Shown here: positions 1 to 64,000 of the stretch, one piece after another
How positions within the stretch are numbered: position 1 is the first letter of the stretch
Layout: every line of letters begins with the position of its first letter
DNA from: Acidimicrobiia bacterium
GTDB lineage: Bacteria > Actinomycetota > Acidimicrobiia > Spongiisociales > ZC4RG35
Length of the DNA: 64,000 nt
Direction of reading: 5' to 3'
Assembly: GCA_035550735.1 (NCBI GenBank)
Contig: DASZOM010000041.1
Coordinates: 4,216-68,215, forward strand
Made by a program: the position numbers and the translations under genes
The notes under the pieces: model-generated
The model's input: the letters and a program-made list of their open reading frames with translations, nothing else
What the model was told of the DNA's origin: nothing
Databases searched by the model: none

Positions 1-125
1 CCGCCTTTGCCCTGCTGGATGATTCGCTCGAGGGCGTAACGCATCTGGGTGCCCGGCGCCAGACGTTCCAGCGTCTCGGCGATCGATGGACCACCCACGC
101 CGCTCAGGCTATCACCGGGCGTCAT
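1..125 (-). CDS. disA: DNA integrity scanning protein DisA (diadenylate cyclase), N-terminal fragment; gene runs off window start
   Basis: rc of 1-125 translates MTPGDSLSGVGGPSIAETLERLAPGTQMRYALERIIQQGKGG. This matches the DisA N-terminal DAC-domain motif (LAPGT..R..LERI). Position downstream of radA is as in mycobacteria. Confidence 0.6.
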   Translation of the reverse strand, partial: MTPGDSLSGVGGPSIAETLERLAPGTQMRYALERIIQQGKG

Positions 126-166
126 GGCTCGCAGATGGCTGAGGTGGGCCCGGTTTCCTAATGCTC

Positions 167-258
167 CACGGCCCACTATTGGGCCTTTGGACGTCTGATA
201 ACGGCGGTCCCTGGCCCAATCCGTAATGAAACGTCCAAAAGCCCACTATTGGGCTCTG
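167..258. promoter_or_regulatory. radA-disA intergenic long inverted repeat (two ~24-bp arms, each containing the palindrome GCCCACTATTGGGC, spacer 35 nt)
   Basis: 171-195 gcccactattgggcctttggacgtc versus 231-254 acgtccaaaagcccactattgggc. The arms are near-perfect reverse complements, and each contains the 14-bp palindrome GCCCA-CTAT-TGGGC. Confidence 0.5.
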
Positions 259-282
259 GAACCTAAGGAAACCGAAAGGCGG

Positions 283-1587
283 TCAGAGCCCGGCCCGACG
301 GAGGGCGTCGGCGAGACGCATCGGGTCGCCGCCGGTGGGAGCGATCCGGTTGGTGAGACCCATCCTGGAGAGCTCTTCGAGACGGCGGCTCTCGAACGGG
401 ACGGCACGAACCTCACCGGCAAGACCGATCTCCCCCCATGCCGCCAGCTGGCCGAGGGGCATGTTCAGCGCCGACGAGGCGAGGGCGAGGGCGACGGGGA
501 GGTCGCATCCCGGCTCGTCCAGACGCCAACCCCCGACGACATTGACGTACACCTCCTTGTCCCGCACCCCGACACCGGCATGACGATCGAGGACCGCCAC
601 CACCTGGTTGACCCGCGCCGGGTCGAGACCCCGGACCGAGCGTCGCGGCTGGGCCTGATTGGACTCGGCGACCAGGGCCTGGATCTCGACGAGGACCGCC
701 CGCCTCCCCTCGACCGCCGGGTAGACGATGGTCCCCGGAACATCCGTCTCCCATCCGTCGAGAAACACCTTCGACGGGTCCTCCACCTCCACCAGCCCGT
801 CGCCCTGCATGTCGAACATGCCGGAGACGTGGGTGGCGCCGAAGCGGTTCTTGTTGCTGCGCAACACCCGGAGACCCCGATCGGGATCCCCTTCGAGATA
901 GAGGACGACGTCGACCATGTGCTCGAGGATCTTGGGCCCGGCCAGCCCGCCCTCCTTGGTGACATGACCGACCAGGACGACGATCACCCCGGTGGTCTTG
1001 GCAAGTCGGATCAGACGGGCCGCGCTCTCCCTGACCTGGGCGACACCGCCGGGCGCCGAGGGGATCTCGGCGACGCCCACGGTCTGTATCGAGTCGACCA
1101 CGAGCACCGCCGGCTGCGACTCCTGGGCGAGGGCGACGATGGCGTCGACGTCGTCATCGGACACCAGGTCCACAGCGTCGGATGAGACACCGGTGCGTTG
1201 AGCCCGCATCGCCACCTGCTGGGCGGACTCCTCGGCGCTGGCGATCACCACCGAATCCCCGTTGCCGCCGATCCCCCCCGCCATCTGGAGGAGCAAAGTG
1301 GACTTGCCGACGCCGGGTTCCCCACCCAAAAGGACCACCGATCCCCGGACCAGACCCCCGCCGAGGACCCTGTCGACCTCGCTCCACCCGGTGCTGGTCC
1401 GGTCCATTCCGGACGATGTCGCCTCGGCCATGGAGACCACGGTCGCGGTGCGCTGCCGGGAAGACCGGACGGGCCGGCCGCCGGTCTCGACCAGCGGGTC
1501 GGACGAGCCGCATTGCGGGCAGAATCCCATCCACTTCGAGGAGCGGTAGCCGCAGGAGTCACAGCCAAACGTGGAAGAACTTGGCAT
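283..1587 (-). CDS. radA: DNA repair protein RadA/Sms
   Basis: N-terminal zinc finger CDSCGYRSSKWMGFCPQCG, Walker A GEPGVGKSTLLLQ, C-terminal Lon-protease-like domain. Start ATG at 1587 (MPSSSTFG); the 490-aa table ORF is an upstream run-on. Confidence 0.9.
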   Translation of the reverse strand: MPSSSTFGCDSCGYRSSKWMGFCPQCGSSDPLVETGGRPVRSSRQRTATVVSMAEATSSGMDRTSTGWSEVDRVLGGGLVRGSVVLLGGEPGVGKSTLLLQMAGGIGGNGDSVVIASAEESAQQVAMRAQRTGVSSDAVDLVSDDDVDAIVALAQESQPAVLVVDSIQTVGVAEIPSAPGGVAQVRESAARLIRLAKTTGVIVVLVGHVTKEGGLAGPKILEHMVDVVLYLEGDPDRGLRVLRSNKNRFGATHVSGMFDMQGDGLVEVEDPSKVFLDGWETDVPGTIVYPAVEGRRAVLVEIQALVAESNQAQPRRSVRGLDPARVNQVVAVLDRHAGVGVRDKEVYVNVVGGWRLDEPGCDLPVALALASSALNMPLGQLAAWGEIGLAGEVRAVPFESRRLEELSRMGLTNRIAPTGGDPMRLADALRRAGL

Positions 1588-1745
1588 TTGAGTTAACGAT
1601 TGCCTCTTCGCAGTGCGAAAATCAACCCCCCCAAGATGAGGGCCGAAAGGACCAGCGCCCCCAGGATCGTTGGCATGCTCCACGGCTCGTAGGTCCTCAA
1701 AGCCACGATCAGCATGCCGTGGCACAATAACCCCGATGGAGGGAT

Positions 1746-2771
1746 GTGGCTTCACAGACTTGTGAGCACTGCGGCGCCATAGTCGCCCCCGACGAGCAGT
1801 TTTGCCCGTCGTGCGGCTCGTTCATGGATCCCATGAGCGCCCCGCGGCCGCGCCCGCGTCCCCGTCGCGGCGGGGGCGGCAACGTGATATCGGTCAGCTC
1901 CGACGGTCCCTACGAGGAGTTCTCCCTGGAGGACCGGCCCCCCACGTCGGAGCGACGCTCGAGCTCCTCGCGGCCCGCCGGCAACGGAAACGGGAACGGC
2001 AATGGCAGAGAGATCGCCTGCCCCTCGTGTGGCGCGATCAACCCGGGGAACAACCGTCATTGCCAGGAGTGCGGTGCCCGCCTCCGTCAGGGGCCATTGC
2101 CCACCGCGCCGCGGCCCGCGGTCCAGGCCACCGCCGGGGTGCGCGCCGCCCTGGCCATCAGCGGGCTCTTGCTCGGCGTGATCCTCATCGCCCTCTTCTT
2201 CAACATCTTCAACGGTGAGGACCCCGTGGCGGACGCGTCGACGACCACGACCGCCACCACGGCCCCGAGCATCGTCCAGGCCGAGCCTGTGGAGATCCTC
2301 GAGCAGATCTGCGATCCACCGGGAATCGGCGGGCTGATCTGCGCCAACCTCACCTCGGGTACCACCGACGAGTATCAGGTGAGCTGGGAGGAGACGAGTG
2401 CGGAGGGGGTGACGATCCAGCTCAGCTTCCTGGTGCCGATCGCCATCACCGAGATCCATTGGACCAACATCGAGGACCCCACCAGGTTCCGGCAGAACTA
2501 TCGCGCCCACAGCCTCACCCTGGTCGCAGATGACTCGCTGGCCGAGGTGCCGGTGGAGTTGGAGGATCGCCAGGGGACCCAGATCATCCGCTACACCGCC
2601 TTGAACACCTCGACCCTGACGATCCACATCGTCGACGCCTTCGAGGCAGAGGTGGTCGACGACAACAGATTCGACGAGATCGCCATCGACGAGATCGTGG
2701 TCATCGGCCGCCCGGTGACACCCACGGCGACCACGGTCCCCACCGGGTCGACCACGACCACCATTCCCTAG
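1746..2771 (+). CDS. double zinc-ribbon membrane protein with extracytoplasmic beta-rich (discoidin/F5-8-C-like) C-terminal domain
   Basis: Two CxxC...CxxC ribbons (CEHCG..CPSCG and CPSCG..CQECG), then a TM helix LAISGLLLGVILIALFF, a Thr-rich linker and a ~170-aa C-terminal domain. GTG start; divergent from radA. Confidence 0.55.
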   Translation: MASQTCEHCGAIVAPDEQFCPSCGSFMDPMSAPRPRPRPRRGGGGNVISVSSDGPYEEFSLEDRPPTSERRSSSSRPAGNGNGNGNGREIACPSCGAINPGNNRHCQECGARLRQGPLPTAPRPAVQATAGVRAALAISGLLLGVILIALFFNIFNGEDPVADASTTTTATTAPSIVQAEPVEILEQICDPPGIGGLICANLTSGTTDEYQVSWEETSAEGVTIQLSFLVPIAITEIHWTNIEDPTRFRQNYRAHSLTLVADDSLAEVPVELEDRQGTQIIRYTALNTSTLTIHIVDAFEAEVVDDNRFDEIAIDEIVVIGRPVTPTATTVPTGSTTTTIP

Positions 2772-2815
2772 TCAGCCCCGAATACCGAGTCCCGCGTACC
2801 AGGGCGAAGGCGAGG

Positions 2816-4099
2816 TCAGTGCTTTATGTAGGGCTGGCCGTCGGCGGCGGGTGGACGGGCACGCCCCACCAGACCGGCGACCACGATGACCGTGGCAACG
2901 TAGGGCAGCATCAGCATGAACTCGGAGGGTATCCCCGTGCCCAGGATCGCCACCTTCTGGGCGAGAGCCCCGGAGAAACCGAAGACCAGCCCGGCGGCCA
3001 GGGCACCGAATGGCATCCAACGACCGAAGATCATGGCGGCGAGCCCGATGAACCCGATGCCTCCGGTCATGTTCTCCTCGAATCGGGAGATCTGGGCCAG
3101 GGCGAGGAAGGCCCCGCCGAACCCGGCGATGAGCCCGGCCGCGATCACGTTGCGATAGCGGACCCTGAGTACGTCGATGCCGAGCGTGTCGGCCGCCTTG
3201 GGATGCTCCCCGACCGACCGGGCTCGCAGACCCCACTTGGTGCGGAAGAGCCCGAAGTGGAGGGCGAATACCAGGATGAAGGTCACATAGACGAAGAAGG
3301 TGTGATCGAAGAACATAGGCCCGATCACCGGGATGTCGGCGAGGATCGGGATCCGGATGCTGGACACCCGCGCCGGGGCGTTGAGGTCCTGCGCCTCGGA
3401 GAGAACGCGGCTCGCCAGGAACGAGGTCAGACCCAGGGCGAGGATGTTGATCACCACGCCGGCGATGATCTGATCGACCAGGAACCGGATGGAGAGCCAG
3501 GCGAGAAGGGCGCCGAGCAGCGCCCCGATCACCAGCGCACCGGCCACACCCGCCCAAGTGCCGAACGCACTGGAGAGCATCACCGCGACGAAGGCGGCGG
3601 TGAGCAGCTGGCCCTCGATGCCGATGTTGATCACCCCGGCCCGCTCGCAGGTCAGACCGGTGAGGGCGCCCAGGGTGATCACGACCGAGGAGATCACGGT
3701 CGATCGAAGCATCCCCACCATGGAGAAGGAGCTGTCCGCCGCCGCCCAGGCGAGGAAGGCGAGCACGAAGAGCAAAAGCCCGATGCCCAGCGCCGTGTTG
3801 GTGAAGCCGAGCCGGCGCCGACGGAGCCGGTCGAGGCCGAGCCCGAAGACGATCACGGCGGCTATTCCGGAGAAGAGACGGGAGTTGAAGGTCACCGAGA
3901 TGTTCTCGAACCTGTCTCCGGGCAGGCTCAGGTTGAAGGTCGAGCTCGCCTCCCCCGGCACACCGAAGGCGAAGACCCCGAGCACGACGGCGGCGAGGGC
4001 GAGGAGGACGACACCGATGATGATGGCGCGGCGCTCATCGGCGCTGGTCCGCAGCACCTCGGGCTCGATGACCAGCTCGCGTTCCTGGAGAGCGGTCAT
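2816..4099 (-). CDS. ABC transporter permease (BMP/nucleoside-type ABC, second permease)
   Basis: Polytopic membrane protein. Start MTALQERELV at 4099 overlaps the upstream permease stop (ATGA). The 755-aa table ORF is an Arg/Gly/Pro-rich run-on. Confidence 0.8.
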   Translation of the reverse strand: MTALQERELVIEPEVLRTSADERRAIIIGVVLLALAAVVLGVFAFGVPGEASSTFNLSLPGDRFENISVTFNSRLFSGIAAVIVFGLGLDRLRRRRLGFTNTALGIGLLLFVLAFLAWAAADSSFSMVGMLRSTVISSVVITLGALTGLTCERAGVINIGIEGQLLTAAFVAVMLSSAFGTWAGVAGALVIGALLGALLAWLSIRFLVDQIIAGVVINILALGLTSFLASRVLSEAQDLNAPARVSSIRIPILADIPVIGPMFFDHTFFVYVTFILVFALHFGLFRTKWGLRARSVGEHPKAADTLGIDVLRVRYRNVIAAGLIAGFGGAFLALAQISRFEENMTGGIGFIGLAAMIFGRWMPFGALAAGLVFGFSGALAQKVAILGTGIPSEFMLMLPYVATVIVVAGLVGRARPPAADGQPYIKH

Positions 4100-5295
4100 G
4101 CGCCCCACCCCGTCCGGATCTGGGTCGCGTCCTCGGTGCCGGCGCGCACCCGGAAGATGGCCCGAATCAGTGCCGGCGCGGCCACGAAGATGACGATGAG
4201 GGCCTGGAGCACTACCACGAGGTCGATCGGAACCTGGGCGGCGCCCTGCATCTCGCGCCCGCCGGCGGTGAGTGCGCCGAACAGGACCGCTGCCCAGGCG
4301 ACACCGACCGGGTTGGACCGCCCGAGGAGCGCCACGGTGATCGAGTCGAAGCCGACCGACCCGGGGAGGGCCGGAGTGGCCTTGTAGGGCGCCAACCCCA
4401 TCACCTGGCTGGCTCCGGCGACCCCGGCCAGACCTCCCGCCAAGGCCATGGCGAGGGTGACGATCACCGATACGTTCATCCCGGCGTAACCACCGGCCTG
4501 AGGATTGGAGCCGACCGCCCGGAACTCGAAGCCGATCGAGGACCGATAGAGGAGCCAGTGCACCAGGAAGACCGCAGCGAGTGCGATCAGAAACCCGAGA
4601 TGGACCCGGTTCTGCGCTCCGAAGATGTGGGGCATGTGCGCCGTCTCCGCCAGGGCGGCCGACTGCGGGTTGTTGCGCCCGGGATCCTGGAGGACCTCGG
4701 TGGTGAGGAGCCACTGCACCAGGAAGAGGGCGATGAAGTTGCCCATGATCGTGGTGATCACCTCGTGGGCCCCGGTCCGGGCCTTGAGCAACCCGGCGAG
4801 GCCGCCCCAGACCATCCCGCCGACCAGACCGGCGAGGACGGCGAGAGGGATGTGGATGAAGCCGGGTGCGGTCACATAGATGCCCACGTAGGTGGCGGCG
4901 ATGCCCCCGATGAACATCTGGCCCTGGGCCCCGATGTTGAAGAGACCCGCCCGGAACCCGAGCGCGATCCCGAGACCGGCCAGCAACAGGGGCGTGGTGG
5001 CGAAGAGGGTCTCGGAGATGGCCTTCACCGAGCCGACCGACCCCCGGAACAAGGCACGGTAGGACGTGGCGACCTCCCGCCACATGTTGGACAGTGCCGT
5101 CGGCGTGTCCGAGAACAGGAGGGGGACGTTCTGGACGTCGGAGAAGGCGATGATCAGCGCCCCGATCACCAGGGCGACGACGAAGGCCAGGGTGGGCAGG
5201 AGGACGGCCCGGGCAGCCGAGGTGCCGACACCGGCCAGGCGCGACATCCAGTCGGTTGCCGGCGGCCTGATCTCGGGCTCTTTGACGTCGGTCAT
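4096..5295 (-). CDS. ABC transporter permease (BMP/nucleoside-type ABC, first permease)
   Basis: Hydrophobic multi-TM protein with the branched-chain/ribose-type permease signature. ATGA overlap with the ATPase stop. Confidence 0.85.
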   Translation of the reverse strand: MTDVKEPEIRPPATDWMSRLAGVGTSAARAVLLPTLAFVVALVIGALIIAFSDVQNVPLLFSDTPTALSNMWREVATSYRALFRGSVGSVKAISETLFATTPLLLAGLGIALGFRAGLFNIGAQGQMFIGGIAATYVGIYVTAPGFIHIPLAVLAGLVGGMVWGGLAGLLKARTGAHEVITTIMGNFIALFLVQWLLTTEVLQDPGRNNPQSAALAETAHMPHIFGAQNRVHLGFLIALAAVFLVHWLLYRSSIGFEFRAVGSNPQAGGYAGMNVSVIVTLAMALAGGLAGVAGASQVMGLAPYKATPALPGSVGFDSITVALLGRSNPVGVAWAAVLFGALTAGGREMQGAAQVPIDLVVVLQALIVIFVAAPALIRAIFRVRAGTEDATQIRTGWGA

Positions 5296-6797
5296 CCCGT
5301 CGACCCCAGCATCGCCAGGCCGATGTCGGTCACGTCGGCGTCGGGTGCGAACTCACCGGCTATACGGCCCTGGAACATCACCAGTATCCGGTCGGAGAGG
5401 GCGAGGACCTCCTCCAGCTCCGAGGAGACCACGAGGACCGCCGCCCCGGCGTCCCGCTTGGCCACGATCTGGGTGTGGATGTACTCGATGGAGCCGACGT
5501 CGATTCCCCGGGTGGGCTGGGCGGCGATGACCAGGTCGACCTGACGGTCGAACTCCCTGGCCACGATCACCTTCTGCTGGTTGCCGCCGGAGAGGTTGGA
5601 CACCGGCACCCTCACTCCCGGGGTGCGCACGTCGTACTGATCGACCAGTCGCTTCGCCGTCTCGTAGGTGGCGTCCCAGTCCATCACCACTCCCCTGGAG
5701 AACGGGCGCTCGTAGTACGAGTCGAGGATCATGTTCTCGGCGACGGTGAAGTCGAGGACGAGACCGCTCTCCTGGCGGTCCTCGGGGATGTGTGAGACGC
5801 CCATCCGATGCAGGTCGCGGGGTTTGCCGCTGGTCACGTCCACCCCCTTGACCACGATCGATCCGGAGACGACCGGTCGAAGGCCGGTGATCCCCTCGAT
5901 GAGCTCGGTCTGACCGTTGCCCTGGACGCCTGCGATGCCGACGATCTCTCCGGCCCGCACCTCGAATCCGACCCCGTCGACAGCCCTGACCTTCCGATCG
6001 TCCACCATCACCAGATCCCTGACCTCGAGCACCACCTCTCCAGGCGAGGCGGTGTCCTTGGGCACGGTCAGGTCGACGGAGCGTCCCACCATCAGGTCGG
6101 CCAGGGTCTGACGGTCGGTGCCCTCGGGTCTCACCTCGGCCACGACCTTGCCTGCCCGCATCACCACGATCCGGTCGGCCACCTCCAGCGCCTCCCCCAG
6201 CTTGTGGGTGATGAAGATGATTCCCTTGCCGTCTTCCTCCAGCCCTTTGAGGATGTGGAAGAACTCCTCCACCTCCTGAGGGGTGAGCACGGCGGTCGGC
6301 TCGTCGAAGATCACGAAGCGAGCCTCGCGATCGAGCACCTTGATGATCTCGACGCGCTGTTGCACCCCGACGGAGATGTTCTCGATCAGGGCATCGGGAT
6401 CGACGCGGAGGTTGTAGCGCTCCGAGATGTCCATGACCGTCTTACGGGCCTCGTCACGGTCGATGACACCGGCGACACCGGTCGGCTCCTGGCCGAGGAT
6501 CACGTTCTCCGTGACCGTGAATACGGGGACGAGCATGAAATGCTGATGGACCATCCCGATCCCGGCGGCGATGGCGTCGGCCGAGGAGCGCATCTCGATC
6601 TCCTCGCCGTCGATGAGGATCGTTCCCTCGTCCGGGGAGTAGAGCCCGTAGAGGATGTTCATGAGGGTGGATTTCCCTGCACCGTTCTCACCGAGCAGGG
6701 CGACGACCTCGCCAGGCTCGACCGAGAGCGAGACGTCGTCGTTGGCCACCACGCCACCGGGGAACCGCTTGGTGACTCCCCTCAACTCGAGCGCCAA
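5292..6797 (-). CDS. ABC transporter ATP-binding protein with duplicated ATPase domains
   Basis: Two Walker A sites (GENGAGKST; GVQGNGQTE), LSGGNQQKV signature and LELRGVTKRF N-terminus. Proposed TTG start at 6797 preceded by GGAGGG; the longer ORF would translate through the intercistronic hairpin. Confidence 0.8.
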   Translation of the reverse strand: MALELRGVTKRFPGGVVANDDVSLSVEPGEVVALLGENGAGKSTLMNILYGLYSPDEGTILIDGEEIEMRSSADAIAAGIGMVHQHFMLVPVFTVTENVILGQEPTGVAGVIDRDEARKTVMDISERYNLRVDPDALIENISVGVQQRVEIIKVLDREARFVIFDEPTAVLTPQEVEEFFHILKGLEEDGKGIIFITHKLGEALEVADRIVVMRAGKVVAEVRPEGTDRQTLADLMVGRSVDLTVPKDTASPGEVVLEVRDLVMVDDRKVRAVDGVGFEVRAGEIVGIAGVQGNGQTELIEGITGLRPVVSGSIVVKGVDVTSGKPRDLHRMGVSHIPEDRQESGLVLDFTVAENMILDSYYERPFSRGVVMDWDATYETAKRLVDQYDVRTPGVRVPVSNLSGGNQQKVIVAREFDRQVDLVIAAQPTRGIDVGSIEYIHTQIVAKRDAGAAVLVVSSELEEVLALSDRILVMFQGRIAGEFAPDADVTDIGLAMLGSTG

Positions 6798-6842
6798 CGA
6801 CCCTCCATTCTCATCAACGGATGGGCGGTACCTTATAACGAA

Positions 6843-6870
6843 GAGAGCCCCGGCGTAGGCCGGGGCTCTC
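6843..6870 (-). terminator. intercistronic stem-loop (12-bp perfect stem, GTAG loop) between substrate-binding gene and ATPase gene
   Basis: gagagccccggc-gtag-gccggggctctc, followed on the minus strand by ttcgttataagg. Probable partial terminator/attenuator that raises binding-protein expression relative to the other subunits. Confidence 0.45.
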
Positions 6871-6906
6871 ATCATCTGTCGTAGTTCGTCAGCTGATTCG
6901 ATCAGC

Positions 6907-8061
6907 TCACGGGGTGAAGTTCGAGGCGTCGATCGCACCTGAGGCGATGTCGGCCAGGATCTGCTGCACCTCCGCGTCCAGCTCCTCGGGCACACGGTCG
7001 GCCCACGAGTGGTACTCGGCCAGCCCGACACCCTGGTTGGAGAGGTTCCCAACCTCGCCGCCAGCAGTCCAGCCGCCATTGGCGTGGTCCTCGAGGGAGC
7101 GGGTGACCTGGAGGGCGATCGCCTTCTCGATCGTGGTCAGCCACAGGTCCTGGTACTCAGGCGGAGCAGCATCGAACGCGTCCTGGTCGACACCGATCAG
7201 GGCAGCCTCGAGGCCTCGGTCCTGGATGGCGGTGCCACAGGGCAGGTTGATCGCCCCACCGACCGGCAGGATGATGTCGGCGCCTTCGTCGAGCAGGCTC
7301 TCACAGGTGGCCCGGACGACCGGGTCGGCCGGGTCGAACGTCCCGGTGAAGGTGCCGTCCTGGGCCTCGACGTCCCATCCGAGGACCTGGACATCTGTGC
7401 CCTTGACCTCGTTGTAGTGGGCCACACCCCGGGCGAGGCCGTCGAGGAAGATGGCCACGGTCGGGATGTTGAGACCGCCGTAGGTGCCGATGATCCCTGA
7501 CTGGGAGACGCCGGCGGCGAGATAGCCGGCCGCGAAGGCGGCTTCGTCGGTCTGGTAGACCAACTCGCGCACATTGTCGATGTCGGGGTCGTAGCCGAAG
7601 TCCACGATCGTCCAGTTGATGTCCGGATTCGCCGCGGCGTTGGTCGCAGTGGCGTCACCGAGCTGGAATCCCACGGTCACGATGTGCGTGGCACCTTGGC
7701 TGATGCACTGGTCGATGTTGGGCTGGTAGTCGGCCTCATCGTCGGACTCCAGGAGAATCGGGTCCTCAGCGGCGAATCCCGCCGCCACCGCATCCTGAAC
7801 ACCCTGCCAGGCGGCCGCATTGAAGCTGCGGTCGTCGACACCGGCGAGGTCGGTCACCAGACAGGCGACGACGGCTTCGACGTCCCCACCGGTGGTGGTA
7901 GTGCCGTCTCCGCCCGTGGTCGTGGTCGCCGGCGCCCCCGTGGTGGTGGTCTCGGCTCCCCCGGTTGTGGTGGTATCCCCGCCCTCGTCGGCCGGGGAGC
8001 ACGCCGCAAGGACGAGCCCCAGGGCCGCGAAGACCGCGAGATACCTCGAGTAGCGTTTCAC
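6907..8061 (-). CDS. BMP-family ABC transporter substrate-binding lipoprotein (nucleoside/purine binding type)
   Basis: GTG start at 8061 with GGAGG 9 nt upstream; lipoprotein signal LAVFAALGLVLAAC and Thr/Gly-rich linker (TTTTGG repeats). Last gene of the minus-strand SBP-ATPase-permease-permease operon. Confidence 0.85.
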   Translation of the reverse strand: MKRYSRYLAVFAALGLVLAACSPADEGGDTTTTGGAETTTTGAPATTTTGGDGTTTTGGDVEAVVACLVTDLAGVDDRSFNAAAWQGVQDAVAAGFAAEDPILLESDDEADYQPNIDQCISQGATHIVTVGFQLGDATATNAAANPDINWTIVDFGYDPDIDNVRELVYQTDEAAFAAGYLAAGVSQSGIIGTYGGLNIPTVAIFLDGLARGVAHYNEVKGTDVQVLGWDVEAQDGTFTGTFDPADPVVRATCESLLDEGADIILPVGGAINLPCGTAIQDRGLEAALIGVDQDAFDAAPPEYQDLWLTTIEKAIALQVTRSLEDHANGGWTAGGEVGNLSNQGVGLAEYHSWADRVPEELDAEVQQILADIASGAIDASNFTP

Positions 8062-8214
8062 GCTGATTTTCCTCCGTAGATCGGGGTTGGGCGAAGATCG
8101 CCCGAGCGGGCAGATTAGTGGGGGTCCTGCCCGTTTCGCATTCCGGAGCGGCTGCTTTCCAAAAGGTCCAGAGCCTCGATGCGAGACGTGGGGCACCAGG
8201 AAACGGGCTGGGAT

Positions 8215-8871
8215 CTACTCGATGCTGGGGGCGAGGGTGGCGTCGATGTCCACGGGGGCGACCGTGATCGGGTCGGTGACGCCGGCCCATTCCCAATGCC
8301 AGGGCTCCTGGGTCGCCATGCCGCAGCGAGCCCATGCCGGATGCACCCAGCCGAACCGGTAGGCGTTGTTCTTCATCCAGTGGAACGCCTCGTCGTAACA
8401 GGTGAGCACACCGCTGCGATCGGCGAAGTCGACAGCCCTCCCCCAGCCATGGTTGGAACGGCCCGCCGGCGCCACGGGTGGCCCACTGCACTCCCGTGCC
8501 CGCTTCGTCCCGGTCTGGATCTTGGCGCCGGTCTCCGGGTCGACGCCGTACACCGGGGTCTCGGTGACGGGACAGCGACGCTCGTAGGCGCGGAACTGCT
8601 CGCGGTAGGTGCGGTAGCAGTCCTCGTGGGTCAGGTAGACACCGTCGTCCTCGGCCGCCTCGATCATGAGGGCGTAGAGATAGGCCGCATCACGCTCGAG
8701 AGTGCAGCCCCCGACGCTCATCATCCGGTCCTGGTCCATCTTGCCGTTGACATAGCCGTCGAGCTCGAGATCGAGCGAATAGGCCTCTGACCCGGCAGGA
8801 GCGTACTCAGGCGTCTCCCCGGGCCCGAGACCCGCAATCACGACGAGGAGCAGGGCAAGGACTTTCGGCAT
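8215..8871 (-). CDS. secreted peptidase M15B (VanY-like D-Ala-D-Ala carboxypeptidase) family protein
   Basis: Signal peptide MPKVLALLLVVIAG and the SxHxxGxAxD zinc motif (SNHGWGRAVDF). Confidence 0.75.
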   Translation of the reverse strand: MPKVLALLLVVIAGLGPGETPEYAPAGSEAYSLDLELDGYVNGKMDQDRMMSVGGCTLERDAAYLYALMIEAAEDDGVYLTHEDCYRTYREQFRAYERRCPVTETPVYGVDPETGAKIQTGTKRARECSGPPVAPAGRSNHGWGRAVDFADRSGVLTCYDEAFHWMKNNAYRFGWVHPAWARCGMATQEPWHWEWAGVTDPITVAPVDIDATLAPSIE

Positions 8872-8937
8872 GGGCGAACAAACGCGCCCTTGAAAATCGG
8901 CCGCGGACGCCCTGGCTTTAGCGGAAAGTCAGGGAGA

Positions 8938-11415
<2,478 letters not shown>

Positions 11416-11514
11416 TCGCTTCTCCTGAGCCTGGCGAATTGGATTTTACCACCGGCCGGTGACTGACCCCTACCTCGGTGCCCAGCCTGCCGATCCGTAA
11501 TAGCATCGTCACCA

Positions 11515-12504
11515 ATGGAAGACCTCCAAAGCCTCGTTGGTATTCCCCGAATCTGGGACCAACTGGGCCGTGTCGAGGAACGCCTGCTGGAAGCATCGGC
11601 TGCCGACGACCCATACCTGACGAAGATCGCGCAGCATCTCCTCCTCGCCGGCGGGAAGCGCTTCCGGCCCCTGCTCGCCCTCCTCGGCGCCGAGTTCGGC
11701 GAGCCCCGGGACCACCGGCCGGTCGAGGCCGGCGTGGCGGTCGAGCTGATCCATGTCGGCTCGCTGTATCACGACGACGTCATCGACGAGGCCGACACCC
11801 GGCGCGGGGCCAGTTCGGCCAATGCCAACTGGACCAACTCGGTGGCGATCCTGGCCGGGGACTTCCTCATGGCCCGCGCCTCCGAGGTCGCCGCCACCCA
11901 CCTCAGCCAGGAGTCGGTGCGTCTCCTCGCCGCGACCTACGCCGAGCTGGTCGAAGGCCAGACCAGGGAGCTGCAGCTCACCGACGACCTGACCCACGGT
12001 CTCGACGAGTACCACGAGGTGATCGGGGGGAAGACCGCCTCCCTGATTCGGACGTCAGCCCGGCTCGGGGCCATGGCGGCGGACGCCAACCAGCCGGTCG
12101 TCGACGCCCTGTCCACCTGGGCCTGGGAGGTCGGCATGGTCTTCCAGATCGCCGACGATGCCCTCGACCTCGTCGCCGACGAGGAGACCATTGGCAAGCC
12201 TGCCGGATCCGACATTCGTGAGGGCACATTCACCGCCCCGGTGCTGCGGGCCGTGGCCGGCCCTGACGGCCACCTGGTGACCGAGCTGCTCGCGACGGGT
12301 CGCCCTTACCAGGACGAGACGGTGGCCGAGGTCATCCGATTGGTGCGGGAGGGCGGTCATGTCGACGCCGCATTGGAGACGGCCACCACCCGTCTCGCCG
12401 TGGCCGACTCGGCATTGGCCGGCCTGCCCGCATCGAAGCCACGCGAGATCCTGGAGCGTCTCGGTGCGTATCTCCTGGAGAGGGTGGAGGCGGCCCGGGT
12501 CTGA
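11515..12504 (+). CDS. trans-polyprenyl diphosphate synthase (GGPP/heptaprenyl synthase family)
   Basis: First and second Asp-rich motifs LYHDDVIDEAD and FQIADDALD. Occupies the position where mycobacteria encode lsr2. Confidence 0.85.
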   Translation: MEDLQSLVGIPRIWDQLGRVEERLLEASAADDPYLTKIAQHLLLAGGKRFRPLLALLGAEFGEPRDHRPVEAGVAVELIHVGSLYHDDVIDEADTRRGASSANANWTNSVAILAGDFLMARASEVAATHLSQESVRLLAATYAELVEGQTRELQLTDDLTHGLDEYHEVIGGKTASLIRTSARLGAMAADANQPVVDALSTWAWEVGMVFQIADDALDLVADEETIGKPAGSDIREGTFTAPVLRAVAGPDGHLVTELLATGRPYQDETVAEVIRLVREGGHVDAALETATTRLAVADSALAGLPASKPREILERLGAYLLERVEAARV

Positions 12505-12518
12505 GACCGTCGGTATTC

Positions 12519-12567
12519 GTTCTGTGAGGGTTTGTGCACGCACCGTGTCCGAGGACACTCACAGAAC
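12519..12567. repeat. REP-like nested-hairpin element, copy A (GTTCTGTGAG...inner hairpin...CTCACAGAAC)
   Basis: 10-bp outer inverted repeat enclosing a GGTT-led spacer and the inner palindrome gtgtcc-ga-ggacac. Lies 3 nt downstream of the lysS stop; a second copy is at 15760-15807. Confidence 0.6.
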
Positions 12568-12570
12568 GGG

Positions 12571-14043
12571 TTACGACCGTGGTCGCAGTGTGGGAAAGAG
12601 GATCACTTCCCGAATGTGGGGCTGGTCGGTGAGCAGCATCACCAGCCGGTCCACCCCGATTCCCAGGCCCCCGGTAGGGGGCAGCCCGTACTCCAGTGCC
12701 TCGATGTAGTCGAGATCGACCGGATGCGCCTCCTCGTCGCCACCCGTGCGGGCCGCGGCCTGCTCCTCGAACCTCTGACGCTGATCGTCGGGGTCGTTGA
12801 GCTCGCTGAACGCATTGGCATACTCGGCGCCGGCTATCACCAGCTCGAAGCGGTCGGCGATGCGGGGATCTCCGGGGTTGCGGCGGGAGAGAGGTGAGAC
12901 CTCGGCGGGGGGATGGGTGGCGAATGTGGGCTCGACGAGAGACGGCTCCACCAATTCCTCGTACAACTCGTAGATGAGCCTGCCCGAGGACCACCCCTCC
13001 TCGATCTCGAGACCCCGATGGCGGGCGAAGTCGAGGAGGTATCCCGGATCGGTGTCGAGGTCGACCGGCTCACCGACGACCTCGGACACGAGCTCGAAGA
13101 CGGTCGCCCTCCGGTACGACGGTGCCAGGTCGATCTCGGTGCCCTGGTAGGAGATGACCGTGCTCCCGGTCACGGCGACCGCAACCGCACCGATCACCTC
13201 TTCGATCAGAGCCATGATGTCGGTGTAGTCGGCGAAGGCTTGGTAGGCCTCGAGCATCGTGAACTCGGGGTTGTGGGTGGAGTCGATGCCCTCGTTCCTG
13301 AAGATCCTCCCTATCTCGAAGACCCGCTCCATTCCCCCGACGACGAGTCTCTTCAAGAACAGCTCCGTCGCGATCCGCAGGTACATGTCCATGCCGAGGG
13401 TGTTGTGATGGGTGCGGAAGGGCCGGGCGGTCGCCCCGGTCGCCTGGTGGAGCAGCACTGGTGTCTCCACCTCGACGAACCCGCGGTCCTCGAATTGCCG
13501 CCTGAGCTCGGACACCACCTTCGCTCTCGTCGAGGCGACCTGGCGGGCCTCGGGGTTGACCATGAGATCGACATAGCGGCGCCGGCTCCGGGTCTCCGTG
13601 TCGACGAGCCCATGCCACTTGTCGGGCAGAGGACGCAACGCTTTCTGCAGGAGAGTCAGCTTGCCGACCCGGACACTCAGCTCTCCCCGCTTCGTGGCCA
13701 TCACGCTGCCGGTCGCCCCCACCCAATCACCCAGGTCGAGCTGGCCGAAGCTGGCGACCACGTCCTCACCGGCGGTCGCGGTGTCCACGAACAGCTGGAT
13801 CGAGCCGCTCATATCCTGGAGTGTCCCGAACTGGAGCCTCCCGAACGAGCGGTGGAGCATGAGGCGCCCGGCCACGGTGACGATGTCGTCGGTCTCCGTG
13901 CCCGGCTCGATGTCCGCGTAGGCGTCGTGGAGCTCGGACGCGAGATGGGTTCGGTCGAATCGGTGCGGATAACCGCCGGCATCGATCGACGCCCGGTGTT
14001 TCTCTCGCCGACCCTCCACGAGCCGCTCTTCGCTCTCGCTCAT
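12571..14043 (-). CDS. lysS: lysine--tRNA ligase (class II)
   Basis: OB-fold N-terminus and class II motifs (FRNEG, GGLGIGVDRLVMLLT). Confidence 0.95.
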   Translation of the reverse strand: MSESEERLVEGRREKHRASIDAGGYPHRFDRTHLASELHDAYADIEPGTETDDIVTVAGRLMLHRSFGRLQFGTLQDMSGSIQLFVDTATAGEDVVASFGQLDLGDWVGATGSVMATKRGELSVRVGKLTLLQKALRPLPDKWHGLVDTETRSRRRYVDLMVNPEARQVASTRAKVVSELRRQFEDRGFVEVETPVLLHQATGATARPFRTHHNTLGMDMYLRIATELFLKRLVVGGMERVFEIGRIFRNEGIDSTHNPEFTMLEAYQAFADYTDIMALIEEVIGAVAVAVTGSTVISYQGTEIDLAPSYRRATVFELVSEVVGEPVDLDTDPGYLLDFARHRGLEIEEGWSSGRLIYELYEELVEPSLVEPTFATHPPAEVSPLSRRNPGDPRIADRFELVIAGAEYANAFSELNDPDDQRQRFEEQAAARTGGDEEAHPVDLDYIEALEYGLPPTGGLGIGVDRLVMLLTDQPHIREVILFPTLRPRS

Positions 14044-14053
14044 CGAAACGCGA

Positions 14054-14941
14054 TCATGGCATGGCCGTCAGCGTGCTCGCTTCGTCGAGCAGGATTCCCC
14101 GATCCGGTACCGGCTTGCCATCGACCATGTCGAACGCGACGTTGTCGATGAGCCGGACCGCCCCAACGTGGGCTGCCACGGCGAGCACGGCAGGCTGGTC
14201 CAACATCTCGATCGGCTTCATGGTCTGTTGCGAGGCGAGCTTGACGTAGTCGACCTCCAGGCTCTTCATCGAACGGGCCACGGTCGACTCGAGACGAGCC
14301 CCCCTCCTCTCCCCGGCGTCGGCCTGCTCGGCTGCCTGGAACAGCCCCTTGGAGATGGCCAGTGCCTCGTAGCGGTCCCGCTTCCCCAGTCTGACGTTGC
14401 GACTGGAGAGGGCCAGGCCGTCCGGCTCGCGCACGACGGGCGCCTCGACGATCTCGATGGGGAACCTCAGGTCCCGGACCATCGCCCGGAGGACCGCCAG
14501 CTGCTGGGCGTCCTTTCGACCGAACATGGAGAGGTCCGGCTGGAGACCGGCGAACAGCTTGGCCACGACCGTGGCGACACCGACGAAGTGCCCGGGCCTG
14601 TGCTTGCCTTCCATCTCGTCGGTGACCCCGATCACCTCCACCGTGGTGACCGATTCCCCGGGATACACCTCTGCTTCGGGGGGCGCGAAGAGGATGTCGA
14701 CACCGTGCTGGGCGGCGAGCGAGGCGTCTCGCTCCTCGTCTCTCGGATAGGCCTCGAAGTCCTCGGGCTGGTTGAACTGGGTCGGGTTGACGAAGAGGGA
14801 GACCACCAGGGTGTCACACCGCTCGCGGAGTCGGTCCATCAACAAGAGATGACCCTCGTGGAAGAACCCCAGGGTGGGCAGCAACCCCACCCTGCCCTGA
14901 TAGCGGTGGCGCGTCTCGTCGAAGCCGCGGGTCACTTCCAC
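14054..14941 (-). CDS. panC: pantoate--beta-alanine ligase
   Basis: HxGH-type motif FFHEGHLLLM and the PanC fold. Overlaps the upstream DUF2520 gene. Confidence 0.9.
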   Translation of the reverse strand: MEVTRGFDETRHRYQGRVGLLPTLGFFHEGHLLLMDRLRERCDTLVVSLFVNPTQFNQPEDFEAYPRDEERDASLAAQHGVDILFAPPEAEVYPGESVTTVEVIGVTDEMEGKHRPGHFVGVATVVAKLFAGLQPDLSMFGRKDAQQLAVLRAMVRDLRFPIEIVEAPVVREPDGLALSSRNVRLGKRDRYEALAISKGLFQAAEQADAGERRGARLESTVARSMKSLEVDYVKLASQQTMKPIEMLDQPAVLAVAAHVGAVRLIDNVAFDMVDGKPVPDRGILLDEASTLTAMP

Positions 14942-15720
14942 CGGTGCAGGTCCTCCTCGCGTCCGGCCCGGATCGTGGTCGCCTCGGCCATGAGGCGAAA
15001 CTGCCGGCCCACGTACTCGGAGACATCGTGGGCCGCGGTGAGATGCCCGATCACGGTGTCGATGTCACCACGGGCGATCGGGCCCGTCAGCGAGGCCGCC
15101 GGCCCCTTCTCGAAGACGTTGGCCACCGCCCTCTCCACCAGCGGCCGGGACACCTTGGGGTCGATGCCTGCCGAGTGGAAGAGGTCGGCGGACACCGCCA
15201 GCGACGTGACCACGAAGTTGGCCGCTGCGGCGGCGGCGGCGTGATAGGCGGGACGGGCTGCGTCGTCGAGCCGGAAGGGCTCCATTCCCAGGGTGACGGC
15301 GAGATGGGTGAGGACGTCGGCGCCGAGCTGGTCACCGTCGATGCCCACGAACGAGCCTTCCAGGGCCTTCGCACCGCTCTCGGCGTCGGGAAGGGATTGG
15401 AGGGGGTGAAACCCTCCGACCGCGGTGCCTCGCTCCTGGATCTCGCGCAGCGCGAGCACCGGGGTGAATCCGGAGAGGTGGGCGGCCACCCCCACTTCGG
15501 ACACATGAGGGGCGATTCGGGCGGCTACCTCGGGAATCGCCTCGTCGGTGACCGCGATGAGGACGATGTCAGCCTCGGGGAGCTGGACGTCCCAGTCCAG
15601 TTGCTCCCATCGATCGACAGGATGACGGCTGAGCACCCCGACGATGTCGTGCCCGGCCGCTTCGGACGCCAACGCGATGGCGCCACCTGCCCGACCCGGG
15701 CCGACGACGATCAGACGCAT
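14932..15720 (-). CDS. Rossmann-like NAD(P)-binding DUF2520-family protein (ketopantoate-reductase-like, panC-associated)
   Basis: N-terminal GxGxxG (VVGPGRAGGAIA) and Ala-rich C-terminal domain. Conserved upstream partner of panC in actinobacteria. Confidence 0.65.
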   Translation of the reverse strand: MRLIVVGPGRAGGAIALASEAAGHDIVGVLSRHPVDRWEQLDWDVQLPEADIVLIAVTDEAIPEVAARIAPHVSEVGVAAHLSGFTPVLALREIQERGTAVGGFHPLQSLPDAESGAKALEGSFVGIDGDQLGADVLTHLAVTLGMEPFRLDDAARPAYHAAAAAAANFVVTSLAVSADLFHSAGIDPKVSRPLVERAVANVFEKGPAASLTGPIARGDIDTVIGHLTAAHDVSEYVGRQFRLMAEATTIRAGREEDLHRWK

Positions 15721-15759
15721 GGATGGGCTCGCCGGGGCACGGCGGCGAGGCTACATCCA

Positions 15760-15807
15760 TTCTGTGAGGGTTACTGGACCCTCTGTGTCCACAGACACTC
15801 ACAGAAC
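15760..15807. repeat. REP-like nested-hairpin element, copy B (ATTCTGTGAG...inner hairpin...CTCACAGAAC)
   Basis: Same architecture as copy A; inner hairpin gtgtc-caca-gacac shows compensatory changes. Lies 13 nt downstream of the stop of the basic-protein gene. Confidence 0.6.
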
Positions 15808-15820
15808 CGTTTGCGCGGGG

Positions 15821-16153
15821 CTACTCCTCCTGGAGCTGGTTCGGGGTCACCACCGGCCAGACCGCGTCGACGGCGGCTTTCTGGTCCTTGTAGCCATATC
15901 GGCGTTTCCAAAACTTGGTCTTCCACACCCGGTACCTGCGCTTCGCGGGGCTCTGGTGGCCGTTGCTGGTCTCGTGGGTGCGGGTCCGCCGCTCCTCGGG
16001 GAGGACGACCCCGTCCGGGTCGTCGAAACTGTGGAGCACCTGGGCGGCGGCGTGGCGAGTGGCGCGATGCTGTTTCTTGCGCTCCTCGTGGCTGGGACGG
16101 CTCTCGTCGTATCCGGGGATTCCCTGCCGATGCTTCCGCGACCTCTTGGCCAT
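15821..16153 (-). CDS. hypothetical highly basic small protein (110 aa, Lys/Arg/Trp-rich)
   Basis: AGGAGG RBS 6 nt upstream of ATG, and high GC3 throughout. No confident family assignment. Confidence 0.45.
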   Translation of the reverse strand: MAKRSRKHRQGIPGYDESRPSHEERKKQHRATRHAAAQVLHSFDDPDGVVLPEERRTRTHETSNGHQSPAKRRYRVWKTKFWKRRYGYKDQKAAVDAVWPVVTPNQLQEE

Positions 16154-16263
16154 TCATAACCTCCTGTCGTGAACGTGGATTCGTCACTCACCAACACAGG
16201 GGGCGGGCCGCGGCCTGACGCCATGTCCCGAAGCTAGCAGCTACATCGGGTAGTCGTTCACGG

Positions 16264-17214
16264 TCAGAGGACGAGAGGGATGAGCCTCGACCTCACCATT
16301 TCCCGGTAGGCCCGATAGCCCGGGAAGTGCATCCGCAACCGTCTCTCCTCGTAGTCGGCCTTCACCCAGAGATAGGCGAGCAACATCAGGGAGACGGCCA
16401 ACGCCGACAGGCTTCCCAGCAGCAGCCCGGCCCCCATCGCCATGAGCACGATGCCGCCATAGATGGGATGGCGGACGAGGCCGTAGGAACCAACGGTCAC
16501 CAGGCGAGTCTGCGAACGCGGGAGCGGGCTCATCGTCAGCGAAGGGCCGAGCCGACGGCTGGCATCGAGAGCCAGCCCGACACCGAAGACGGCCAGGGCG
16601 GCGCCCATCAGCGTCGAGACCGTCACCCGGTCCGGCAGGGAGCCCTCGAGCCAGAGGACGGTGATCAACAGGGCGATGATGGCGAGCTGGCCGGCGACCA
16701 GTGCTACTGCCGGCAATCGCGGCCTGGGAGGCAGCCAGCGGCGGGCGAGGAGATCGACATCCTGATCGTCCACCTCCTCCAGGGCGACGGACGCAGAGAG
16801 CTCGTCGGACACCGGAGCCTCGGGCCAGACCTCGACGAGGGGGCGGAGCACGAACTCACGCTCCGTGGCTCGGGGATGGGGGACGGTCAGCTGCTGGGTG
16901 TGGATTGGAGGTCCGTCGGATGACACGATGTCGAGGTCGAGCGTCCTCGGCCCCCAGCGCACGTCTCGTTCCCGGCCCTCCTGCTGCTCGATCTCGTGGA
17001 GACGGGCGAGGAGCTCGAAGACGTCGAGCTCGGAGTCGAGGGCCACGACCGCGTTGAGGTAGGGGCCCTGCTCGGGCCCGCCGACCGGAGCGGTCTCGTA
17101 CAACGACGACACCACCATGCCGGCTCCGATCCGGGTCAGGGCGGCATGGGCCCTCTCCAGGTGGGCGAGACGGTCGCCGACGTTGGAGCCGAGACCGATG
17201 GCGTAGCGGGTCAC
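16264..17214 (-). CDS. folK: HPPK (FolK) fused to a C-terminal polytopic ICMT/PEMT-like methyltransferase-family membrane domain
   Basis: N-terminus MTRYAIGLGSNVGDRLAHL...TEREFVLRPL is HPPK. The C-terminal ~150 aa have 4 TM segments with RHPIYGG and EERRLRMHFPGYRAYREMV motifs in one continuous frame. GTG start overlaps the folB stop. Confidence 0.75.
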   Translation of the reverse strand: MTRYAIGLGSNVGDRLAHLERAHAALTRIGAGMVVSSLYETAPVGGPEQGPYLNAVVALDSELDVFELLARLHEIEQQEGRERDVRWGPRTLDLDIVSSDGPPIHTQQLTVPHPRATEREFVLRPLVEVWPEAPVSDELSASVALEEVDDQDVDLLARRWLPPRPRLPAVALVAGQLAIIALLITVLWLEGSLPDRVTVSTLMGAALAVFGVGLALDASRRLGPSLTMSPLPRSQTRLVTVGSYGLVRHPIYGGIVLMAMGAGLLLGSLSALAVSLMLLAYLWVKADYEERRLRMHFPGYRAYREMVRSRLIPLVL

Positions 17215-17570
17215 CGGCTCCGTTCGATGGTGACCGACACATCCTCGAAGACCATGTCGATGGGTGCGTCCGGCTTGTGGATGGTCACCACCGAACGCTG
17301 CACGCCGGGATGGGCCATCACCGCGTCGGCGACACGGGCGGCGACGGTCTCGATCAGCTTGTAGGAGGCGGAGCCGACCACCTCGCGTATCTCCAGGGCG
17401 AGCTCACCGTAGTCGAGGGCGTCGGAGAGGTCGTCACTCTCCCCCGGAGTCACCAGGTCGGTGTAGGCGACGACGTCGACCTTGAAGACCTGGGCCCGCT
17501 CCTGTTCGTGGGACAACACGCCATGACGGGCGAGGACCTCGATGCCCCGCAGCTCGATCCGGTCGTTCAA
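17211..17570 (-). CDS. folB: dihydroneopterin aldolase
   Basis: 119 aa with typical FolB sequence (IELRGIEVLARHGV...KVDV). TTG start overlaps the upstream stop (TTGA). Confidence 0.85.
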   Translation of the reverse strand: MNDRIELRGIEVLARHGVLSHEQERAQVFKVDVVAYTDLVTPGESDDLSDALDYGELALEIREVVGSASYKLIETVAARVADAVMAHPGVQRSVVTIHKPDAPIDMVFEDVSVTIERSR

Positions 17571-18061
17571 CGCCCGCTGGCCTCGGGGATGAGAGAGCGG
17601 CCCTCCGGGCCCAGCGCCCGGCCCAGGATCTGCTGGATCAGTGCGAGGGCGAGGATCGGATCGTCCACCATGCCCGAGTCGACCAGATACCCCCCGAGGA
17701 GGCCTCCGATGGTGTCGTCGATGGTCTCCCGATGGATGAGCACCCTGGCGTGATTGCGGCTCAGCGCCTTGTCGAGGGTGGCGAAGAACCGCTTCACGTC
17801 ACTGGTTGCGACCGGGTTGGCGAGGGGGACCGAGTAGGTGGCGATCCCGGCCTGCCGATAGGCGGCGAGATTCTGGTTGCCGGGCAGCATGGAGACGATG
17901 GTGTTGATCTCTGCTTCCTCCACCAACCAGGTGATCTCCTCCTCGCGACGCACCTTCCGGTGCTGGAATCCAGAGCCCCCCACCCTGTCAGATACTGCGA
18001 GCTTGTCGGAGATGACCCAGGTGAACCCACGCGGTTTCAACCCTGCGACCATGCGTCCCAT
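17567..18061 (-). CDS. hypothetical protein with dual-specificity-phosphatase-like fold but no cysteine (HRETIDDT in place of HCxxGxxR), inserted between folP and folB
   Basis: Pattern VEEAEINTIVSML ... AGIATYSVPL ... ARVLIHRETIDDTIGGLLGGYLV follows the DSP domain layout. The protein contains no Cys at all. Confidence 0.45.
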   Translation of the reverse strand: MGRMVAGLKPRGFTWVISDKLAVSDRVGGSGFQHRKVRREEEITWLVEEAEINTIVSMLPGNQNLAAYRQAGIATYSVPLANPVATSDVKRFFATLDKALSRNHARVLIHRETIDDTIGGLLGGYLVDSGMVDDPILALALIQQILGRALGPEGRSLIPEASGR

Positions 18062-18906
18062 TACTGGTTGGTCACGATAGCGGCCGCCACTCCCAGCGCA
18101 TCCTTGGAAAGGGCAACGTCGTGGACCCGAAAAAGCCTGGCGCCACGGGCATAGGCGAGGGCATTGGCGATGGTGCCGGCCCGATCGCGGTGCTCTCGAG
18201 TGTCATTGGCCACGAGCGAGCCCAGGAACCCCTTGCGGGAGACCCCGACCATCACCGGGAGCCCGTGGGCGACGAGCCGGTCGAGGTTGGCGAGAAGAGT
18301 CAGGCTGTGGTGTGCCCGCTTGCCGAACCCGAGCCCGGGGTCGATGACGATCCGGCGCTCGTCGACACCGGACACCCGCAGTGCGGCCACCCGATCGAGG
18401 AGAAACCCGGTCACCTCGGCGACCACGTCTTCGTATCTCGGCTCGATGTGCATGTCGACCGGTGTGCCTTGCATGTGCATGACGACGACACCACAGTCCG
18501 ACGTGGCCACGACCTCGATCATCTCCGGGTCCCTGAACCCGGTCACGTCGTTGATCGCCACCGCCCCCGCAGCCAGCCCCTCTCTGGCGACCCCCGGCTT
18601 GTAGGTGTCGACGCTGACGGGAACCCCGGCCGTCACCAGACCGCCCACCACCGGGATGAGGCGGCGCAACTCCTCGGCTTCGGGGACCGGTCTCGCCCCC
18701 GGACGCGTCGACTCGCCGCCGACGTCGACGAGGGCGGCCCCCTGCGTCATCATCTCGAGACCGCGGGCGATGGCGACATCGGGGGCGAGGTACTCGCCAC
18801 CGTCGGAGAACGAGTCGGGCGTCACGTTGACCACCCCGACCAGGGCGCCGCCCCGCAACGAGATCGGGCCCCCGGATACCGACCAGGTCACGCCTGGCCC
18901 GGTCAT
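18061..18906 (-). CDS. folP: dihydropteroate synthase
   Basis: GVVNVTPDSFSDGG, DVGGESTRPG and GVSRKGF motifs. Start MTGPG at 18906 overlaps the folE stop (ATGA); the upstream 63 codons of the table ORF are run-on. Confidence 0.9.
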   Translation of the reverse strand: MTGPGVTWSVSGGPISLRGGALVGVVNVTPDSFSDGGEYLAPDVAIARGLEMMTQGAALVDVGGESTRPGARPVPEAEELRRLIPVVGGLVTAGVPVSVDTYKPGVAREGLAAGAVAINDVTGFRDPEMIEVVATSDCGVVVMHMQGTPVDMHIEPRYEDVVAEVTGFLLDRVAALRVSGVDERRIVIDPGLGFGKRAHHSLTLLANLDRLVAHGLPVMVGVSRKGFLGSLVANDTREHRDRAGTIANALAYARGARLFRVHDVALSKDALGVAAAIVTNQ

Positions 18907-19481
18907 CAGCTCCTCGTGCCGAAGAGCAATGACATCGTCTCGGCGCGGGTGGCCGGATTGGCCTCCATGATCCCGCGAACCGCCGAGGTGACCGTGAGCG
19001 CCCCAGGCTTTCTCACTCCGCGCATCGACATGCAGAGATGCTCGGCTTCGACCACCACCATCACCCCAAGCGGCTTGAGGCGGTCGTTGAGGCAATCGGC
19101 GACCTGGGCGGTGAGCCGCTCCTGCATCTGGGGCCGTCTGGCGTAGCCCTCGACGAGACGGGCCAGCTTGGAGAGACCGGTGACCCTTCCGTCAGGGATG
19201 TAGGCGACGTGGGCCTTGCCGTGGAAGGGCACGAAATGATGCTCGCACATCGAGTAGAAGGGGATCTCGCGCACCATGACGACCTCCTGGTAGTGCTCGT
19301 CCCCGAAGAACGCGTCGACCAGGTCTCCGGGATCGGTGTGCAGGCCCTCGAAGACCTCGGCGTAGAAGCGGGCCACCCGCTCCGGTGTGTCGACCAACCC
19401 CTCACGGGTGGGGTCCTCCCCGATGGCCTCGATTATCTCCCGAACCGCCTTCTCGATGCGGCCGGTGTCGATGTCCGTCAT
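18906..19481 (-). CDS. folE: GTP cyclohydrolase I
   Basis: Typical FolE sequence including [18 protein letters not shown]. Confidence 0.95.
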
Positions 19482-19537
19482 TGCAAGGGGAAACTAAGAC
19501 CGTTCCGACGGTATTTCCGCTCATATCGGATTGGGGG

Positions 19538-19616
19538 TTGACACTGACATCATCATGACTGTATGGTGACATCATTCTGACATCAGATCGGTGTCAGAAG
19601 TGACACCGAGGAGACG
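19538..19616 (+). promoter_or_regulatory. promoter-like TTGACA-N18-TATGGT followed by an array of TGACA/TGTCA half-sites and palindromes (TCTGACA-N9-TGTCAGA; GTGTCA-gaag-TGACAC) and GAGGAG RBS
   Basis: Five TGACA and one TGTCA within 70 bp, lying between divergent folE and the leader/RHH operon. Confidence 0.5.
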
Positions 19617-19619
19617 CTA

Positions 19620-19703
19620 ATGTTGGTGACCATGATCCCCAACCAGATCGAGGCCCTGATGGAGCAGCGCATCCGCAACTACCGACCGGCACCACGACGC
19701 TGA
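19620..19703 (+). CDS. putative 27-aa leader peptide (MLVTMIPNQIEALMEQRIRNYRPAPRR), translationally coupled to next ORF
   Basis: GAGGAG 6 nt upstream of ATG, and high GC3. Stop TGA overlaps the ATG of the downstream ORF (TGATG). Confidence 0.3.
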   Translation: MLVTMIPNQIEALMEQRIRNYRPAPRR

Positions 19704-20167
19704 TGCAGCTCTCCCACGCAATAACCAATCTCGAGACGGCCGTGGAGACCCAGCTTCGGGTAGCCGGGGCGGAGATCGCAGAGGCCGGCGCCCAGTTGAT
19801 GGCTGCGCTGCGGCCGGCGATCAACCAGACCATGATGGAAGTGGTCACCATGGCCGTCGCCGAGATCTCCAGTCAGCTGGAGACACAGGCCATCGACATC
19901 AAACTCGTGGACGGCGATCCCGAGCTGGTCGTGCGCGAGGACCTCTCCGCAGTCCCTCCTCCCCCGCCCCCGCCTCCTCCCGGGAGCGACGATGACTCCG
20001 AGGCACGAATCACGGTGCGGCTTCCCGGATATCTCAAGGACCTGATCTCGATCGAGGCGGAGAACGCCGGTGATTCGATCAACTCCTATGTCGTCGAACT
20101 GTTGAGCAACAAGGCACGCCGTCGTCGTGCATCGGGCAATTCGACCAAGACCACGATCGAGCTGTGA
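19703..20167 (+). CDS. ribbon-helix-helix (CopG/Arc-like) domain protein with N-terminal helical domain and poly-Pro linker
   Basis: C-terminal ITVRLPGYLKDLISIEAENAGDSINSYVVELLSNK fits the RHH beta-alpha-alpha pattern; a PPPPPPPPP linker precedes it. Stop overlaps the GTG of the DUF4097 gene (GTGA). Confidence 0.5.
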   Translation: MQLSHAITNLETAVETQLRVAGAEIAEAGAQLMAALRPAINQTMMEVVTMAVAEISSQLETQAIDIKLVDGDPELVVREDLSAVPPPPPPPPPGSDDDSEARITVRLPGYLKDLISIEAENAGDSINSYVVELLSNKARRRRASGNSTKTTIEL

Positions 20168-20919
20168 TCCACGAGACATTCTCGGTCGACGGTCTTCCGG
20201 ATCTCGAGGTTCGCATCGAATCCGGGCGACTCGAAGTGCACGAGGGGGCTCCCGGGAAGGTGGATGTCACCGTCGAGACCAGGCTTCCCGGTTTCATCGT
20301 CGAGCAGCGGGGCAACTCGATCTTGGTTTCCTCCGACAAGGACGCAGGGTGGTTGTCCCGCGGCTCGGCTTACGTCGTCATCGAGACGCCCCCGGGAAGC
20401 GATCTCAAGGCGAGTGTTGCCTCCGCCCCGATCACGATCGACGTCGACATGGAGAAGGTGGAGATCAAGAGCGCGTCGGGGGACATGGAGATCGAGCGGG
20501 TCAAGGACCTGATCGTCAGGAGCGCCAGCGGCGACGTCCACGTCGAGAAGGTGGGCCGGGCCCTGAGGGCAACCACGGCTTCAGGCGACGTCCGGGTGGA
20601 GTCGGCCAGCGGCTCGGTCGCGGTCGCGACTGCCTCCGGAGACGTGGAGATAGAGAAATCGGACGCGACCGTCGAGATGAACACTGCCTCCGGAGACGCC
20701 TACATCCACGAGTTCACCGGCCGGAGCGCCAACTTCAAGGCGATGTCGGGGAGCATCGACCTGGGGATCCCCACGGGAACGACCGTCGAGCTCGACGTCA
20801 ACACCCTCTCCGGGAAGGTGCGTCTCCCCGACCCGGAGCCCAGCCGTGGCACTCCCACCCGTCACATGGCGATCCGCGCCAAGCTGGTCTCGGGTGACTT
20901 CACGATCGAGCGGGCCTGA
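20164..20919 (+). CDS. DUF4097 ('toastrack', LiaF-like) domain protein
   Basis: Repeated beta-strand units ASGDVHVEK / ASGDVRVES / ASGDVEIEK / ASGDAYIHE typical of DUF4097 putative adhesin/toastrack proteins. Confidence 0.7.
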   Translation: MIHETFSVDGLPDLEVRIESGRLEVHEGAPGKVDVTVETRLPGFIVEQRGNSILVSSDKDAGWLSRGSAYVVIETPPGSDLKASVASAPITIDVDMEKVEIKSASGDMEIERVKDLIVRSASGDVHVEKVGRALRATTASGDVRVESASGSVAVATASGDVEIEKSDATVEMNTASGDAYIHEFTGRSANFKAMSGSIDLGIPTGTTVELDVNTLSGKVRLPDPEPSRGTPTRHMAIRAKLVSGDFTIERA

Positions 20920-20958
20920 CCCCCACTCCTGGGCCGGGCTGCGAATCCTGCCTCGGCT

Positions 20959-22956
20959 TCAGGCCTCTGCGGGACGTCCCTTGGTACGGGGGAGCTTCCG
21001 ACCCAGTTTGAGGGACTCGGTTACTTCCTCACCCTCCTGGTCGTCCTTCGCCACTGCGGCGGCGACTTCCTCGCGCTGCTGCGGCAAGACCGGGTTGTCG
21101 GGGTACTTGATACGCAACGATCCGTCGAAGGCGTGTTCCCACTTGGGCACGTCGTGGAAGATCTCGGCGACCTCCTCGCGGTCCACGGTCTCCCTGTCGA
21201 GGAGGGACGCCACCATCCTCTCCAACGCATCCTGATGATGTTCGAGGATGGAGCGCGCCTCCTCGTGAGCGGCGTTGATCAGCTTGCGGACCTCGGCGTC
21301 GATGAATGCGGCGACCTCGTCGGAGTAGTCTTGCTGTCTCGAGTAGTCACGGCCTAAGAAGACCTCGCCATTCGGCTTCCCGTACTGCATCGGCCCCAGC
21401 TCGTCGCTCATGCCGTACTCCATGACCATGCGCCGGGCGAGGGTGGTGGCCTTCTCGATGTCGTCTGCGGCGCCGGTGGAGGGGTCGGCAAAGATCAGCT
21501 CCTCGGCGGTGCGGCCACCGAGCAGCATGGCGAGCCGGTCGACCAGCTCGCTGCGCCGCGAGATGTACTTGTCATGGGTGGGCAGCGACAGGGTGTGGCC
21601 GAGTGAGCGGCCCCGGGAGACGATCGTGATCTTGTGCACCGGGTCGGAGTTGGGGAGGGCATAGCCGACCAGGGCGTGGCCGGTCTCGTGATAGGCGATG
21701 ACCTTGCGCTCCTCCTCGGAGAGGACTCGCGTCTTGCGCTCGGGCCCTGCGATGACACGGTCGATGGCCTCCTCGAGCTCGACCATGGTGATCTGCTTGC
21801 TGCGCTTGCGGGCGGCGAGCAGCGCTGCCTCGTTGATCAGGTTGGCCAGGTCTGCGCCGGTGAAGCCGGGGGTCCGCCTGGCAAGGACGGCCAGGTCGAT
21901 CTCGTCGGCGAGGGGCTTGCCCTTGGCGTGGACGGCGAGGATCGCCTCCCGTCCCTCCACGTCGGGAGCGTCGACGGTGATCTGACGGTCGAAGCGCCCG
22001 GGGCGAAGCAGGGCAGGGTCGAGGATGTCGGGCCGGTTGGTCGCCGCCATCACGATCACGCCGGTGTTGCCCTCGAACCCGTCCAACTCGACCAGGAGCT
22101 GGTTGAGGGTCTGCTCCCTCTCGTCGTGGCCACCTCCGAGCCCGGCGCCTCGATGCCGTCCGACGGCATCGATCTCGTCGATGAAGACGATGGCGGGCGC
22201 GCTCTGCTTCGCCTGCTCGAAGAGGTCACGAACACGCGCGGCACCGACGCCAACGAACATCTCGACGAAGTCCGAGCCTGAGATCGACATGAAGGGCACA
22301 CCGGCCTCGCCGGCCACCGCCCGGGCGAGCAGGGTCTTGCCGGTGCCGGGAGGGCCGAAGAGCAGGACGCCCTTGGGGATCTTGGCGCCCATCTGGCGGT
22401 AGCGATCCGGGTTGGCGAGGAAGTCCTTGATCTCCTCCAGCTCCTCTTTGGCCTCGAGGAGACCGGCCACGTCGTCGAATGTGACCTTGGGCTGCTCCTT
22501 GCCGACGAGCTTGGCCCGGGACTTGCCGAACTGCATGACCCGGTTCCCCCCACCCTGCATCTGCATGAAGATGAAGACCATGAATCCGAGCAGGAAGAGC
22601 CAGGGGAGGAACCCGATCAGCAGCTCCCAGAAGCCTGCGGGCTCCTCATTGACATCCCAATTGGTCCCGGTCCGCTCCAGGGTGTCGGTGAGCTGGGTCT
22701 CGAAGCCCTCGACATAGCTGGCCACTTGGTCGAAGGTGCCCTCTTCTGCGTCGCTGCCGATGGTACGGCCCTGCGCCCGCTTGGATCGGGCGAGGAGGAC
22801 GACCTCCTCGTACTCGCCGTCCTCGACGTTCTGGACGAACTGGGAGATGGTGATCTCCTCGGGCCCGGCGACCTGATCGAACCACCAGGAGAAGAGGATG
22901 GCGACGAGGATGATCGACATCCCGTAGACGATGAGGGTTCGCAGGGTGCGGTTCAC
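20959..22956 (-). CDS. ftsH: ATP-dependent zinc metalloprotease FtsH
   Basis: Two N-terminal TM helices, AAA module GPPGTGKT and protease HEXGH (HETGHAL). GTG start. Confidence 0.95.
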
Positions 22957-23026
22957 AAGGCCTCGGTTCTGAGGGGGCTGTCGTAGATGCTACGACGGAT
23001 GATGGCGTATTCGAACCCCGCCGCGG

Positions 23027-23548
23027 TCAGGATTGTTCCCCCATGACCCCGACGTAGGGGAGGTTTCGGTACTTCCCGGCGTAGTCGAGGCCGTACCCCA
23101 CGACGAACTCCGGGCCGATGGGGAAGGCGACGTACTTGACGTCGATGGGCACCCTCTGGATGCCCTCCTTGAGCAGGAGAGCGGCTATCTCCAGCGAAGC
23201 CGGCTTGCGCACCTTGAGACTCTTGATCAGGTAGTTCAAGGTCAGGCCGGAGTCGATGATGTCCTCCACGATGAGGACATGGCGCCCGTCGATCTCCTCG
23301 TCGAGGTCTTTGAGGATGCGGACGACGCCGGAGGTCTGTGTCGATGCTCCGTAGGAGGACACAGCCATGAAGTCGAATTCGCAGGGGAGGTCGAGATGCC
23401 GGGCGAGGTCCGCCATCACCATGAAGGCGCCGCGGAGGACCCCCACAAGGAGCAGGTCCTTGCCCTCGTAGTCGGCGGTGATGCGCTTGCCCATCTCGGC
23501 GAGCTTCGCTTCGATCTCCTCTGCGGTGATCAGGGGCTTGATGTCCAT
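23027..23548 (-). CDS. hpt: hypoxanthine-guanine phosphoribosyltransferase
   Basis: Start MDIKPLITAEEIE at 23548; PRPP motif VLIVEDIIDSGLT. The table ORF start at 23668 is a run-on. Confidence 0.9.
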   Translation of the reverse strand: MDIKPLITAEEIEAKLAEMGKRITADYEGKDLLLVGVLRGAFMVMADLARHLDLPCEFDFMAVSSYGASTQTSGVVRILKDLDEEIDGRHVLIVEDIIDSGLTLNYLIKSLKVRKPASLEIAALLLKEGIQRVPIDVKYVAFPIGPEFVVGYGLDYAGKYRNLPYVGVMGEQS

Positions 23549-23621
23549 CCCGGGTCTCTCCTGCGGGTCTCGTGGTCTCGACCGGGAACCTAGCCCGCCG
23601 GGATGACGACCGGCAACGCGC

Positions 23622-24518
23622 TCACTCGACCACGACCAGGGCGCCACGCCGGGTGACACGTCTCCCACCGGTGAGGTCCTGGCTTTCGGTCTCCCCGGTC
23701 ACGACTGACCAGACCCGTTGCATACGGTCCGCGGTCACGCCGACGTCTGATTCCAAGAGGATTCTCTGCAGCAGCCGGTCGGCGACGGGTCGGGGCAGGG
23801 TCAGCGCCAGAGCGGTGGGAACACCGGCAGACTCGCCGGTCTCCGGCACCAGCGAGTCCAGGAAGGCGTGGTCCCGATCCACCGCCGTGGCGGTGCGGGC
23901 CAGGCTCTCCACGATGCGGGGGTTCATCTCGGCGAGCAAGGGGAGGACCTGGTGGCGCACCCGATTGCGGGCGAGGGCGAAGTCGTCGTTCATCGGGTCG
24001 TCGAAGAACGCCAGCCCGGCCAGGGCCGCCAGCTCCCGGGTCTCGCTTCGGGAGATGGAGAGCATCGGGCGATAGGTGTTGGGCGGGCGGTGATACGGGA
24101 TCCCGGTCAGCCCGGCGGGGCCGGTCCCCCGGATCAGGTTGATCAGGATGGTCTCGGCGTTGTCATCCCGGGTGTGGCCGGTGAGGACGGTCTGATCCCG
24201 GGTGTCGAAGACCTGGTATCGGGCCTCGCGGGCCCGCTCCTCTGGTGAGGGGCCCTCCTCGACCACCACGCTCACGGTCTCCAGGGGTGTCGCCAGTGCG
24301 GTGGCGATCGACTTGGCGGCCTCGGCGAGTCTCTGGGAGGCGGGAAGACCGTGGTCGACGTGGACCAGCCCCATCTCCCGACTCGAGCCGGCACAGAGAT
24401 AGGCGAGGGCTGCGGAGTCGGCGCCGCCGGAGAGGGCGACGGTGACCGGCCCGGCGGGCAGTCTCAACTTGGCTGTGGCGACCTTGGCGAGCTCGGTCAG
24501 GCGACGCGTCGCAGCCAT
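23622..24518 (-). CDS. tilS: tRNA(Ile)-lysidine synthetase
   Basis: PP-loop SGGADS and the TilS N-terminal domain. Synteny ftsH-hpt-tilS. Confidence 0.85.
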   Translation of the reverse strand: MAATRRLTELAKVATAKLRLPAGPVTVALSGGADSAALAYLCAGSSREMGLVHVDHGLPASQRLAEAAKSIATALATPLETVSVVVEEGPSPEERAREARYQVFDTRDQTVLTGHTRDDNAETILINLIRGTGPAGLTGIPYHRPPNTYRPMLSISRSETRELAALAGLAFFDDPMNDDFALARNRVRHQVLPLLAEMNPRIVESLARTATAVDRDHAFLDSLVPETGESAGVPTALALTLPRPVADRLLQRILLESDVGVTADRMQRVWSVVTGETESQDLTGGRRVTRRGALVVVE

Positions 24519-25537
24519 GCCTTCGGGTCACTGATCTCGGCGAGATCTGGGAGGCTGGATGCTCCGCGGAATGCCAGGCGCAAGACGTCCCAGCCGGCCT
24601 CGCGCTCGACGATCGTGATGAATCGCTCCCCCTGCTTGTACTGCTTCAGCTTCATCTCCAGACCGGTGAGCCGGAAGAACGCCCGCGTGCGCCGATCCTG
24701 GCGCCTCCCCTTCAGCACCCTGCTCATCCGCTCCTGGGACTTGAGTCTCTCCGCCCCGACCCGGTCCATCACGACGTGGCCGTGCCCCTCGAGAAGCGAC
24801 ATCAGGGCCTGGACCTTGTCCACCACCGCGTTCTGCTCTCGTGTGGCGAACAGGCCGAACAGACCCCGCTCGTCGATGATCGGCGACCCCGAGGCGCGGC
24901 GCTCGCCGATGACGTCGACCAGCCGCCCCAGCGTCCCCGGCTCGGGTCGGGCCGACTCCACCAGCTCGGTCACCAGATCGAGGAAGTAGCCGCGCATCCA
25001 GGGGATGCCCTGGAACTGGGCGCGGTGGGTCATCTCGTGCAGCGCCACCCAATAGCGGAACTCGGAAGGGTTGAACTGGTGGGTTCGCTCCAACTGCAGG
25101 ATGTTGGGGCCGACGTAAGAGACAGTGTCGCCCGACTCGCCGGTGGGGAGGACCAGCTCGTACTGGCCGAGGACCCTGCGGGCGAGCACGGAGAGCACGG
25201 CCCTGGTCTCGGCGGCGATGAGACGCTCGGCGAGGACCGCGGCCGATGGGCCGCTTCCGGACTCCGCCATTCGCTCCTCCAACTTGCGTCGGGCCGGCTC
25301 CGTGAGCACGGAGAAGGTGGAGACATTGCGCTCGATCCACGCCGTGCGGTCGATCACGGCGGTGACCGGCGAGCCAGGCAGGTCGAGACCGGTGGCTTCG
25401 GGAACGACCGCAGAGACCTCCTCGGTGACACGGGCCATCTCCTCGCCGAGATTGCTCCAGTGATAGGTGTCTGCCAGGGGGTAGCCGCCGGCGAGTCGGC
25501 TGGAGATCCGGCCCCAACCAGGCCGTGAAGAGGTCAC
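24497..25537 (-). CDS. zinc-dependent metalloprotease (zincin-like, DUF2342 family)
   Basis: HEMTH zinc motif (WVALHEMTHRAQF); GTG start. Confidence 0.7.
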   Translation of the reverse strand: MTSSRPGWGRISSRLAGGYPLADTYHWSNLGEEMARVTEEVSAVVPEATGLDLPGSPVTAVIDRTAWIERNVSTFSVLTEPARRKLEERMAESGSGPSAAVLAERLIAAETRAVLSVLARRVLGQYELVLPTGESGDTVSYVGPNILQLERTHQFNPSEFRYWVALHEMTHRAQFQGIPWMRGYFLDLVTELVESARPEPGTLGRLVDVIGERRASGSPIIDERGLFGLFATREQNAVVDKVQALMSLLEGHGHVVMDRVGAERLKSQERMSRVLKGRRQDRRTRAFFRLTGLEMKLKQYKQGERFITIVEREAGWDVLRLAFRGASSLPDLAEISDPKAWLRRVA

Positions 25538-25851
25538 TCCTCGATGATGCGGTACCGCTTGCGCACCACGTCGGTGAAGTACTTGACCGCGGTGATCAGG
25601 ATGATCACGACGGCAAGGGCGATCGCAGTCGGCACCATGTACCGATAGGTCCAGTCCTCCTGGGCGGGGGCTGCCTCGGGCTCTTCGACCGGGACCGCCG
25701 GTGTCAGGTCGGTCACCACCGTGGTGGTGCTCCCCTCCCCAGCGCCCTCGCCGCCTTCACCCTCTTCCACGGCGAGCACCATGAGGGGAAGAGCCAAGAC
25801 CATGACTGCGATGAGCGTCAGCAGGATGGTGTTGCGACCGAATCGACGCAT
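25534..25851 (-). CDS. small membrane protein (one N-terminal and one C-terminal TM helix, acidic Gly/Glu-rich middle)
   Basis: Start MRRFGRNTILLTLIAVMVLALPL (an alternative MQTV lies 10 codons upstream). High GC3. Confidence 0.4.
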   Translation of the reverse strand: MRRFGRNTILLTLIAVMVLALPLMVLAVEEGEGGEGAGEGSTTTVVTDLTPAVPVEEPEAAPAQEDWTYRYMVPTAIALAVVIILITAVKYFTDVVRKRYRIIEE

Positions 25852-25889
25852 GTCGGCCAGCCTACCGCCCACCGTTTGCATCGGAGAAA

Positions 25890-26123
25890 CTATGCCGTCT
25901 CCTGGCGGATCAGGGCCCGGACCTTGTCGAGGAGGCTCTCCGGCATCTCCTCGCTGAGGCACTCGCGGATGGTGAGCTTGAGCCTGCGTTCGAAGTCGAA
26001 GGAGTGGAGACAGGGTGGGCAATCCTCCAGGTGCGCCCTCACCTGGGCGGCAGCCGCCGAGTCGAGCTCGGCATCGATGTAGGCATAGAGATGTCGCCGG
26101 GCTTCGCCGCACTCGTCGCTCAT
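25890..26123 (-). CDS. rsrA: zinc-binding anti-sigma factor (ZAS family, RsrA/RshA-like)
   Basis: HxxxCxxC motif [16 protein letters not shown] overlap with the upstream ECF sigma gene. Confidence 0.8.
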
Positions 26124-26698
26124 GGTCTTTCTGCGCCCTCTGGGATGAGCCCTCGCTGGCTCGCGAATTCCCACAACCGCTTCTGCATGGCTTTTCTTCC
26201 GCGGTGCAACCGCGACATGACGGTGCCGATTGGGATGTCGAGGATCTCTGCGATCTCCTTGTAGGAGAACCCCTCGAGATCGGCGAGGAGCACCGGGATC
26301 CGGAAGTTCTCCGGAAGCTCCTCGACCGCTGCCTTGATGTCGGACTCGACCAGACCGTCGAGCACCCGGTCCTCGGTGGTGCGGGAGGCGTCCGCCGACT
26401 CCTCTGATCCGAGACGCCGGTAGAGATAGAGGTCCTCGACGTCGCCGAGATCGACCTCGTTGGGTCGACGGGACTCCTTGCGGTACTTGTTGATGAAGGT
26501 GTTGGTCAGGATCCGGTACAGCCAGGCCTTGAGGTTGGTGCCTTCCTCGAACGTGTGATAGGCGCGGAACGCCTTGAGAAAGGTCTCCTGAACCAGGTCC
26601 TCGGCGTCCGAGGGGTTGCGGGCCATCCGCAGGGCGGCCGAGTAGAGCTGTCGCGAGTACTGGAGCGCGTCTCGCTCGAAATTCGCCTGGTCGGCCAT
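26120..26698 (-). CDS. ECF sigma factor, SigR/SigH-type
   Basis: Sigma-70 region 2 ([14 protein letters not shown]) and region 4 ([19 protein letters not shown]). Paired with the ZAS anti-sigma downstream. Confidence 0.85.
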
Positions 26699-26741
26699 GA
26701 GAGCGGCACGCTAGCCGGGGGTCGATTGGGGAACGATTTGG

Positions 26742-26814
26742 GAGCCGGAGAGGGGAGTCGAACCCCTGGCCTATTCATTACGAGTGAATTGCTCTACCAC
26801 TGAGCTACTCCGGC
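26742..26814 (-). tRNA. tRNA-Thr (anticodon CGT)
   Basis: rc = GCCGGAGTAGCTCAGTGGTAGAGCAATTCACTCGTAATGAATAGGCCAGGGGTTCGACTCCCCTCTCCGGCT. Cloverleaf with 7-bp acceptor stem, D, anticodon (loop CTCGTAA) and T arms. Confidence 0.85.
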
Positions 26815-26905
26815 GAGGGTCCCATTGTACGGCGCCCTCCCCTGCTCGGCGAAGGTCGATGCTGGGCCGGATCTCCCCCTCAGCGGGATGAACTGCACGT
26901 CATCG

Positions 26906-27928
26906 TCACTCCTCCGAGCCCAGGGCGGAGAAGAGGTTGGCGAGCACCAGCTCGCGACGCAGGTTGGCCTGGATGTCGACGACGGCGTCGAGGACCGCCT
27001 CCGCCGCCGAAACCGCCCGACGCGGGGCCACGTCGGTGAGCGAGGCCAGGTCGAGGTCCCGGTTGCGGATCGGACCTCCCAGTTGCAGTGACGCCGAGTC
27101 GGAGTACCACGAGGCGAGGATCTCGAGACCGTTGACCAGCAGCGACATCTCGGCCCGCCGACGAGCCCGCTGCTCCTTCTCCTTGCTGAGGTCATCGGGG
27201 ATCGAGTCCTCGACCAGGGGGGCCAGCTCTGCCAGCACGCGGGTGGCGAGGCGCTGCCCGTCCCCCGGATGCGGGGTCACCAGACCTGGGATGGACAGCC
27301 ACATCTCACGAAACCGGGCGACTTCGGGCTGGCTCATCAACGCGAGGGCCAGCCCGGGGCGTCCGCCCGAGACCACCGCCACCCCGCTCGCCGACTCCTC
27401 GTCGAGGCCGCGTGACACCAGGGCGGAGACCATCTCGGGCATGGGGACCCGCCCCACATGGATGGTGCGGCACCGGGATGCCACGGTTGGTGGGAAATCC
27501 TCCTCGGACTCGGCCACCAGGATGAAGACCACCTGGGCCAGGGGCTCCTCGAGTGTCTTGAGGAGGACATTGGCCGCATGCTCGGTCATCGAGCCGGCGT
27601 CGGGGAAGAGGAAGACGCTCCGGTCGGCCTCGATCGGCGTCAGCGACGCCCGCGACACGACCTCTCTCGCTTGTTCGACCCCGAGACTGGTGGCGCCTTC
27701 CGGCTCGAGGACACGCAGGTCGGGATGACCGGCGGCCAGGGCGAGTCTCCGGGCCCGTTCGTCGTGGATCCCGCCGAGCAACCCGGCGGCGAAGCGGAGT
27801 GCGATGGCCTCCTTCCCCACCGACTGCGGGCCCACGAGCAGATAGGCCTGCCCGGGATGGTCCAGCTCCGACTCGAGCAGATCGATCACACCACGATGGC
27901 CGATGATGTCGTCGAACAGACCGGTCAC
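26906..27928 (-). CDS. holB: DNA polymerase III subunit delta-prime
   Basis: AAA+-like LLVGPQSVGKEAIA and the delta-prime architecture. GTG start overlaps the tmk stop. Confidence 0.8.
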   Translation of the reverse strand: MTGLFDDIIGHRGVIDLLESELDHPGQAYLLVGPQSVGKEAIALRFAAGLLGGIHDERARRLALAAGHPDLRVLEPEGATSLGVEQAREVVSRASLTPIEADRSVFLFPDAGSMTEHAANVLLKTLEEPLAQVVFILVAESEEDFPPTVASRCRTIHVGRVPMPEMVSALVSRGLDEESASGVAVVSGGRPGLALALMSQPEVARFREMWLSIPGLVTPHPGDGQRLATRVLAELAPLVEDSIPDDLSKEKEQRARRRAEMSLLVNGLEILASWYSDSASLQLGGPIRNRDLDLASLTDVAPRRAVSAAEAVLDAVVDIQANLRRELVLANLFSALGSEE

Positions 27929-28560
27929 GTCGCGATCTCCAGGATCTTGGTGACCATGTCGTCCACGGTCAGAGAGCCGTCAAGCAGCACGACCTTCGGG
28001 TCGGTGCGCGCCAGATCGAGATAGGCCTCCCTCACCGCGGCCTGGAACTCGAGACCTTCGCGCCCGATCCGGTCGGGCCGATCCTGACGCTCCAAGGCCA
28101 CGCCGGGCTCGACGTCGAGGACGAAGACATGGTCGGGGACGACCCCGTCCAGACCCGTCTCGTTGATCCTTCGCACCCTGTCCTCTCCCAGGCCCCGTGC
28201 CCGGCCCTGGTAGGTGATCGACGAGTAATAGGTCCGGTCGGAGACCACCCAGCGGCCCTCGGCGAGCGCCGGAGCGATCACCTCCCGGGCCAACTCGGCG
28301 CGCTGGGCGGCGAAGAGGAAGACTTCGGCCCAATCGTCGAGCCGGTCCGAGTCGAGGAGCAAGGCCCGCACCGCCTCTCCCAGGTCGGTCCCACCCGGCT
28401 CCCGGACCAGGATGGCGGCGGTCCCGGCATCCGTGAGACGGTCGACGAGGGCCTTGGCGACGGTGCTCTTGCCGCTGCCGTCGACGCCCTCCAGGGCGAT
28501 GTACCTGCTCACTGCGGACACGGTAACCAGGCCTCGTGACACGAAGACAGAGATTGACAT
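27925..28560 (-). CDS. tmk: thymidylate kinase
   Basis: P-loop LEGVDGSGKST and the DRY-like region. Start MSISV at 28560 (a GTG at VSRY is also possible); the table ORF start at 28668 is a run-on. Confidence 0.8.
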   Translation of the reverse strand: MSISVFVSRGLVTVSAVSRYIALEGVDGSGKSTVAKALVDRLTDAGTAAILVREPGGTDLGEAVRALLLDSDRLDDWAEVFLFAAQRAELAREVIAPALAEGRWVVSDRTYYSSITYQGRARGLGEDRVRRINETGLDGVVPDHVFVLDVEPGVALERQDRPDRIGREGLEFQAAVREAYLDLARTDPKVVLLDGSLTVDDMVTKILEIAT

Positions 28561-28591
28561 AGGGCCTGGGCATGGTGTCAACTGCGGGCCA

Positions 28592-31153
28592 ATGCCAAAG
28601 AGCCTCGTCATCGTCGAGTCGCCCACGAAGGCAAAGACCATCTCGGCTTTTCTGGGGTCTGATGCCACCGTCGAGTCGTCGATGGGTCACATCCGCGACC
28701 TCCCGCGATCGGCGGCGGAGATCCCGGCCAGCGCCAAAGGAGAGGACTGGGCTCGTCTCGGGGTGGACGTCGACCACGACTTCGAGCCGCTCTATGTGGT
28801 TCCCAAGGAGCGGAAGAACCAGGTGAAGAAACTCAAAGACCTGCTGAAGGATGCCGACGAGCTCTATCTGGCCACCGACGAGGACCGCGAGGGGGAGGCC
28901 ATCGCCTGGCATCTGGTCGAGGTGCTCAAACCAAAGATCCCGGTGATGCGGATGGTGTTCCACGAGATCACCAAGCCCGCGATCGAAGAGGCCTTCTCCA
29001 ATCCCCGGCAGTTGGACGAGCGGCTGGTCTCGGCCCAGGAGGCACGGCGAATCCTCGACAGGCTGTACGGATACGAGGTCTCGCCGGTCCTTTGGAAGAA
29101 GGTGCAGCCCCGGCTCTCCGCAGGCCGGGTGCAGAGCGTGGCGGTCCGCATCGTCGTGGAGCGGGAGCGGGAGCGCATGGCCTTCGTCCCCGCCGGCTAT
29201 TGGTCAGTGGAGGGCTCATTCGCCCCCGCCGACGATCTCGACAAGACCTTCCCGGCGACCCTCTACGCCATCGACGACGCCCGGGTCGCCACCGGCCGGG
29301 ACTTCGACTCCGACGGGCGTCCCAAGGCCGATGTCGTGGTGCTCGACCGGCAACGGGCGACCGATCTCGCCACCACCCTCGAAGCGGCCGAGTTCCGCGT
29401 CGAGTCGGTGGAATCCAAGCCTTACACCAGACGGCCCTACCCGCCCTTCAGGACATCGACGCTGCAACAGGAGGCGGGGCGGAAGCTCCGCTTCTCCTCG
29501 TCACGGACGATGTCGGTCGCGCAACGTCTCTACGAGAACGGCCACATCACATACATGCGGACCGACTCCGTCGAGCTCTCCGATACGGCGGTCGCCACCG
29601 CCCGAGCCCAGGTGAGCAAGCTCTACGGCGACCAGTACCTCTCTCCCACACCCCGGAAATACACGGGCAAGCAGGCCAAAGGAGCCCAGGAGGCGCACGA
29701 GGCGATACGTCCCGCCGGAGACTTCCTGACCCCGGAGCAACTGGCGGTCCGGATCGGCAAGGACGAGGCCGCACTGTACGACCTGATCTGGAAGCGAACC
29801 GTTGCATCGCAGATGGCGGATGCCAAGGGGGTGTCGGTGTCGGTTCGCCTGGCCGCCACCGCCGACGGCGGGGTGCGGGCGGTGTTCTCCGCATCGGGCC
29901 GCACAGTCACTTTCCCCGGCTTCCTCCGGGCCTATGTCCAGGGCAGCGACGACCCGGAGTCGGAGTTGGACGACAAGGAGTCGATCCTTCCTCCGTTGTC
30001 CGAAGGGGACCCGCTCGCAGTGGAGCGTCTCGAGCCCACCGGGCACGAGACCCGGCCGCCGGCTCGGTACACGGAGGCCTCGTTGGTGCAAAAGCTCGAG
30101 GAGCTTGGGGTGGGTCGCCCGTCCACGTACGCCTCGATCATGACCACGATCCAGGACCGCGGCTACGTGTTCAAGAAGGGCGCGGCCCTCGTCCCCACCT
30201 TCACCGCCTTCGGTGTGGTGACGCTCCTGGAGAAGCACTTCCCCAACCTCATCGACTACGAGTTCACCGCCGAGATGGAGTCCGACCTGGACCGGATCGC
30301 CAGCGGTGAGGAGGAATCGGTGCCCTGGCTGTCCGCCTTCTACTTCGGCGACGACGGTCTCAAGGCGAGGGTGGCGAGTCGTCTCGACGAGATCGACCCG
30401 AGGGTGATCAACTCCATCCCGATCGGCACCGACGACGAGGGGACGGAGATCGTCGCCCGCATCGGGCGCTACGGGCCCTATGTCGAGCGTGGCGAGGAGC
30501 GGGGATCGATCCCGCCCGACTTGGCTCCTGACGAGGTCACCGTGGAGAAGGCACTCGAGCTCATCGAGACGCAGAACCGGGGTGACAAGATCTTCGGCAC
30601 CGACCCGGAGAGCGGGCTCACCGTCTACGGGAAGACCGGTCGATTCGGGCCCTATGTCCAGCTCGGCGAGCAGGAAGAGGGATCGAAGGAGCGGCCGAAG
30701 CGCGCCTCGTTGCTCAGTGGGACGACCATCGACGAGCTCGGGCTCGAGGACGCCTTGAGATTGCTGTCCCTCCCCCGCACCGTGGGAACCGACGAGCAGG
30801 GTCAGGAGATCCTCGCCTTCAACGGCCGATACGGCCCCTACATCCAGAGAGGTGACGATCGGCGCAGCCTGGAGGGCGAGGACCAGCTGTTCAGCCTCAC
30901 CGAGGAGGAGGCATTGCGACTACTCGCCGAGCCGCCTCGCCGTCGCGGCCAGGCCCGGTCGTCGAGTGTGCGCGAGCTCGGCGAGGACCCGGTCTCGGGC
31001 AAGAAGGTGTCGGTTCGATCCGGCCGCTACGGCCCCTACGTCACCGACGGCGAGGTCAATGCCTCCCTGCGCAGGGACGACTCACCGGAGGAGATCAGCA
31101 TCGAGCGCGCCGCCGAGCTGTTGCAGGCGCGGCGTGAACGCATCGGCAGCTAG
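28592..31153 (+). CDS. topA: DNA topoisomerase I
   Basis: Toprim (LVIVESPTKAKTI), catalytic Tyr region and four C-terminal GRYGPY repeats typical of actinobacterial TopA. ATG at 28592. Confidence 0.95.
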   Translation: MPKSLVIVESPTKAKTISAFLGSDATVESSMGHIRDLPRSAAEIPASAKGEDWARLGVDVDHDFEPLYVVPKERKNQVKKLKDLLKDADELYLATDEDREGEAIAWHLVEVLKPKIPVMRMVFHEITKPAIEEAFSNPRQLDERLVSAQEARRILDRLYGYEVSPVLWKKVQPRLSAGRVQSVAVRIVVERERERMAFVPAGYWSVEGSFAPADDLDKTFPATLYAIDDARVATGRDFDSDGRPKADVVVLDRQRATDLATTLEAAEFRVESVESKPYTRRPYPPFRTSTLQQEAGRKLRFSSSRTMSVAQRLYENGHITYMRTDSVELSDTAVATARAQVSKLYGDQYLSPTPRKYTGKQAKGAQEAHEAIRPAGDFLTPEQLAVRIGKDEAALYDLIWKRTVASQMADAKGVSVSVRLAATADGGVRAVFSASGRTVTFPGFLRAYVQGSDDPESELDDKESILPPLSEGDPLAVERLEPTGHETRPPARYTEASLVQKLEELGVGRPSTYASIMTTIQDRGYVFKKGAALVPTFTAFGVVTLLEKHFPNLIDYEFTAEMESDLDRIASGEEESVPWLSAFYFGDDGLKARVASRLDEIDPRVINSIPIGTDDEGTEIVARIGRYGPYVERGEERGSIPPDLAPDEVTVEKALELIETQNRGDKIFGTDPESGLTVYGKTGRFGPYVQLGEQEEGSKERPKRASLLSGTTIDELGLEDALRLLSLPRTVGTDEQGQEILAFNGRYGPYIQRGDDRRSLEGEDQLFSLTEEEALRLLAEPPRRRGQARSSSVRELGEDPVSGKKVSVRSGRYGPYVTDGEVNASLRRDDSPEEISIERAAELLQARRERIGS

Positions 31154-31154
31154 C

Positions 31155-32462
31155 TCAGAGGACGGTGGCGGCCAGCTCGGCGAGTGGGGAGCGGACCGAG
31201 CGCTCCAGGGTGATGTGGGCGAACATCGGGGAGTCCTTGAACCGTTCGATGAGGGCGGCCATGCCCCCGTACGGCGAGATGTAGGGATTGTCCACCTGGG
31301 TCAGGTCTCCGCAGAACACCACCTTGGAGTCCCGTGACATCCGGGTGAGTATCACCTTGAGTGTCGACAGCTCCAGGTTCTGCGCCTCGTCGACGATGAC
31401 GAACTCCCCGGTGATGCTCCGACCACGCAGATAGGTGACGGCGGCCATCTCCAGCTCGCCCCTCTCGAGCAATTCCTCGATCGCATGACGGGCGCCATCC
31501 ACACCGGCGTCCGAGAACAGTGCGAAGAGGTTGTCGTGAACCGCCGCCATCCAGGGCGCCAGCTTCTCGGAGAGATCACCTGGCAGATAGCCCATCTCCT
31601 GGCGGCCCACCGCCACCAGGGGGCGGTACACGGACACCCGCCGATAGCGCCGCTGCTCGAGCACCTGCTCCAGTGCCGCCGCCAGGGCGAGGAATGTCTT
31701 GCCGGTCCCGGCCATACCCATCAACGACACCGCGGGGACGTCGGGATCGAGCAGCTGGTGGAGTGCGACGGTCTGGTGGAGGTTCTTGGGCTCGACGCCG
31801 AAGGCGCGCACGTGGCTCGGCATCCGCTCGACCACCGCGATGGGGTCTGCCTGGATGACCCTGGCGAGTGCCGAGCGCGAGGTGCCGCTCCTCAGGACGA
31901 CGAACTCGTTGACCGGTGCATCCACCTCATCGATCTCGAGCTTGCCCTCGTCGTAGAGACGGTCGATGGTCTCACCGTCGACCTCGTGCTCGACGACACC
32001 GGAGTGCATCTGGTCCGCCTGCACCGTGTCGGCCCGGTAGTCCTGCACGGTCACGCCGAGTTGCGCCCCCTTGATCCGCAGGGAGGCGTCCTTGGTGACC
32101 AGAACGGCGTCGGTGCTCTCACTGAGGTTGAGACACGTGGCGAGGATCCGATGGTCGGGGGAGGTCGGATCGAGGACGGCGGGCAACCGCTCCGAGACGA
32201 CGCCGTTGAGCTCGATGCGAAGAGTCCCGCCTCCGGGGAGCGCCACCGGGTCGCGCATCCCACCGGCGGCGGAGGCGCCGAGCTCCTCGAGAAGGCGGAT
32301 CGCCCCCCGGGCATTGGCCCCGACCTCGTCGAGACGGGTCTTCTTCCGATCGAGCTCCTCGACCACCACCAGGGGCAGCACGACATCGTTGTCGTCGAAT
32401 CGGGTGAGGGAGTGGGGGTCGGCGAGGAGGACGCAGGTGTCGAGGACGTAGGTGGATGCCAC
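31155..32462 (-). CDS. PhoH2 (PIN-domain RNase fused to PhoH-like ATPase)
   Basis: N-terminal PIN (YVLDTCVLL) and Walker A GMAGTGKTFLA. GTG start with AAGGAG SD. Confidence 0.85.
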   Translation of the reverse strand: MASTYVLDTCVLLADPHSLTRFDDNDVVLPLVVVEELDRKKTRLDEVGANARGAIRLLEELGASAAGGMRDPVALPGGGTLRIELNGVVSERLPAVLDPTSPDHRILATCLNLSESTDAVLVTKDASLRIKGAQLGVTVQDYRADTVQADQMHSGVVEHEVDGETIDRLYDEGKLEIDEVDAPVNEFVVLRSGTSRSALARVIQADPIAVVERMPSHVRAFGVEPKNLHQTVALHQLLDPDVPAVSLMGMAGTGKTFLALAAALEQVLEQRRYRRVSVYRPLVAVGRQEMGYLPGDLSEKLAPWMAAVHDNLFALFSDAGVDGARHAIEELLERGELEMAAVTYLRGRSITGEFVIVDEAQNLELSTLKVILTRMSRDSKVVFCGDLTQVDNPYISPYGGMAALIERFKDSPMFAHITLERSVRSPLAELAATVL

Positions 32463-32470
32463 CGGTCAGG

Positions 32471-32497
32471 TCTCCTTGGATGTCATCGCCAAGGAGA
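32471..32497 (-). promoter_or_regulatory. 9-bp perfect hairpin in phoH2 5' UTR that sequesters its Shine-Dalgarno sequence
   Basis: tctccttgg-atgtcatcg-ccaaggaga. On the minus-strand mRNA the 3' arm CCAAGGAGA carries the SD 8 nt from the GTG and pairs with the upstream anti-SD arm. Confidence 0.5.
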
Positions 32498-32536
32498 CAG
32501 CTTCACTCGTCGGAGGTCGAATTACAAGGATCGGAT

Positions 32537-32965
32537 TCAGCTGCGATCGACGATCCGGAAGACCGGGAAGCGGTGGGCGAAGCGGGCGAAGTCGTCGTCG
32601 CTCGGGTCGTCGGGCAGGTCCATGAAGAGGCGGGCGAAAGCCTCCCGCTCGTAATAGGCACGGACCAGGTCGGGTCGTTGGCCGGTGACCTCGACCAGCT
32701 CGACCGGCTTTTCGGGACCGCCGCGGCGCAAGCCGACCCGGGGGTGCGCCCTGACGTTGCGCACCCATCCTGACTCCCCGTATGGCGAGACCAGGTAGTC
32801 CCCTTCGGCGTCGGAGATCGGCGAGACCGTCACCCGGCGGGGTTGGCCCGAGCGTCTTCCCACCATGGACAGCACGGCGAAGTTGCCCAGGCCGGCCCGA
32901 GCCGCCTGCCCCATGAGCCAGGACACCATCCGCTTGGCCGGGGTGACCTCGTACTGCCTTGCCAC
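32537..32965 (-). CDS. deazaflavin(F420)-dependent nitroreductase family protein (Ddn/DUF385-like)
   Basis: Small split-barrel protein with the Ddn-family sequence pattern. GTG start. Confidence 0.65.
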   Translation of the reverse strand: MARQYEVTPAKRMVSWLMGQAARAGLGNFAVLSMVGRRSGQPRRVTVSPISDAEGDYLVSPYGESGWVRNVRAHPRVGLRRGGPEKPVELVEVTGQRPDLVRAYYEREAFARLFMDLPDDPSDDDFARFAHRFPVFRIVDRS

Positions 32966-32974
32966 CTGCTGAAT

Positions 32975-34705
32975 CTAGGCACGGCGCCGACGCACCCAGC
33001 CAAGGAAATCCTCCGGCTCCCGGGTGTTGACGACCCTCTCGTTGGTCACCCATGCCCGCTGGGCGTAGAGCACTCCGAAGTCCATGCGACGCAGATCCGA
33101 CACGTGATGGGAGTCGGTGTCGATGACGACGTCGACCCCGAGGGCCATCGCCTGACGGGCCACTTCGGTGGTGGCATCGAGACGGTCGAGCGCACCGTTG
33201 ATCTCGAGGGCCACCCCGGTGACCGCCAGGCCTTCGAGCACCGGCTCCACGTCGAGCTCCACACCGGGGCGACGGCCGACGTACCGCCCGCTGAGATGAC
33301 CGATGGCGTTGACCGCAGGGTCGGCGAGGGCGGTGAGGATTCGGGCGGTCTGGCGCTCCTTGGGCAGGTCGAAATGGGAGTGGATCGAGGCGACGCAGTA
33401 GTCGAACTCGAGACGGAAGCCGGGGTCGTAGTCGAGCTCCCCGTCGGGGCCGATGTTGAGCTCGCAGCCGAACAGGACGGTGATCTCGGGATTGGCCTCG
33501 TCCAGCTTCCTGATTCGGTCGCGGTGAGCGAGCATCTCCTCGCGTGTCGACCCGTTGATCGCCAGGTTCTCGCCATGGTCGGTGAAAGCGACATACCGGT
33601 AGCCGGCCTCGATCGCCGCCTCCAGCATCTCCTCCAACCCGGATCTGCCGTCACCGGAGCGGTCGCAGTGGAAGTGGAGGTCGCCCTGGATCCGGTCACG
33701 GGTGACCAGATCGGGGAGACCCTCCCCCGCCGCCAGCTGCACCTCCCCGCCGCCTTCGCGCATCGTCGGGGGGATCGGCTGCAGCCCGAGGGCGGCGTAG
33801 ATGTCGGCCTCCGTGTTCGAGGCCAGGACCTCGTCACCTTCGAACAGCCCGTACTCACTGAGCAGCCATCCCCGGTCGAGGGCGCGCTGGCGCAACTGGA
33901 TGTTGTGGGTCTTGGAGCCGGTGAAATAGAGGAGGGCCGACCCCAGCTGGTCGGGATGGACCGTGCGCACGTCCACCTGGAGGCTCTCCCTGGTGAGAAA
34001 GGAGGTCTTGGTCTCTCCCGACCCGACCACCTCCGCAACCTCGGGCATTCCCAACACCGTCTGGTGGACGGTCGCCGGCTCGGTGGTGCCGACGACGAGG
34101 TCGACGTCGCCGACCGTCTCCGAGAAACGGCGCATCGAGCCGCAGGGAACCGCCGAGGTCACCCCGGGAATGCCCTCGATCCGCTTCGCCAGGCCATGGG
34201 CGAATCCGTAGACCTCGACGAGGGGGGTGCGCCGGTCCTTTCCGTGCATCCCGAGACGCTCGATCGCCTTCCGAATCTTCTCCTCGGACTTCTCCCCCAG
34301 CCCGGGAAGATCACGGAGGCTCTCGGACTCGATCGCCTCCCGCAGACCGTTGATGTCCTCCACCCCGAGCCGCTCACGGATCATCAACAGCGTTTTGGGC
34401 CCGAGCCCGGGGATCTTGGTCAGCTCCACGAACGACGGCGGGTACTTCGCCCGCAGCGTCTCCAGCTTGAGCACCTTCCCGGTCTTCTCGAGCTCGAGGA
34501 TCTTGTCCGCGGTGGCGGCCCCCACCCCCTTGATCTGGGTGAGCTCCGCCTTGGTCAACCCGTCCAGCTCACCGGAGTGGGCCTCGATGCCGGCCACCGC
34601 GTTCTCGTACGCCCTCACCTTGAAAGCCTGCGGCGACCCCTCCTCGAGAGTGGTGAGCTTGGCCAGCTCGATCAGCATTCGAACCGCCTCGGAGCGAGTG
34701 ACCAT
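32975..34705 (-). CDS. DNA polymerase X family protein with C-terminal PHP phosphoesterase domain
   Basis: Pol-beta-like HhH plus nucleotidyltransferase GSMRRFSETVGDVDLVV, and a PHP domain (HFHCDRS..FTDHG). Start MVTRSEAV at 34705 avoids overlap with the tadE-like gene. Confidence 0.85.
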   Translation of the reverse strand: MVTRSEAVRMLIELAKLTTLEEGSPQAFKVRAYENAVAGIEAHSGELDGLTKAELTQIKGVGAATADKILELEKTGKVLKLETLRAKYPPSFVELTKIPGLGPKTLLMIRERLGVEDINGLREAIESESLRDLPGLGEKSEEKIRKAIERLGMHGKDRRTPLVEVYGFAHGLAKRIEGIPGVTSAVPCGSMRRFSETVGDVDLVVGTTEPATVHQTVLGMPEVAEVVGSGETKTSFLTRESLQVDVRTVHPDQLGSALLYFTGSKTHNIQLRQRALDRGWLLSEYGLFEGDEVLASNTEADIYAALGLQPIPPTMREGGGEVQLAAGEGLPDLVTRDRIQGDLHFHCDRSGDGRSGLEEMLEAAIEAGYRYVAFTDHGENLAINGSTREEMLAHRDRIRKLDEANPEITVLFGCELNIGPDGELDYDPGFRLEFDYCVASIHSHFDLPKERQTARILTALADPAVNAIGHLSGRYVGRRPGVELDVEPVLEGLAVTGVALEINGALDRLDATTEVARQAMALGVDVVIDTDSHHVSDLRRMDFGVLYAQRAWVTNERVVNTREPEDFLGWVRRRRA

Positions 34706-34751
34706 GTCGGTCAGGATATCGACCGGTCTCCCTCCCCGAGCATGCCCGGCG

Positions 34752-35138
34752 TCAGGGGTGGAGCCAGCGGGCGGGGTCGAATTCGGCACGGCTCGAACCC
34801 CTCACCGTCAGGCTGCCGAACACCGGAACCCGGGTCTGCACCGCCGCCACCACCTCGACCACCCGCGCCCGCAACCGATCGTCCCGGGCGCACTTGCACC
34901 CGATCAGGACGGCGCCGTTGGCCTCGACCACTGCCCGGGCCACGGTCCCCGGGTCCCCGTCTCCGGCAGGCGGATAGGTGGCCACGGCGGCGGCGAGAGC
35001 GCCCGCATCCGCCGCGGTCTGAGCGAGGGCCCGAGCGGCGTAGAGCGATGCGAGGGCGGCCACGGCGATCGCCGAGACGGCGATGACCGCGACCAGAGCG
35101 GTCATCACGAGGGTGGCCGACCCCCGGTCGTCCCTCAA
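34752..35138 (-). CDS. TadE-like pilus assembly protein (helicase/secretion-neighbourhood TadE family)
   Basis: N-terminal DDRGSATLVMTALVAV. TTG start overlapping the upstream stop. Confidence 0.55.
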   Translation of the reverse strand: MRDDRGSATLVMTALVAVIAVSAIAVAALASLYAARALAQTAADAGALAAAVATYPPAGDGDPGTVARAVVEANGAVLIGCKCARDDRLRARVVEVVAAVQTRVPVFGSLTVRGSSRAEFDPARWLHP

Positions 35139-35518
35139 CGCTCCACGAGCATCGTCGCCGACGCCGAGACCTCGAACCCGAAGTCGTCGAGGAACGGGAC
35201 CGGGAGGACATGACGCATTCGGGCGGTGACCTTCGCCGGTCTGCCCACTACACCCGGCCTGCTGACCGAGATCCGCACCCTGTCGCGATCCGCCGGTGAG
35301 AGGGCGTCGCGCACCGCCGAGACCGCCCGCGCCGGGTCGGGCGTGGTCGCCGCCACCCTGGCGCCCTCCCGAACGGCCCCGAGCAACTCGACCTTGGTGC
35401 GGGCCACCGAGATCACCTGGATCCCGGCGGCCAGCACCACTATCAGGAGTGGCACGACGAGGAAGAACTCCACCGTGACCGACCCCCGCTCCCCGCTCAG
35501 AACGCGCCTGCGACCCAA
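35135..35518 (-). CDS. TadE-like pilus assembly protein
   Basis: N-terminal ERGSVTVEFFLVVPLL motif characteristic of the TadE/TadG family. TTG start. Confidence 0.65.
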   Translation of the reverse strand: MGRRRVLSGERGSVTVEFFLVVPLLIVVLAAGIQVISVARTKVELLGAVREGARVAATTPDPARAVSAVRDALSPADRDRVRISVSRPGVVGRPAKVTARMRHVLPVPFLDDFGFEVSASATMLVER

Positions 35519-35709
35519 TTGATCACCTTGCCGAACAGGTCCCCGAGGAGACCGCCCCCGCTACCCGACTGGATCCACTTGAGCGCGATGATCGCCAATG
35601 CGGTGGCCGCCAGGATCACCAGGAAGTACTCCACGGTGGCCTGGCCCCGATCGTCGGCGAGACGGGCCCATGCCCGGCTCCAGATTCGTGTCATGGACAC
35701 TCCTTCCAA
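35497..35709 (-). CDS. flp: Flp/Fap-family type IVb pilin
   Basis: Class III prepilin signal ...DDRGQATVEYFLVILAATALAI; about 50 aa mature. Confidence 0.65.
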   Translation of the reverse strand: MEGVSMTRIWSRAWARLADDRGQATVEYFLVILAATALAIIALKWIQSGSGGGLLGDLFGKVINWVAGAF

Positions 35710-35745
35710 ACCGGTAGCCGACCGGTGCGGGAGGAAGTGCGGAAG

Positions 35746-36300
35746 TCATCCCAGGACCCCGGTCAGCTCGGAGAACATGCCGAGGAGAGATGGGCCGTAG
35801 AGGAGGAGAACCAACCCGGGAAGCATGAGCAGGGTCACCGGCAGCATCAGCTTGACCGGCAAGGCCCGTGCCCGGGCGATCCGACGGGCCCGCTCAGCGG
35901 CGAGCTCACCATCCAGCATGCGACGCACCGCCCCGCTCAGCGATGCGCCGGAGCGTTGCGCCCTGGCCAGCTGGGCGAGCACGGGCCCGAGGGCCTCATC
36001 GGCATGGCTCAGCGATTCGGTCAGCCCGGTGACCCGGGCCACCCGCGCCACCGAGCGCAGGGCGCCGTACCGGGGCAGCGCCTGTGAGGTCTCGATGAGG
36101 CTGGCGAGAACGGACAACCCGGAGCGAAGACCAACGAGGAGGAGCAACAGGACGAGACGCACCGGCGGGTCCGGTTGCGGCCGGTTCTTCGCCCGGGCCC
36201 ACATCAGGGGCAGCGAAGCGCCGATGGCCGCCCCCAGAGGGCCGGCGACCACCAGACCGAGCGAGGCGGCGACGATGGAGCTCACTTCTCCGCCCTCCAC
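35746..36300 (-). CDS. tadC: type II secretion system F-family protein TadC
   Basis: Polytopic T2SSF-like membrane protein in the tad locus. Confidence 0.7.
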   Translation of the reverse strand: MEGGEVSSIVAASLGLVVAGPLGAAIGASLPLMWARAKNRPQPDPPVRLVLLLLLVGLRSGLSVLASLIETSQALPRYGALRSVARVARVTGLTESLSHADEALGPVLAQLARAQRSGASLSGAVRRMLDGELAAERARRIARARALPVKLMLPVTLLMLPGLVLLLYGPSLLGMFSELTGVLG

Positions 36301-36914
36301 ACCACCACGAACGCGATGCAGAGACCGGCCAGGAACAGGCCCAGACCGAGGATCGCCACCATCCGCTGCTGGGGTGACGCAAGGAGGTCGGCGAGCTTGC
36401 CCGAGCCGGACTGGCCGAGCAGATAGGCCAGAGGCGCACCGAGCAGGATCAGGGCCGTGGCGCGCCCGGGTGCCGTGGCCACCTTGACCTCACGACGGAT
36501 CTCCGATTGGGCGAGGGCCAATGCGCCGATCTCATCGAACAGTGCCGCCGTGTCACTCCCCGTTCGCGCCGCGCTGAGCAGGGTCAGCCTCAGCTCCTCA
36601 CCGATCTGAGGGAACCCTGCAGCGACGTAACCGGCCAGGTGCTCCAGGGTCTGGTCCGATGCCACCGCCAGCCCGCCAACCGAGACCGCGGCGCCCATCA
36701 CCGCATGACGCAGGGTGGCGCCTGCTCGGAGCTCGGACGCCACTGCCTCACAGAACAGCGCCGGACGCATGTCCTGGGCCGGACGGCTCCGCCAGGCCAG
36801 CAATGCGATCGCTGCGGCGACCACGACGGGCGCATAGGCGACGGCGGCGAGAATCGCCACGCGTCGCAGATCGACATCGAGGAAGACCGCGATTGCGAGG
36901 AGCAGGGGGATCAC
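36282..36914 (-). CDS. tadB: type II secretion system F-family protein TadB
   Basis: T2SSF-like. GTG start at 36914 overlaps the tadA stop (GTGA); upstream sequence in the table ORF is an alternate-frame run-on over tadA. Confidence 0.7.
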   Translation of the reverse strand: MIPLLLAIAVFLDVDLRRVAILAAVAYAPVVVAAAIALLAWRSRPAQDMRPALFCEAVASELRAGATLRHAVMGAAVSVGGLAVASDQTLEHLAGYVAAGFPQIGEELRLTLLSAARTGSDTAALFDEIGALALAQSEIRREVKVATAPGRATALILLGAPLAYLLGQSGSGKLADLLASPQQRMVAILGLGLFLAGLCIAFVVVWRAEK

Positions 36915-37981
36915 GCCGCAGCCTTCAGGTCCGGGGCGTCGGCGACAGCGACGATCTTGCGCTCGGCACCCACCCGCTCGATCTGAACCACCATGTCGAC
37001 GGCGGTGCGCAACTGCCTCCCCACCGCGGCCTCGGAGGTGTCCCCAGCGCTCAACGCCAGGGTCTCCAGTCGGAGGAGGGACTCCTCGGGGGAGTTGGCG
37101 TGCACCGTGGTCAGGGAGCCGCGATGACCGGTGTTGAGTGCCGAGATCAGATCGAGTGCCTCCGGCCCGCGCACCTCCCCGACGATGATCCGGTCGGGAC
37201 GGAGGCGGAGGGCCGAGCGGAGGAGCGAGCGGACCGTGATGGCACCGGCGCCCTCGGCGTTCGCCGGTCGGGCCTCGAGCCGGACCACATGGCCGGGAAG
37301 AGCGAGCTCGGCGGCCTCCTCGATGGTCACCACCCGCTCCGTCGGGTCGATGACACCGGCGAGCAGGTTGAGGAGCGTGGTCTTGCCTGCGCCCGTGCCG
37401 CCCGAAACCACGATGGTCTTCCGCATCGTCACCGCCTGGACCAGACGCCCTACCTGGGCCTCGGTTGCAGTGCCGGCGCGTATCAGGTCGTCGAGGGCTC
37501 CGACCCTCTGGGTGAATCGCCTTATCGCGATCAGCGGGTGGTCGACCGAGGCCGGCGGCAGCACCGCGTGGAGACGAGAGCCATCGGGGAGCCGGGCATC
37601 GACCATCGGAGATGCCCGGTCGAGGCGCAGCCCGAGCGGTGCGATCACCCGCTCCACCGTCGCCACCATGTCCTCGTCGGAGATGAAGCCGACAGGGACC
37701 CTTTGCAGACCTTGGCCCCGGTCCACCCAAACCTCCTGATGACCGTTCACCAGGACGTCGCTCACGTCGGGATCCTCGAAGAGTGCCTGGATCGGGCCCA
37801 GGCCCACGACGCGGTCCACGACCGCATCCACCGCATCGCGCTCCAGCCATGGCGCCTCGAGGTCGAGCATCCGGCGGGCCTCCCACGCCAGGTCGGCACG
37901 CTCGAACTCGGTCTCCCCAAGGGCGATCGCCCTGCTGAGACGTTCGATCACGCCCATGGCATCTCCCAAACCGGGCCCCAT
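36911..37981 (-). CDS. tadA: Tad pilus assembly ATPase TadA/CpaF
   Basis: Walker A SGGTGAGKTT, Walker B, His box HANS. The 757-aa table ORF is a run-on; ATG at 37981 or 37957. Confidence 0.85.
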   Translation of the reverse strand: MGPGLGDAMGVIERLSRAIALGETEFERADLAWEARRMLDLEAPWLERDAVDAVVDRVVGLGPIQALFEDPDVSDVLVNGHQEVWVDRGQGLQRVPVGFISDEDMVATVERVIAPLGLRLDRASPMVDARLPDGSRLHAVLPPASVDHPLIAIRRFTQRVGALDDLIRAGTATEAQVGRLVQAVTMRKTIVVSGGTGAGKTTLLNLLAGVIDPTERVVTIEEAAELALPGHVVRLEARPANAEGAGAITVRSLLRSALRLRPDRIIVGEVRGPEALDLISALNTGHRGSLTTVHANSPEESLLRLETLALSAGDTSEAAVGRQLRTAVDMVVQIERVGAERKIVAVADAPDLKAAA

Positions 37982-38502
37982 GCCGACACCCAACGACTTC
38001 GTCGCGGCAGATGCCCGGAGAGAATGCGACGCAGCGCTCCGGGTCGGAGCCGGGGCAACACCGGGCCAGGGCCCGGTGGCGTCGCTCCTGTCCCCACGGG
38101 CTGCCATACGCCGCTGGCCCCGACCGGGATCGGAGCCAGCCGGCCCGGGAACAATGGGATCACCGGCACCACCGGGAACTCCCAGCCGTCGTCGTCGACT
38201 CTGAGCACGATCGCCGGCCAGCGTGTCGACAGCCGCCCGACGAGCTCGACCGCCTCCCCCCGCTCGACGCCGCCGCCGGCGAGGAGGGCGACACCGGATC
38301 GTCCCGGGCTCAGCTCGGCCAAGGTCGGCCCGTCGGTCTGGAATCCACGCATGCTCCGGCTGGTCGGACTCGCCCCCTGAGCGCAGAGATCGATGACGAG
38401 CCCGGTTCCGGCCGCGGCTGCAAGACCGATGGGCGCCACCACCGACAGGATGAGATCGGGCGAGCGCACGCCCAGCACCAGGTGTCTCCCCTTCCCTGTC
38501 AT
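37948..38502 (-). CDS. hypothetical tad-locus protein (possible degenerate CpaE/Ssd-like)
   Basis: Occupies the position of the CpaE-like gene upstream of tadA, but no intact P-loop. Its start codon overlaps the divergent HAD gene start (CATG). Confidence 0.3.
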   Translation of the reverse strand: MTGKGRHLVLGVRSPDLILSVVAPIGLAAAAGTGLVIDLCAQGASPTSRSMRGFQTDGPTLAELSPGRSGVALLAGGGVERGEAVELVGRLSTRWPAIVLRVDDDGWEFPVVPVIPLFPGRLAPIPVGASGVWQPVGTGATPPGPGPVLPRLRPGALRRILSGHLPRRSRWVSAWGPVWEMPWA

Positions 38503-39349
38503 GTCGTCGAACGTAAGGGGCGGGTCGGCCGCAGACAAGACCCTCGTAGGGACCGCGGTTAACTTGATCGGGGTGACTGCGGCGGCCTTCTTCGACCTCG
38601 ACAAGACGATCATCGCCAAGTCTTCGACCCTCGCCTTCACCCGGCCCATGTTCCGGGCCGGCTTGCTCAGCGGGGCGACGCTGGCCAAGGCGGGGATCGC
38701 TCAGGCCTACTACCAGGCCTTCGGCGCCGACCACGACCAGTTGGAGCGGGTCAAGGAGGAGTTGGCGACGCTGACCAAAGGATGGTCGAAAGAGGAGATC
38801 GAGGCGGTGGTGACCGAGACCGTGGACGAGGTCGTCACCCCCCTGGTCTACGCCGAGGCCTTGGCGATCATGGCCGAGCACCGAGGGGAGGGACGCCGTG
38901 TCGTGGTCATTTCGGCCAGCCCCGAGGAGATCGTGCGCCCCCTGTGCCGTCATCTCGGCATCGACGACGTGATCGCCACCCGGGCCGCGGTCGACGAGGA
39001 GGGCCGCTACACGGGGGAGCTCGAGCTGTATGCCTATGGCCCGGGCAAGGCAGGGGCCATCCGGGAGTTGGCAGAGGCCGAGGGCATCGATCTGGAGGCG
39101 AGCTACGCCTACAGCGACTCGATCACCGATCTGCCCATGCTCGACATCGTGGGCCACCCAGTCGTGGTCAATCCCGACTCGCAACTCGCCGCCGTCGCCG
39201 CCGAGAGGGGCTGGGAGGTGCGCCGGTTCGAGAGAGCGATCACGATGCGGGATCGGTTGCCCGCCATCGCCGCCTCCGGTGCGGTGGCTACCGGCATCGC
39301 CGCCATCCTCGCCTACTGGGCGCTCAAGGGACGGAAGTCATCGGGCTGA
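38501..39349 (+). CDS. HAD-IB family hydrolase (SerB-like phosphatase)
   Basis: Motif I FFDLDKTI and the HAD C-terminal motifs (SDSITDLPML). Confidence 0.75.
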   Translation: MSSNVRGGSAADKTLVGTAVNLIGVTAAAFFDLDKTIIAKSSTLAFTRPMFRAGLLSGATLAKAGIAQAYYQAFGADHDQLERVKEELATLTKGWSKEEIEAVVTETVDEVVTPLVYAEALAIMAEHRGEGRRVVVISASPEEIVRPLCRHLGIDDVIATRAAVDEEGRYTGELELYAYGPGKAGAIRELAEAEGIDLEASYAYSDSITDLPMLDIVGHPVVVNPDSQLAAVAAERGWEVRRFERAITMRDRLPAIAASGAVATGIAAILAYWALKGRKSSG

Positions 39350-39623
39350 CCTCCCAGGCGAAGCCGGCCGCTCGCACCGCCTCCAGAAGATCCACCGTGC
39401 TCAGCGTCTCCCCGTCGAGACGGTCGAGGACCTGCCGATGGAGGACCATCCCCTCCACCATCCAGGCCTCCCGGCGGTCGACCGAGGCGACCACCCGATC
39501 GCCCACCACCCGTTTGACCGCATCGGTCACTTCGGATACGAGAAGAATCGCCGGACCGGCGCCCGGCAGAGGGATTTCGAGGACCGTCCCGTGATTGTCG
39601 AAGGCGACACGGTCCCCGGTCAT
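39324..39623 (-). CDS. hypothetical protein (weak CarD/TRCF-RID-like N-terminal pattern GDRVAFDNHGTVLEI)
   Basis: High GC3. Overlaps the HAD gene 3' end convergently; no confident family. Confidence 0.3.
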   Translation of the reverse strand: MTGDRVAFDNHGTVLEIPLPGAGPAILLVSEVTDAVKRVVGDRVVASVDRREAWMVEGMVLHRQVLDRLDGETLSTVDLLEAVRAAGFAWEVSPMTSVP

Positions 39624-39676
39624 GGCCGCGGCCACGGTGCGAAGCGAGATCACCGGCCCAAAGTACTCTCGCCTCG

Positions 39677-40327
39677 ATGTCGTCACGGGCGATGATCGTC
39701 GTGGCAGGTGGCTCCAGCACCCGGTTCGGCGGCGACAAGCTGATGGCCGAAGTGGCGGGAAAGCCGCTGATCACCCACACAATCGAGACTGTCGCCGAGA
39801 CAGTGGACGTGTGCGTCGTCGCCTGCCGGCATGAGCTGGTGGACGAGATGGCCCGGCTCCACCCCGGAGTGGTCGTCACTCCCGGCGGCGACACGAGGAC
39901 AGCGAGCGAGCTAGCCGGGCTGAGGGCGCTGGAGACCGAGTCCGACCTGATCGGGATCCATGACGCCGCCCGGCCGGCGGTATCGCTCGAACTGGTGCAC
40001 CGGCTGTTCGAGATGGCCGAGGCTCACGGCGGCGCCGTCCCCGTGCTGGCCCCGGACGGTCCGCTCCTCGACAGGCGTTCCGGTCGGCCATTGGAAGAGC
40101 TGCGGTTCGCCCAGACTCCCCAGGTGTTCCGGGGACCGGATTTGCGAGATGCCTATGCCCGGGCGATCGATGCTCGGTTCGTCGGCCACGACACCGTGGA
40201 GGTGATGCATCGGTTCGGCCACCTGGAGATCGTCGCCGTGCCCGGGGACGCCGGGAACGTCAAAGTGACCTACCCCGCCGACCTGGAACGGGTCAGGAGG
40301 GCGCTCTCAGATCCTTCTGGTATCTGA
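39677..40327 (+). CDS. ispD: 2-C-methyl-D-erythritol 4-phosphate cytidylyltransferase
   Basis: VVAGGSSTRFG and IHDAARP motifs. Confidence 0.85.
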   Translation: MSSRAMIVVAGGSSTRFGGDKLMAEVAGKPLITHTIETVAETVDVCVVACRHELVDEMARLHPGVVVTPGGDTRTASELAGLRALETESDLIGIHDAARPAVSLELVHRLFEMAEAHGGAVPVLAPDGPLLDRRSGRPLEELRFAQTPQVFRGPDLRDAYARAIDARFVGHDTVEVMHRFGHLEIVAVPGDAGNVKVTYPADLERVRRALSDPSGI

Positions 40328-40802
40328 CCTCGTTGACCTGGGTGCCCCCGATGTCCTCGATCTTGATCGGGCCTCCCTGAGACCATCCCTGGCGTTCGTA
40401 GAAGTCACGGGCGCGGCGGTTCTCCTCGAGGACCCAGAGCAATGCCCGATCGAATCCGGAGGCGACCAGGCTCGACTCGCCGGCGACCATCAACTCCCGG
40501 CCCAACCCCGTGCCCCAGTGGTCGGGGTGGACGTAGATGGCGAAGATCTCGCCCCAACCGGCGTCGGAGGAAGCCCCGGCGTTGCAGAACCCGACGATCA
40601 TCCCCTCCCTCTCGGAGACGCTGACCCGAGCCCCTCTGCCCAGATATCCCGCCCACCAGGCCTCTCTCGACCCGAAGTCCATCGAGTCGAGGAAGTCATC
40701 ACCGAGGATTCCCCGGTAGGCGCGCTGCCAGGCGACGACATGCACTTCGGCGAGCCCGGCCGCGTCGGCGGGTGTGGCCCAGCGAATCGAGTCAGGGGGC
40801 AT
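40293..40802 (-). CDS. GNAT family N-acetyltransferase
   Basis: Acetyl-CoA binding motif (IVGFCNAG...RGTGLGRELM). Overlaps the ispD 3' end convergently by 35 nt. Confidence 0.8.
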   Translation of the reverse strand: MPPDSIRWATPADAAGLAEVHVVAWQRAYRGILGDDFLDSMDFGSREAWWAGYLGRGARVSVSEREGMIVGFCNAGASSDAGWGEIFAIYVHPDHWGTGLGRELMVAGESSLVASGFDRALLWVLEENRRARDFYERQGWSQGGPIKIEDIGGTQVNEVRYQKDLRAPS

Positions 40803-41340
40803 CGTCTTCGGCCACGGCGACCTCCTCGGCCTCGACGACCTCCGTATCCTCCTCGGGCTCGGTCTCGTCGTCCCTCTCCTCGCGGCCGCCCAGCACCCAG
40901 AAGGCGAGAACCGACAGGGAGGCGGCGCCGAGCGCGATCGCCAGCCAGAGGAACCGGCTCGACTCCGTGCTCAGCCCCTCCTCCTCGTCGTCCGTTGTCG
41001 CGCTCGGCTCGGGGCCGAGGTCGGCACCCATGTCCGACAGGGTTACCGGGTCGGAGACCGACGCATCCTCTCCCAACGACTCGAAGACGACGACGTAGTT
41101 CTTCGGCTCCAGCTCGGTGGTGATCCCGAACACCCCTTCGCCCCGGTCCAGCAGGGCAAGCACCTGGTCCGGCTCGTTGTCGAACGTGAGATGCGCCACG
41201 ACCGAATCGGCGCTCCCGATCACCTCCACCTCGATCTCGATCACCATGACGTCGCCGTCGTTGGACTGCACGGTTGCCGTAGCGGCGCCGAACGCCCCGC
41301 CAATCACCACTGACCCGATCAGTGCGATCGATGCGATCAT
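40792..41340 (-). CDS. membrane-anchored hypothetical protein (signal/TM, beta-rich domain, C-terminal TM, acidic tail)
   Basis: Start MIASIALIGSVVIGG at 41340 with GAGGGGAG RBS; ATGA overlap with the upstream GDPD stop. Confidence 0.5.
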   Translation of the reverse strand: MIASIALIGSVVIGGAFGAATATVQSNDGDVMVIEIEVEVIGSADSVVAHLTFDNEPDQVLALLDRGEGVFGITTELEPKNYVVVFESLGEDASVSDPVTLSDMGADLGPEPSATTDDEEEGLSTESSRFLWLAIALGAASLSVLAFWVLGGREERDDETEPEEDTEVVEAEEVAVAEDDAP

Positions 41341-42140
41341 TGCTTCCACTCCCCTCTCTCGATGAGCACCTCTTTGAGCAGATCGGGCCGGTCGGTGATC
41401 ACACCGTCGACACCGAAGTCGAGAAGACGTCGCATCTCTTCCGGCTGGTTCACGGTCCAGGCATGAACCTGCAGACCTGCGGCGTGCGCCGCCGCCACCA
41501 GCTTCTCGTCGATGACCCGCACCCCGCGCATGCGCACCGGGAGCTGAAGGGCCGCGGCCTCGCCCTGGACACCCCGTCCCACCCGGGAGGCGAGAACCCA
41601 GAGCCGGGACGAGGTCGACCCGGTCGAGGTGGCGACGCGGCGGTCGCTCAGGTGGCGGAACTCGTCGAGCCTGGCGTCGGAGAAGGAGCCGACGATCACC
41701 CTGTCGTGGGCGCCGAGATCGTCGATGATCGCCACCAGCGGGCCGACCACGGCATCGCACTTGAGATCGGCCACCACCGAGACGTCCGGATAGGTGGCGA
41801 GCAGCCAGTCCAACGTGGGGATTCGAGAGCCCCCACTCCTGTAGGGGAAGCCCTCCGGGGTGACGTGGCGAAACCCGGGATCGAGCTCCTGGAGCTGGGT
41901 CAATGTCAGCTCCTCGACCAGACCCGATCCGTTGGTGGTCCTGTCGACGGTCGGGTCGTGGAGGCAGACGACGGCGCCGTCGGCGGTGAGGTGGAGGTCA
42001 GTCTCGAAATGGCGATATCCCAGGTCGTAGACGCCCTGGAAGGAGGTGTCGGTGTTCTCGGGCCAAAGCACCCGACTTCCCCGGTGGGCAATGGCCACCG
42101 GAGGACGCCATCTCTCCGGGTCGAGGATCATCCGTTCCAA
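41337..42140 (-). CDS. glycerophosphodiester phosphodiesterase
   Basis: GDPD motifs (IAHRGS...ENT; E/D..H.). Confidence 0.8.
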   Translation of the reverse strand: MERMILDPERWRPPVAIAHRGSRVLWPENTDTSFQGVYDLGYRHFETDLHLTADGAVVCLHDPTVDRTTNGSGLVEELTLTQLQELDPGFRHVTPEGFPYRSGGSRIPTLDWLLATYPDVSVVADLKCDAVVGPLVAIIDDLGAHDRVIVGSFSDARLDEFRHLSDRRVATSTGSTSSRLWVLASRVGRGVQGEAAALQLPVRMRGVRVIDEKLVAAAHAAGLQVHAWTVNQPEEMRRLLDFGVDGVITDRPDLLKEVLIERGEWKQ

Positions 42141-42169
42141 AGTTAGGCCTCGGGCGGACCCAATCGGGC

Positions 42170-42203
42170 AAAACGAAACGGCGGGTCGTCACGACCCGCC
42201 GTC
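42170..42203 (-). terminator. rho-independent terminator downstream of HU gene
   Basis: Stem acggcgggtcg / cgacccgccgt (11 bp, loop tca), followed on the minus strand by TTTCGTTTTG. Confidence 0.7.
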
Positions 42204-42224
42204 CGATTCGTTCTCTGTCGGGGG

Positions 42225-42519
42225 TTACTCAGCCACCCGGTCCTTCAGGCCCTTCGAGGCGCTGAAATGGGCATATTTCCTGGCCGGGATGGTGATTGTG
42301 GCCCCGGTGGCGGGGTTCCGCCCCTGACGGGCCGACCTGCTCTTCACCGAGAAGTTGCCGAAGCCGGTGATGTTGACCTTCCCGCCTGCGTCCAGTTCGA
42401 CCGCGATGATCCCCTCACCGGACTTGGTGGAGAAGATGTGGTCGATGATTTCCGCGGCCTGGGCCTTCGAGATGTCCGCCTTCCTGGCGAGCTTGTCCGC
42501 CATCTCGGATTTGTTCACG
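42225..42519 (-). CDS. hup: DNA-binding protein HU
   Basis: VNKSEMADKLARKADISKAQAAEIIDHIF...GFGNF...RNPATG. GTG start with AAGGAGG 4 nt upstream. Confidence 0.85.
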
Positions 42520-42640
42520 ACGCCTCCTTGTGGGTCGATGGTTCGCGGCTTGTGCTGCGACAATGCGCAAACGTTAGGTGATTACCCAATCGCTATCGGT
42601 GTTTTCCGGCGGTAACGATTCGCGAGGTCGAGGAGGAGTC

Positions 42641-43432
42641 ATGAGCGTCCGCTACGAGGTCGACGAGGACGTCGCCGTCATCACCCTCGACCGTCCCGAT
42701 CGATTCAACGCGATCGACGCCGAGCTGTCCCGGTCGCTGGTGGACGCCCTCGACCGCGCCGGCACCGAGAGCCGGGCCGCCGTGCTCACCGGAGCGGGCA
42801 AAGCCTTCTGCTCCGGGGCCGACCTCACCGGGTTCGCCGACGAGTACGAGGGCGGCGACGGGCCCGACCTTGCGCGTCATCTCGACGAGGAGTTCCACCC
42901 CGTGGTGCATGCCGTCGCCGACTGTGCCGTCCCTGTGGTTGCCGCGGTGAACGGTGTCGCCGCCGGGGCCGGCATGGGGCTGGCCCTCGGTTGCGACATC
43001 CGGGTGATGGCGGAGTCGGCCTATCTCACCTCGGCCTTCACCGCGATCGGCCTGGTCCCGGACTCGGGGTCGACCTGGCTGCTCCCCCACCACCTGGGCA
43101 TCTCCACCGCACTGGAGATGGCCCTGACCAACCGTCGAATGGCCGCCGAGGAGGCGTTGCGACGCGGTCTCTGCGTTGCCGTGGTGCCTGAGGACGAGCT
43201 CGCGGCCAGGGCCGTCGAGATCGCCGCCACCCTCGCCGATCTTCCCATCGACGCCCTGGTGACCACCCGCCGTCTCATCCGCGACTCACAGACCCTGGGC
43301 TTCACCGATGGCCTGGAGGCCGAGAAGCGAGAGCAGGGCCGGCTCGGCAGGACCCCCGAGCACAGGGAAGGGGTCAACGCTTTCCTGGAGAAGCGCAAGC
43401 CCGACTACCGCCGAGCCCGCTTCCCAACTTGA
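42641..43432 (+). CDS. enoyl-CoA hydratase/isomerase family protein
   Basis: Crotonase fold (VAVITLDRPDRFNAI ... AAVNGVAAGAGMGLAL). AGGAGG RBS. Confidence 0.85.
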   Translation: MSVRYEVDEDVAVITLDRPDRFNAIDAELSRSLVDALDRAGTESRAAVLTGAGKAFCSGADLTGFADEYEGGDGPDLARHLDEEFHPVVHAVADCAVPVVAAVNGVAAGAGMGLALGCDIRVMAESAYLTSAFTAIGLVPDSGSTWLLPHHLGISTALEMALTNRRMAAEEALRRGLCVAVVPEDELAARAVEIAATLADLPIDALVTTRRLIRDSQTLGFTDGLEAEKREQGRLGRTPEHREGVNAFLEKRKPDYRRARFPT

Positions 43433-43440
43433 GGGCTCCC

Positions 43441-43830
43441 TCAGGCTTCGGGGCCCTCGACGTTGACGACCACGTCCCCCTCACCCACCCTGAAGAGGAT
43501 CAGCGTGCCCGGCTGTGACGACGAGTTGACCTCACGGTGGATCAGCCCCGGGGGCACGTGTACGAAGTCCCCGGGCCTCGCCTCGACCGATTGGTCACCG
43601 CCGGGGCCGAACTCCATCCGGATGCTCCCCGACTCGACGAAGAAGTAGGTCTCGTGGGTGCCGTGATGGTGCCATCCCGACGGCTTGGCCGGCTCTGTCC
43701 GCACGTATCCGACCCAGAGCCCCGGCACGTCGGCGACGGTCTCCCTCACCATCCCGCTCGTCGCGTCCACGGCCGACACCACCCGCTGCGAAGGTGTGAT
43801 CACGATGACCTCGGACATCTCGGCTCCCAT
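43441..43830 (-). CDS. cupin domain protein
   Basis: Cupin motifs G(X)5HHH...E and PPGLIHRE. Confidence 0.65.
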   Translation of the reverse strand: MGAEMSEVIVITPSQRVVSAVDATSGMVRETVADVPGLWVGYVRTEPAKPSGWHHHGTHETYFFVESGSIRMEFGPGGDQSVEARPGDFVHVPPGLIHREVNSSSQPGTLILFRVGEGDVVVNVEGPEA

Positions 43831-43895
43831 GCTGGTGCGCTCCGGCTGAAGCGCCCCGACTGCCGACGTTGGCTCCCCCACTCTAGGGAACGCCG

Positions 43896-44303
43896 TCAGG
43901 GTCGGATCAGGTAGATCTCCAGGGCGACCTTCCCGCCGGCGCCATGACCGAAGGCCACTGCCACCTCGTCGTTGAGCCAGGCCAGGTCTTCGTTGCCGGT
44001 CTCGAAGACGATCAGCTCCTTGGGATCCGCGGAACGATCCTCGTTGGCGATGGAGATGCCGGCGCCCCGATAGGACACTGCCTCTCGCTTCTCCCCGATG
44101 GTGGCGTGGATGTCGAGGACCATGTTCCCGTCCTCACGCACCGTGACGTAGTCGACGCCCCTGACCGGTCGCTCGCCGGCCCAGTGATCGCTGGTGGCGA
44201 CACCCTCGAACGGGAAGTCGATCCGCATCCCGGCCGGTGACTTCCCGATGACATTCATCCCGAGGTCGGCCTCGACGGTGCAGAACTTCTCCAGTGACGG
44301 CAT
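43896..44303 (-). CDS. DUF3237 family protein
   Basis: Start MPSLEKF. GxRxD..EGV...W pattern of DUF3237 beta-barrel proteins. Confidence 0.55.
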   Translation of the reverse strand: MPSLEKFCTVEADLGMNVIGKSPAGMRIDFPFEGVATSDHWAGERPVRGVDYVTVREDGNMVLDIHATIGEKREAVSYRGAGISIANEDRSADPKELIVFETGNEDLAWLNDEVAVAFGHGAGGKVALEIYLIRP

Positions 44304-44329
44304 GCCTACTCCTGTGGGGTCTGGTCGCG

Positions 44330-44968
44330 TCAAGCTAGCCGTGACCGGGCGAGGAGATCCCTGACCTCGTCGTCGTCTGTCTGACCGAAGTCGCGATACC
44401 ACGAGCCGACCGCCCCGAACCGGGCCGGCCGATGCATAGTGACCACCCGGTCGGCGCGTCGCTCGAGACCGCCGAGCGGCCCCTGAGGAGCCACCGGCAC
44501 CGCCACCCAGATGTCGCCGGCGCCCTTTCGCTCCAAGACCGAGACCGCGGCCAACGCCGTCGAGCCCGTGGCGAGGCCGTCATCGACGATCACAGCCGTC
44601 TTCCCCTCGGCGGGGACGGCGGGGGCGGCCGAGCGATACGAGGCGACTCTGCGGTCGAGCTCCCGTCGCTCCCTCTCCACGACAGCGGCGAAGTCCTCCT
44701 CGTCGATACCGGCTTCGGTCAGGACCTCGGAGTTGCGGACGAGCGTGCCACCCTCGCCGAGGGCGCCCATCGCCAGCTCGGGCTGGTAGGGCACCCCGAT
44801 CTTCCGCACCACGAGCACGTCCAACGGGCATTCCAGGACCCTGGACACCTCGAAGCCGACGGGTACGCCGCCCCGGGGCAGGGCATAGACCACTGGGTCA
44901 TGTGGGTCGAGCTCACGCACCACCTCACCGAGCATCCTCCCGGCGGCTCGGCGATCGTCGAATCTCAT
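44330..44968 (-). CDS. phosphoribosyltransferase-domain protein
   Basis: PRPP-binding VIVDDGLATGST. ATGA overlap with the upstream kinase gene. Confidence 0.7.
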   Translation of the reverse strand: MRFDDRRAAGRMLGEVVRELDPHDPVVYALPRGGVPVGFEVSRVLECPLDVLVVRKIGVPYQPELAMGALGEGGTLVRNSEVLTEAGIDEEDFAAVVERERRELDRRVASYRSAAPAVPAEGKTAVIVDDGLATGSTALAAVSVLERKGAGDIWVAVPVAPQGPLGGLERRADRVVTMHRPARFGAVGSWYRDFGQTDDDEVRDLLARSRLA

Positions 44969-45951
44969 GCGTAGCGGCTGACGTACCGCTCCAACCAGGG
45001 CATCACCTGGTCTATGTAGTCGGCCGCCTCTCCCATGCGGAGGGTGCGCCCTGCGTAGTTCATCAGCATGATCTGACGGGCGGCATGGAACCCGTCGAGC
45101 TGGCGATCGTCCTGGAGTGGCCAGGCTGCGATCGCCTCGTAGCCGCGACGGAAGGCGCTGCGAATCTCATTTCGGATCTCACTGTTGCGCGACGAGTACA
45201 AGCAGATGGAGATGTCCTGGGAGGGGAGGGCGTACATCACGTCTTCGAAGTCGAACGCATAGAGACGGCTGCCCGCCATGTGCACGTTCCACTCGTGGAG
45301 GTCGCCGTGGACCAAATGCGGGGCGTCGGCGTCGTAGGACTCGGCGATGACCGTCTCGGCCAGCGCCGTCGCCTTCCGTATCGTCGTCACCCGCGCCGTG
45401 TCGAAGAGGTGGCTGTAGAGAGGGTTCTCGATGATCACCGGGCCCAGGTCCTCCTGGTAGTAGAAGACCCGGTCCCACGTCCGCAACTCGGCGGCGGGTG
45501 GCGGCGTCCAATCCCGACCATGCACCTGCAGCGATGCACACATCTGGCCGAGCAGCCGGTAGGCGAACGGACCCGAGCCGGAGCCCATGGGCTGACCGGG
45601 GATCCACGAGAAGAGGACGCAGGAGCGCTCCTTGTCGATCTGCGAGTCGTACTCGTCGACGATCAGCGCGCCACCGGCCGTGCGGATGGGGCGGGCCACG
45701 TCGAGATCGGTGTCCCGGGCGAGGGCGTCGAGCCAGGAGACCTCTACCTCGATGTTCGAGCGGGAGTTGGCGTGGGGCGTGCCCACTCGCAGCACCATTT
45801 GGTGCCCGTTCTCCGCCACCACCCGGAACATGACGTTGGAGTGGGTGGCGAGATGGCGAACCTCTCTGGCGAGGAACGGATAACGGCGCAGCACCCGCTC
45901 CGCAAGGGGGAGCAGTCGCGTTGCCTCGGCTTGTATGCGCGATGGGTCCAT
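44965..45951 (-). CDS. aminoglycoside/homoserine-kinase-II type phosphotransferase (APH fold)
   Basis: Brenner motif VHGDLHEWN and DFED; start MDPSRIQ. Confidence 0.7.
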   Translation of the reverse strand: MDPSRIQAEATRLLPLAERVLRRYPFLAREVRHLATHSNVMFRVVAENGHQMVLRVGTPHANSRSNIEVEVSWLDALARDTDLDVARPIRTAGGALIVDEYDSQIDKERSCVLFSWIPGQPMGSGSGPFAYRLLGQMCASLQVHGRDWTPPPAAELRTWDRVFYYQEDLGPVIIENPLYSHLFDTARVTTIRKATALAETVIAESYDADAPHLVHGDLHEWNVHMAGSRLYAFDFEDVMYALPSQDISICLYSSRNSEIRNEIRSAFRRGYEAIAAWPLQDDRQLDGFHAARQIMLMNYAGRTLRMGEAADYIDQVMPWLERYVSRYA

Positions 45952-46060
45952 GTCAGGTGGGGGCCCCCTCAGCCCACATCGTGATTCTCGTCGGATTCGC
46001 CCCGATCTGAAGTGCAAGGGACCAGGGCTTGCGACCCAAATCGGAGGTCGCGGGTCGGGC

Positions 46061-47182
46061 TCAGACCGGGTCGCCGACCCGGAGCAGGGCGTGGTCGAGG
46101 GCCGAGAGGAACCGGCGATTGCCCTCGTCGTCGCCCACCGTCACCCGGACCCAGCCACCGGACATCTTCCGGATCAGGACACCTTCGGCGGTCATGTCGG
46201 CCAGAACCTGCTCGGCCCGGTCCCCGAGGTCGAAGAGCAGGAAGTTGGTGTGACTCTCCGGGTGGCGCAGTCCCCGCTCCGAGAGGGCGCCGGAGAGGTG
46301 GTGCCGGCGAGCCGCGTTGTCGGCCCGGCGGCGCTCCAGCTCCTCGGGCTGTCCCAGCGACGCCTGCGCCGCAACCTGGGCGACCAGGTTGACGGTCAGC
46401 GGCGCCTGGACCTTGCGCAGCTCGGCGAGCACGTCGGGGCGGGCGACGGCATATCCGATCCGGTGCGCCGCCAGCGAGTAGATCTTGGAGAAGGTGCGCA
46501 GAACCACGACGTTGGGACGTTCGATCGCCACAGGGATGGCGGTGCGATAGGAAGGGTCGATCACGAACTCGTGGTACGCCTCATCCACCACCACGAGGAC
46601 GTCCTCGGGGACCGAGTCGATGAAGGCCTCGATCTCCTCGGCCGGCTTGATGGTCCCTGACGGGTTGTTCGGGTTGCAGACCACCACCACCGAGGTCTGG
46701 TCGTCGATCGCCTCGCGCATCGCCATGAGGTCGAGACAGTGGCTCTCGTCGAGGGGCACTTCCCGAAATGTGCTGCCGGCCCAGATGGCGGCGAAGCGAT
46801 ACATGACGAATCCGGGCCACCCGTAAACGATGTTGGACCCGGGACCGCCCAGCGCCGAGGCGATGTCGCCGAGCAGGGCGACGCTTCCGGCGCCGAACAT
46901 CAGGTTGGGGAACTCGACTCCCAATTCGTCGGCCAGGGCATGGCCGAGCCGCCAGCAGTCGTTGTCGGGATACCTATTCGAGCCGGTGAGTGCGGCCGAC
47001 GCCGCCTCCACCACTCCCGGGAATGGCCCCTCGGGGGCCTCGTTCGCGGTGAGCTGGACGATCGCCAGTGGGTCGAGGCCGTGCTCACGGGCCACGTCCT
47101 CGATCTGACGCCCGACCCGGTATGGCTGTAGGGCTGCGATCTCGGAGCGGAATCGGAGCACGGCTTGAACATAGCCTGACAT
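46061..47182 (-). CDS. histidinol-phosphate aminotransferase family (class II PLP aminotransferase)
   Basis: NEAP...RYPD...NPNNPSGT...SKIYSLAAHRIGY pattern. ATG at 47182. Confidence 0.75.
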   Translation of the reverse strand: MSGYVQAVLRFRSEIAALQPYRVGRQIEDVAREHGLDPLAIVQLTANEAPEGPFPGVVEAASAALTGSNRYPDNDCWRLGHALADELGVEFPNLMFGAGSVALLGDIASALGGPGSNIVYGWPGFVMYRFAAIWAGSTFREVPLDESHCLDLMAMREAIDDQTSVVVVCNPNNPSGTIKPAEEIEAFIDSVPEDVLVVVDEAYHEFVIDPSYRTAIPVAIERPNVVVLRTFSKIYSLAAHRIGYAVARPDVLAELRKVQAPLTVNLVAQVAAQASLGQPEELERRRADNAARRHHLSGALSERGLRHPESHTNFLLFDLGDRAEQVLADMTAEGVLIRKMSGGWVRVTVGDDEGNRRFLSALDHALLRVGDPV

Positions 47183-47213
47183 CCTGATCGGCGAGTTGTG
47201 CCAGACTCGGCCG

Positions 47214-49295
47214 ATGGGCACGTTCGAGACATTGCGGGTCATCGACGACCAGGGCGACCTGGTCGGCGAGGATCCGGGCCTCGATCCCGAGATCTACCAG
47301 GTCATGTATCGCAACATGGTGCTGGCGCGGACCCTGGACCGGCGCATGCTCGCCCTGCAGCGTCAGGGCCGGATCGGGACCTACGCCATGCTGGAAGGAC
47401 AGGAGGCCGTCCAGGTCGGGTCGGCCCTGGCGCTGGAACCGCACGACTTCGTGTTTCCCAGTTACAGGGAGCACGGTGTCCAGGTGACGAGGGGCCTCCC
47501 GATGGAGGTCCTTCTCGCGTATTGGAAGGGTCTGCCCAACGCGGCCTGGGACATAGAGAAGTACCGCACCGGCATCGTGACCGTCCCGATCGCCAGCCAG
47601 GTCCCCCATGCGGTGGGGTATTCCTACATGACCAAGCTTCGGGGCGAGGACGTCGTCACTGTCGCCTACTTCGGGGACGGAGCCACATCGGAGGGCGATT
47701 TCCATGCCGGGTTGAACTTCGCCGGGGTCTGGAAGACACCGACCGTGTTCCTCTGCGCCAACAACCTCTACGCGATCTCGGTCCCCTACGAGAAGCAGAC
47801 CGCCTCGGAGACGATCGCCCAGAAGGCGGAGGCATATGGGTTCGAAGGGCTCCGAGTCGACGGGATGGACCCGATAGCGGTCTATCTGGCGACCAGGCTG
47901 GCGGTCAGTCGGGCCCGCGCCGGCAACGGGCCCACCCTGATCGAGGCCCTCACCTACCGATACGGCGCTCATGCGACCGCCGACGACCCGAGTCTCTACC
48001 GCAGCAACGACGAGGTCGAGGAGTGGAGGGCGAAGGACCCGATCGACCGGCTCCGACGCTTCCTCGAGCATCGTGGCGAGTGGGACGAGTGGATCGGGGA
48101 GAAGGTGGAGATGGAGATCACCGAAGCCGTCGACGCCGCGGTGACCGCTCTCGAGGCGGAGGCTCTCCCCGGACGCGCCGACGCCATCCGCCACGGCTTC
48201 GCCCGCATCCCCGGTCACGTGGTGGAACAGCTCCACGCCATGCAGCGCGCTCACGGAGAGGAGGAAACCCGGTTCGACGAGGACGAGCTCTGGCGGGTCG
48301 GCCACGACGAGATCCCCGATGGCCCCACCGAGTCCATGACGATGGCCGCCGCGATCAACGCCGCCCTGGACGAGGCGATGGCGCTCGACGAGGGAGTGGT
48401 CGTGCTCGGGGAGGATGTCGGGCTGGCCGGGGGTGTATTCAGGATCACCGAGGGCTTGCAACGCAAGTACGGCGAGCATCGGGTGGTCGACACCCCGCTC
48501 AACGAGTCGGGGATCGTGGGCACCGCAGTGGGCATGGCCCTTGCAGGGGGCCGGCCCGTCGCCGAGATCCAGTTCGACGGTTTCGTCTACCCGGCCTTCG
48601 ACCAGATCGTCAGCCATCTGGGGCGATTCCGCTTCCGCACCCGGGGCCTTTCTTCGATGCCGGTCGTCGTCCGGTTTCCCAACGGGGCAGGCATCGGCGC
48701 CCACGAGCACCATTGCGACTCACCCGAGGCCTACTTCGTCCACGCTCCCGGGCTGGTGGTGGTCTGCCCATCCACGCCGCTCGACGCCAAGGGACTCCTG
48801 GCCTCCGCCCTCCAGGGAGACGATCCGGTGATCTTCCTCGAGCCCAAGGTCCTCTATCGGGCGGGTCGCGACGACGTCCCCTCCGGTCATTACACAATCC
48901 CCATCGGGCGGGCTCGGGTTCGCCGCGCCGGAGACGACCTGACCCTCGTCACCTACGGCGGCATGGTCCCGATCGCCCTGGAGGCCGCGGAGCGCTCCGA
49001 TCACTCGGTGGAGGTGATCGACCTGCGCACGCTGTTCCCGTGGGATCATGAGACGGTCCTCGAATCGGTGCGCCGGACCGGTCGTCTCCTATTGGCCCAG
49101 GAGCCGCAGGGCAGCGCCGGCGTCGCCGCCGATGTGGCCGCCGTGGTCGCCGAGAAGGCCCTATACGACCTGCAGGCTCCGATCGTCAGGGTCACCGGCT
49201 TCGACGTTCCCTGGCCCCAGTTCGCCATCGAGCAACACGCCCTCGTCGACGTCGACCGGATCGCTGCCGGCATCGCCCAAGTGATGATGGGCTGA
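47214..49295 (+). CDS. 2-oxoacid (pyruvate/branched-chain) dehydrogenase E1 component, fused alpha-beta subunits
   Basis: N-terminal TPP-binding alpha part (YREHGV...GDGATSEG...NNLYAIS) continuous with the beta part (transketolase-like MTMAAAINAALDE...PVVVRFPNGAGIGA). Confidence 0.8.
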   Translation: MGTFETLRVIDDQGDLVGEDPGLDPEIYQVMYRNMVLARTLDRRMLALQRQGRIGTYAMLEGQEAVQVGSALALEPHDFVFPSYREHGVQVTRGLPMEVLLAYWKGLPNAAWDIEKYRTGIVTVPIASQVPHAVGYSYMTKLRGEDVVTVAYFGDGATSEGDFHAGLNFAGVWKTPTVFLCANNLYAISVPYEKQTASETIAQKAEAYGFEGLRVDGMDPIAVYLATRLAVSRARAGNGPTLIEALTYRYGAHATADDPSLYRSNDEVEEWRAKDPIDRLRRFLEHRGEWDEWIGEKVEMEITEAVDAAVTALEAEALPGRADAIRHGFARIPGHVVEQLHAMQRAHGEEETRFDEDELWRVGHDEIPDGPTESMTMAAAINAALDEAMALDEGVVVLGEDVGLAGGVFRITEGLQRKYGEHRVVDTPLNESGIVGTAVGMALAGGRPVAEIQFDGFVYPAFDQIVSHLGRFRFRTRGLSSMPVVVRFPNGAGIGAHEHHCDSPEAYFVHAPGLVVVCPSTPLDAKGLLASALQGDDPVIFLEPKVLYRAGRDDVPSGHYTIPIGRARVRRAGDDLTLVTYGGMVPIALEAAERSDHSVEVIDLRTLFPWDHETVLESVRRTGRLLLAQEPQGSAGVAADVAAVVAEKALYDLQAPIVRVTGFDVPWPQFAIEQHALVDVDRIAAGIAQVMMG

Positions 49296-49369
49296 GAACG
49301 CCCCTCGTTCGGAGCACACCCCTTGGGATCCATGCGCAAGTTCGTCAGAGCATCTAACTTGTCGTCCTC

Positions 49370-49594
49370 GTGAGCCATCTGAGGCCGGAAGACCGAAGGA
49401 ACCGCCACACCCGCGCCCTGTGCAAGAAGGGACGTCACTTCTATGGCGAGGCTCGGACCATCGGTGGCGGGATCAGACGCCAGGTCTGCGAGACGTGCGG
49501 CGACGTCACCATCGACCTCACCGGGGCCGAGCCACTCAACGAAACGACCACCCGACTCGCCGAGGCGACCGGATCACTCACACTGGACTCATAG
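49370..49594 (+). CDS. hypothetical small CxxC protein (74 aa)
   Basis: ALCKKGRHFYGEARTIGGGIRRQVCETCGD. High GC3, intergenic position, no family assigned. Confidence 0.3.
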   Translation: MSHLRPEDRRNRHTRALCKKGRHFYGEARTIGGGIRRQVCETCGDVTIDLTGAEPLNETTTRLAEATGSLTLDS

Positions 49595-49625
49595 GCCGCC
49601 CGGCCGGGCCCCTAACCTGCCCGCC

Positions 49626-50510
49626 GTGACTCGGGTCATCCAGGCCGCGGGCGGTCTCGTCTTCCGCGAGTCCTCCAAGGGGAAGCTGAAGATCCTGGTG
49701 GCGCATCGGCCGCGCTACGACGACTGGGCCCTCCCCAAGGGGAAGTCCGACGATGGGGAGACAGCGGAGGAGACCGCGGTTCGGGAGGTCCTGGAGGAGA
49801 CCGGCTATCACTGTCGTGTGGTGGCGCCGCTCGGGGTCACCCGTTACCGGGTCGACGGCGGGGTCAAGGAGGTGGCATGGTTCGCGATGAGACCGTTGCC
49901 TGACAGCCCCGGGTTCCGGGCGAACAAAGAGGTGGATGAGATCCGCTGGCTGACCCGCAAACAGGCGATGGGGGTGTTCGACTACGAGAACGACCGAAAC
50001 CTGGTCTCTGAATCGGGTCTGAAGAAGCTGGCCCGCACCGGCAATATCTTCCTCCTCCGGCATGCGACCGCGGGAGACCGCGCCCGGTTCGATGGCGTGG
50101 ACTCCGACCGACCCCTGACCAAGAAGGGGCGCCGCCAGGCGGAGTCGATAGCGAAGTCGCTGGCCGCGAGAGGGATCGAGCGCATCTACACCAGCCCCTA
50201 CACACGATGTGTGGAGTCGGTGAAGCCGCTTGCGAAGCTCACCGGCGCCAAGATCCGCCGACGCGACGCACTCGCCGAGGGACCCGACGTCGACGCCGCC
50301 TACGCCCTCATCGACGAGTCGGTCGGATACAACACCGTGCTCTGCAGCCACGGGGACGTCATCCCGGCGGTGATCAATCGGATGATGTGGGCCGGGCTGA
50401 CCCTCGAGTCGCGCTTCTATTGCTCCAAGGGCTCGATCTGGGAGGTCGACCTGGTGGCGGGTCGCTTCACGACCGCCCGCTATGTCCCTCCGCCGAAGCT
50501 CAGCTCTTAG
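49626..50510 (+). CDS. MutT1-like bifunctional protein: NUDIX hydrolase fused to histidine phosphatase (SixA/PGAM) domain
   Basis: Nudix box GKSDDGETAEETAVREVLEETG, then RHATAG...H motif of the histidine phosphatase superfamily. GTG start. Confidence 0.8.
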   Translation: MTRVIQAAGGLVFRESSKGKLKILVAHRPRYDDWALPKGKSDDGETAEETAVREVLEETGYHCRVVAPLGVTRYRVDGGVKEVAWFAMRPLPDSPGFRANKEVDEIRWLTRKQAMGVFDYENDRNLVSESGLKKLARTGNIFLLRHATAGDRARFDGVDSDRPLTKKGRRQAESIAKSLAARGIERIYTSPYTRCVESVKPLAKLTGAKIRRRDALAEGPDVDAAYALIDESVGYNTVLCSHGDVIPAVINRMMWAGLTLESRFYCSKGSIWEVDLVAGRFTTARYVPPPKLSS

Positions 50511-51232
50511 GGGAGATCAGGCCGGCTGATCGAAGTCGTGGCCCCACTCTGCGGGTAAGCGACCTGTTCGCCGGCATGGTTCCAGGTGGTGATGGAGACC
50601 ACCTCCACCTGGATCTCCATGATCCCGGTGACGTTGCCCTTGTTGACCTTCAGCGTGTTGTCGTCGTGGGTGAAGGTGGCTACACCGCCCGCAGGCACCT
50701 GGAATCCCTCGACGGTCGTGGTCTTCTTCTTCCCCTTGTGGTCGATGGTTGTGACCTTGAGGGTGAGGATCTGGTCGGAAGACCAGTCGTTGCCGAAGTC
50801 CACCGAGGCGGCCCAAGTGCCGTTGCCCCCGTTCTTGGTTGCCGTCCATACGGAGATCTCCGACCCGGACGAGGTGGGGACGGCAGTGTCGCCACCCTCC
50901 TCGGGGACTGTGGTGGTGGTCGTCGTCGGGGCGGTGGTGGTCGTCGCCGCCGGGGCGGTGGTGGTCGTGGTCGTCGCCGGCGTCGTCGTGCTGGTCGTCG
51001 TCGGGGACGCCCCGCCGTCGCCGGGGACGGATTCGTCGCCAGGGGTCGTCACGACCTCGCCGCCGCCTCCGCTCGAATCGAACGCGGCGGTGACGTCATC
51101 GAAGCTCTCCTCCGTGTTGTCACCGAGGAGCGTCACGGCGGAGAAGGAGAGGAGCGAGACGAGGGCGGTGATGAGCCCGTACTCGACCATGGCCGCTCCT
51201 CGCTCGCCATGTGACCTCGTGAGGATGTTCAT
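50507..51232 (-). CDS. Flp-prepilin-like protein with long Thr/Pro-rich linker and C-terminal beta-rich domain
   Basis: N-terminus MNILTRSHGERGAAMVEYGLITALVSLL is a class III prepilin signal. It is followed by TTTSTTTPATTTTTTAPAATTTTAPTTTTTT and a ~100-aa domain. Confidence 0.6.
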   Translation of the reverse strand: MNILTRSHGERGAAMVEYGLITALVSLLSFSAVTLLGDNTEESFDDVTAAFDSSGGGGEVVTTPGDESVPGDGGASPTTTSTTTPATTTTTTAPAATTTTAPTTTTTTVPEEGGDTAVPTSSGSEISVWTATKNGGNGTWAASVDFGNDWSSDQILTLKVTTIDHKGKKKTTTVEGFQVPAGGVATFTHDDNTLKVNKGNVTGIMEIQVEVVSITTWNHAGEQVAYPQSGATTSISRPDLP

Positions 51233-51377
51233 GAAGCCTGGATCGTCACGGTCGACGAATCACCGAATAGAGCGAGAGACCCCCGTCGCTAGGCCTAGTT
51301 CGATCGACTCACCTGTCGTTCGGATGTCTCTCTCCCGGGGATAGGCTCGGTGGGCGAGATCCGCCCAGAGAGGAAGC

Positions 51378-51983
51378 ATGGAGCTGACCGCCACGATGAT
51401 GCTGACCGTGGACGGCGTATACCAGGGTCCCGGTGCCCCCGAGGAGGATCGACGAGGGGGGTTCGAGCGAGGGGGCTGGGTTGCGCCTCATTTCGACGAA
51501 GAGGCAGGGCGCTTCGTGAACGAGGTGTTCGAGCGAGCCGACGCCCTGCTCCTCGGCCGCCGGACCTGGGAGATCTTCGAGGCCTACTGGCCGCATCACG
51601 ACGAGGGCGACCCAGTCTCCCACGGGATCAACATCCTGCCCAAATACGTGCCCTCGACCACGCTGAAGGACCCGACGTGGCAGAACACACACGTCATCGC
51701 GGGCGACGTCGAGACCGCGATCCGCGACCTCAAGGCCGAGCCCGGGGGTGAGCTCCAGGTCCATGGCAGCGGTGCCCTGCTCCGTTGGCTCCTCGAGCGC
51801 GACCTCGTCGACGAGCTCAATCTGGAGATCCACCCGGTGATCGTGGGTGATGGGCTGCGGCTCTTCCCCGAACACGGTCAGACCCACGACCTGACCCTGG
51901 TCGAATCTCGGACCACGCCGTCCGGGGTGACGCTGCAGACCTATCGACCCGCGGGTCGGGCGACCTTCGGGACCGTCGGCTGA
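51378..51983 (+). CDS. dihydrofolate reductase-like (RibD C-terminal domain) family protein
   Basis: LLLGRRTWEIF...VHGSGALLRWLL pattern of the RibD_C/DHFR family. Confidence 0.8.
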   Translation: MELTATMMLTVDGVYQGPGAPEEDRRGGFERGGWVAPHFDEEAGRFVNEVFERADALLLGRRTWEIFEAYWPHHDEGDPVSHGINILPKYVPSTTLKDPTWQNTHVIAGDVETAIRDLKAEPGGELQVHGSGALLRWLLERDLVDELNLEIHPVIVGDGLRLFPEHGQTHDLTLVESRTTPSGVTLQTYRPAGRATFGTVG

Positions 51984-51995
51984 CGGCCGGCTGGC

Positions 51996-53780
51996 TCAGA
52001 CGCTCTTCGTGCCGGACGCCCAGTCGGCATACAAACCGGCGTAGACGCCGTCGCACACGACCAGATCGCGGTGATGCCCACGCTCGACCAGCTCACCGCG
52101 GTCGAAGACGAGGACCTCGTCCGCACCTTCGGCGGTGGACAGCCTGTGGGCGATGGTCACCGATGTGCGATGCTCGGTCAGCTTGTCGATCGCATGACGG
52201 AGGGCGACGTCCAGGGCCGGGTCGACTGCCGAGGTCGCCTCGTCGAGCACGAGCAGGTCCGGTGTCGCGATCCACGCCCTGACCAGGGCCACGAGCTGGC
52301 GCTCACCCGCGGAGAGATTTCCGCCACGTTCCCCGGCCCTGGTCTCCAGGCCCTCGGGAAGGCCCTGTACCCACTCGCCCAGCCCCAGCTCGTGGAAGGC
52401 GGTCCACACCTCGGCGTCACCGGCCTGGGGCCGGCCATAGCGCACGTTGTTGACGATGGTGTCGTCGAAGAGGAAACCCTCCTGAGGCACGAATCCCACC
52501 CGAGCCCGCAGCTCGGCGAGACGGATCCGGTGGGCGGGCACGCCGCCGATGTCGACCGTCCCCGATGTCGGGTCCATGAGGCGTACCAGCAGCTTGGCAA
52601 AGGTCGTCTTGCCCGACCCGGTCTCTCCGACCACGGCGATCCGTGACCCCACCGGGATGTCCACGGTCACGTCACGGAGCACCTCGACCCCGTCGGGGTA
52701 GGAGTAGTGGACATGCTCGAAGCGGGCCCCGAGACCCCCGGCAGGCAAGGGCAGCGCGTCGGCCGGGTCGGCGAGGTCGACTTCTCCGTCGAGCACACTC
52801 ACCACCCGCCGCAGCCCGGACGCCGCCGACTGGGCGAATTCGAGCGTCTCCACCAGGATCTCCAAGGGCTCGATGAGGAGATTGGTGAGCAGCAGGAACG
52901 CCACCAGCGTCCCTGCCGACGTGCCCAGCCTGACACCGATGAGGACACCGGTGACGACCAGCGTCGCGGTGAGCAGGCCGGCGAAGACCTCCGCCGTCGA
53001 GAAGAGGATGTTGCCGAACCGGGCGGTGCGGAACTCGACCCGGAAGCGGCTCTCCAACGCCACCGCCACCTTGGCCTTGGTGACCTCCTCGGTCCCGTAT
53101 GCCCTGACGATGGGGATGGCGGTGATCGACTCGCTGAGCACCCCCAGGGAGGCGCCCACCTCCTCACGGACCGCGTCGTAGTTGCGGGCGAGGATCCTCT
53201 GGAACCACCGCATCATCGTCAGGTAGACGAGGACCCCGGTCACGGCGATCAGGGCGAGACGCCACTCGTAGAACACCATGACGGTGGTGGCGAGAAGCAC
53301 CTGGCTGGAAGCGATGATCATCCCGACCCCGCCCCACTCCATGAACTCCTGGAGTGTGGTGATGTCCGAAGTGACCCGGGACAACAGATTCCCCCGGCGT
53401 TCGGACTGCACGTGCAGCACCGACTGGTTCATGATGTGGGTGAAGGTCTTGGTTCGCAGATCGGAGAGACCGGTCGACGACGACCCCACCAGACGGAGCA
53501 GGGCCATCCTCCCCACGAGCACCCCGGCAGCGAGGGCGGCGAGGGCCAGCCCCGCCAAACGAACCACCTCGGCGAAGTCGACTCCCTCGGTGTCCAGGAT
53601 CGCCCCGTCGAGGATCTGTTGGAGGACGATCGGGGTGATCACCGTGATCGCCTGGCCGACCATGGCCAGGATCAGTGTGGCGACGAGCCCTTTTCGCAGC
53701 GAAGGCGCCTCGACGAAGGCGCGGCGGATCAACCCGACGGTGCCGGTGGCGGTGAGGCTCTCCTCACTCACGACGCTCAT
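51996..53780 (-). CDS. ABC exporter, fused permease/ATPase (heterodimer partner B)
   Basis: 6-TM ABC_membrane domain plus Walker A GETGSGKTT and LSAGERQLVALVRA. ATGA overlap with partner A. Confidence 0.85.
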   Translation of the reverse strand: MSVVSEESLTATGTVGLIRRAFVEAPSLRKGLVATLILAMVGQAITVITPIVLQQILDGAILDTEGVDFAEVVRLAGLALAALAAGVLVGRMALLRLVGSSSTGLSDLRTKTFTHIMNQSVLHVQSERRGNLLSRVTSDITTLQEFMEWGGVGMIIASSQVLLATTVMVFYEWRLALIAVTGVLVYLTMMRWFQRILARNYDAVREEVGASLGVLSESITAIPIVRAYGTEEVTKAKVAVALESRFRVEFRTARFGNILFSTAEVFAGLLTATLVVTGVLIGVRLGTSAGTLVAFLLLTNLLIEPLEILVETLEFAQSAASGLRRVVSVLDGEVDLADPADALPLPAGGLGARFEHVHYSYPDGVEVLRDVTVDIPVGSRIAVVGETGSGKTTFAKLLVRLMDPTSGTVDIGGVPAHRIRLAELRARVGFVPQEGFLFDDTIVNNVRYGRPQAGDAEVWTAFHELGLGEWVQGLPEGLETRAGERGGNLSAGERQLVALVRAWIATPDLLVLDEATSAVDPALDVALRHAIDKLTEHRTSVTIAHRLSTAEGADEVLVFDRGELVERGHHRDLVVCDGVYAGLYADWASGTKSV

Positions 53781-55564
53781 GACGCCTCCCTCAGCCGCTT
53801 CGCCTCTTCCTCGTATGCCCTGACCAGCCGGGCGTAGCCGGGCAGGCTCTCGATCAGGTCGTCGTGGGTGCCGTGTCCGAGGATCCGCTTCTGGTCGACG
53901 AAGACCACCTCGTCGGCGAGGCGTATCGAGGATGGGCGGTAGGCGACCACCACGACCGTGGAGGGCAGCTCCGCGCTCTTCAGCGAGCGCAGGATCTCCG
54001 CCTCCACGGAAGGGTCGACCGCCGAAGTCGCATCGTCGAGGATCAGCAGCCGCGGCTTGCGGATCAGGGCCCGGGCGAGGGCGAGTCGTTGCCGCTGTCC
54101 CCCGGAGAGCGTGGTCCCTCGCTCTCCCAGCTCGGTGTCCATCCCCTCGGGGAGCTCGAAGACGAACTCGTCCGCGTTCGCCAGTCGCAGGGCCCTGTGC
54201 ACCTCTTCGTCGTCATAACGGTCACCGAGGGTGACGTTCTCCCGGACGGGGGCATCGAAGAGGAATGCGTTCTGGGAGACGTAGGCGACCTCCTTGGGCA
54301 GCTCCGACGGGGCGAAGTGACGCAGGTCGCGTCCCTCGAGGTGGATCGACCCGGTGTCCGGATCCCAGAGTCGTGCCAGGAGCAGGCCGAGGGTCGACTT
54401 GCCCGAGGCGGTCGGCCCCACCACGGCCAGCGTGGTGCCGGCCTTCAGGTCGAGCTCGAGCCCGGAGAGGACCGGCTCACCCTCGTAGGCGAAGCTCACC
54501 GTGCGGCCGGTGATCGGGGCGGCTCCGCCGTCGGGCTCGGCCACGGTGTCGCCCCAGGTGACGTGGTCGCGGGCGTCGAGCACCTCCTGGACTCGTCGCC
54601 ACCCGGCGAGGCTCCCGGCGAGATCCCAGAGCACGAACCCGATGAGCTGAATTGGGAAGGCGAGCAGCGTTAGCAGGTAGGCCACCGTGACCAGCTGGCC
54701 CGGTGTGACCGCACCGGTGTTGGCCCGGGCCGCGCCGAGCACGAGCAGCACGATGATCAGGGTCTGTGGGAGCGCCCGCATGATCACCTGGTACTTGGTC
54801 CAGGTGGAGAGCACGCCGATCAGACGGTCGCGGAGCTGGTCGCTGGCCTCACCGAACCTGTGCGATACATAGCCTTCCCGTCCCAACGCCTTGACGGTGA
54901 GGGCGCCGTCGAAGCTCTCGTGTGCGATCGATGCCACCCGGCCCCTCTCCTGCTGGACGCGCTCCCACATCCCGAACGTCTTCCAACTCCCGTGCACGTC
55001 GATGACCACGGCGACGATCAGACCGATGACCGCGCCCACCCCGAGCCAGAGGTCGATTGAGAAGATCAGGACGGTCGTCCCCACCAGGAGCAGGGAGACA
55101 CCCGAGGCGTAGGGCAACGGGCCGAGGACACCGGTCCCCTGGTCGGTGTCCGCATCGGCGACGGCCAGCAGATCACCGATGGCCTGGCGATTGAACCAGG
55201 ACATCTTCAGCGTGAGCTGATGAGCGAGCAGACGGTTCCGGATGTCGCGGCGCACCGAGCCGGTCAGGTATGCCGCGCCGGTGCGTCTCACCACGATCCC
55301 GGTCGCCTTGAAGATCGCCACGGAGAGGATGACTACGCCTGCGAGCAGCACCAGATCGGGATCCTCACCGCGATCGAGGATGGGGATGATCACCTCATCG
55401 GTCACCCATCCGATCACCCGTGAGGAGATGATGATCGCACCGGCGTAGCAGGCGGCGCCGGTCACCGCGATGGCGAAGGCCACAGGGTGCATGCGCACGA
55501 AACTGGCGATCAGCTTCAAGCCGTCGCGAAGCACTTCTCCGGGTGTCAGGGCAGGCTGAGACAT
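53777..55564 (-). CDS. ABC exporter, fused permease/ATPase (heterodimer partner A)
   Basis: ABC_membrane plus GPTASGKSTL and LSGGQRQRLALARA. Start MSQPALTPGE at 55564. Confidence 0.85.
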   Translation of the reverse strand: MSQPALTPGEVLRDGLKLIASFVRMHPVAFAIAVTGAACYAGAIIISSRVIGWVTDEVIIPILDRGEDPDLVLLAGVVILSVAIFKATGIVVRRTGAAYLTGSVRRDIRNRLLAHQLTLKMSWFNRQAIGDLLAVADADTDQGTGVLGPLPYASGVSLLLVGTTVLIFSIDLWLGVGAVIGLIVAVVIDVHGSWKTFGMWERVQQERGRVASIAHESFDGALTVKALGREGYVSHRFGEASDQLRDRLIGVLSTWTKYQVIMRALPQTLIIVLLVLGAARANTGAVTPGQLVTVAYLLTLLAFPIQLIGFVLWDLAGSLAGWRRVQEVLDARDHVTWGDTVAEPDGGAAPITGRTVSFAYEGEPVLSGLELDLKAGTTLAVVGPTASGKSTLGLLLARLWDPDTGSIHLEGRDLRHFAPSELPKEVAYVSQNAFLFDAPVRENVTLGDRYDDEEVHRALRLANADEFVFELPEGMDTELGERGTTLSGGQRQRLALARALIRKPRLLILDDATSAVDPSVEAEILRSLKSAELPSTVVVVAYRPSSIRLADEVVFVDQKRILGHGTHDDLIESLPGYARLVRAYEEEAKRLREAS

Positions 55565-55691
55565 CAGGTCGATCTGAGAGGATTCGGGCGACGCCCGACA
55601 TGGGGCCGGGCGTGAGCACATGTTAGATCCGGTCGGCGTCACCGTCTCACGAATTACCGGGGCATGGTGGATCGGGTACCTTCCGGCCGTG

Positions 55692-58082
55692 ATGGATCCC
55701 GAGATCGGCCAGCTCTACCTCGGCGTCGGAGCGGATGGGAACGAGCCCCTGCTCTACGACTCGGCGGATCTCACCACACACGGGGTGATCGTGGGAATGA
55801 CCGGCTCGGGCAAGACCGGTCTCGGCATCGACCTGATCGAGGAGGCGCTCCTATCGGGGATCTCGTGCCTGGTCATCGATCCCAAGGGCGACATGGGAAA
55901 CCTCCTGCTCAACTTCCCCGACCTGCGACCTGCCGACTTCCAGCCGTGGATCGACCCTTCGGCCGCCGAGAGGTCTGGCAAGAGCGTCTCGGAGCTGGCG
56001 GAGGAGACGGCAGCCATGTGGGAGAAGGGCCTGACAGGTCATCGCATCACACCCGAGCGCATGCGCCGGCTGAAAGACAGCGCGGAGATCACGATCTACA
56101 CGCCGGGTTCCGCTGCCGGAGTGGGGCTCGATGTGCTCGGCTCGATGAAGGCCCCGGCGATCGACTGGGCAACCGAGGCCGAGCTGGCCAGGGACGAGAT
56201 CGGATCCCTGGTCTCCTCTCTTCTCGTGTTGGCGGGCATCGAATCCGACCCGGTGTCCGGCCCTGAGCACATCCTGCTGGCGACGATCGTCGAGACGAAC
56301 TGGAGGGATGGTCGGGATCTCGATCTGGCCGCACTCGTGTCCCAGATCCCCAAGCCACCCTTTCGCAAGATGGGAGTCTTCGACATCGACACGTTCTTCC
56401 CCGAGAAGGACCGAATGGCCCTCGCGCTCGAGCTCAACGGGCTGCTCGCCTCACCTTCGTTCGCGGCTTGGATGGAAGGAGTCCCCCTCGAAATCGACAA
56501 GCTGATCGGGGGAGACGAGCCCAAGGCGGCCATCATCTATCTGAGCCACCTCACCGACGAGGAACGCCAGTTCCTCGTGACCCTGCTCTTGGGCAAGACA
56601 GTGACCTGGATCAGATCGCAGCCCGGGACCTCCGAGCTTCGAGCCCTCATCTACATGGACGAAGTCTTCGGATTCGCCCCACCCACCCGCGAGCCTCCGT
56701 CCAAGAAGCCGATCCTGACCATCCTCAAACAGGCCCGCGCCCACGGGGTGGGCATGGTCCTCGCCACCCAGAACCCTGTGGACCTCGACTACAAGGCGAT
56801 GTCGAACGCCGGCACCTGGATGGTGGGACGCCTCCAGACCGAGAACGACAAGCGCCGCATCCTGGAAGGCCTCGCCTCGGTGACGGGTGAAGTGGACATC
56901 TCCGGCGTGGACAAGCAGATCTCGGATCTCGAGAAGCGGCAGTTCGTCCTCCACAGCGCAGGAACCAGCGCACCCCGGCTCTTCTCCACCAGATGGGCGA
57001 TGTCCTATCTGGCCGGGCCGCTCACCCGGGACCAGGTATCCGACCTGATGGCACCGAGACGCCCTGTCTCCTCGCCCGATGAGCCCGCGCCGGTCGTGGA
57101 GCAGGCTCCGCCGCCGCCGATGACCATTCCCACGACGGCGGAGGGCGTGACCTCCTCGTATCTCGACCCGGCTGCCTCCTGGGCAGGTCTCGTGGGAGCG
57201 GATCCCATGTCGACCTCATATCGGGCCGGGGCTGTGGCCACCGCGCAGCTCCTCTACGACGACACCAAGTCCGGGGTCAACCATCAGGAGACGTTCGAGG
57301 CGGTGATCTTCCCGCTCGACGGTGTCCTCGACGCGGGCGAGGTGATCACGGTCGACCACGACGAGCGTGACTTCCTCGAGGAGCCCCCCGACGGCGCGAC
57401 CCATCTCGACACCGATGTCGACCTCGCAGCCAAGTCGTTCTGGAGGGGCCTCGAGAGCGATCTGACCACCCATCTCGTGGGGAATCGGCCGATCACGGTG
57501 TGGCGCAATCCGACACTCGATCTCTATTCCAGAGTGGGCGAGACCCGTGAGGAGTACGAGGCGAGGTGCGCCGCAGCCGCCGAGCAGGCCGCCGACGCCG
57601 ACCTCAGCAAGTTGAAGGACGGCTTCCAGAAACGATTCGACCGTGTCAGGTCGCAGATGGCCGACGCACAGAGCCGCTATCACGAAGCCAACGCGGTGGC
57701 GGCGGCCAAGAGCGAGGAGAACATGCTGGGGACCGCCGGTGATCTGCTCGGGGCATTCCTCGGAGGCCGGTCGAGGTCAGGAGCACTGAAACGTGTGGCG
57801 ACACGTCGCTCGGCGGCGGCCAAGGCCGAGGCCCGCGCCGACAGCGCCGCATCCGACTATCACGCCAAGCAGCAGGAGCTCACGGAGCTGGAGGAGGAGC
57901 TGGCCGCCGAGGTCGCCGAGATCACCGGCCGATACGACACCGCGGCGGCGGAGATCGAAGAGGTCGAGATCCCCTTGGAGAAGTCGGACGTCCGCGTCGC
58001 CGACCTCCGCCTCGTCTGGATCCCCGTGAGCCGAGTCGACGACCTTGCCGGCTCGAGCACTGACGGAGGTGGTTCGGCCTAG
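55692..58082 (+). CDS. HerA/FtsK-superfamily P-loop ATPase with ~300-aa C-terminal coiled-coil-rich extension
   Basis: HerA-like motifs GMTGSGKTG, DPKGD, IYMDEVFGF and MVLATQNPVDLD...VGRLQTEND. Solitary, divergent from the ABC exporter pair. Confidence 0.65.
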   Translation: MDPEIGQLYLGVGADGNEPLLYDSADLTTHGVIVGMTGSGKTGLGIDLIEEALLSGISCLVIDPKGDMGNLLLNFPDLRPADFQPWIDPSAAERSGKSVSELAEETAAMWEKGLTGHRITPERMRRLKDSAEITIYTPGSAAGVGLDVLGSMKAPAIDWATEAELARDEIGSLVSSLLVLAGIESDPVSGPEHILLATIVETNWRDGRDLDLAALVSQIPKPPFRKMGVFDIDTFFPEKDRMALALELNGLLASPSFAAWMEGVPLEIDKLIGGDEPKAAIIYLSHLTDEERQFLVTLLLGKTVTWIRSQPGTSELRALIYMDEVFGFAPPTREPPSKKPILTILKQARAHGVGMVLATQNPVDLDYKAMSNAGTWMVGRLQTENDKRRILEGLASVTGEVDISGVDKQISDLEKRQFVLHSAGTSAPRLFSTRWAMSYLAGPLTRDQVSDLMAPRRPVSSPDEPAPVVEQAPPPPMTIPTTAEGVTSSYLDPAASWAGLVGADPMSTSYRAGAVATAQLLYDDTKSGVNHQETFEAVIFPLDGVLDAGEVITVDHDERDFLEEPPDGATHLDTDVDLAAKSFWRGLESDLTTHLVGNRPITVWRNPTLDLYSRVGETREEYEARCAAAAEQAADADLSKLKDGFQKRFDRVRSQMADAQSRYHEANAVAAAKSEENMLGTAGDLLGAFLGGRSRSGALKRVATRRSAAAKAEARADSAASDYHAKQQELTELEEELAAEVAEITGRYDTAAAEIEEVEIPLEKSDVRVADLRLVWIPVSRVDDLAGSSTDGGGSA

Positions 58083-58453
58083 ACCGTGTCCACCAGCGCC
58101 CGGAGCAGGTCGCGGATGGAGACCACACCCAAAAGCTCGCCGTCATCTCCCACCACGGGAAGGTGTCGGTAGCCGGACTCGGCGATCCAGGCCGCGGCGT
58201 CCCAGACATCGAGGTCCGGGTCGAAGGTGTCGGGCTCGTCGCTCATCAGCTTCGACACCGCCGTGTCCAGGTCGATGCCCTCGGCGAGGGCGCGACGGAT
58301 GTCCCGCTCGGTGAAGAGCCCCAGGAGCGTGAGCCCCTCGACGACGGCAAGCGAGCCGAGGTCGGAGTCCTGCATCGCACCCGCCGCCTCGAGCAGCGTC
58401 GTGTCCGGCCCGCACACATACGGGGCATCCCCGACGAGTTCTCCGAGTCGCAT
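58079..58453 (-). CDS. CBS domain pair protein
   Basis: Two CBS motifs (VVEGLTLLGLFTERDI; HLPVVGDDGELLGVVSIRDL). Confidence 0.7.
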   Translation of the reverse strand: MRLGELVGDAPYVCGPDTTLLEAAGAMQDSDLGSLAVVEGLTLLGLFTERDIRRALAEGIDLDTAVSKLMSDEPDTFDPDLDVWDAAAWIAESGYRHLPVVGDDGELLGVVSIRDLLRALVDTV

Positions 58454-58540
58454 CGCGATCAAGCTAACCCCTCCTGGGGACATGAAAAGCGATGAGCCCG
58501 CCGGGCGGCGGGCTCATCGCGAGGAGGGGTCCCTTCTTGC

Positions 58541-59530
58541 CTAGACGAGGTCTGCCTCACGGATTCCGAAAGAAGGGTGGCGAAGCCGGCACAGAGCCAG
58601 CTTCTCCAGTTGTCGGATCCGCTCCCGGGTGAGGTTGAACTCGTCCCCGATCTCCTCCAGGGTGCGAGGCACCCCGTCGAAGAAGCCGTAACGAAGCGCG
58701 AGGATCCGGCCCTCGCGCTCGGGAAGCCGGTCGATGGACTGGCGCAGCGAGTTGGCGACGTCCATCTCCTCGGTCATCTGCACCGGGTCGGCGGCATCCT
58801 CATCCTCGATGAAGTCGCCGAGTTGGGCGCCGTCCTCGCCGATCGGCTGCTCGAGGGAGACGGTGTCGGCCACCGACAGTGCCAGCTCGACCTTGTCCAC
58901 GGTGACCCCCGCCTCCTCGGCGATCTCGTCGGGCCGTGGGTCACGACCCAGCTCGGCCTTGAGCGACGCCTGTGCGGCCCGCACCGCGGCGAGCGTGTCG
59001 TGCAGGTGCACGGGGATCCTCACCGTGCGGGACTTGTCGGCGATGGCACGTGTGATCGCCTGACGGATCCACCACGTGGCGTATGTGGAGAACTTGAAGC
59101 CCTTGCGCCAGTCGAACTTCTCGACGGCCCGGATCAGGCCGAGATTGCCCTCCTGTATCAGGTCGAGGAAGTCGATGCCCGAGGTGTTCGCATAGCGGCG
59201 GGCATTGGCCACCACGAGCCGGAGGTTGGCGGTGAGGAAGTCGTCCTTCGCCTGGGCGCCGCGGCGGGCGACACGCTTCAGCTCCATCTCCTCCCGCTTG
59301 CCCGAGTAGGCGCCATCCTCGAGCTTCTCCGCGGCCTCCTCGCCGGCCTCGATCTTCTGGGCGAGCTCGACTTCCTGCTCCGCGGTCAACAGGTCGTACT
59401 CACCTATGGCGGTCAGGTACTGGGAGACCAGGTCAGTGGTCAGCCGACCTCTCTCGTCGGTCAGCTTGGACTGAAGACGCGAACGACGCGGCTTGTCGGT
59501 CTTGTCCTTACGCGTTTCGATAGCGGCCAT
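58541..59530 (-). CDS. RNA polymerase sigma factor, group 1/2 (RpoD/SigB-like)
   Basis: Regions 2.x ([18 protein letters not shown]...[10 protein letters not shown]), 3 and 4.2 ([20 protein letters not shown]). ATG at 59530. Confidence 0.9.
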
Positions 59531-59725
59531 AGGTGATTCCCGTGTCCTCCAACGGGCTTGGGTCGATGGGGAAGGCGACCCGGCGTCCAACTATACGCAT
59601 CGGGAGGGGCTTGTGAACCCCCCTCTTTTCCACAACGCTATGACGTCGGCGCAGACTCCCCGGTTCCTGCCCGCGGTAGCTCCACTGGCCGGAAGTCTAC
59701 TCCGACCGCTGGATTCCCGACCGGG

Positions 59726-60550
59726 TCAGCCCGCCAGAGGCACCGACAACGGGCTGAACACCCGCACTCCGTCCTCGGTGACGACCTTGCCGATGCCCGG
59801 CATGGGGTAGTGCCCGGCGAGGAACCGGGTCTCCGTGTCCTGGATCGACTCGAAGACCGACTCGCGAAAGCTGCCGGCGAGCTGGTGGTCGTTGTCCACC
59901 GGCAGGCTCCAGTAGGGATGCTCCACCTGGAAGGGATGGTTGCTCAGGTCACCACCGATGAGGGTGGAGGTGCCATCCGATTCGACACCCACGCTGACGT
60001 GCCCGGGAGTGTGCCCGAACGACTCCCGGACCGTCACACCGGGGAAGATCTCGATGGCCCGATCGATGAAGTCGACTGCTCCGGTGTCGAGCAATGGCTC
60101 CATCACCCGTCGTGCGATCTTCCCGAACTCACCCTCCGCCTCCTTCCAGAACTCCCACTCCTCGACGTGGAACACGTGGCGTGCGTTGGGAAAGACGACT
60201 TCGCCTCCGCGATGGATCCCACCGATGTGGTCGTAGTGCATGTGGGAGTAGACGACGGTCTCCACCGACTCTCTGGGGACTCCCAGGGCGTCGACCGCGG
60301 CGGGCATCAACCCCGCGGTCATGTCCTGGCTTCCGAGCTCGCCGATGCCGGAATCCACCATGAACGTGTGCTCCCCGTCGGTGAGGAGGAAGCAGCCGAA
60401 GTTCATCCTGGCTAGTCCCTCTTCGTTGCGGGTGTGGAAACGCCAGTCCTGCTCGGTCGATTCGGCGTGGTACACGCCGGGGTCACGCCAGTAATAGGCG
60501 TCCTCGATGATGTAGAGCGTGTATTTGCCACAGCCGAGCTCCCAGGTCAT
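59726..60550 (-). CDS. MBL-fold metallo-hydrolase
   Basis: HxHxDH (SHMHYDHIGG) and downstream His/Asp ligands. Confidence 0.75.
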   Translation of the reverse strand: MTWELGCGKYTLYIIEDAYYWRDPGVYHAESTEQDWRFHTRNEEGLARMNFGCFLLTDGEHTFMVDSGIGELGSQDMTAGLMPAAVDALGVPRESVETVVYSHMHYDHIGGIHRGGEVVFPNARHVFHVEEWEFWKEAEGEFGKIARRVMEPLLDTGAVDFIDRAIEIFPGVTVRESFGHTPGHVSVGVESDGTSTLIGGDLSNHPFQVEHPYWSLPVDNDHQLAGSFRESVFESIQDTETRFLAGHYPMPGIGKVVTEDGVRVFSPLSVPLAG

Positions 60551-60575
60551 GCCGCCGATGATGCCAGAGAAGGGC

Positions 60576-61076
60576 TCAGTCGGAGGTGGAGCCGAGATGG
60601 TCCCGTGGCTGCAGCACCTCGACGACACGGCCCCGCCGCTCCGTGAGCGCGGGCCAGTCGTCGAATCCGAACTCGATGATGGCCACGGTCGCCGTCTTCA
60701 TCTCGACCCGCTGACCGCTGAGCGCGGCCACCAGCATCGACCACGTCGGCTGATGCCCGACCAGCATGAGACGTTGCACCGGCGGTGCCGATGAGGCGAC
60801 CTCGATGACCTCGGCCACGCCCGACCCGTAGAAGGCCGGGTCCAGGACCAGGCGGGCATCCCAGCCACCGCTCTCGATGGCGATCTCGGCGGTGCGACGG
60901 GCCCGGTGCGCGGTCGAGGAGATGACGAGCTCCGGCACCAGGTCCTCCCTGGCCAGCAGCTCGCCCATCACCCGGGCGCTGCGCACTCCGCGGTCGTTGA
61001 GAGGACGGTCGTGATCGGAGCCGTGGTCGGCCGACCAGTCCGACTTGGCGTGACGCATGACAAGAAGCGTCTTCAA
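60576..61076 (-). CDS. histidine phosphatase family protein (SixA-like)
   Basis: RHAKS...H motif and small size. Confidence 0.75.
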   Translation of the reverse strand: MKTLLVMRHAKSDWSADHGSDHDRPLNDRGVRSARVMGELLAREDLVPELVISSTAHRARRTAEIAIESGGWDARLVLDPAFYGSGVAEVIEVASSAPPVQRLMLVGHQPTWSMLVAALSGQRVEMKTATVAIIEFGFDDWPALTERRGRVVEVLQPRDHLGSTSD

Positions 61077-61112
61077 GCCGGCCCGGACCTCGGGTCGTGG
61101 CGGCCCTCTCGA

Positions 61113-61823
61113 TCAGATGCCGAGCTCGGCACGCAGCTCGTCGAGCTTGGCGTTGGCCTCCGACATGTTGATCTCCTTGCGCAGCTCCGCCTCGGCGCCT
61201 TCCGGTGTCGCCTCGTGGAGCTCGGCCTTGGCCATTGCCTCGGCCTTTCGCATCTCGATCTTGTCCTCGACGGCTGCCAGATCCGGCCCCTCGTCGCCCA
61301 CGGTCGCCGACATCGACTCCACGGCGTTGTTGACGGCCTCCTGCATCTTGGCCTGCTCCAGAGTCCCCAGCATCTCGAGCCGCCGTGCCGCCAGCTCCTG
61401 GACCTTCATCGCGTTCGTCTGCACCGCCTCTTTCGCCTGCTCTGCCTGGGTCACCGCCATCTCGAACTGACCCTTGAGCGACTCGAGGTTGTTCTCCGAT
61501 GCCTGGAGCTTCATGGCGAGGCTCTGTGCCGCCTGGGTCCACTTGCCCACCCCGGCCTGATCGCCTCTGGCTTTTGATTCCTCGGCTTTGAGCAACGCCT
61601 GCTTGGCCATCTCCCGTCCCTCACCAACCGCCTCTGCGGCACGCTCGATCTGCGACTCGAGCTGGGTTTTGTGAGCGATCACCTTGGCGGCCTGGTTTCG
61701 AAGGTCCTGGTCCCTCCGCTTCGCCTCGTCGATGGCCGACTGGATCTCGATCTCCGGGTCCATCATCTCCTCGGCCGTGGACTTGAACCACGACCTGAAG
61801 TAGGCGATCAAACGCTTGAACAT
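61113..61823 (-). CDS. pspA: PspA/IM30 family protein
   Basis: Start MFKRLIAYFRS; long coiled-coil typical of PspA/Vipp1. Confidence 0.85.
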   Translation of the reverse strand: MFKRLIAYFRSWFKSTAEEMMDPEIEIQSAIDEAKRRDQDLRNQAAKVIAHKTQLESQIERAAEAVGEGREMAKQALLKAEESKARGDQAGVGKWTQAAQSLAMKLQASENNLESLKGQFEMAVTQAEQAKEAVQTNAMKVQELAARRLEMLGTLEQAKMQEAVNNAVESMSATVGDEGPDLAAVEDKIEMRKAEAMAKAELHEATPEGAEAELRKEINMSEANAKLDELRAELGI

Positions 61824-61907
61824 CCTCGATCTCCTTTCGAGCGTCCCATGAGGGTTCGGCTGGGTGTGCAAGAGCTCACGGGACGGATGCGAGTGTAGGT
61901 GGAGCGA

Positions 61908-63044
61908 TCATCCTCGCCGCCCGCCGCCCCGGATTCGGCCGCCACCGAATCGGCCCCCGCCGCCTCGGATCCGGCCCCCGCCGCCACCACCGAATCGCCC
62001 CCCGCCTCCCCATCCCCCCATCGGACCGCCGAAGCCACCAGGGCCACGCATGCCTCCCATCGCCATCATGGTCATGAGCACGGTGAGCAGATCGTTCGAG
62101 CCCGAGCTGTGTCGCTCCGGGCGACGGTCGTAGTCGGGCGCCGGTGGGATGGTTCCCTGACCCGGGGATGGGATGCCCTGGCCCGGCGGTGGAGGGGGCA
62201 CCACCGGCTCTGCCGACACCGGCTTGGGTTTCTCCGGCTTCGGTTTCCCGTCGAGCAGCGCCTCGGCGCAGTCGAGCTCCCAGATCGCCAGGTCGAGCTC
62301 CTCTGAGACCTCGAGCATCGCAGGCAAGGTCGCCGCCTTCTCGGTGTCCTCGATGGCGCGGCTGTACATGGCAGACGCCCGTTGGTAGTGCTCTTTGACC
62401 TCCTGATTCTCTGAGAGTGCCACCTCGGTCTCCATCTCCAGGATGTCGTTGGCCACATCGTCGAGCTTGGCCTTGGCGAGACGCTTCACCTCCTCGAGAC
62501 GCCCGGTGGCACGCTCCTTCTGCCTCCGGCTGCCCATGACCGCCCAGATGACCACGGCCACGCCCCCGACGAGGAGGATCCAACCCCAGGGGAGCCCACC
62601 GGAGTCCTGGCTCGGTGGGGGGCCTTCTCCCCCGGCCTCGCCGGTGAGGCTGTCGATGAAGATCTCGACCACCGCGTCGTCACTGCCCCCGTTCAAGGAG
62701 TCATCGATCGCCGAGTTCATCTCATCGGCAGTCCAAAGGGACCCGTCCCCCGCGAAGCCAACCGTCTCCGGCGCCACCGTCACCACGTATCCGGCCCCAC
62801 CGAGCAGGTCGAGCATCGAGTCGGAGAACGTCGTCGCCCCGCCGGAGGGCTCCTCGGCGAGGACCACGATGTAGAGCCTGCCCCCGTCGGCACGACCGTC
62901 GAAGACGGCATCACTCACCACCTGCTCGCTCGCCGACGACCCGGGCTCGATGTAGAAGCCATCACGCTCCAGACCGGAGAGGGCGTCCTCCGGGGTGGCC
63001 GCGATCAGGGTGACGAGGGCGAGGACAGCGAGCAGCCGATTCAT
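61908..63044 (-). CDS. PspA-adjacent membrane protein: signal peptide, extracytoplasmic domain, TM, cytoplasmic coiled coil, Gly/Arg-rich (GGRFGGG) C-terminal tail
   Basis: MNRLLAVLALVTLIAA signal, TM WGWILLVGGVAVVIWAV, and tail GGRFGGGGGGRIRGGGGRFGGGRIRGGG. Confidence 0.55.
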   Translation of the reverse strand: MNRLLAVLALVTLIAATPEDALSGLERDGFYIEPGSSASEQVVSDAVFDGRADGGRLYIVVLAEEPSGGATTFSDSMLDLLGGAGYVVTVAPETVGFAGDGSLWTADEMNSAIDDSLNGGSDDAVVEIFIDSLTGEAGGEGPPPSQDSGGLPWGWILLVGGVAVVIWAVMGSRRQKERATGRLEEVKRLAKAKLDDVANDILEMETEVALSENQEVKEHYQRASAMYSRAIEDTEKAATLPAMLEVSEELDLAIWELDCAEALLDGKPKPEKPKPVSAEPVVPPPPPGQGIPSPGQGTIPPAPDYDRRPERHSSGSNDLLTVLMTMMAMGGMRGPGGFGGPMGGWGGGGRFGGGGGGRIRGGGGRFGGGRIRGGGRRG

Positions 63045-63128
63045 GTGTCACCGAGCGTACCGAGCACCGTGAGAACCGATGACGGCGCATCCGAGAGAGG
63101 CCGACCGTGGAAGTAACTTCGGTCTCTG

Positions 63129-64000
63129 ATGACGAATCGTCTAGCCGCAGCGACGTCTCCCTACCTCCTCCAGCACAAGGACAACCCGGTGGATTGGTGG
63201 GAGTGGGGGCCGGACGCCTTCGCCGAGGCACGGCGTCGTGACGTGCCGATCTTGCTCAGCGTGGGCTACGCCGCCTGTCACTGGTGCCATGTGATGGCAC
63301 ACGAGTCGTTCGAGGACGAAGCGACCGCTGGGGCCATGAACAAGCGCTACGTGAACATCAAGGTCGACCGGGAGGAGCGGCCCGACGTCGACTCCATCTA
63401 CATGGAGGCGGTGCAGGCGATGACAGGCCAAGGGGGATGGCCGATGACGGTCTGGATCGACCACGAAGGGCGCCCGTTCTACGCCGGGACCTACTTCCCC
63501 AACCGCCCGCTCCACGGCATGCCCGCCTTCGCCGAGGTGATGGAGGCGGTCAGCGCGGCGTGGGAGCATCGTCGTGACGATGTGGCAGAGCAGGCCTCCC
63601 GGCTGGTCTCCGCGATCTCCAGGGACCTCCCTGCCGGAGAGGCACCGGGTGAGGAGGTGCTGCGCGCCGCCTATGGGCAGATCGAATCGTCGTTCGACCC
63701 GGTCCACGGCGGGTTCGGCGGGCCGCCCAAGTTCCCCCAGCAGCCGATGCTCGAGTTCCTGCTGCGGGTTCACGACGAGGCATGGGCTCCCCGAGCGGGT
63801 GCGATGGTGGTCAAGAGCCTCGAGGGGATGGCCTCCGGGGGGATCCACGACCAGATCGGCGGTGGATTCGCCCGCTATTCGGTCGACACCCACTGGCTGG
63901 TCCCCCATTTCGAGAAGATGCTCTACGACAACGCCCAACTCGCCCGTCTCTACCTCTGGGCCGGGATCGAGCTCGACCGCCCCGACTTCCTCGACGTCGC
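63129..64000 (+). CDS. thioredoxin-domain-containing protein (DUF255/YyaL family), 5' partial; continues beyond window end
   Basis: [27 protein letters not shown]...[19 protein letters not shown] (CxxC in thioredoxin fold). Not in the ORF table because no stop lies within the window. Confidence 0.8.

Follow-up and report, generated by a model that had tools for sequence, protein, structure and literature searches.

A family of 53-bp extragenic palindromes dispersed at the 3' ends of genes, mainly in Acidimicrobiia-labelled genomes

What does a long palindrome do in the short spacer between two converging genes of an actinobacterial genome? Actinobacteria have few canonical terminators, and the ending of their transcripts is still debated. 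The locus that raises the question lies in a stretch of 64,000 nucleotides from an Acidimicrobiia bacterium (the window). Here lysS, a class II lysyl-tRNA synthetase gene by its Pfam families (12571..14043, minus strand; NCBI product name 'lysine--tRNA ligase [Acidimicrobiia bacterium]'), converges on a polyprenyl synthase gene (11515..12504, plus strand), and the 66-nt spacer between them is occupied by a palindromic element, copy A. A second element, copy B, lies at the other end of the same gene group. In minus-strand order the locus reads folE, folP, an unnamed gene, folB, folK, a gene of 110 amino acids (15821..16153), copy B, a DUF2520 (Rossmann-like) gene (14932..15720), panC for pantoate ligase (14054..14941), lysS and copy A, beyond which come the convergent polyprenyl synthase gene and clpC. 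All three named genes between the copies, of which DUF2520 is the first downstream of copy B and panC sits in the middle of the bounded segment, are on the minus strand, as is the 110-aa gene, the last of the folE-folP-folB-folK cluster, whose stop codon is 11 nt from copy B. On the other side, 36 nt separate copy B from the start codon of DUF2520. The locus is present as identical copies in at least 23 metagenome contigs, and copies A and B are identical across 10 of 10 metagenome contigs of this organism.

The original prediction, made from the letters of the window, described a 49-bp nested-hairpin element immediately 3' of lysS. Its position between convergent genes was confirmed. The lysS stop codon is indeed close, with 3 nt between it and the 49-bp unit and 1 nt between it and the 53-bp unit defined below, but the element is equally 3' of the polyprenyl synthase gene, whose stop codon is 12 nt away. 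The element itself was found at 12519-12567 as described, with perfect 10-bp arms (GTTCTGTGAG...CTCACAGAAC), and it was matched in none of 100 dinucleotide-preserving shuffles of the window. The spacer of copy A begins with GGTT, as had been noted, and so does that of copy B. The claim of a second copy with the same arms held in part: 9-bp arms (TTCTGTGAG/CTCACAGAA) enclose a 29-nt spacer at 15760-15806, but the tenth outer base is A instead of G, and the perfect arm of copy B is thus 9 bp rather than the 10 bp of copy A. Similarly, the letters of the proposed inner hairpin, gtgtcc-ga-ggacac, are present, but a 2-nt loop is sterically impossible and the geometry is therefore that of 5 bp with a 4-nt loop. 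In copy A this hairpin is GTGTC-CGAG-GACAC (12545..12558), its last C doubling as the first base of the outer 3' arm, and in copy B it is GTGTC-CACA-GACAC (15785..15798). The arrangement GTGTC-N4-GACAC, with differing loops, is common to copies A and B and to these two only; with n = 2, it may be either a genuine variant of this genome or a product of shared ancestry.

Exact, fuzzy and covariance-model searches of the 64-kb window returned only copies A and B, the next-best hit of the covariance model having E = 0.59. Two other repetitive features of the window are recorded here in their own right. At 151-274 lies an imperfect palindrome of 124 bp, whose 54-nt arms are 80% complementary and which carries GCCCACTATTGGGC at 171-184 and 241-254; it sits in a 157-nt spacer of lower GC between two minus-strand genes and may be a structured RNA or a pair of operators. 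At 30463-31057 there are four copies of a 37-nt unit (CGG.CG.TACGG.CCCTA.GTC...) at a spacing of 174-198 nt, which are read as a protein motif repeated inside a coding region rather than as a DNA element.

A search across genomes showed that the two copies belong to a dispersed family of 53-bp palindromic extragenic repeats, present mainly in Acidimicrobiia-labelled MAGs. One genome per species was searched with the pattern TTCTGTGAG-N20-45-CTCACAGAA, which allows 26 spacer lengths. At least 123 matches were obtained in at least 119 stretches, and 71 of the 123 listed have a spacer of exactly 29 nt. Dozens of further copies in related genomes share the arms, the length and the position after a stop codon, which bears out the candidate of an extragenic palindrome family that recurs at the 3' ends of genes. 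The size of 49 bp did not stand. Conservation in the flank profile reaches three bases outward on each side, where the core is preceded by CC(G) and followed by (C)GG; the family unit is therefore one of 53 bp with the consensus CCGTTCTGTGAG-N29-CTCACAGAACGG. The base of the stem is accordingly 12 bp, made up of the nine bases fixed by the search pattern and the conserved CCG/CGG flank. As family units, copy A spans 12517..12569 (TCGTTCTGTGAG-N29-CTCACAGAACGG), enclosing the 49-bp element, and copy B spans 15757..15809 (CCATTCTGTGAG-N29-CTCACAGAACCG) and is oriented like copy A; neither unit is assigned to a strand.

An alignment of 69 distinct copies (A1) was used to build a covariance model (R1). 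Both window copies score higher on the plus strand, copy A with 53.2 bits (48.2 on the minus strand) and copy B with 57.0 bits (50.4). In 557 kb of ascertained loci, R1 detected four more full copies and two that are partial or cut. A metagenome scan added three more family members, and found none from the window's own organism. About three quarters of the labels of 80 family loci are Acidimicrobiia, Acidimicrobiales, Acidimicrobiaceae or Iamiaceae MAGs, and the remainder are mostly labelled only Actinomycetota or Actinobacteria, with one Nitriliruptorales; a few carry Acidobacteria or Gammaproteobacteria labels, these being bin labels as given. Individual genomes contribute at least 4-6 stretches among the matches listed, and the 64-kb window holds two copies, from which a copy number of tens per genome is a rough estimate. 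Two matches in viral contigs were dismissed as chance, both being non-hairpin and within called ORFs. The same stem base TTCTGTGAG/CTCACAGAA also occurs in other repeats. Those of Thermoflexus (L020, L023, L035, L037, L057 and L074) are 44 nt long with flanks AATT...AATT. Those of six further loci (L044, L048, L073, L108, L116 and L129) are 55-62 nt long, most being flanked by TCAATCCGGC...CCCTCAAGAT, and their hosts are Bradyrhizobium, Pseudolabrys, alpha-proteobacterial MAGs and one Solirubrobacterales-labelled MAG. Since flanks and lengths differ, the Thermoflexus and alpha-proteobacterial repeats were set apart as families of their own and were not counted as evidence of a universal reader; the common stem base may be either a coincidence or the mark of a shared reader.

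The structure common to the family is a single hairpin. When a 25-pair hairpin was imposed on the 69 copies, 82.5% of cells were paired, against 67.2% in shuffled data and 33-48% with slid partners. Changes on both sides of a pair occupied 316 cells, compared with 151 in shuffles of the 69 copies, and all 16 of the 16 variable pairs had changed on both sides. RNAalifold independently predicted one long hairpin. The interior thus varies between copies yet remains self-complementary in register, closing on a loop of about 3 nt, and the outer pairs formed by the CCG and CGG flanks are C-G in 43 and 48 of the 69 copies. From the covariation of the interior and the RNAalifold prediction it follows that the family structure is a single hairpin of about 25 bp; the 'nested hairpin' anatomy of the original prediction was not borne out, the inner hairpin being confined to the two window copies and missing from the family consensus structure. 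In one genome (CAZAHX) the apical sequences are conserved though unpaired. As RNA, copy A is predicted to fold with -33.3 kcal/mol on the plus strand, that of the polyprenyl synthase gene (z -4.5), and with -23.9 kcal/mol on the minus strand (z -3.0), and copy B with -22.8 and -26.3 kcal/mol, respectively; z-scores of fold stability range from -3.0 to -4.5 over both strands. The upper stem is imperfect in both window copies, and in copy A its plus-strand reading includes four G-U pairs. These upper-stem G-U pairs account for the better plus-strand fold of copy A and for the higher plus-strand scores of both copies.

The position of the repeats relative to genes is narrowly defined. Genes were called with a GC3-based caller whose results for the window agree with those of JGI, and gene pairs without an element from the same loci served as the control. 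The element was found between 23 convergent, 29 co-directional and 2 divergent pairs, against 64, 211 and 74 pairs, respectively, without it (chi-square p = 3e-5); convergent pairs are enriched and divergent pairs almost absent. The 53-bp unit begins a median of 8 nt from the stop codon, with 56 of 77 distances at or below 20 nt. Eight stop codons are a TGA within the arm itself, TTCTG[TGA]G, whose final A is base 8 of the 47-nt core. No copies convincingly within a coding region were found among the family loci. Where the flanking genes are co-directional, a median of 36 nt separates the element from the start of the next gene, by start calls that are approximate; many copies therefore lie inside operons or abut very short leaders, and inside operons efficient termination is unlikely. 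In the 29 co-directional contexts there was no excess of G-U on the sense strand (16 G-U versus 25 A-C), hence no sign of RNA-level selection there, and selection at the level of RNA and of DNA is not separated by these data.

Taken with the literature on similar repeats, the observations suggest that the family is probably a dispersed palindrome resembling REP and TRIT, whose hairpin works in both directions at mRNA 3' ends and would there halt the polymerase, block exonucleases or both. Transcribed from either strand, the hairpin would give a very stable fold at the end of the message, which could stop or pause RNA polymerase, impede 3'-to-5' exonucleases, or do both, actions that have been reported of REP elements and suggested for mycobacterial TRIT. 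Between convergent genes a single hairpin could serve both transcripts. Copy A would then be the shared two-way 3'-end hairpin of lysS and the polyprenyl synthase gene, and copy B would punctuate the fol cluster from DUF2520-panC-lysS. The conserved stem base may be a recognition site for a putative factor, which would either act on the hairpin or copy and homogenise the elements. A tentative and rather doubtful extension is that the factor which recognises this 12-bp duplex is a dedicated, putative trans-acting one in Acidimicrobiia. Such a factor may be a hairpin-binding protein that makes U-tract-less hairpins into terminators or 3'-end processing sites, or it may be a RAYT-independent enzyme that copies and homogenises the palindromes. 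If a dedicated factor does exist, the genome-specific apical sequences would mirror co-evolution with it, and a hairpin-binding protein would be the 'further cellular machinery' that has been proposed, and never found, for mycobacterial TRIT.

A simple terminator role is disfavoured. The absence of a U-tract, already pointed out in the original prediction, was upheld: a terminator scan of 11400-16400 was empty, no T-run follows the element on either strand, and beyond the element the family flank profile is not enriched in T. In vitro, mycobacterial RNA polymerase requires a U-tract for termination (PMC3993855), and few Term-seq 3' ends of M. tuberculosis coincide with TRIT predictions; both count against a simple terminator, as do the lack of a G-U bias and the copies inside operons. 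Canonical hairpin-plus-T candidates do occur elsewhere in the window, at 6843-6870 and 58489-58520 (both minus strand), with stems of 12 bp and 14 bp, and this organism therefore also has L-shaped terminators.

The family is, in addition, in flux. Interior identity is 69% within genomes versus 36% between them, a value reached in none of 2000 permutations, and copies within a genome often differ by compensatory double changes. One identical 53-mer stands at non-homologous loci of different genomes (L099/L126 versus L110). Two orthologous loci of related genomes, L082 and L103, have flanks of 74-78% nucleotide identity and the same order of element, DUF559-like gene, element; the interior in each is its own genome's variant and not the other's. 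The gene between these elements encodes a DUF559/MTES_1575-like endonuclease domain (L082:2186-3237 and L103:1620-2666), and its stop codon lies inside the second element. It was considered as a mobiliser and rejected, being present in L082 and L103 and absent from every other locus examined.

Turnover is also apparent at the lysS locus itself, which was compared in relatives with 74-80% LysS identity (L133-L138). The site of copy A is filled in L136 and L138, where the arms are TTCTGTGAA/TTCACAGAA and a compensatory A-T pair replaces G-C. A possible remnant is seen there in L134 and unrelated sequence in L133, and in two relatives (L135:5999-6358 and L137:5642-6001) a gene of the Phage_holin_4_2 family, 119 aa, lies in its place between lysS and the polyprenyl synthase gene. 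The site of copy B is empty in four relatives (L135-L138), and in the other two (L133:2432-2640 and L134:2598-2820) its spacer holds a different repeat, AACCCTGGGTTG...CGCGT(ATGCAACGCGT), arrayed 2-4 times in tandem; the spacer is apparently an insertion hotspot for repeats. A separate motif, TAGCCTCGCCGCCGTG, lies just upstream of DUF2520-panC-lysS (window 15721-15756) and is conserved in all of these relatives, unchanged in the window, L133 and L138 and in variant form in the rest, and in most of them a GGCGAG of partial complementarity comes next; the motif could be the -10 element of a leaderless transcript or a small leader hairpin. From the empty and filled sites, together with the genome-specific interiors, it follows that the family turns over and spreads or homogenises, and despite this turnover the stem base and the length are constant in the recovered copies. 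Such behaviour is that of REP-like repeats and not of independently evolved terminators. No target-site duplication was detected, counts of direct repeats being low at six boundary offsets for k = 2-5; the sole exception, k = 2 at the core boundary, gave 25 matches that stem from the self-complementary CG. A motif regex applied to six-frame translations of all loci (about 0.9 Mb of scattered sequence) found no RAYT or Y1 transposase, and no transposase, autonomous element or parent IS with these ends was found at the loci examined.

These evolutionary data fit equally well a purely selfish or mechanically propagated palindrome without host function, an explanation that is possible, though on the unlikely side. 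The repeat would be copied or gene-converted between intergenic sites and survive only where its insertion does no harm, at gene 3' ends, or would target existing hairpins, and its symmetry would be upheld by template-switch repair within quasi-palindromes and not by selection. Genome-specific interiors, the 53-mer shared by non-homologous loci and the overwriting of orthologous sites by each genome's variant would all be expected of such a repeat, as would a copy B site that is empty in some relatives and taken by another repeat in L133 and L134; the missing sense-strand G-U bias and the apical sequences that CAZAHX keeps without pairing point the same way. Nevertheless, a selfish palindrome leaves unexplained why the same stem base recurs across several Acidimicrobiia lineage labels. 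The compensatory G-C to A-T change in the arm speaks against it, and so does the filling of short convergent spacers, with some hairpin there in every relative examined, and neither a transposase nor a target-site duplication nor an autonomous element was found at the loci examined.

The hairpin could alternatively act in the DNA, as a protein-binding or topological site between convergent units, with a factor on two inverted 12-bp half-sites or on an extruded cruciform. Gyrase or a nucleoid protein has been reported for some E. coli REP/BIME elements, and positive supercoils accumulate between convergent genes, where this element is enriched. The equal symmetry of the strands without a strand-specific G-U signal and an inter-arm length fixed at 29 nt also suit such a site, but binding to linear duplex would not need a self-complementary interior, and the interior covaries strongly. 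Moreover, there is no candidate protein, and stop codons within or abutting the element suit a role at transcript ends better; a DNA-level site is thus considered improbable. A structured regulatory RNA (a nested-hairpin riboswitch or sRNA) or a CRP-type operator is more improbable by far. The former might be suspected from GTGTC-N4-GACAC, kept in both window copies with a changed loop, and the latter from TGTGA and TCACA in the arms, which are CRP/GlxR half-sites. Against a riboswitch or sRNA, the inner hairpin does not belong to the family consensus, and Rfam 15 gave no match: at gathering thresholds it found only a tRNA in the window, and with E up to 10 nothing in 12300-16100 overlapped copy A or B. 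A CRP operator is ruled out by spacing, the half-sites being 31 bp apart instead of 6, and for both RNA and operator the copies follow unrelated genes in many genomes. The two-way hairpin at mRNA 3' ends remains the preferred reading.

Several uses of the family can be envisaged. Its covariance model might be used to mark the 3' ends of genes in Acidimicrobiia MAGs, and the family accounts for a recurrent motif that might confuse assembly or annotation. The stem base and the genome-specific apex offer a handle for finding the reader or copier of such hairpins. Even if it should be only a selfish palindrome, the family would be a tidy example of concerted evolution with no known transposase. 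Literature searches for palindromic repeats in Acidimicrobiia and for REP/RAYT in Actinobacteria found no description, and searches with the arm sequences returned only primers and shRNAs; the family is apparently undescribed.

It remains to place the family among known systems. An integron attC site was rejected, with GTT/AAC at the outer and not the inner end of the stem and core genes as the flanked genes. The conserved terminal inverted repeats, variable interior, intergenic location and presence or absence between relatives recall MITEs; the element is, however, one hairpin with no target-site duplication and no parent IS found, and its 53 bp are smaller than any MITE known to us. With canonical intrinsic, L-shaped terminators it shares a stable GC-containing hairpin after the stop codon that convergent genes can share. 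It differs from them in having no T/U-tract on either strand, a stem far longer than usual and a sequence conserved across genomes, which terminators do not need.

REPs are repeats of 20-40 bp with stems of 8-9 bp and loops of 4-5 nt, and they carry a GTAG or CGTC tag that is left unpaired (Di Nocera et al. 2013, PMC3733652). Most follow a coding region and separate ORFs that are unidirectional or convergent; they exist as species-specific variants and have been proposed to act in termination, mRNA stabilisation or supercoiling (PMC3733652). The present family shares with them the context after a stop codon, between unidirectional or convergent genes, and the genome-specific variants, but its unit is 53 bp with a stem of up to 25 pairs, against 8-9 bp, and a loop of about 3 nt. 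It also has no unpaired GTAG/CGTC tag: the CCG and CGG flanks pair together, leaving no unpaired conserved tetranucleotide. The REP-like candidacy put forward in the original prediction therefore holds for dispersed palindromes after coding regions, but not as strict REP membership, given the missing tag, the long stem and the lack of any RAYT found at the loci searched. Actinobacteria are absent from the main text of that REP survey (PMC3733652), and in a 2018 survey the sampled high-G+C Actinobacteridae have only IS200-type Y1 transposases of subclass 1.1, grouped with IS200 and not with RAYTs.

Compared by description alone, the closest analogue of the family is mycobacterial TRIT ('Tuberculosis Rho-independent terminator'), known from 147 palindromic, mostly bidirectional copies whose position relative to stop codons is about -8 (Gardner et al. 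2011, PMC3152330). TRIT is associated with well-defined mRNA 3' ends; its authors proposed a factor that binds the duplex and reported the motif as restricted to Mycobacterium (PMC3152330). Both are actinobacterial, conserved in sequence and structure, palindromic and devoid of a canonical U-tract, with tens to about 150 copies per genome, the figure here being a rough estimate. Both are also narrowly positioned at stop codons, and in the eight copies with a stop in the arm its place relative to the start of the 47-nt core is -8, the TRIT offset. In contrast, TRIT lies inside coding sequence, whereas most copies here follow the stop by 0-20 nt, and the family belongs to Acidimicrobiia-type MAGs, with Mycobacterium in 0 of 119 among the stretches listed. 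Set apart from TRIT by description, it is a second case of a sequence-conserved, U-tract-less two-way hairpin at stop codons. The family is thus an actinobacterial counterpart of REP elements and TRIT, and not a new kind of system.

Follow-up and report, generated by a model that had tools for sequence, protein, structure and literature searches.

Toastrack proteins (DUF4097) are widespread and have repeatedly been tied to envelope stress and antibiotic responses, as in the case of LiaF and VraT. In the envelope-stress systems of Firmicutes (LiaF, LiaG, VraT and YvlB), a β-helical Toastrack domain is coupled to a transcriptional regulator. The ribbon-helix-helix (RHH) autorepressors Arc, Mnt, CopG, MetJ and omega have a domain of ~45 residues (β-α-α) with alternating basic and polar residues along the strand (R-I-T-V-R), and short direct or inverted boxes lie over the regulator's own promoter. 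In the Arc operator, an 11-bp spacing sets adjacent dimers on one face of the DNA. The two protein types have also been brought together: a Toastrack-ABC operon of Actinobacteria whose regulator is an RHH protein has been mentioned, along with the proposal that RHH proteins regulate transcription of their Toastrack operons (Ravi et al., 2024; mSystems 9:e00847-23, PMC11237479, Text S2.4).

The locus described here comprises a 27-codon micro-ORF (sORF), ORF1 and ORF2, and is probably a chromosomal self-repressing operon that represents the Acidimicrobiia form of an actinobacterial RHH-toastrack pair. With the Firmicutes systems it shares the Toastrack domain and the coupled regulator, but it lacks a LiaI-LiaF transmembrane segment and a PspC anchor, neither a two-component system nor pspA/liaH lies near the module, and the regulator is a predicted RHH repressor rather than LiaR/VraR. 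The RHH domain and the boxes over the promoter resemble those of Arc and the other autorepressors. In contrast to these, the RHH domain of ORF1 is C-terminal and follows an 80-residue N-terminal domain and a Pro-rich linker, up to six boxes are present, and the obligatory partner gene encodes a toastrack protein.

A close relative, judged from the main text of Ravi et al. (2024) and from their Text S2.4, is the RHH-Toastrack-ABC operon. The likeness consists of an RHH gene beside a Toastrack gene in Actinobacteria, and Streptomyces homologues of ORF1 head such an operon. The original prediction, that the pairing of an RHH regulator with a toastrack protein was undescribed, was therefore too strong. 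Compared with the operon outlined there, the present module ends at a convergent ftsH without an ABC transporter, carries a conserved micro-ORF with a Shine-Dalgarno (SD) sequence ahead of the RHH gene, and encodes a toastrack protein without a membrane anchor or SHOCT-like domain. Those two parts of the paper mention no operator, N-terminal domain or small ORF; the operator, the fold of the ORF1 N-terminal domain and the micro-ORF apparently are new here. The PadR-HAAS-Toastrack systems, as presented in the same source, follow a similar logic of a small DNA-binding domain, an α-helical signaling domain and a Toastrack. There, however, the DNA-binding domain is a PadR winged helix-turn-helix rather than an RHH, and the helical domain is fused to the Toastrack rather than to the DNA-binding domain.

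Layout of the Locus

The features of the module are listed in Table 1 as positions in the window, the whole 64-kb stretch of DNA that was analyzed. The three coupled ORFs and both flanking genes, folE and ftsH, were found where they had originally been placed. The TGA stop codon of the sORF and the ATG of ORF1 have one base in common (TGATG), and the GTG start codon of ORF2 overlaps the stop codon of ORF1 (GTGA); translational coupling of the three ORFs, called earlier, is supported. The stop codons of ORF2 and ftsH are separated by 39 nt.

Table 1. Positions of the operon features and the neighboring genes in the window
Feature	Position	Strand	Description
folE (GTP cyclohydrolase I)	18906-19481	minus	Divergent from the module; context, outside the module
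Predicted sigma-70-type promoter	19538-19567	+	-35 TTGACA 19538-19543, 18-nt spacer, -10 TATGGT 19562-19567
Box 1	19545-19552	+	Exact TGACATCA; in the -35/-10 spacer
Box 2	19556-19563	+	TGACTGTA, degenerate, 3 mismatches; in 11-bp register, overlaps the -10
Box 3	19567-19574	+	Exact TGACATCA; directly 3′ of the -10, on the probable transcription start
Box 4	19578-19585	+	Exact TGACATCA
Box 5	19589-19596	+	CGGTGTCA, TGATGTCA orientation, 2 mismatches
Possible box 6	19600-19607	+	GTGACACC, weak; TGACACC from 19601, one base off register
SD sequence of the sORF	19608-19613	+	GAGGAG, 6 nt 5′ of the ATG
sORF (micro-ORF)	19620-19703	+	27 aa, MLVTMIPNQIEALMEQRIRNYRPAPRR
ORF1	19703-20167	+	154 aa, Pro9 linker inside
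ORF1 N-terminal domain	19703-19939	+	Helix 3-21, helix 23-58, β-hairpin 62-79; Pro9 linker next
ORF1 RHH domain	~20000-20122	+	Residues ~100-140
ORF2	20164-20919	+	251 aa
ftsH	20959-22956	minus	Convergent with ORF2; context, outside the module

A Row of 8-bp Boxes Covers the Predicted Promoter

The predicted promoter fits the consensus at 10 of 12 positions and is the only promoter-like site within 19300-21100. Its elements are kept in homologous loci as TTGAC and TAT.GT, and transcription probably starts near 19574. An operator array of TGACA half-sites had been described at this place. The cluster is real and lies over the promoter, with six copies of TGACA in 19539-19605 compared with 51 across the whole window on both strands, but the "half-sites" are parts of 8-bp pseudo-palindromic boxes (TGACATCA/TGATGTCA) with a strict 11-bp period. 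Exact TGACATCA octamers occur only three times in the window, at 19545, 19567 and 19578, and form its only box pairs 11 or 22 bp apart; none was obtained in 30 shuffles. No further in-phase box pair that would indicate a wider regulon was found anywhere in the 64 kb. A TGACA cluster at 28537-28580 was considered as a further array and rejected: it is an unremarkable stretch with TTGACA ahead of a topA-like ORF.

The array is conserved. Among the upstream regions of 81 homologous loci, 95% contain TGACATC, compared with 8% of control windows; these regions have a mean of 3.5 boxes, with box-to-box spacings mostly of 11, 22, 33 and 44 bp. The position of box 3 is the most conserved among the 81 loci. 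The stretch "gactgtatgg" in the region of box 2 is also kept across loci, the position of box 5 is occupied by TGATGTCA or CGATGTCA in relatives, and "gtgacac" in the region of box 6 is shared with close relatives only. The loci of Streptomyces, Mycobacteriales and Gaiellaceae have all their boxes ahead of the start codon, which the last box abuts. These loci have neither an SD sequence nor an sORF, which implies leaderless transcripts; the array is nevertheless kept.

The sequence of the boxes changes together with that of the ORF1 β-strand. Acidimicrobiia, Mycobacteriales and Gaiellaceae combine the strand R-I-T-x-R with TGACATCA/TGACGTCA boxes, six Streptomyces loci combine R-[IV]-N-[FL]-R with boxes of the type TGGCGCCA/TGGTGCCA, and the boxes of the sole R-V-S-L-R protein are intermediate; this covariation comes from few clades and is given without phylogenetic correction. 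The joint change of the boxes and of the DNA-facing residue (T to N) in Streptomyces points to autoregulation by ORF1. The early description of an operator-like array in an autoregulated module thus gains support at the sequence level, as the boxes lie over the only predicted promoter and covary with a β-strand residue of ORF1.

ORF1 Carries a C-Terminal RHH Domain

Profile searches and the predicted structure agree with the RHH assignment that had been made from the letters of the ORF1 C terminus. Residues 102-134 match the RHH part of Pfam HicB (E 2.3e-4) at 21.4 bits, barely above the cut-off of 21, and Pfam Arc is matched weakly. When compared with the PDB, the profile of the ORF1 family matched AtaR/TacA/KacA (8.7e-5; KacA 2.9e-4) and Arc (3e-3), as well as AmrZ and Mnt, and Arc-like repressor families in PHROG also matched. 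In the AF2 model (pLDDT 88.5), residues 100-108 are extended and are followed by helices 109-122 and 126-140. Foldseek aligned this part with Arc (1bdv; probability 0.99, target TM-score 0.71), with DNA-bound AtaR (0.92) and with DNA-bound FitA (rmsd 2.0 over 46 columns). R102, T104 and R106 are invariant in a 12-sequence alignment (A3), and R102 and R106 are invariant also in a 56-sequence alignment (A2).

The N-terminal domain, which consists of two helices and a β-hairpin, has no Pfam match and no fold match in the PDB. A derivation of the hairpin from a toastrack repeat was considered; hhalign placed it against the N-terminal region of ORF2 with a weak similarity (probability 9.6%, P 0.003), and the idea was set aside. 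In databases, homologues of ORF1 are called "HicB family antitoxin" or "DUF1778". The analysis shows that the annotation of this family as "HicB family antitoxin" is misleading.

ORF2 Is a Toastrack Protein without a Predicted Membrane Segment

The assignment of ORF2 to DUF4097 holds over nearly the whole profile. The alignment spans residues 15-248 and covers positions 5-246 of the 247 in the profile (E 6.3e-22; 78.6 bits, cut-off 22.9), and the sequence, with its repeated SASGD turns, is predicted to form a soluble β-helix protein. Its similarity to LiaG, LiaX and LiaF_C is partial; the NCBIfam scores for LiaG (57.8 bits, cut-off 285) and LiaF_C (22.7, cut-off 57) are both below cut-off. The single-sequence AF2 model is all-β, with a pLDDT of only 65.8 and values below 50 for residues 1-70. 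The best Foldseek matches of this model, all with E > 0.07, were the "putative adhesin" 3LJY (probability 0.91), 3LYC, 3JX8, 3PET and 4OPW; the last of these is cited as a Toastrack example in Ravi et al. (2024). A 99%-identical protein is named "HSP20 family chaperone IbpA" by JGI, a name rejected here as it has no Pfam or NCBIfam support.

The hydropathy maximum of ORF2 is 0.70, and hence no transmembrane segment is predicted. None of the three products of the operon has a predicted membrane segment, and the envelope-stress role suggested originally is unproven. No PadR or DUF1700/HAAS domain was found in the module at E ≤ 1.

The Micro-ORF Probably Encodes a Conserved Protein

The ORF ahead of ORF1 had been regarded as a coupled leader. 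It is present and coupled, but its conservation is that of a small protein rather than of a generic leader. The family has a fixed core of 21 residues, which starts with ATG in 39 of 39 cases, and the Met is always 16 residues ahead of R-I-R. An SD-like motif precedes the core Met at 37 of the 39 loci, compared with 31 of 75 for ORF1. The entropy per codon position (1.17/0.73/1.47) reflects a coding-type substitution pattern. The sequence has a hydrophobic N terminus, a conserved E11, an E/Q-R-[IVL]-R motif (R17 and R19) and a basic tail. From these patterns the product appears to be a conserved micro-protein.

Searches of the sORF against Pfam, NCBIfam, PHROG and PADLOC gave no matches, and it is absent from the gene calls on record at both loci checked. 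An origin by duplication of helix 1 of ORF1, which looks alike by eye, was rejected (hhalign probability 0.5%). No conserved relocated copy was found between the RHH and toastrack genes of the Mycobacteriales, Gaiellaceae and Streptomyces loci; one Gaiellaceae locus (L087) has a 53-codon ORF at this position.

The Gene Pair Is Conserved across Actinobacterial Lineages

The ORF1 family has 432 cluster representatives. A DUF4097 gene lies directly 3′ of the ORF1 homologue in all 84 loci of the homologue sets. The pair was sampled in Acidimicrobiia, Nitriliruptorales, Gaiellaceae, Mycobacteriales and Streptomyces, and the Mycobacteriales and Streptomyces loci have the same gene order. Of 80 recovered genome loci, about 60 have the module at the folE|ftsH junction, where the identity of ORF1 falls from 91% to ~40% and the neighboring folE and ftsH show a parallel divergence; inheritance of the module looks vertical. 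A pair found universally at this junction, with an assigned housekeeping function, had been named as an outcome that would speak against the original prediction. The pair is indeed conserved there in a single clade, yet it has no assigned function.

In the Acidimicrobiia loci, ORF2 is followed by the convergent ftsH, and there are no ABC transporter genes. The homologues in Streptomyces (27%-33% identity, 82%-94% coverage) stand in the order RHH, DUF4097, ABC ATPase and permease, the transporter genes being present in two loci only (L090 and L092). No consistent third partner was found in the distant lineages, and the Ilumatobacter-like loci have heterogeneous flanking genes.

A Model for Autoregulation

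We infer a switch in which DNA binding by ORF1, repression and a contact between ORF1 and ORF2 would connect a signal to an output. ORF1 would act as an RHH repressor whose C-terminal domains bind as dimers along the row of 8-bp boxes (TGAYRTCA), which they would read through their paired β-strands. As the centers are 11 bp apart, the boxes all face the same side of the helix. The row extends from the -35/-10 spacer across the probable transcription start into the 5′ UTR, so that the operon would repress itself. Translation would enter at the SD-led sORF and be handed on where stop and start codons overlap, first to ORF1 and from there to ORF2. The N-terminal domain of ORF1 may serve as a partner or oligomerization module, and through it the soluble ORF2 would tune DNA binding in response to a cytoplasmic or sub-membrane signal; a contact between the two proteins is suggested by their strict co-occurrence and the overlap of their genes.

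The product of the sORF might also contribute to the tuning. That it is a genuine third subunit of the switch, bound to the orphan N-terminal domain of ORF1 or to the toastrack sheet as an anti-repressor or co-repressor, seems rather unlikely; if true, the operon would encode a cytoplasmic sensor of three components, confined to Acidimicrobiia and Nitriliruptoria. On this reading the module might also connect folate synthesis or FtsH-dependent quality control with a signal, because it shares its promoter region with the divergent folE operon and has a fixed place beside ftsH.

With one predicted RHH repressor and one toastrack protein, the operon presents a minimal soluble version of the problem of signaling from toastrack to DNA. 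The predicted operator is cleanly defined (8-bp boxes, 11-bp period), T104/N is a predicted specificity residue, and conservation from Acidimicrobiia to Streptomyces makes direct experiments possible. The 27-codon ORF adds a candidate functional micro-protein.

Alternative Explanations

The arrangement also recalls a type II toxin-antitoxin pair, in which ORF1 as RHH antitoxin would neutralize ORF2, as a toastrack "toxin" or effector, through its N-terminal domain and repress the operon by conditional cooperativity. By sequence, the RHH part (residues ~95-140) is closest to the antitoxins AtaR/TacA/KacA, VapB26 and HicB, and the database names of the homologues follow suit; HicB likewise has an N-terminal partner-binding domain and a C-terminal RHH. 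The two genes overlap in one operon, the regulator gene comes first and the predicted operator covers the promoter, and copies occur on large Streptomyces plasmids. We consider this reading, and with it the antitoxin-like module of the original prediction, quite unlikely, because no HicA, GNAT or other toxin domain was found and the DUF4097 neighbor, present at every locus, is not known to be toxic. The N-terminal fold (α-α-β-β) differs from the toxin-binding domain of HicB, and only the RHH part matches the DUF1778 proteins TacA and AtaR, whose GNAT partner gene is missing from the operon. PADLOC returned no match that would suggest a defense origin, and a tblastn search of 50,697 phage records found no copy. 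The syntenic position in ~60 recovered genome loci, the host-like GC content and the apparently vertical inheritance are unlike those of mobile toxin-antitoxin loci, and the Streptomyces versions run on into ABC transporter genes. A recent mobile insertion that landed by chance between folE and ftsH, as the word "inserted" in the original prediction could be taken to mean, is effectively refuted by synteny. The module does lie on the strand opposite to the co-directional tilS-hpt-ftsH-folE-folP-folB-folK row, and in the established gene order of M. tuberculosis it is absent from the junction. However, occupation of the same junction in the ~60 loci, the range of ORF1 identity and the parallel divergence of folE and ftsH all oppose such an event, as does a GC content (0.61-0.67) equal to that of the flanks; no repeats, integrase or tRNA were found at the borders, and recent horizontal insertion was rejected on synteny and GC content.

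Control could instead be exerted on the RNA, by 5′ UTR hairpins and leader translation (attenuation or SD occlusion) and without a protein on the DNA. The 59-nt 5′ region folds with -20.7 kcal/mol (z-score -2.7) and forms a 9-bp hairpin just 5′ of the SD sequence as well as competing pairings, and the sORF, whose peptide is conserved, is coupled to ORF1. Adjacent boxes in inverted orientation are also able to pair as RNA, which counts against the main model. At least one box, however, here and in many relatives, lies between the -35 and -10 and is hence untranscribed; the strict 11-bp period belongs to the DNA helix, and the array is kept where the transcripts are implied to be leaderless. Together with the covariation of the boxes with the DNA-reading residue of ORF1 and the lack of an Rfam match at E ≤ 1, this makes purely RNA-level control improbable. 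Binding of ORF1 to the boxes is itself a prediction, and TGACGTCA-like palindromes in some loci are generic-looking motifs. The boxes might then be bound by another transcription factor that is not linked to the operon, with ORF1 regulating other genes or being no repressor at all. This appears highly improbable, as the array accompanies the ORF1 gene in five actinobacterial lineages and on plasmids whatever the neighbors, the box sequence shifts together with the ORF1 β-strand residue, and the window holds no other in-phase box pair.

Streptomyces Members

Two of the Streptomyces proteins, Lun1 and Lun2 of S. lunaelactis, are listed as "unknown". An example of the RHH-DUF4097-ABC arrangement is the operon of WP_053763564/WP_053763563 in S. 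cadmiisoli. Members of the family in Streptomyces border antibiotic gene clusters and stand ahead of ABC exporters, and copies are also carried by large Streptomyces plasmids.

Gene Layout and Inheritance of the Module

Three coupled ORFs lie between folE and ftsH, and the layout of the original prediction, including its coordinates, was confirmed (see table). A promoter scan of positions 19300-21100 gave a single sigma-70-like promoter. The GC content of the module (0.61-0.67) is the same as that of its flanks.

Features of the folE-ftsH junction (window positions)
Feature	Position	Strand	Description
folE	18906-19481	-	Divergent from ORF1; 221-bp intergenic region between them
Predicted promoter	TTGACA at 19538, 18-nt spacer, TATGGT ending 19567	+	Sigma-70-like; 10/12 positions matched
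Box	19545		TGACATCA; exact
Box	19556		TGACTGTA; degenerate, overlaps -10
Box	19567		TGACATCA; exact
Box	19578		TGACATCA; exact
Box	19589		CGGTGTCA; degenerate
Box	19600		GTGACACC; weak, TGACACC one base out of register
GAGGAG	19608-19613	+	Ahead of sORF
sORF	19620-19703	+	27 codons; TGA stop shares one base with ORF1 ATG
ORF1	19703-20167	+	154 aa; terminal TGA overlaps ORF2 GTG
ORF2	20164-20919	+	251 aa; GTG start
ftsH	20959-22956	-	Convergent with ORF2; 39 nt between the stop codons

The source organism is placed in Acidimicrobiia. A word-indexed search returned 435 relatives of ORF1, and 432 representatives of 50%-identity clusters were counted; most are full length. In all 84 loci compared (80 genome loci and 4 exact look-ups), the gene directly after the ORF1 homologue encodes a DUF4097 homologue, and its start codon usually overlaps the preceding stop; the RHH-toastrack gene pair is the conserved unit. 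About 60 of the 80 genome loci hold the pair at the folE-ftsH junction. Across these, ORF1 identity drops to about 40% from a maximum of 91%, in parallel with the divergence of folE and ftsH. Because this synteny is kept and the three genes diverge together, the module is an old, vertically inherited trait of its clade and not a fresh insertion, as "inserted" in the original prediction might be read. Ilumatobacter-like and Nitriliruptorales genomes carry the pair elsewhere, among varied neighbors. Distant members were observed in Mycobacteriales, adjoining thyX, and in Gaiellaceae, and 23 more on large Streptomyces and Streptantibioticus plasmids, where the pair is followed by an ABC ATPase and permease, a P450 and ferredoxin, or other genes.

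Seven MAG records, labeled "uncultured Acidobacteriota" (L038, L040, L042, L043, L049, and L057) or "Boseongicola sp." (L046), show the Acidimicrobiia-type folP-folE/module/ftsH-hpt order and 76-90% identity to the ftsH and folE of the window; the records look taxonomically mislabeled, or their contigs mis-binned. In the Mycobacteriales locus L085 (4475-4699), the 233-nt gap between the two genes codes for a degenerate toastrack N terminus (…VVSDRACQPYQFDAPDPPP vs MSDRASQTYTFDTPTPP), which may have been left behind by a duplication or a start-site shift. The Gaiellaceae locus L087 carries a 53-codon ORF (2355-2516) between the RHH and toastrack genes, its stop overlapping the toastrack ATG and its sequence unrelated to the Acidimicrobiia sORF.

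ORF1 and ORF2 Proteins

The C terminus of ORF1 is an RHH domain, as originally proposed. It scored barely over the cut-off against the RHH portion of Pfam HicB and weakly against Arc, and a 56-sequence family profile matched the solved structures of AtaR/TacA/KacA, Arc, AmrZ, VapB26, and Mnt. In a confident AF2 model built from the same alignment (pLDDT 88.5), predicted residues ∼100-140 superpose on Arc, DNA-bound AtaR, and FitA. R102, T104, and R106, invariant in a 12-sequence alignment, hold alternate positions on the β strand and should face the DNA. The first 80 residues are modeled, also confidently, as two long helices and a β-hairpin, for which Pfam gave no match and solved structures no significant likeness. 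Within the interdomain linker (residues 80-99; window 19940-19999) are nine consecutive proline codons, and in relatives the linker stays proline rich with varying length. Translation of such proline runs usually depends on EF-P.

ORF2 is a full-length Toastrack, and the DUF4097 assignment held firmly (Pfam E 6.3e-22; 78.6 bits, cut-off 22.9), with LiaG, LiaX, and LiaF_C matches all far under their cut-offs. A single-sequence AF2 model is all-β with modest confidence; its best Foldseek matches are "putative adhesin" β-helices, among them 4OPW, the Toastrack example quoted by Ravi et al., 2024 (PMC11237479). A membrane-spanning hydrophobic segment of sufficient length was found in none of the sORF, ORF1, and ORF2 products; the suggested envelope link is not convincing.

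A Conserved Micro-Protein Upstream of ORF1

Nearly all Acidimicrobiia and Nitriliruptorales loci have an ORF whose end coincides with the ORF1 start or lies no more than about 15 nt from it. Its 21-residue core has a hydrophobic N terminus, an invariant E11, a near-invariant R17, and an invariant R19, the two arginines belonging to an E/Q-R-[IVL]-R motif in which R-[IVL]-R lies exactly 16 residues from the initiator Met. All 39 Met-initial cores start with ATG, and 37 of them have an upstream SD-like motif, compared with 31/75 ORF1 starts. Column entropy by codon position (1.17/0.73/1.47) and an uncorrected pN/pS of about 0.54 are typical of coding sequence, apparent conservation being inflated by the motif-selected set. 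The sORF is unannotated by gene callers in the records seen, was not found in the sampled leaderless Streptomyces, Mycobacteriales, and Gaiellaceae versions, matched no family in Pfam, NCBIfam, PHROG, or PADLOC, and showed no similarity to the ORF1 profile. The most apt description is a conserved micro-protein, restricted to its lineages, that would additionally bring ribosomes to ORF1.

In one Acidimicrobiia sub-clade (L024, L026, L031, L032, L037, L038, L040, L042, and L043), the sORF is 46-47 aa long, sited 5′ of position 5001 in most loci and of 3462 in L032. A second conserved motif, A..RW.HP[RT], lies in its C-terminal part, and 12-15 nt separate its stop from ORF1; the micro-protein has therefore diversified.

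The Putative Operator

The most enriched 7-mers in 81 non-identical upstream regions were TGACATC (95%) and GACATCA (94%), compared with 8% in control windows from the same loci. Scored as 8-mers with ≤1 mismatch in both orientations, boxes average 3.5 per region, at distances overwhelmingly of 11, 22, 33, or 44 bp. The predicted TGACA operator array thus stands as a conserved array over the predicted promoter, but its unit is not a TGACA half-site: it is an 8-bp box with a 3-bp spacer. Each box reads TGA-YR-TCA, a pseudo-palindrome whose "orientation" is set by the central dinucleotide alone. Usually one box lies in the -35/-10 spacer and two or three directly 3′ of the -10. Apart from the three exact boxes, the 64 kb contain no TGACATCA octamer, and these three form its sole in-phase pairs. 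Three TGACA motifs, including TTGACA, also cluster at 28537-28580, just 5′ of a topoisomerase-I-like ORF (MPKSLVIVESPTKAKTISAFLG). As a second array this cluster was rejected, since its motifs are not TGACATCA and lack the 11-bp register; it is probably merely the promoter region of that ORF.

The architecture is kept in seven Streptomyces/Streptantibioticus loci: five have boxes at -29, -18, and -7 relative to the ATG, and the other two have a degenerate or shifted middle box. Here the last box reaches into the start codon, implying a leaderless transcript. Six of the seven combine TGGCGCCA/TGGTGCCA boxes with an R-[IV]-N-[FL]-R β strand in place of R-I-T-x-R, and S. cattleyicolor (L093) has R-V-S-L-R with intermediate boxes TGACGTCA, TGGCGTCA, and TGAAGCCA. 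Of the evidence obtainable here, this residue-box covariation speaks most strongly for binding of ORF1 to its own promoter.

Proposed Mechanism and Alternatives

We infer with high confidence that ORF1 would repress the operon through cooperative binding of its RHH dimers to the in-phase boxes. Our confidence is moderate to low that the N-terminal domain touches the toastrack protein or drives higher-order assembly, and that ORF2 tunes repression on receipt of a signal. Ravi et al., 2024 (PMC11237479) propose something comparable, with Toastrack serving as a docking platform that links signals to transcription. At the level of sequence, the originally suggested autoregulated module is upheld by the box array covering the predicted promoter, by the conservation of that array, and by the covariation.

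Control at the RNA level through the 5′ UTR is suggested by its stable fold, but would leave unexplained the boxes that precede the transcription start, the 11-bp spacing, the leaderless forms, and the covariation of protein and DNA; Rfam gave no match. Binding of the boxes by an unlinked regulator is unlikely because the array accompanies ORF1 from locus to locus. Database names and the nearest RHH relatives point to a toxin-antitoxin module; this antitoxin-like reading does not convince, since domain, synteny, phage, and PADLOC searches gave no toxin domain, mobility, or defense signature. Co-regulation of the fol genes, though possible, is unsupported; judging from two conserved blocks, TAGTTT and GGAAATA, the divergent folE promoter is probably at least 25 bp away from the first box.

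The pairing had been considered undescribed. Ravi et al., 2024 (PMC11237479) already describe an actinobacterial Toastrack/ABC-transporter operon in which an RHH protein replaces the GntR regulator, and suggest a regulatory role; among the DUF4097 literature searched, it alone paired "toastrack" with "ribbon-helix-helix." No description of the operator, the ORF1 N-terminal domain, or the sORF was found in the open-access literature searched. In S. lunaelactis, Lun1/Lun2 from the lunaemycin cluster, entered as "unknown," belong to the pair. The system is not a new principle; it is cleanly testable, conserved across several actinobacterial classes, and includes a new micro-protein.

Other Genes of the Folate Operon

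Between folB and folP lies a 164-aa ORF (17567-18061, - strand), conserved in the related locus L001 and without a match in Pfam, that could have a folate-pathway or accessory function. In folK (16264-17214, - strand), a PEMT/ICMT-like membrane methyltransferase domain (7e-10, 5e-6) is joined to the C-terminal side of HPPK (Pfam 1e-37), a fusion also observed in L001 and a second related locus, L004.

Follow-up and report, generated by a model that had tools for sequence, protein, structure and literature searches.

Pilins of the Flp/Fap family (PF04964), the subunits of type IVc or Tad pili, are defined in the structural and review literature as helices of 40–80 residues without a globular domain. 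An A24 peptidase cleaves their leader after a glycine, the helix forms the core of the filament, and a Glu–Tyr pair (E17 and Y18 in the protein described here) is tied to pilin assembly. To our knowledge, minor pilins of the TadE/F/G type are the only components to which the literature ascribes the functional diversification of Tad pili. The tips of Tad pili are functionalised by the modular minor pilins TadG and KilN, and the gene of a major Flp pilin may stand alone as an orphan, far from the machinery genes (PMC12075869). Modular pilins are an established strategy, widespread among pilins with the IPR012902 motif, in which the module resides at the pilus tip or, if the linker is flexible, in the shaft (PMC8179133). 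A literature search found no paper on Flp pilins with a globular C-terminal domain, which is not proof of their absence.

The gene described here lies in a window of 64,000 nucleotides (67% GC) from an Acidimicrobiia bacterium. It is found on the minus strand at positions 50507–51232 in the list of open reading frames, begins with ATG, ends with a stop codon at 50507–50509 and encodes a protein of 241 residues; its position and length are exactly those given in the earlier note on this DNA. Its third-position GC content of 0.88 is usual for real genes in the window. Two plus-strand ORFs that overlap it (50586–51344 and 50207–51214) were rejected as shadow ORFs of a tract of ACC/ACG-rich Thr codons. 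A scan for a sigma-70 promoter and a terminator at the gene found neither, but such scans are uninformative for a high-GC actinobacterium.

Flp head, spacer and C-terminal domain

The protein consists of an N-terminal Flp head (residues 1–51), a disordered spacer (residues 52–117) and a C-terminal β-sandwich domain (residues 118–241). The head starts with a leader peptide (residues 1–12, MNILTRSHGERG, positions 51197–51232), the last residue of which is the Gly preceding the predicted prepilin-peptidase cut. The mature Flp module (residues 13–51, positions 51080–51196) is made up of the AAMVEY motif, a hydrophobic helix and a polar tail (LLGDNTEESFDDVTAAFD). With a slash marking the cut, the N-terminus reads MNILTRSHGERG/AAMVEYGLITALVSLLSFSAVTLLG, the cut context is GERG/AAMVEY, and the complete head is MNILTRSHGERG/AAMVEYGLITALVSLLSFSAVTLLGDNTEESFDDVTAAFD. 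The head thus carries the class III signal, with a leader that ends in Gly and an xxxxE(Y) motif at mature positions 5–6 (ERG/AAMVEY). The Pfam Flp_Fap profile matches residues 10–51 over nearly its whole length (profile positions 5–46 of 46, E = 1.2e-7), which bears out the class III Flp/Fap prepilin signal proposed in the earlier note. At 31.9 bits, the score misses the gathering cut-off of 32.2 bits by 0.3 bits; many homologues are flagged as PF04964. Neither the TadE (PF07811) and Tad (PF13400) profiles nor the N_methyl-type (IPR012902) motif match the protein at E ≤ 10; the head is of the Flp type.

In the N-terminal alignment of the family, the four residues R11, G12, E17 and Y18 are invariant, as are V16, E17 and Y18 in the full alignment of 34 sequences, from which G12 is missing because many database entries begin downstream of it. 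There are 32 family entries that begin at MVEY and lack a leader. At two of the corresponding loci (L001 and L005), the DNA upstream of the annotated start still encodes a leader ending in DRGA, and the gene callers chose an internal Met. The MVEY entries are therefore start-codon miscalls, and the leader is conserved. This matters for annotation in practice: about 40% of the database entries of the family begin at an internal Met and are devoid of the leader peptide. The N-terminal profile of the family retrieves 7,965 matches, the best 120 of which are all PF04964 proteins of 50–88 residues (E about 1e-16). From the leader to its last residue, including the hydrophobic helix and the short polar tail, the head is co-linear with complete 60-residue Flp pilins of Acidimicrobiia and other actinobacteria, and in the alignment the spacer begins exactly where ordinary Flp pilins end. 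Sequence comparison thus shows residues 1–51 to be a complete predicted Flp prepilin with leader, G/xxxxEY motif, hydrophobic helix and polar tail.

The spacer (positions 50882–51079) is a low-complexity segment of 66 residues (38% Thr, 15% Gly, 11% Pro) that is first Gly/Asp/Ser-rich and then Thr/Pro/Ala-rich. In the AlphaFold2 model residues 51–117 have no secondary structure, with pLDDTs mostly of 42–72. The Thr-rich tract seen in the earlier note is indeed present as the spacer core (residues 76–109, PTTTSTTTPATTTTTTAPAATTTTAPTTTTTTVP, positions 50906–51007), a candidate O-glycosylation tract; its DNA is an imperfect 24/30-nt tandem repeat (50901–51006). The same note had matched this tract to linkers in two other proteins of the window. 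A TTTT-repeat tract does exist in the BMP lipoprotein (gene at 6907–8196, minus strand; tract at 7891–7974), but scans of the window for Thr-rich segments found none in the zinc-ribbon protein.

The C-terminal domain (positions 50510–50881) belongs to an undescribed family, as judged by AlphaFold2 modelling and profile searches. Its model is an all-β, eight-strand sandwich (pLDDT 95.4, pTM 0.85), so that structure prediction agrees with the β-rich domain of the earlier note in everything but size, which is about 124 residues and not about 100. In the model of the full-length protein, the sandwich is not packed on the Flp helix. The domain always occupies the extreme C-terminus, ends in AP.TP, and its invariant residues include W129, G138, W140, A142, N148, Q154 and L156. 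It is extracytoplasmic. Searches of Pfam and NCBIfam gave no match, a profile search of PDB sequences gave nothing significant, and a BFVD search added nothing. A Foldseek search of the PDB returned only generic Ig-like sandwiches, namely ApaG/DUF525 proteins, arrestin lobes and glycosidase accessory domains, with 10–15% identity and a best TM-score of 0.53. ApaG proteins are cytoplasmic. The domain shares its β-sandwich topology with ApaG/DUF525 and Ig-like sandwiches (PDB 1tza, 1xvs and 1xq4; Foldseek E = 2.5e-5, TM 0.53), but the rmsd to ApaG/DUF525 is greater than 5 Å, the identity is 10–15% and there is no sequence-profile relationship. The likeness is generic, and the fold search offers no functional clue.

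Ordinary Flp pilins are small (40–80 residues), fully helical and free of globular domains. Here, a β-sandwich follows the spacer and the chain is three to four times longer, which agrees with the oversized pilin described in the earlier note.

Relatives and alternative architectures

A search of 5.8 billion proteins yielded 34 relatives at E ≤ 1e-16 with 35–55% identity. They are 216–405 residues long: 33 of the 34 fall between 216 and 276 residues, and a single protein, P0034, has 405. Where named, they are called "Flp family type IVb pilin" and come from Acidimicrobiia metagenome-assembled genomes (MAGs). The search for homologues that combine an Flp head with extended length thus found a conserved family of long Flp-headed proteins. 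A profile of the C-terminal domain, run against 1.84 billion cluster representatives, retrieved 94 clusters (50% identity) at E ≤ 1e-3, 70 of them at E ≤ 1e-10, again mostly from Acidimicrobiia MAGs. A search of genome contigs with the protein hit nothing but the Flp heads of short pilins, ordinary or tandem, and thus did not show how the long form is distributed over taxa.

An Flp-type head is present in 84 of the 122 proteins collected, and all 82 Flp-headed members that were scored have the same order of head, low-complexity spacer and terminal domain. The spacer varies in length (44–398 residues, median about 75) and in composition, being Thr-rich in 44 of these members and acidic in 31. 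At the level of predicted proteins, this three-part architecture is shown to be conserved in about 80 sequence clusters.

The exceptions display the parts in other combinations. In P0068, three PKD domains and, before them, a weak pilin head of the N_methyl type precede the C-terminal domain, so the β-sandwich recurs as a pilin cargo. It is also found outside pilins, on secreted proteins with a Sec-like signal (P0052) or Tat-like signals (P0096 and P0099). Conversely, P0034 has the same Flp head, again followed by a Thr spacer (TTTTT), but its cargo is an α/β-hydrolase (Abhydrolase_1), and hence the Flp head behaves as a carrier module. With alternative carriers on the one side and an alternative cargo on the other, the head and the domain are separable modules.

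Genomic position and the tad locus of the window

The gene is separated from the tad locus of the window by 15 kb and about a dozen unrelated genes, and the remoteness pointed out in the earlier note is therefore real. It is convergent with a NUDIX/His-phosphatase gene, with which its stop codon overlaps, and divergent from a RibD_C gene. The order of the neighbourhood is sigma factor, CBS, HerA-like, an ABC–ABC pair, the Flp-headed gene, NUDIX/His-phosphatase, E1 dehydrogenase and aminotransferase. This order is kept at three loci of relatives (L001, L004 and L005) and partly at a fourth (L006), and the position between the ABC-exporter pair and NUDIX/His-phosphatase is kept in all four. The window departs from the conserved order by the insertion of the RibD_C gene. 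The homologues of a more distant clade (L002 and L003) reside in a different gene context; a 334-residue protein encoded upstream of them is an unrelated membrane protein. No tad genes were found beside the homologues at any of the six loci L001–L006, in flanks of up to 10 kb on each side. The gene is a conserved orphan, and since its orphan position recurs in relatives, the distance from the tad locus is a trait of the family and not a local accident. The adjacent ABC genes are of the exporter type (ABC_membrane and ABC_tran). A functional link to this pair was not adopted: the pair belongs to a long conserved block of housekeeping synteny, which RibD_C breaks in the window.

All genes of the tad locus are on the minus strand. 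Three encode pilin-like proteins: a Tad-like pseudopilin (34752–35138, DDRG/SATLVM, Pfam Tad E = 3e-3), a TadE pseudopilin (35135–35518, GERG/SVTVEFF, Pfam TadE E = 2e-8) and a short pilin-like protein of the DUF4244 type (35497–35709, DDRG/QATVEYF, DUF4244 E = 5e-9, Class_IIIsignal E = 3e-3). They are followed by TadC (35746–36300, T2SSF E = 7e-6), a stretch presumed to be TadB (36285–36986, no Pfam match) and the TadA ATPase with a T2SSE domain (about 36986–37801, E = 5e-50). PolX, PhoH and topA lie beside the locus, and its gene order is that of Rv3654c–Rv3659c in M. tuberculosis (PMC9531140). By gene order and predicted products, the locus is of a conserved actinobacterial type with its own pilin of the DUF4244 and not the PF04964 family. 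The earlier note had seen a resemblance between the short pilin and the Flp-headed protein; the ORF and the sequence that it quoted are correct, but Pfam assigns the short protein to DUF4244 with a weak class III signal and not to Flp_Fap.

A cut context of the form (D/E)RG/ is common to the Flp-headed protein and the pilin-like proteins of the tad locus, so a single peptidase could serve all four, and the locus is a candidate for the assembly machinery of the Flp-headed protein. The absence of a prepilin peptidase gene from the window, also pointed out in the earlier note, is borne out, if weakly, by a scan of all six frames, which found no GxGD(V/I)K-type motif, and by inspection of the polytopic membrane ORFs, all of which are accounted for (ABC/branched-chain-type permeases, TadC and an HPPK–methyltransferase fusion). 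The 64 kb also lack a gene for a short PF04964 pilin. On an Acidimicrobiales contig (L008), a T2SSF (tadB/C-type) gene has two short Flp genes of the ordinary kind in its vicinity, and thus classical Flp loci do exist in Acidimicrobiia. A 250-residue membrane protein encoded beside these short Flp genes was rejected as a peptidase, as it has no A24 motif and no Pfam match.

Possible roles and comparison with known systems

We tentatively favour the reading, to which we give somewhat less than an even chance, that the protein is a modular Flp (type IVc/Tad) pilin, which is present in low abundance in a Tad filament and displays the β-sandwich as a putative binding module. The protein would insert in the membrane via its Flp helix, and a prepilin peptidase of the TadV/CpaA type, the gene of which would lie outside the window, would remove the 12-residue leader after Gly12. 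A Tad machine, either that of the actinobacterial locus 15 kb away or that of another tad locus, of the classical kind, in some other part of the genome, would then take up the helix into the filament as a low-abundance subunit. In the solved Tad pilus of Caulobacter, the C-terminal end of Flp is on the filament surface (PMC10710030), and the spacer, probably O-glycosylated, would therefore project outwards and present the β-sandwich as a binding module. The minor or tip pilin, the adhesin and the O-glycosylated spacer of the earlier note are all putative.

A modular pilin is favoured by the Flp identity of the head, the conserved leader, the fixed order of the three parts, the recurrence of the β-sandwich as pilin cargo in P0068, the use of the Flp head as a carrier in P0034 and the cut context that is common to the pilin-like proteins of the tad locus. 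Several observations run counter to it. The gene never adjoins tad genes at the six loci and no peptidase is visible in the window, the tad locus of which has a DUF4244-type pilin of its own. The Flp_Fap score falls just below the gathering cut-off, and modular pilins that have been characterised have a "short linker", which the spacer exceeds by far. Since the domain is also borne by proteins with Sec-like or Tat-like signals, it does not depend on a pilin carrier, and the fold search is silent on function.

An unpolymerised, pilin-like anchor with a stalk that spans the cell wall fits the architecture as well as a minor or tip pilin or an adhesin does. Here, the Flp head, cleaved or not, would provide a surface protein with its class III signal and its anchor in the membrane, the spacer, glycosylated when Thr-rich, would be a stalk across the monoderm cell wall, and the β-sandwich would sit at the surface, making the protein a bacterial counterpart of the archaeal sugar-binding proteins with class III signals that form the Sulfolobus bindosome. 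We consider this main rival the less probable explanation, although it has a good deal in its favour: the conserved orphan position among housekeeping genes and never beside tad genes, the spacer of at least 44 residues in all 82 scored members, which would suit a need for distance, as in crossing the wall, and the similar TTTT stalk of the BMP lipoprotein of the window, a membrane-anchored surface protein. The head and spacer of P0034 carry an enzyme, and the β-sandwich is also borne by non-pilin proteins exported via Sec or Tat. Class III signal peptides on surface proteins that form no filaments have a precedent (PMC3047682). On the other hand, the whole Flp pilin is retained, including the polar tail, which contributes filament contacts and surface in the Caulobacter structure (PMC10710030), and this is more than a simple anchor needs. 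The invariant E17 and Y18 would be superfluous for anchoring alone. We also know of no bindosome-like system in bacteria.

It is improbable, in our view, that the protein is the major subunit of a decorated Tad-type pilus, a bottle-brush filament in which a glycosylated β-sandwich is tethered to each subunit and the resulting outer layer has a function comparable to that of the Ig-like outer domains in the type IV pili of archaea. Fusions to the surface-exposed C-terminus of Flp are geometrically possible along the shaft (PMC10710030), a module can be located in the pilus body if its linker is flexible, as described by Raynaud et al. (PMC8179133), and orphan genes of major Flp pilins, such as KilP, exist (PMC12075869). 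The lack of a short PF04964 pilin in the window points the same way, but the window covers only 64 kb, and related Acidimicrobiales have short Flp pilins (L008), so a normal major pilin is probably encoded elsewhere in the genome. In addition, the domain is not packed against the helix in the full-length AlphaFold2 model, and a spacer that is hypervariable in length (44–398 residues) would be unusual for a repeating structural subunit. Least probable of all, and quite unlikely, is that the Flp likeness reflects an uncleaved signal-anchor with a fortuitous or relict motif and that the Tad system is not involved. The marginal Pfam score and the lack of tad linkage would be in line with this; the match, however, covers the entire Flp profile, the G/E/Y residues are invariant across about 80 clusters, true Flp pilins are found in their thousands with the family profile, and conservation extends to the leader.

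A more general possibility, which we regard as doubtful, is that in Acidimicrobiia the Flp head and low-complexity spacer are a carrier cassette, which delivers various globular cargos, such as the β-sandwich or an α/β-hydrolase, via the prepilin-peptidase/Tad pathway. Equally doubtful are the two alternative destinations of these cargos, a Tad filament of the bottle-brush kind and a surface layer that would be a bacterial likeness of the bindosome. If true, Tad pili and their machinery would be a protein-display system, with Flp pilins that carry globular domains. Returning to the modular Flp pilin, conserved Flp pilins to which a folded domain is tethered would mean that type IVc pili, too, make use of modular pilins. 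The C-terminal domain would be added to annotation as a new extracellular domain family, and the family would offer a handle, via a defined exposed domain, on Tad function in the abundant uncultured Acidimicrobiia.

The protein shares with the Flp/Fap pilins (PF04964; e.g. Caulobacter PilA and Aggregatibacter Flp1) the leader-Gly, the G/xxxxEY motif, the hydrophobic helix of about 20 residues and the polar tail. Unlike these pilins, it is 241 residues long, has a disordered spacer of 66 residues and a β-sandwich of 124 residues, and is not encoded in a tad locus, whereas a typical Flp gene lies within or beside tad genes and a TadV/CpaA peptidase gene. Similar to the modular type IV pilins of Streptococcus sanguinis, PilB and PilC (PMC8179133), it is a pilin head onto which a C-terminal module is grafted, and in both cases the module is not specific to pilus biology, as the domain described here is found on other carriers; its carrier, in turn, bears other modules. 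The survey of Raynaud et al. was, however, defined on the IPR012902 (N-methylation) motif, whereas the head of this protein is Flp. Characterised pilins of that type have short linkers and a pilin module that includes a small globular part of its own; here, the spacer is disordered and 66 residues long (44–398 in the family), and the cargo is an undescribed domain.

The minor pilins TadE, TadF and TadG and KilL, KilM and KilN (PMC12075869) likewise combine a class III signal with an extra C-terminal domain that is proposed to functionalise the filament. In these proteins a β-stranded pilin fold directly follows the helix, and their genes belong to tad or tip clusters. The present protein, in contrast, has no Pfam TadE or Tad match and consists of an Flp head with a long disordered spacer, encoded by an orphan gene. 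In the Sulfolobus bindosome (PMC3047682), a class III signal also places a non-pilin globular protein at the surface, but that system is archaeal, depends on the PibD peptidase and the Bas assembly system, and its cargos are solute-binding proteins that work with importers, whereas the ABC genes adjacent to the gene described here are of the exporter type. Modular pilins are already known as a concept; the novelty lies in the Flp carrier, in the long spacer and in the cargo domain.

Carrier head and C-terminal domain in other proteins

Both ends of the long Flp protein (50507-51232, minus strand; 241 residues) recur in other architectures. In P0034, a metagenome protein of 405 residues, an Flp head and a TTTTT-Pro spacer as in the target carry an alpha/beta-hydrolase (Abhydrolase_1). 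Because this protein joins a head and spacer of the target type to an enzyme domain, the Flp head seems to be a reusable carrier. The target's C-terminal domain, in turn, is found in P0068 (614 residues) on a pilin head of the N_methyl type together with three PKD domains, and within Tat-signal multi-domain proteins in P0096 (501 residues) and P0099 (617 residues). The latter two also contain an unknown repeated module that bears cysteine, 'DISH(L/M)DLI...GEGWSKHP'.

Within the window, the spacer has one counterpart. The BMP-family lipoprotein (6907-8196, minus strand) contains a Thr-rich tract at 7891-7974, of the same kind as the spacer of the target, in which a stalk of (TTTT-Gly/Ala) repeats separates the lipobox region from the binding domain. 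Two scans for Thr-rich windows across the whole stretch returned tracts of this kind in the target and the BMP lipoprotein only, and they did not recover the zinc-ribbon protein with a matching linker that the earlier note had named.

Start codons and immediate surroundings

Among the 84 Flp-headed proteins collected for the target family, 32 (~40%; P0001, P0004, P0010-P0012, P0015-P0021 and others) begin at the internal Met of 'MVEYGL' and have thereby lost their leader peptide. A leader ending in DRGA is still encoded upstream of the annotated start (9992-10018 in locus L001 and 6755-6781 in locus L005), and the internal starts are a systematic miscall of the start codon.

Two long ORFs lie opposite the target on the plus strand, at 50586-51344 (252 residues, GC3 of 0.85) and at 50207-51214 (335 residues). 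They are not genes; they are shadow ORFs that arise from the tract of Thr codons and the high GC content. The stop codons of the target and of the convergent NUDIX/His-phosphatase gene overlap (TTAG, 50507-50510), with no intergenic terminator between the two genes. On the other side, a RibD_C gene (51378-51983, plus strand) separates the long Flp gene from the ABC exporter pair and is an insertion relative to the syntenic loci L001, L004 and L005. In L002, where the context is otherwise different, a RibD_C gene lies two genes upstream of the target homologue.

The tad locus and a separate gene fusion

An unusual fusion at 16264-17214 (minus strand) joins HPPK, of folate biosynthesis, to a C-terminal PEMT/ICMT-like membrane methyltransferase domain.

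The tad locus of the window (34752-38100, minus strand) is adjoined by PolX, PhoH and topA. Upstream of TadA, no gene could be recognised as TadZ/Ssd, and the presumed TadB stretch (36285-36986) gave no Pfam match. The pilin of the locus is a DUF4244 protein. The locus is of the actinobacterial type, and its gene order is that of Rv3654c-Rv3659c in M. tuberculosis.
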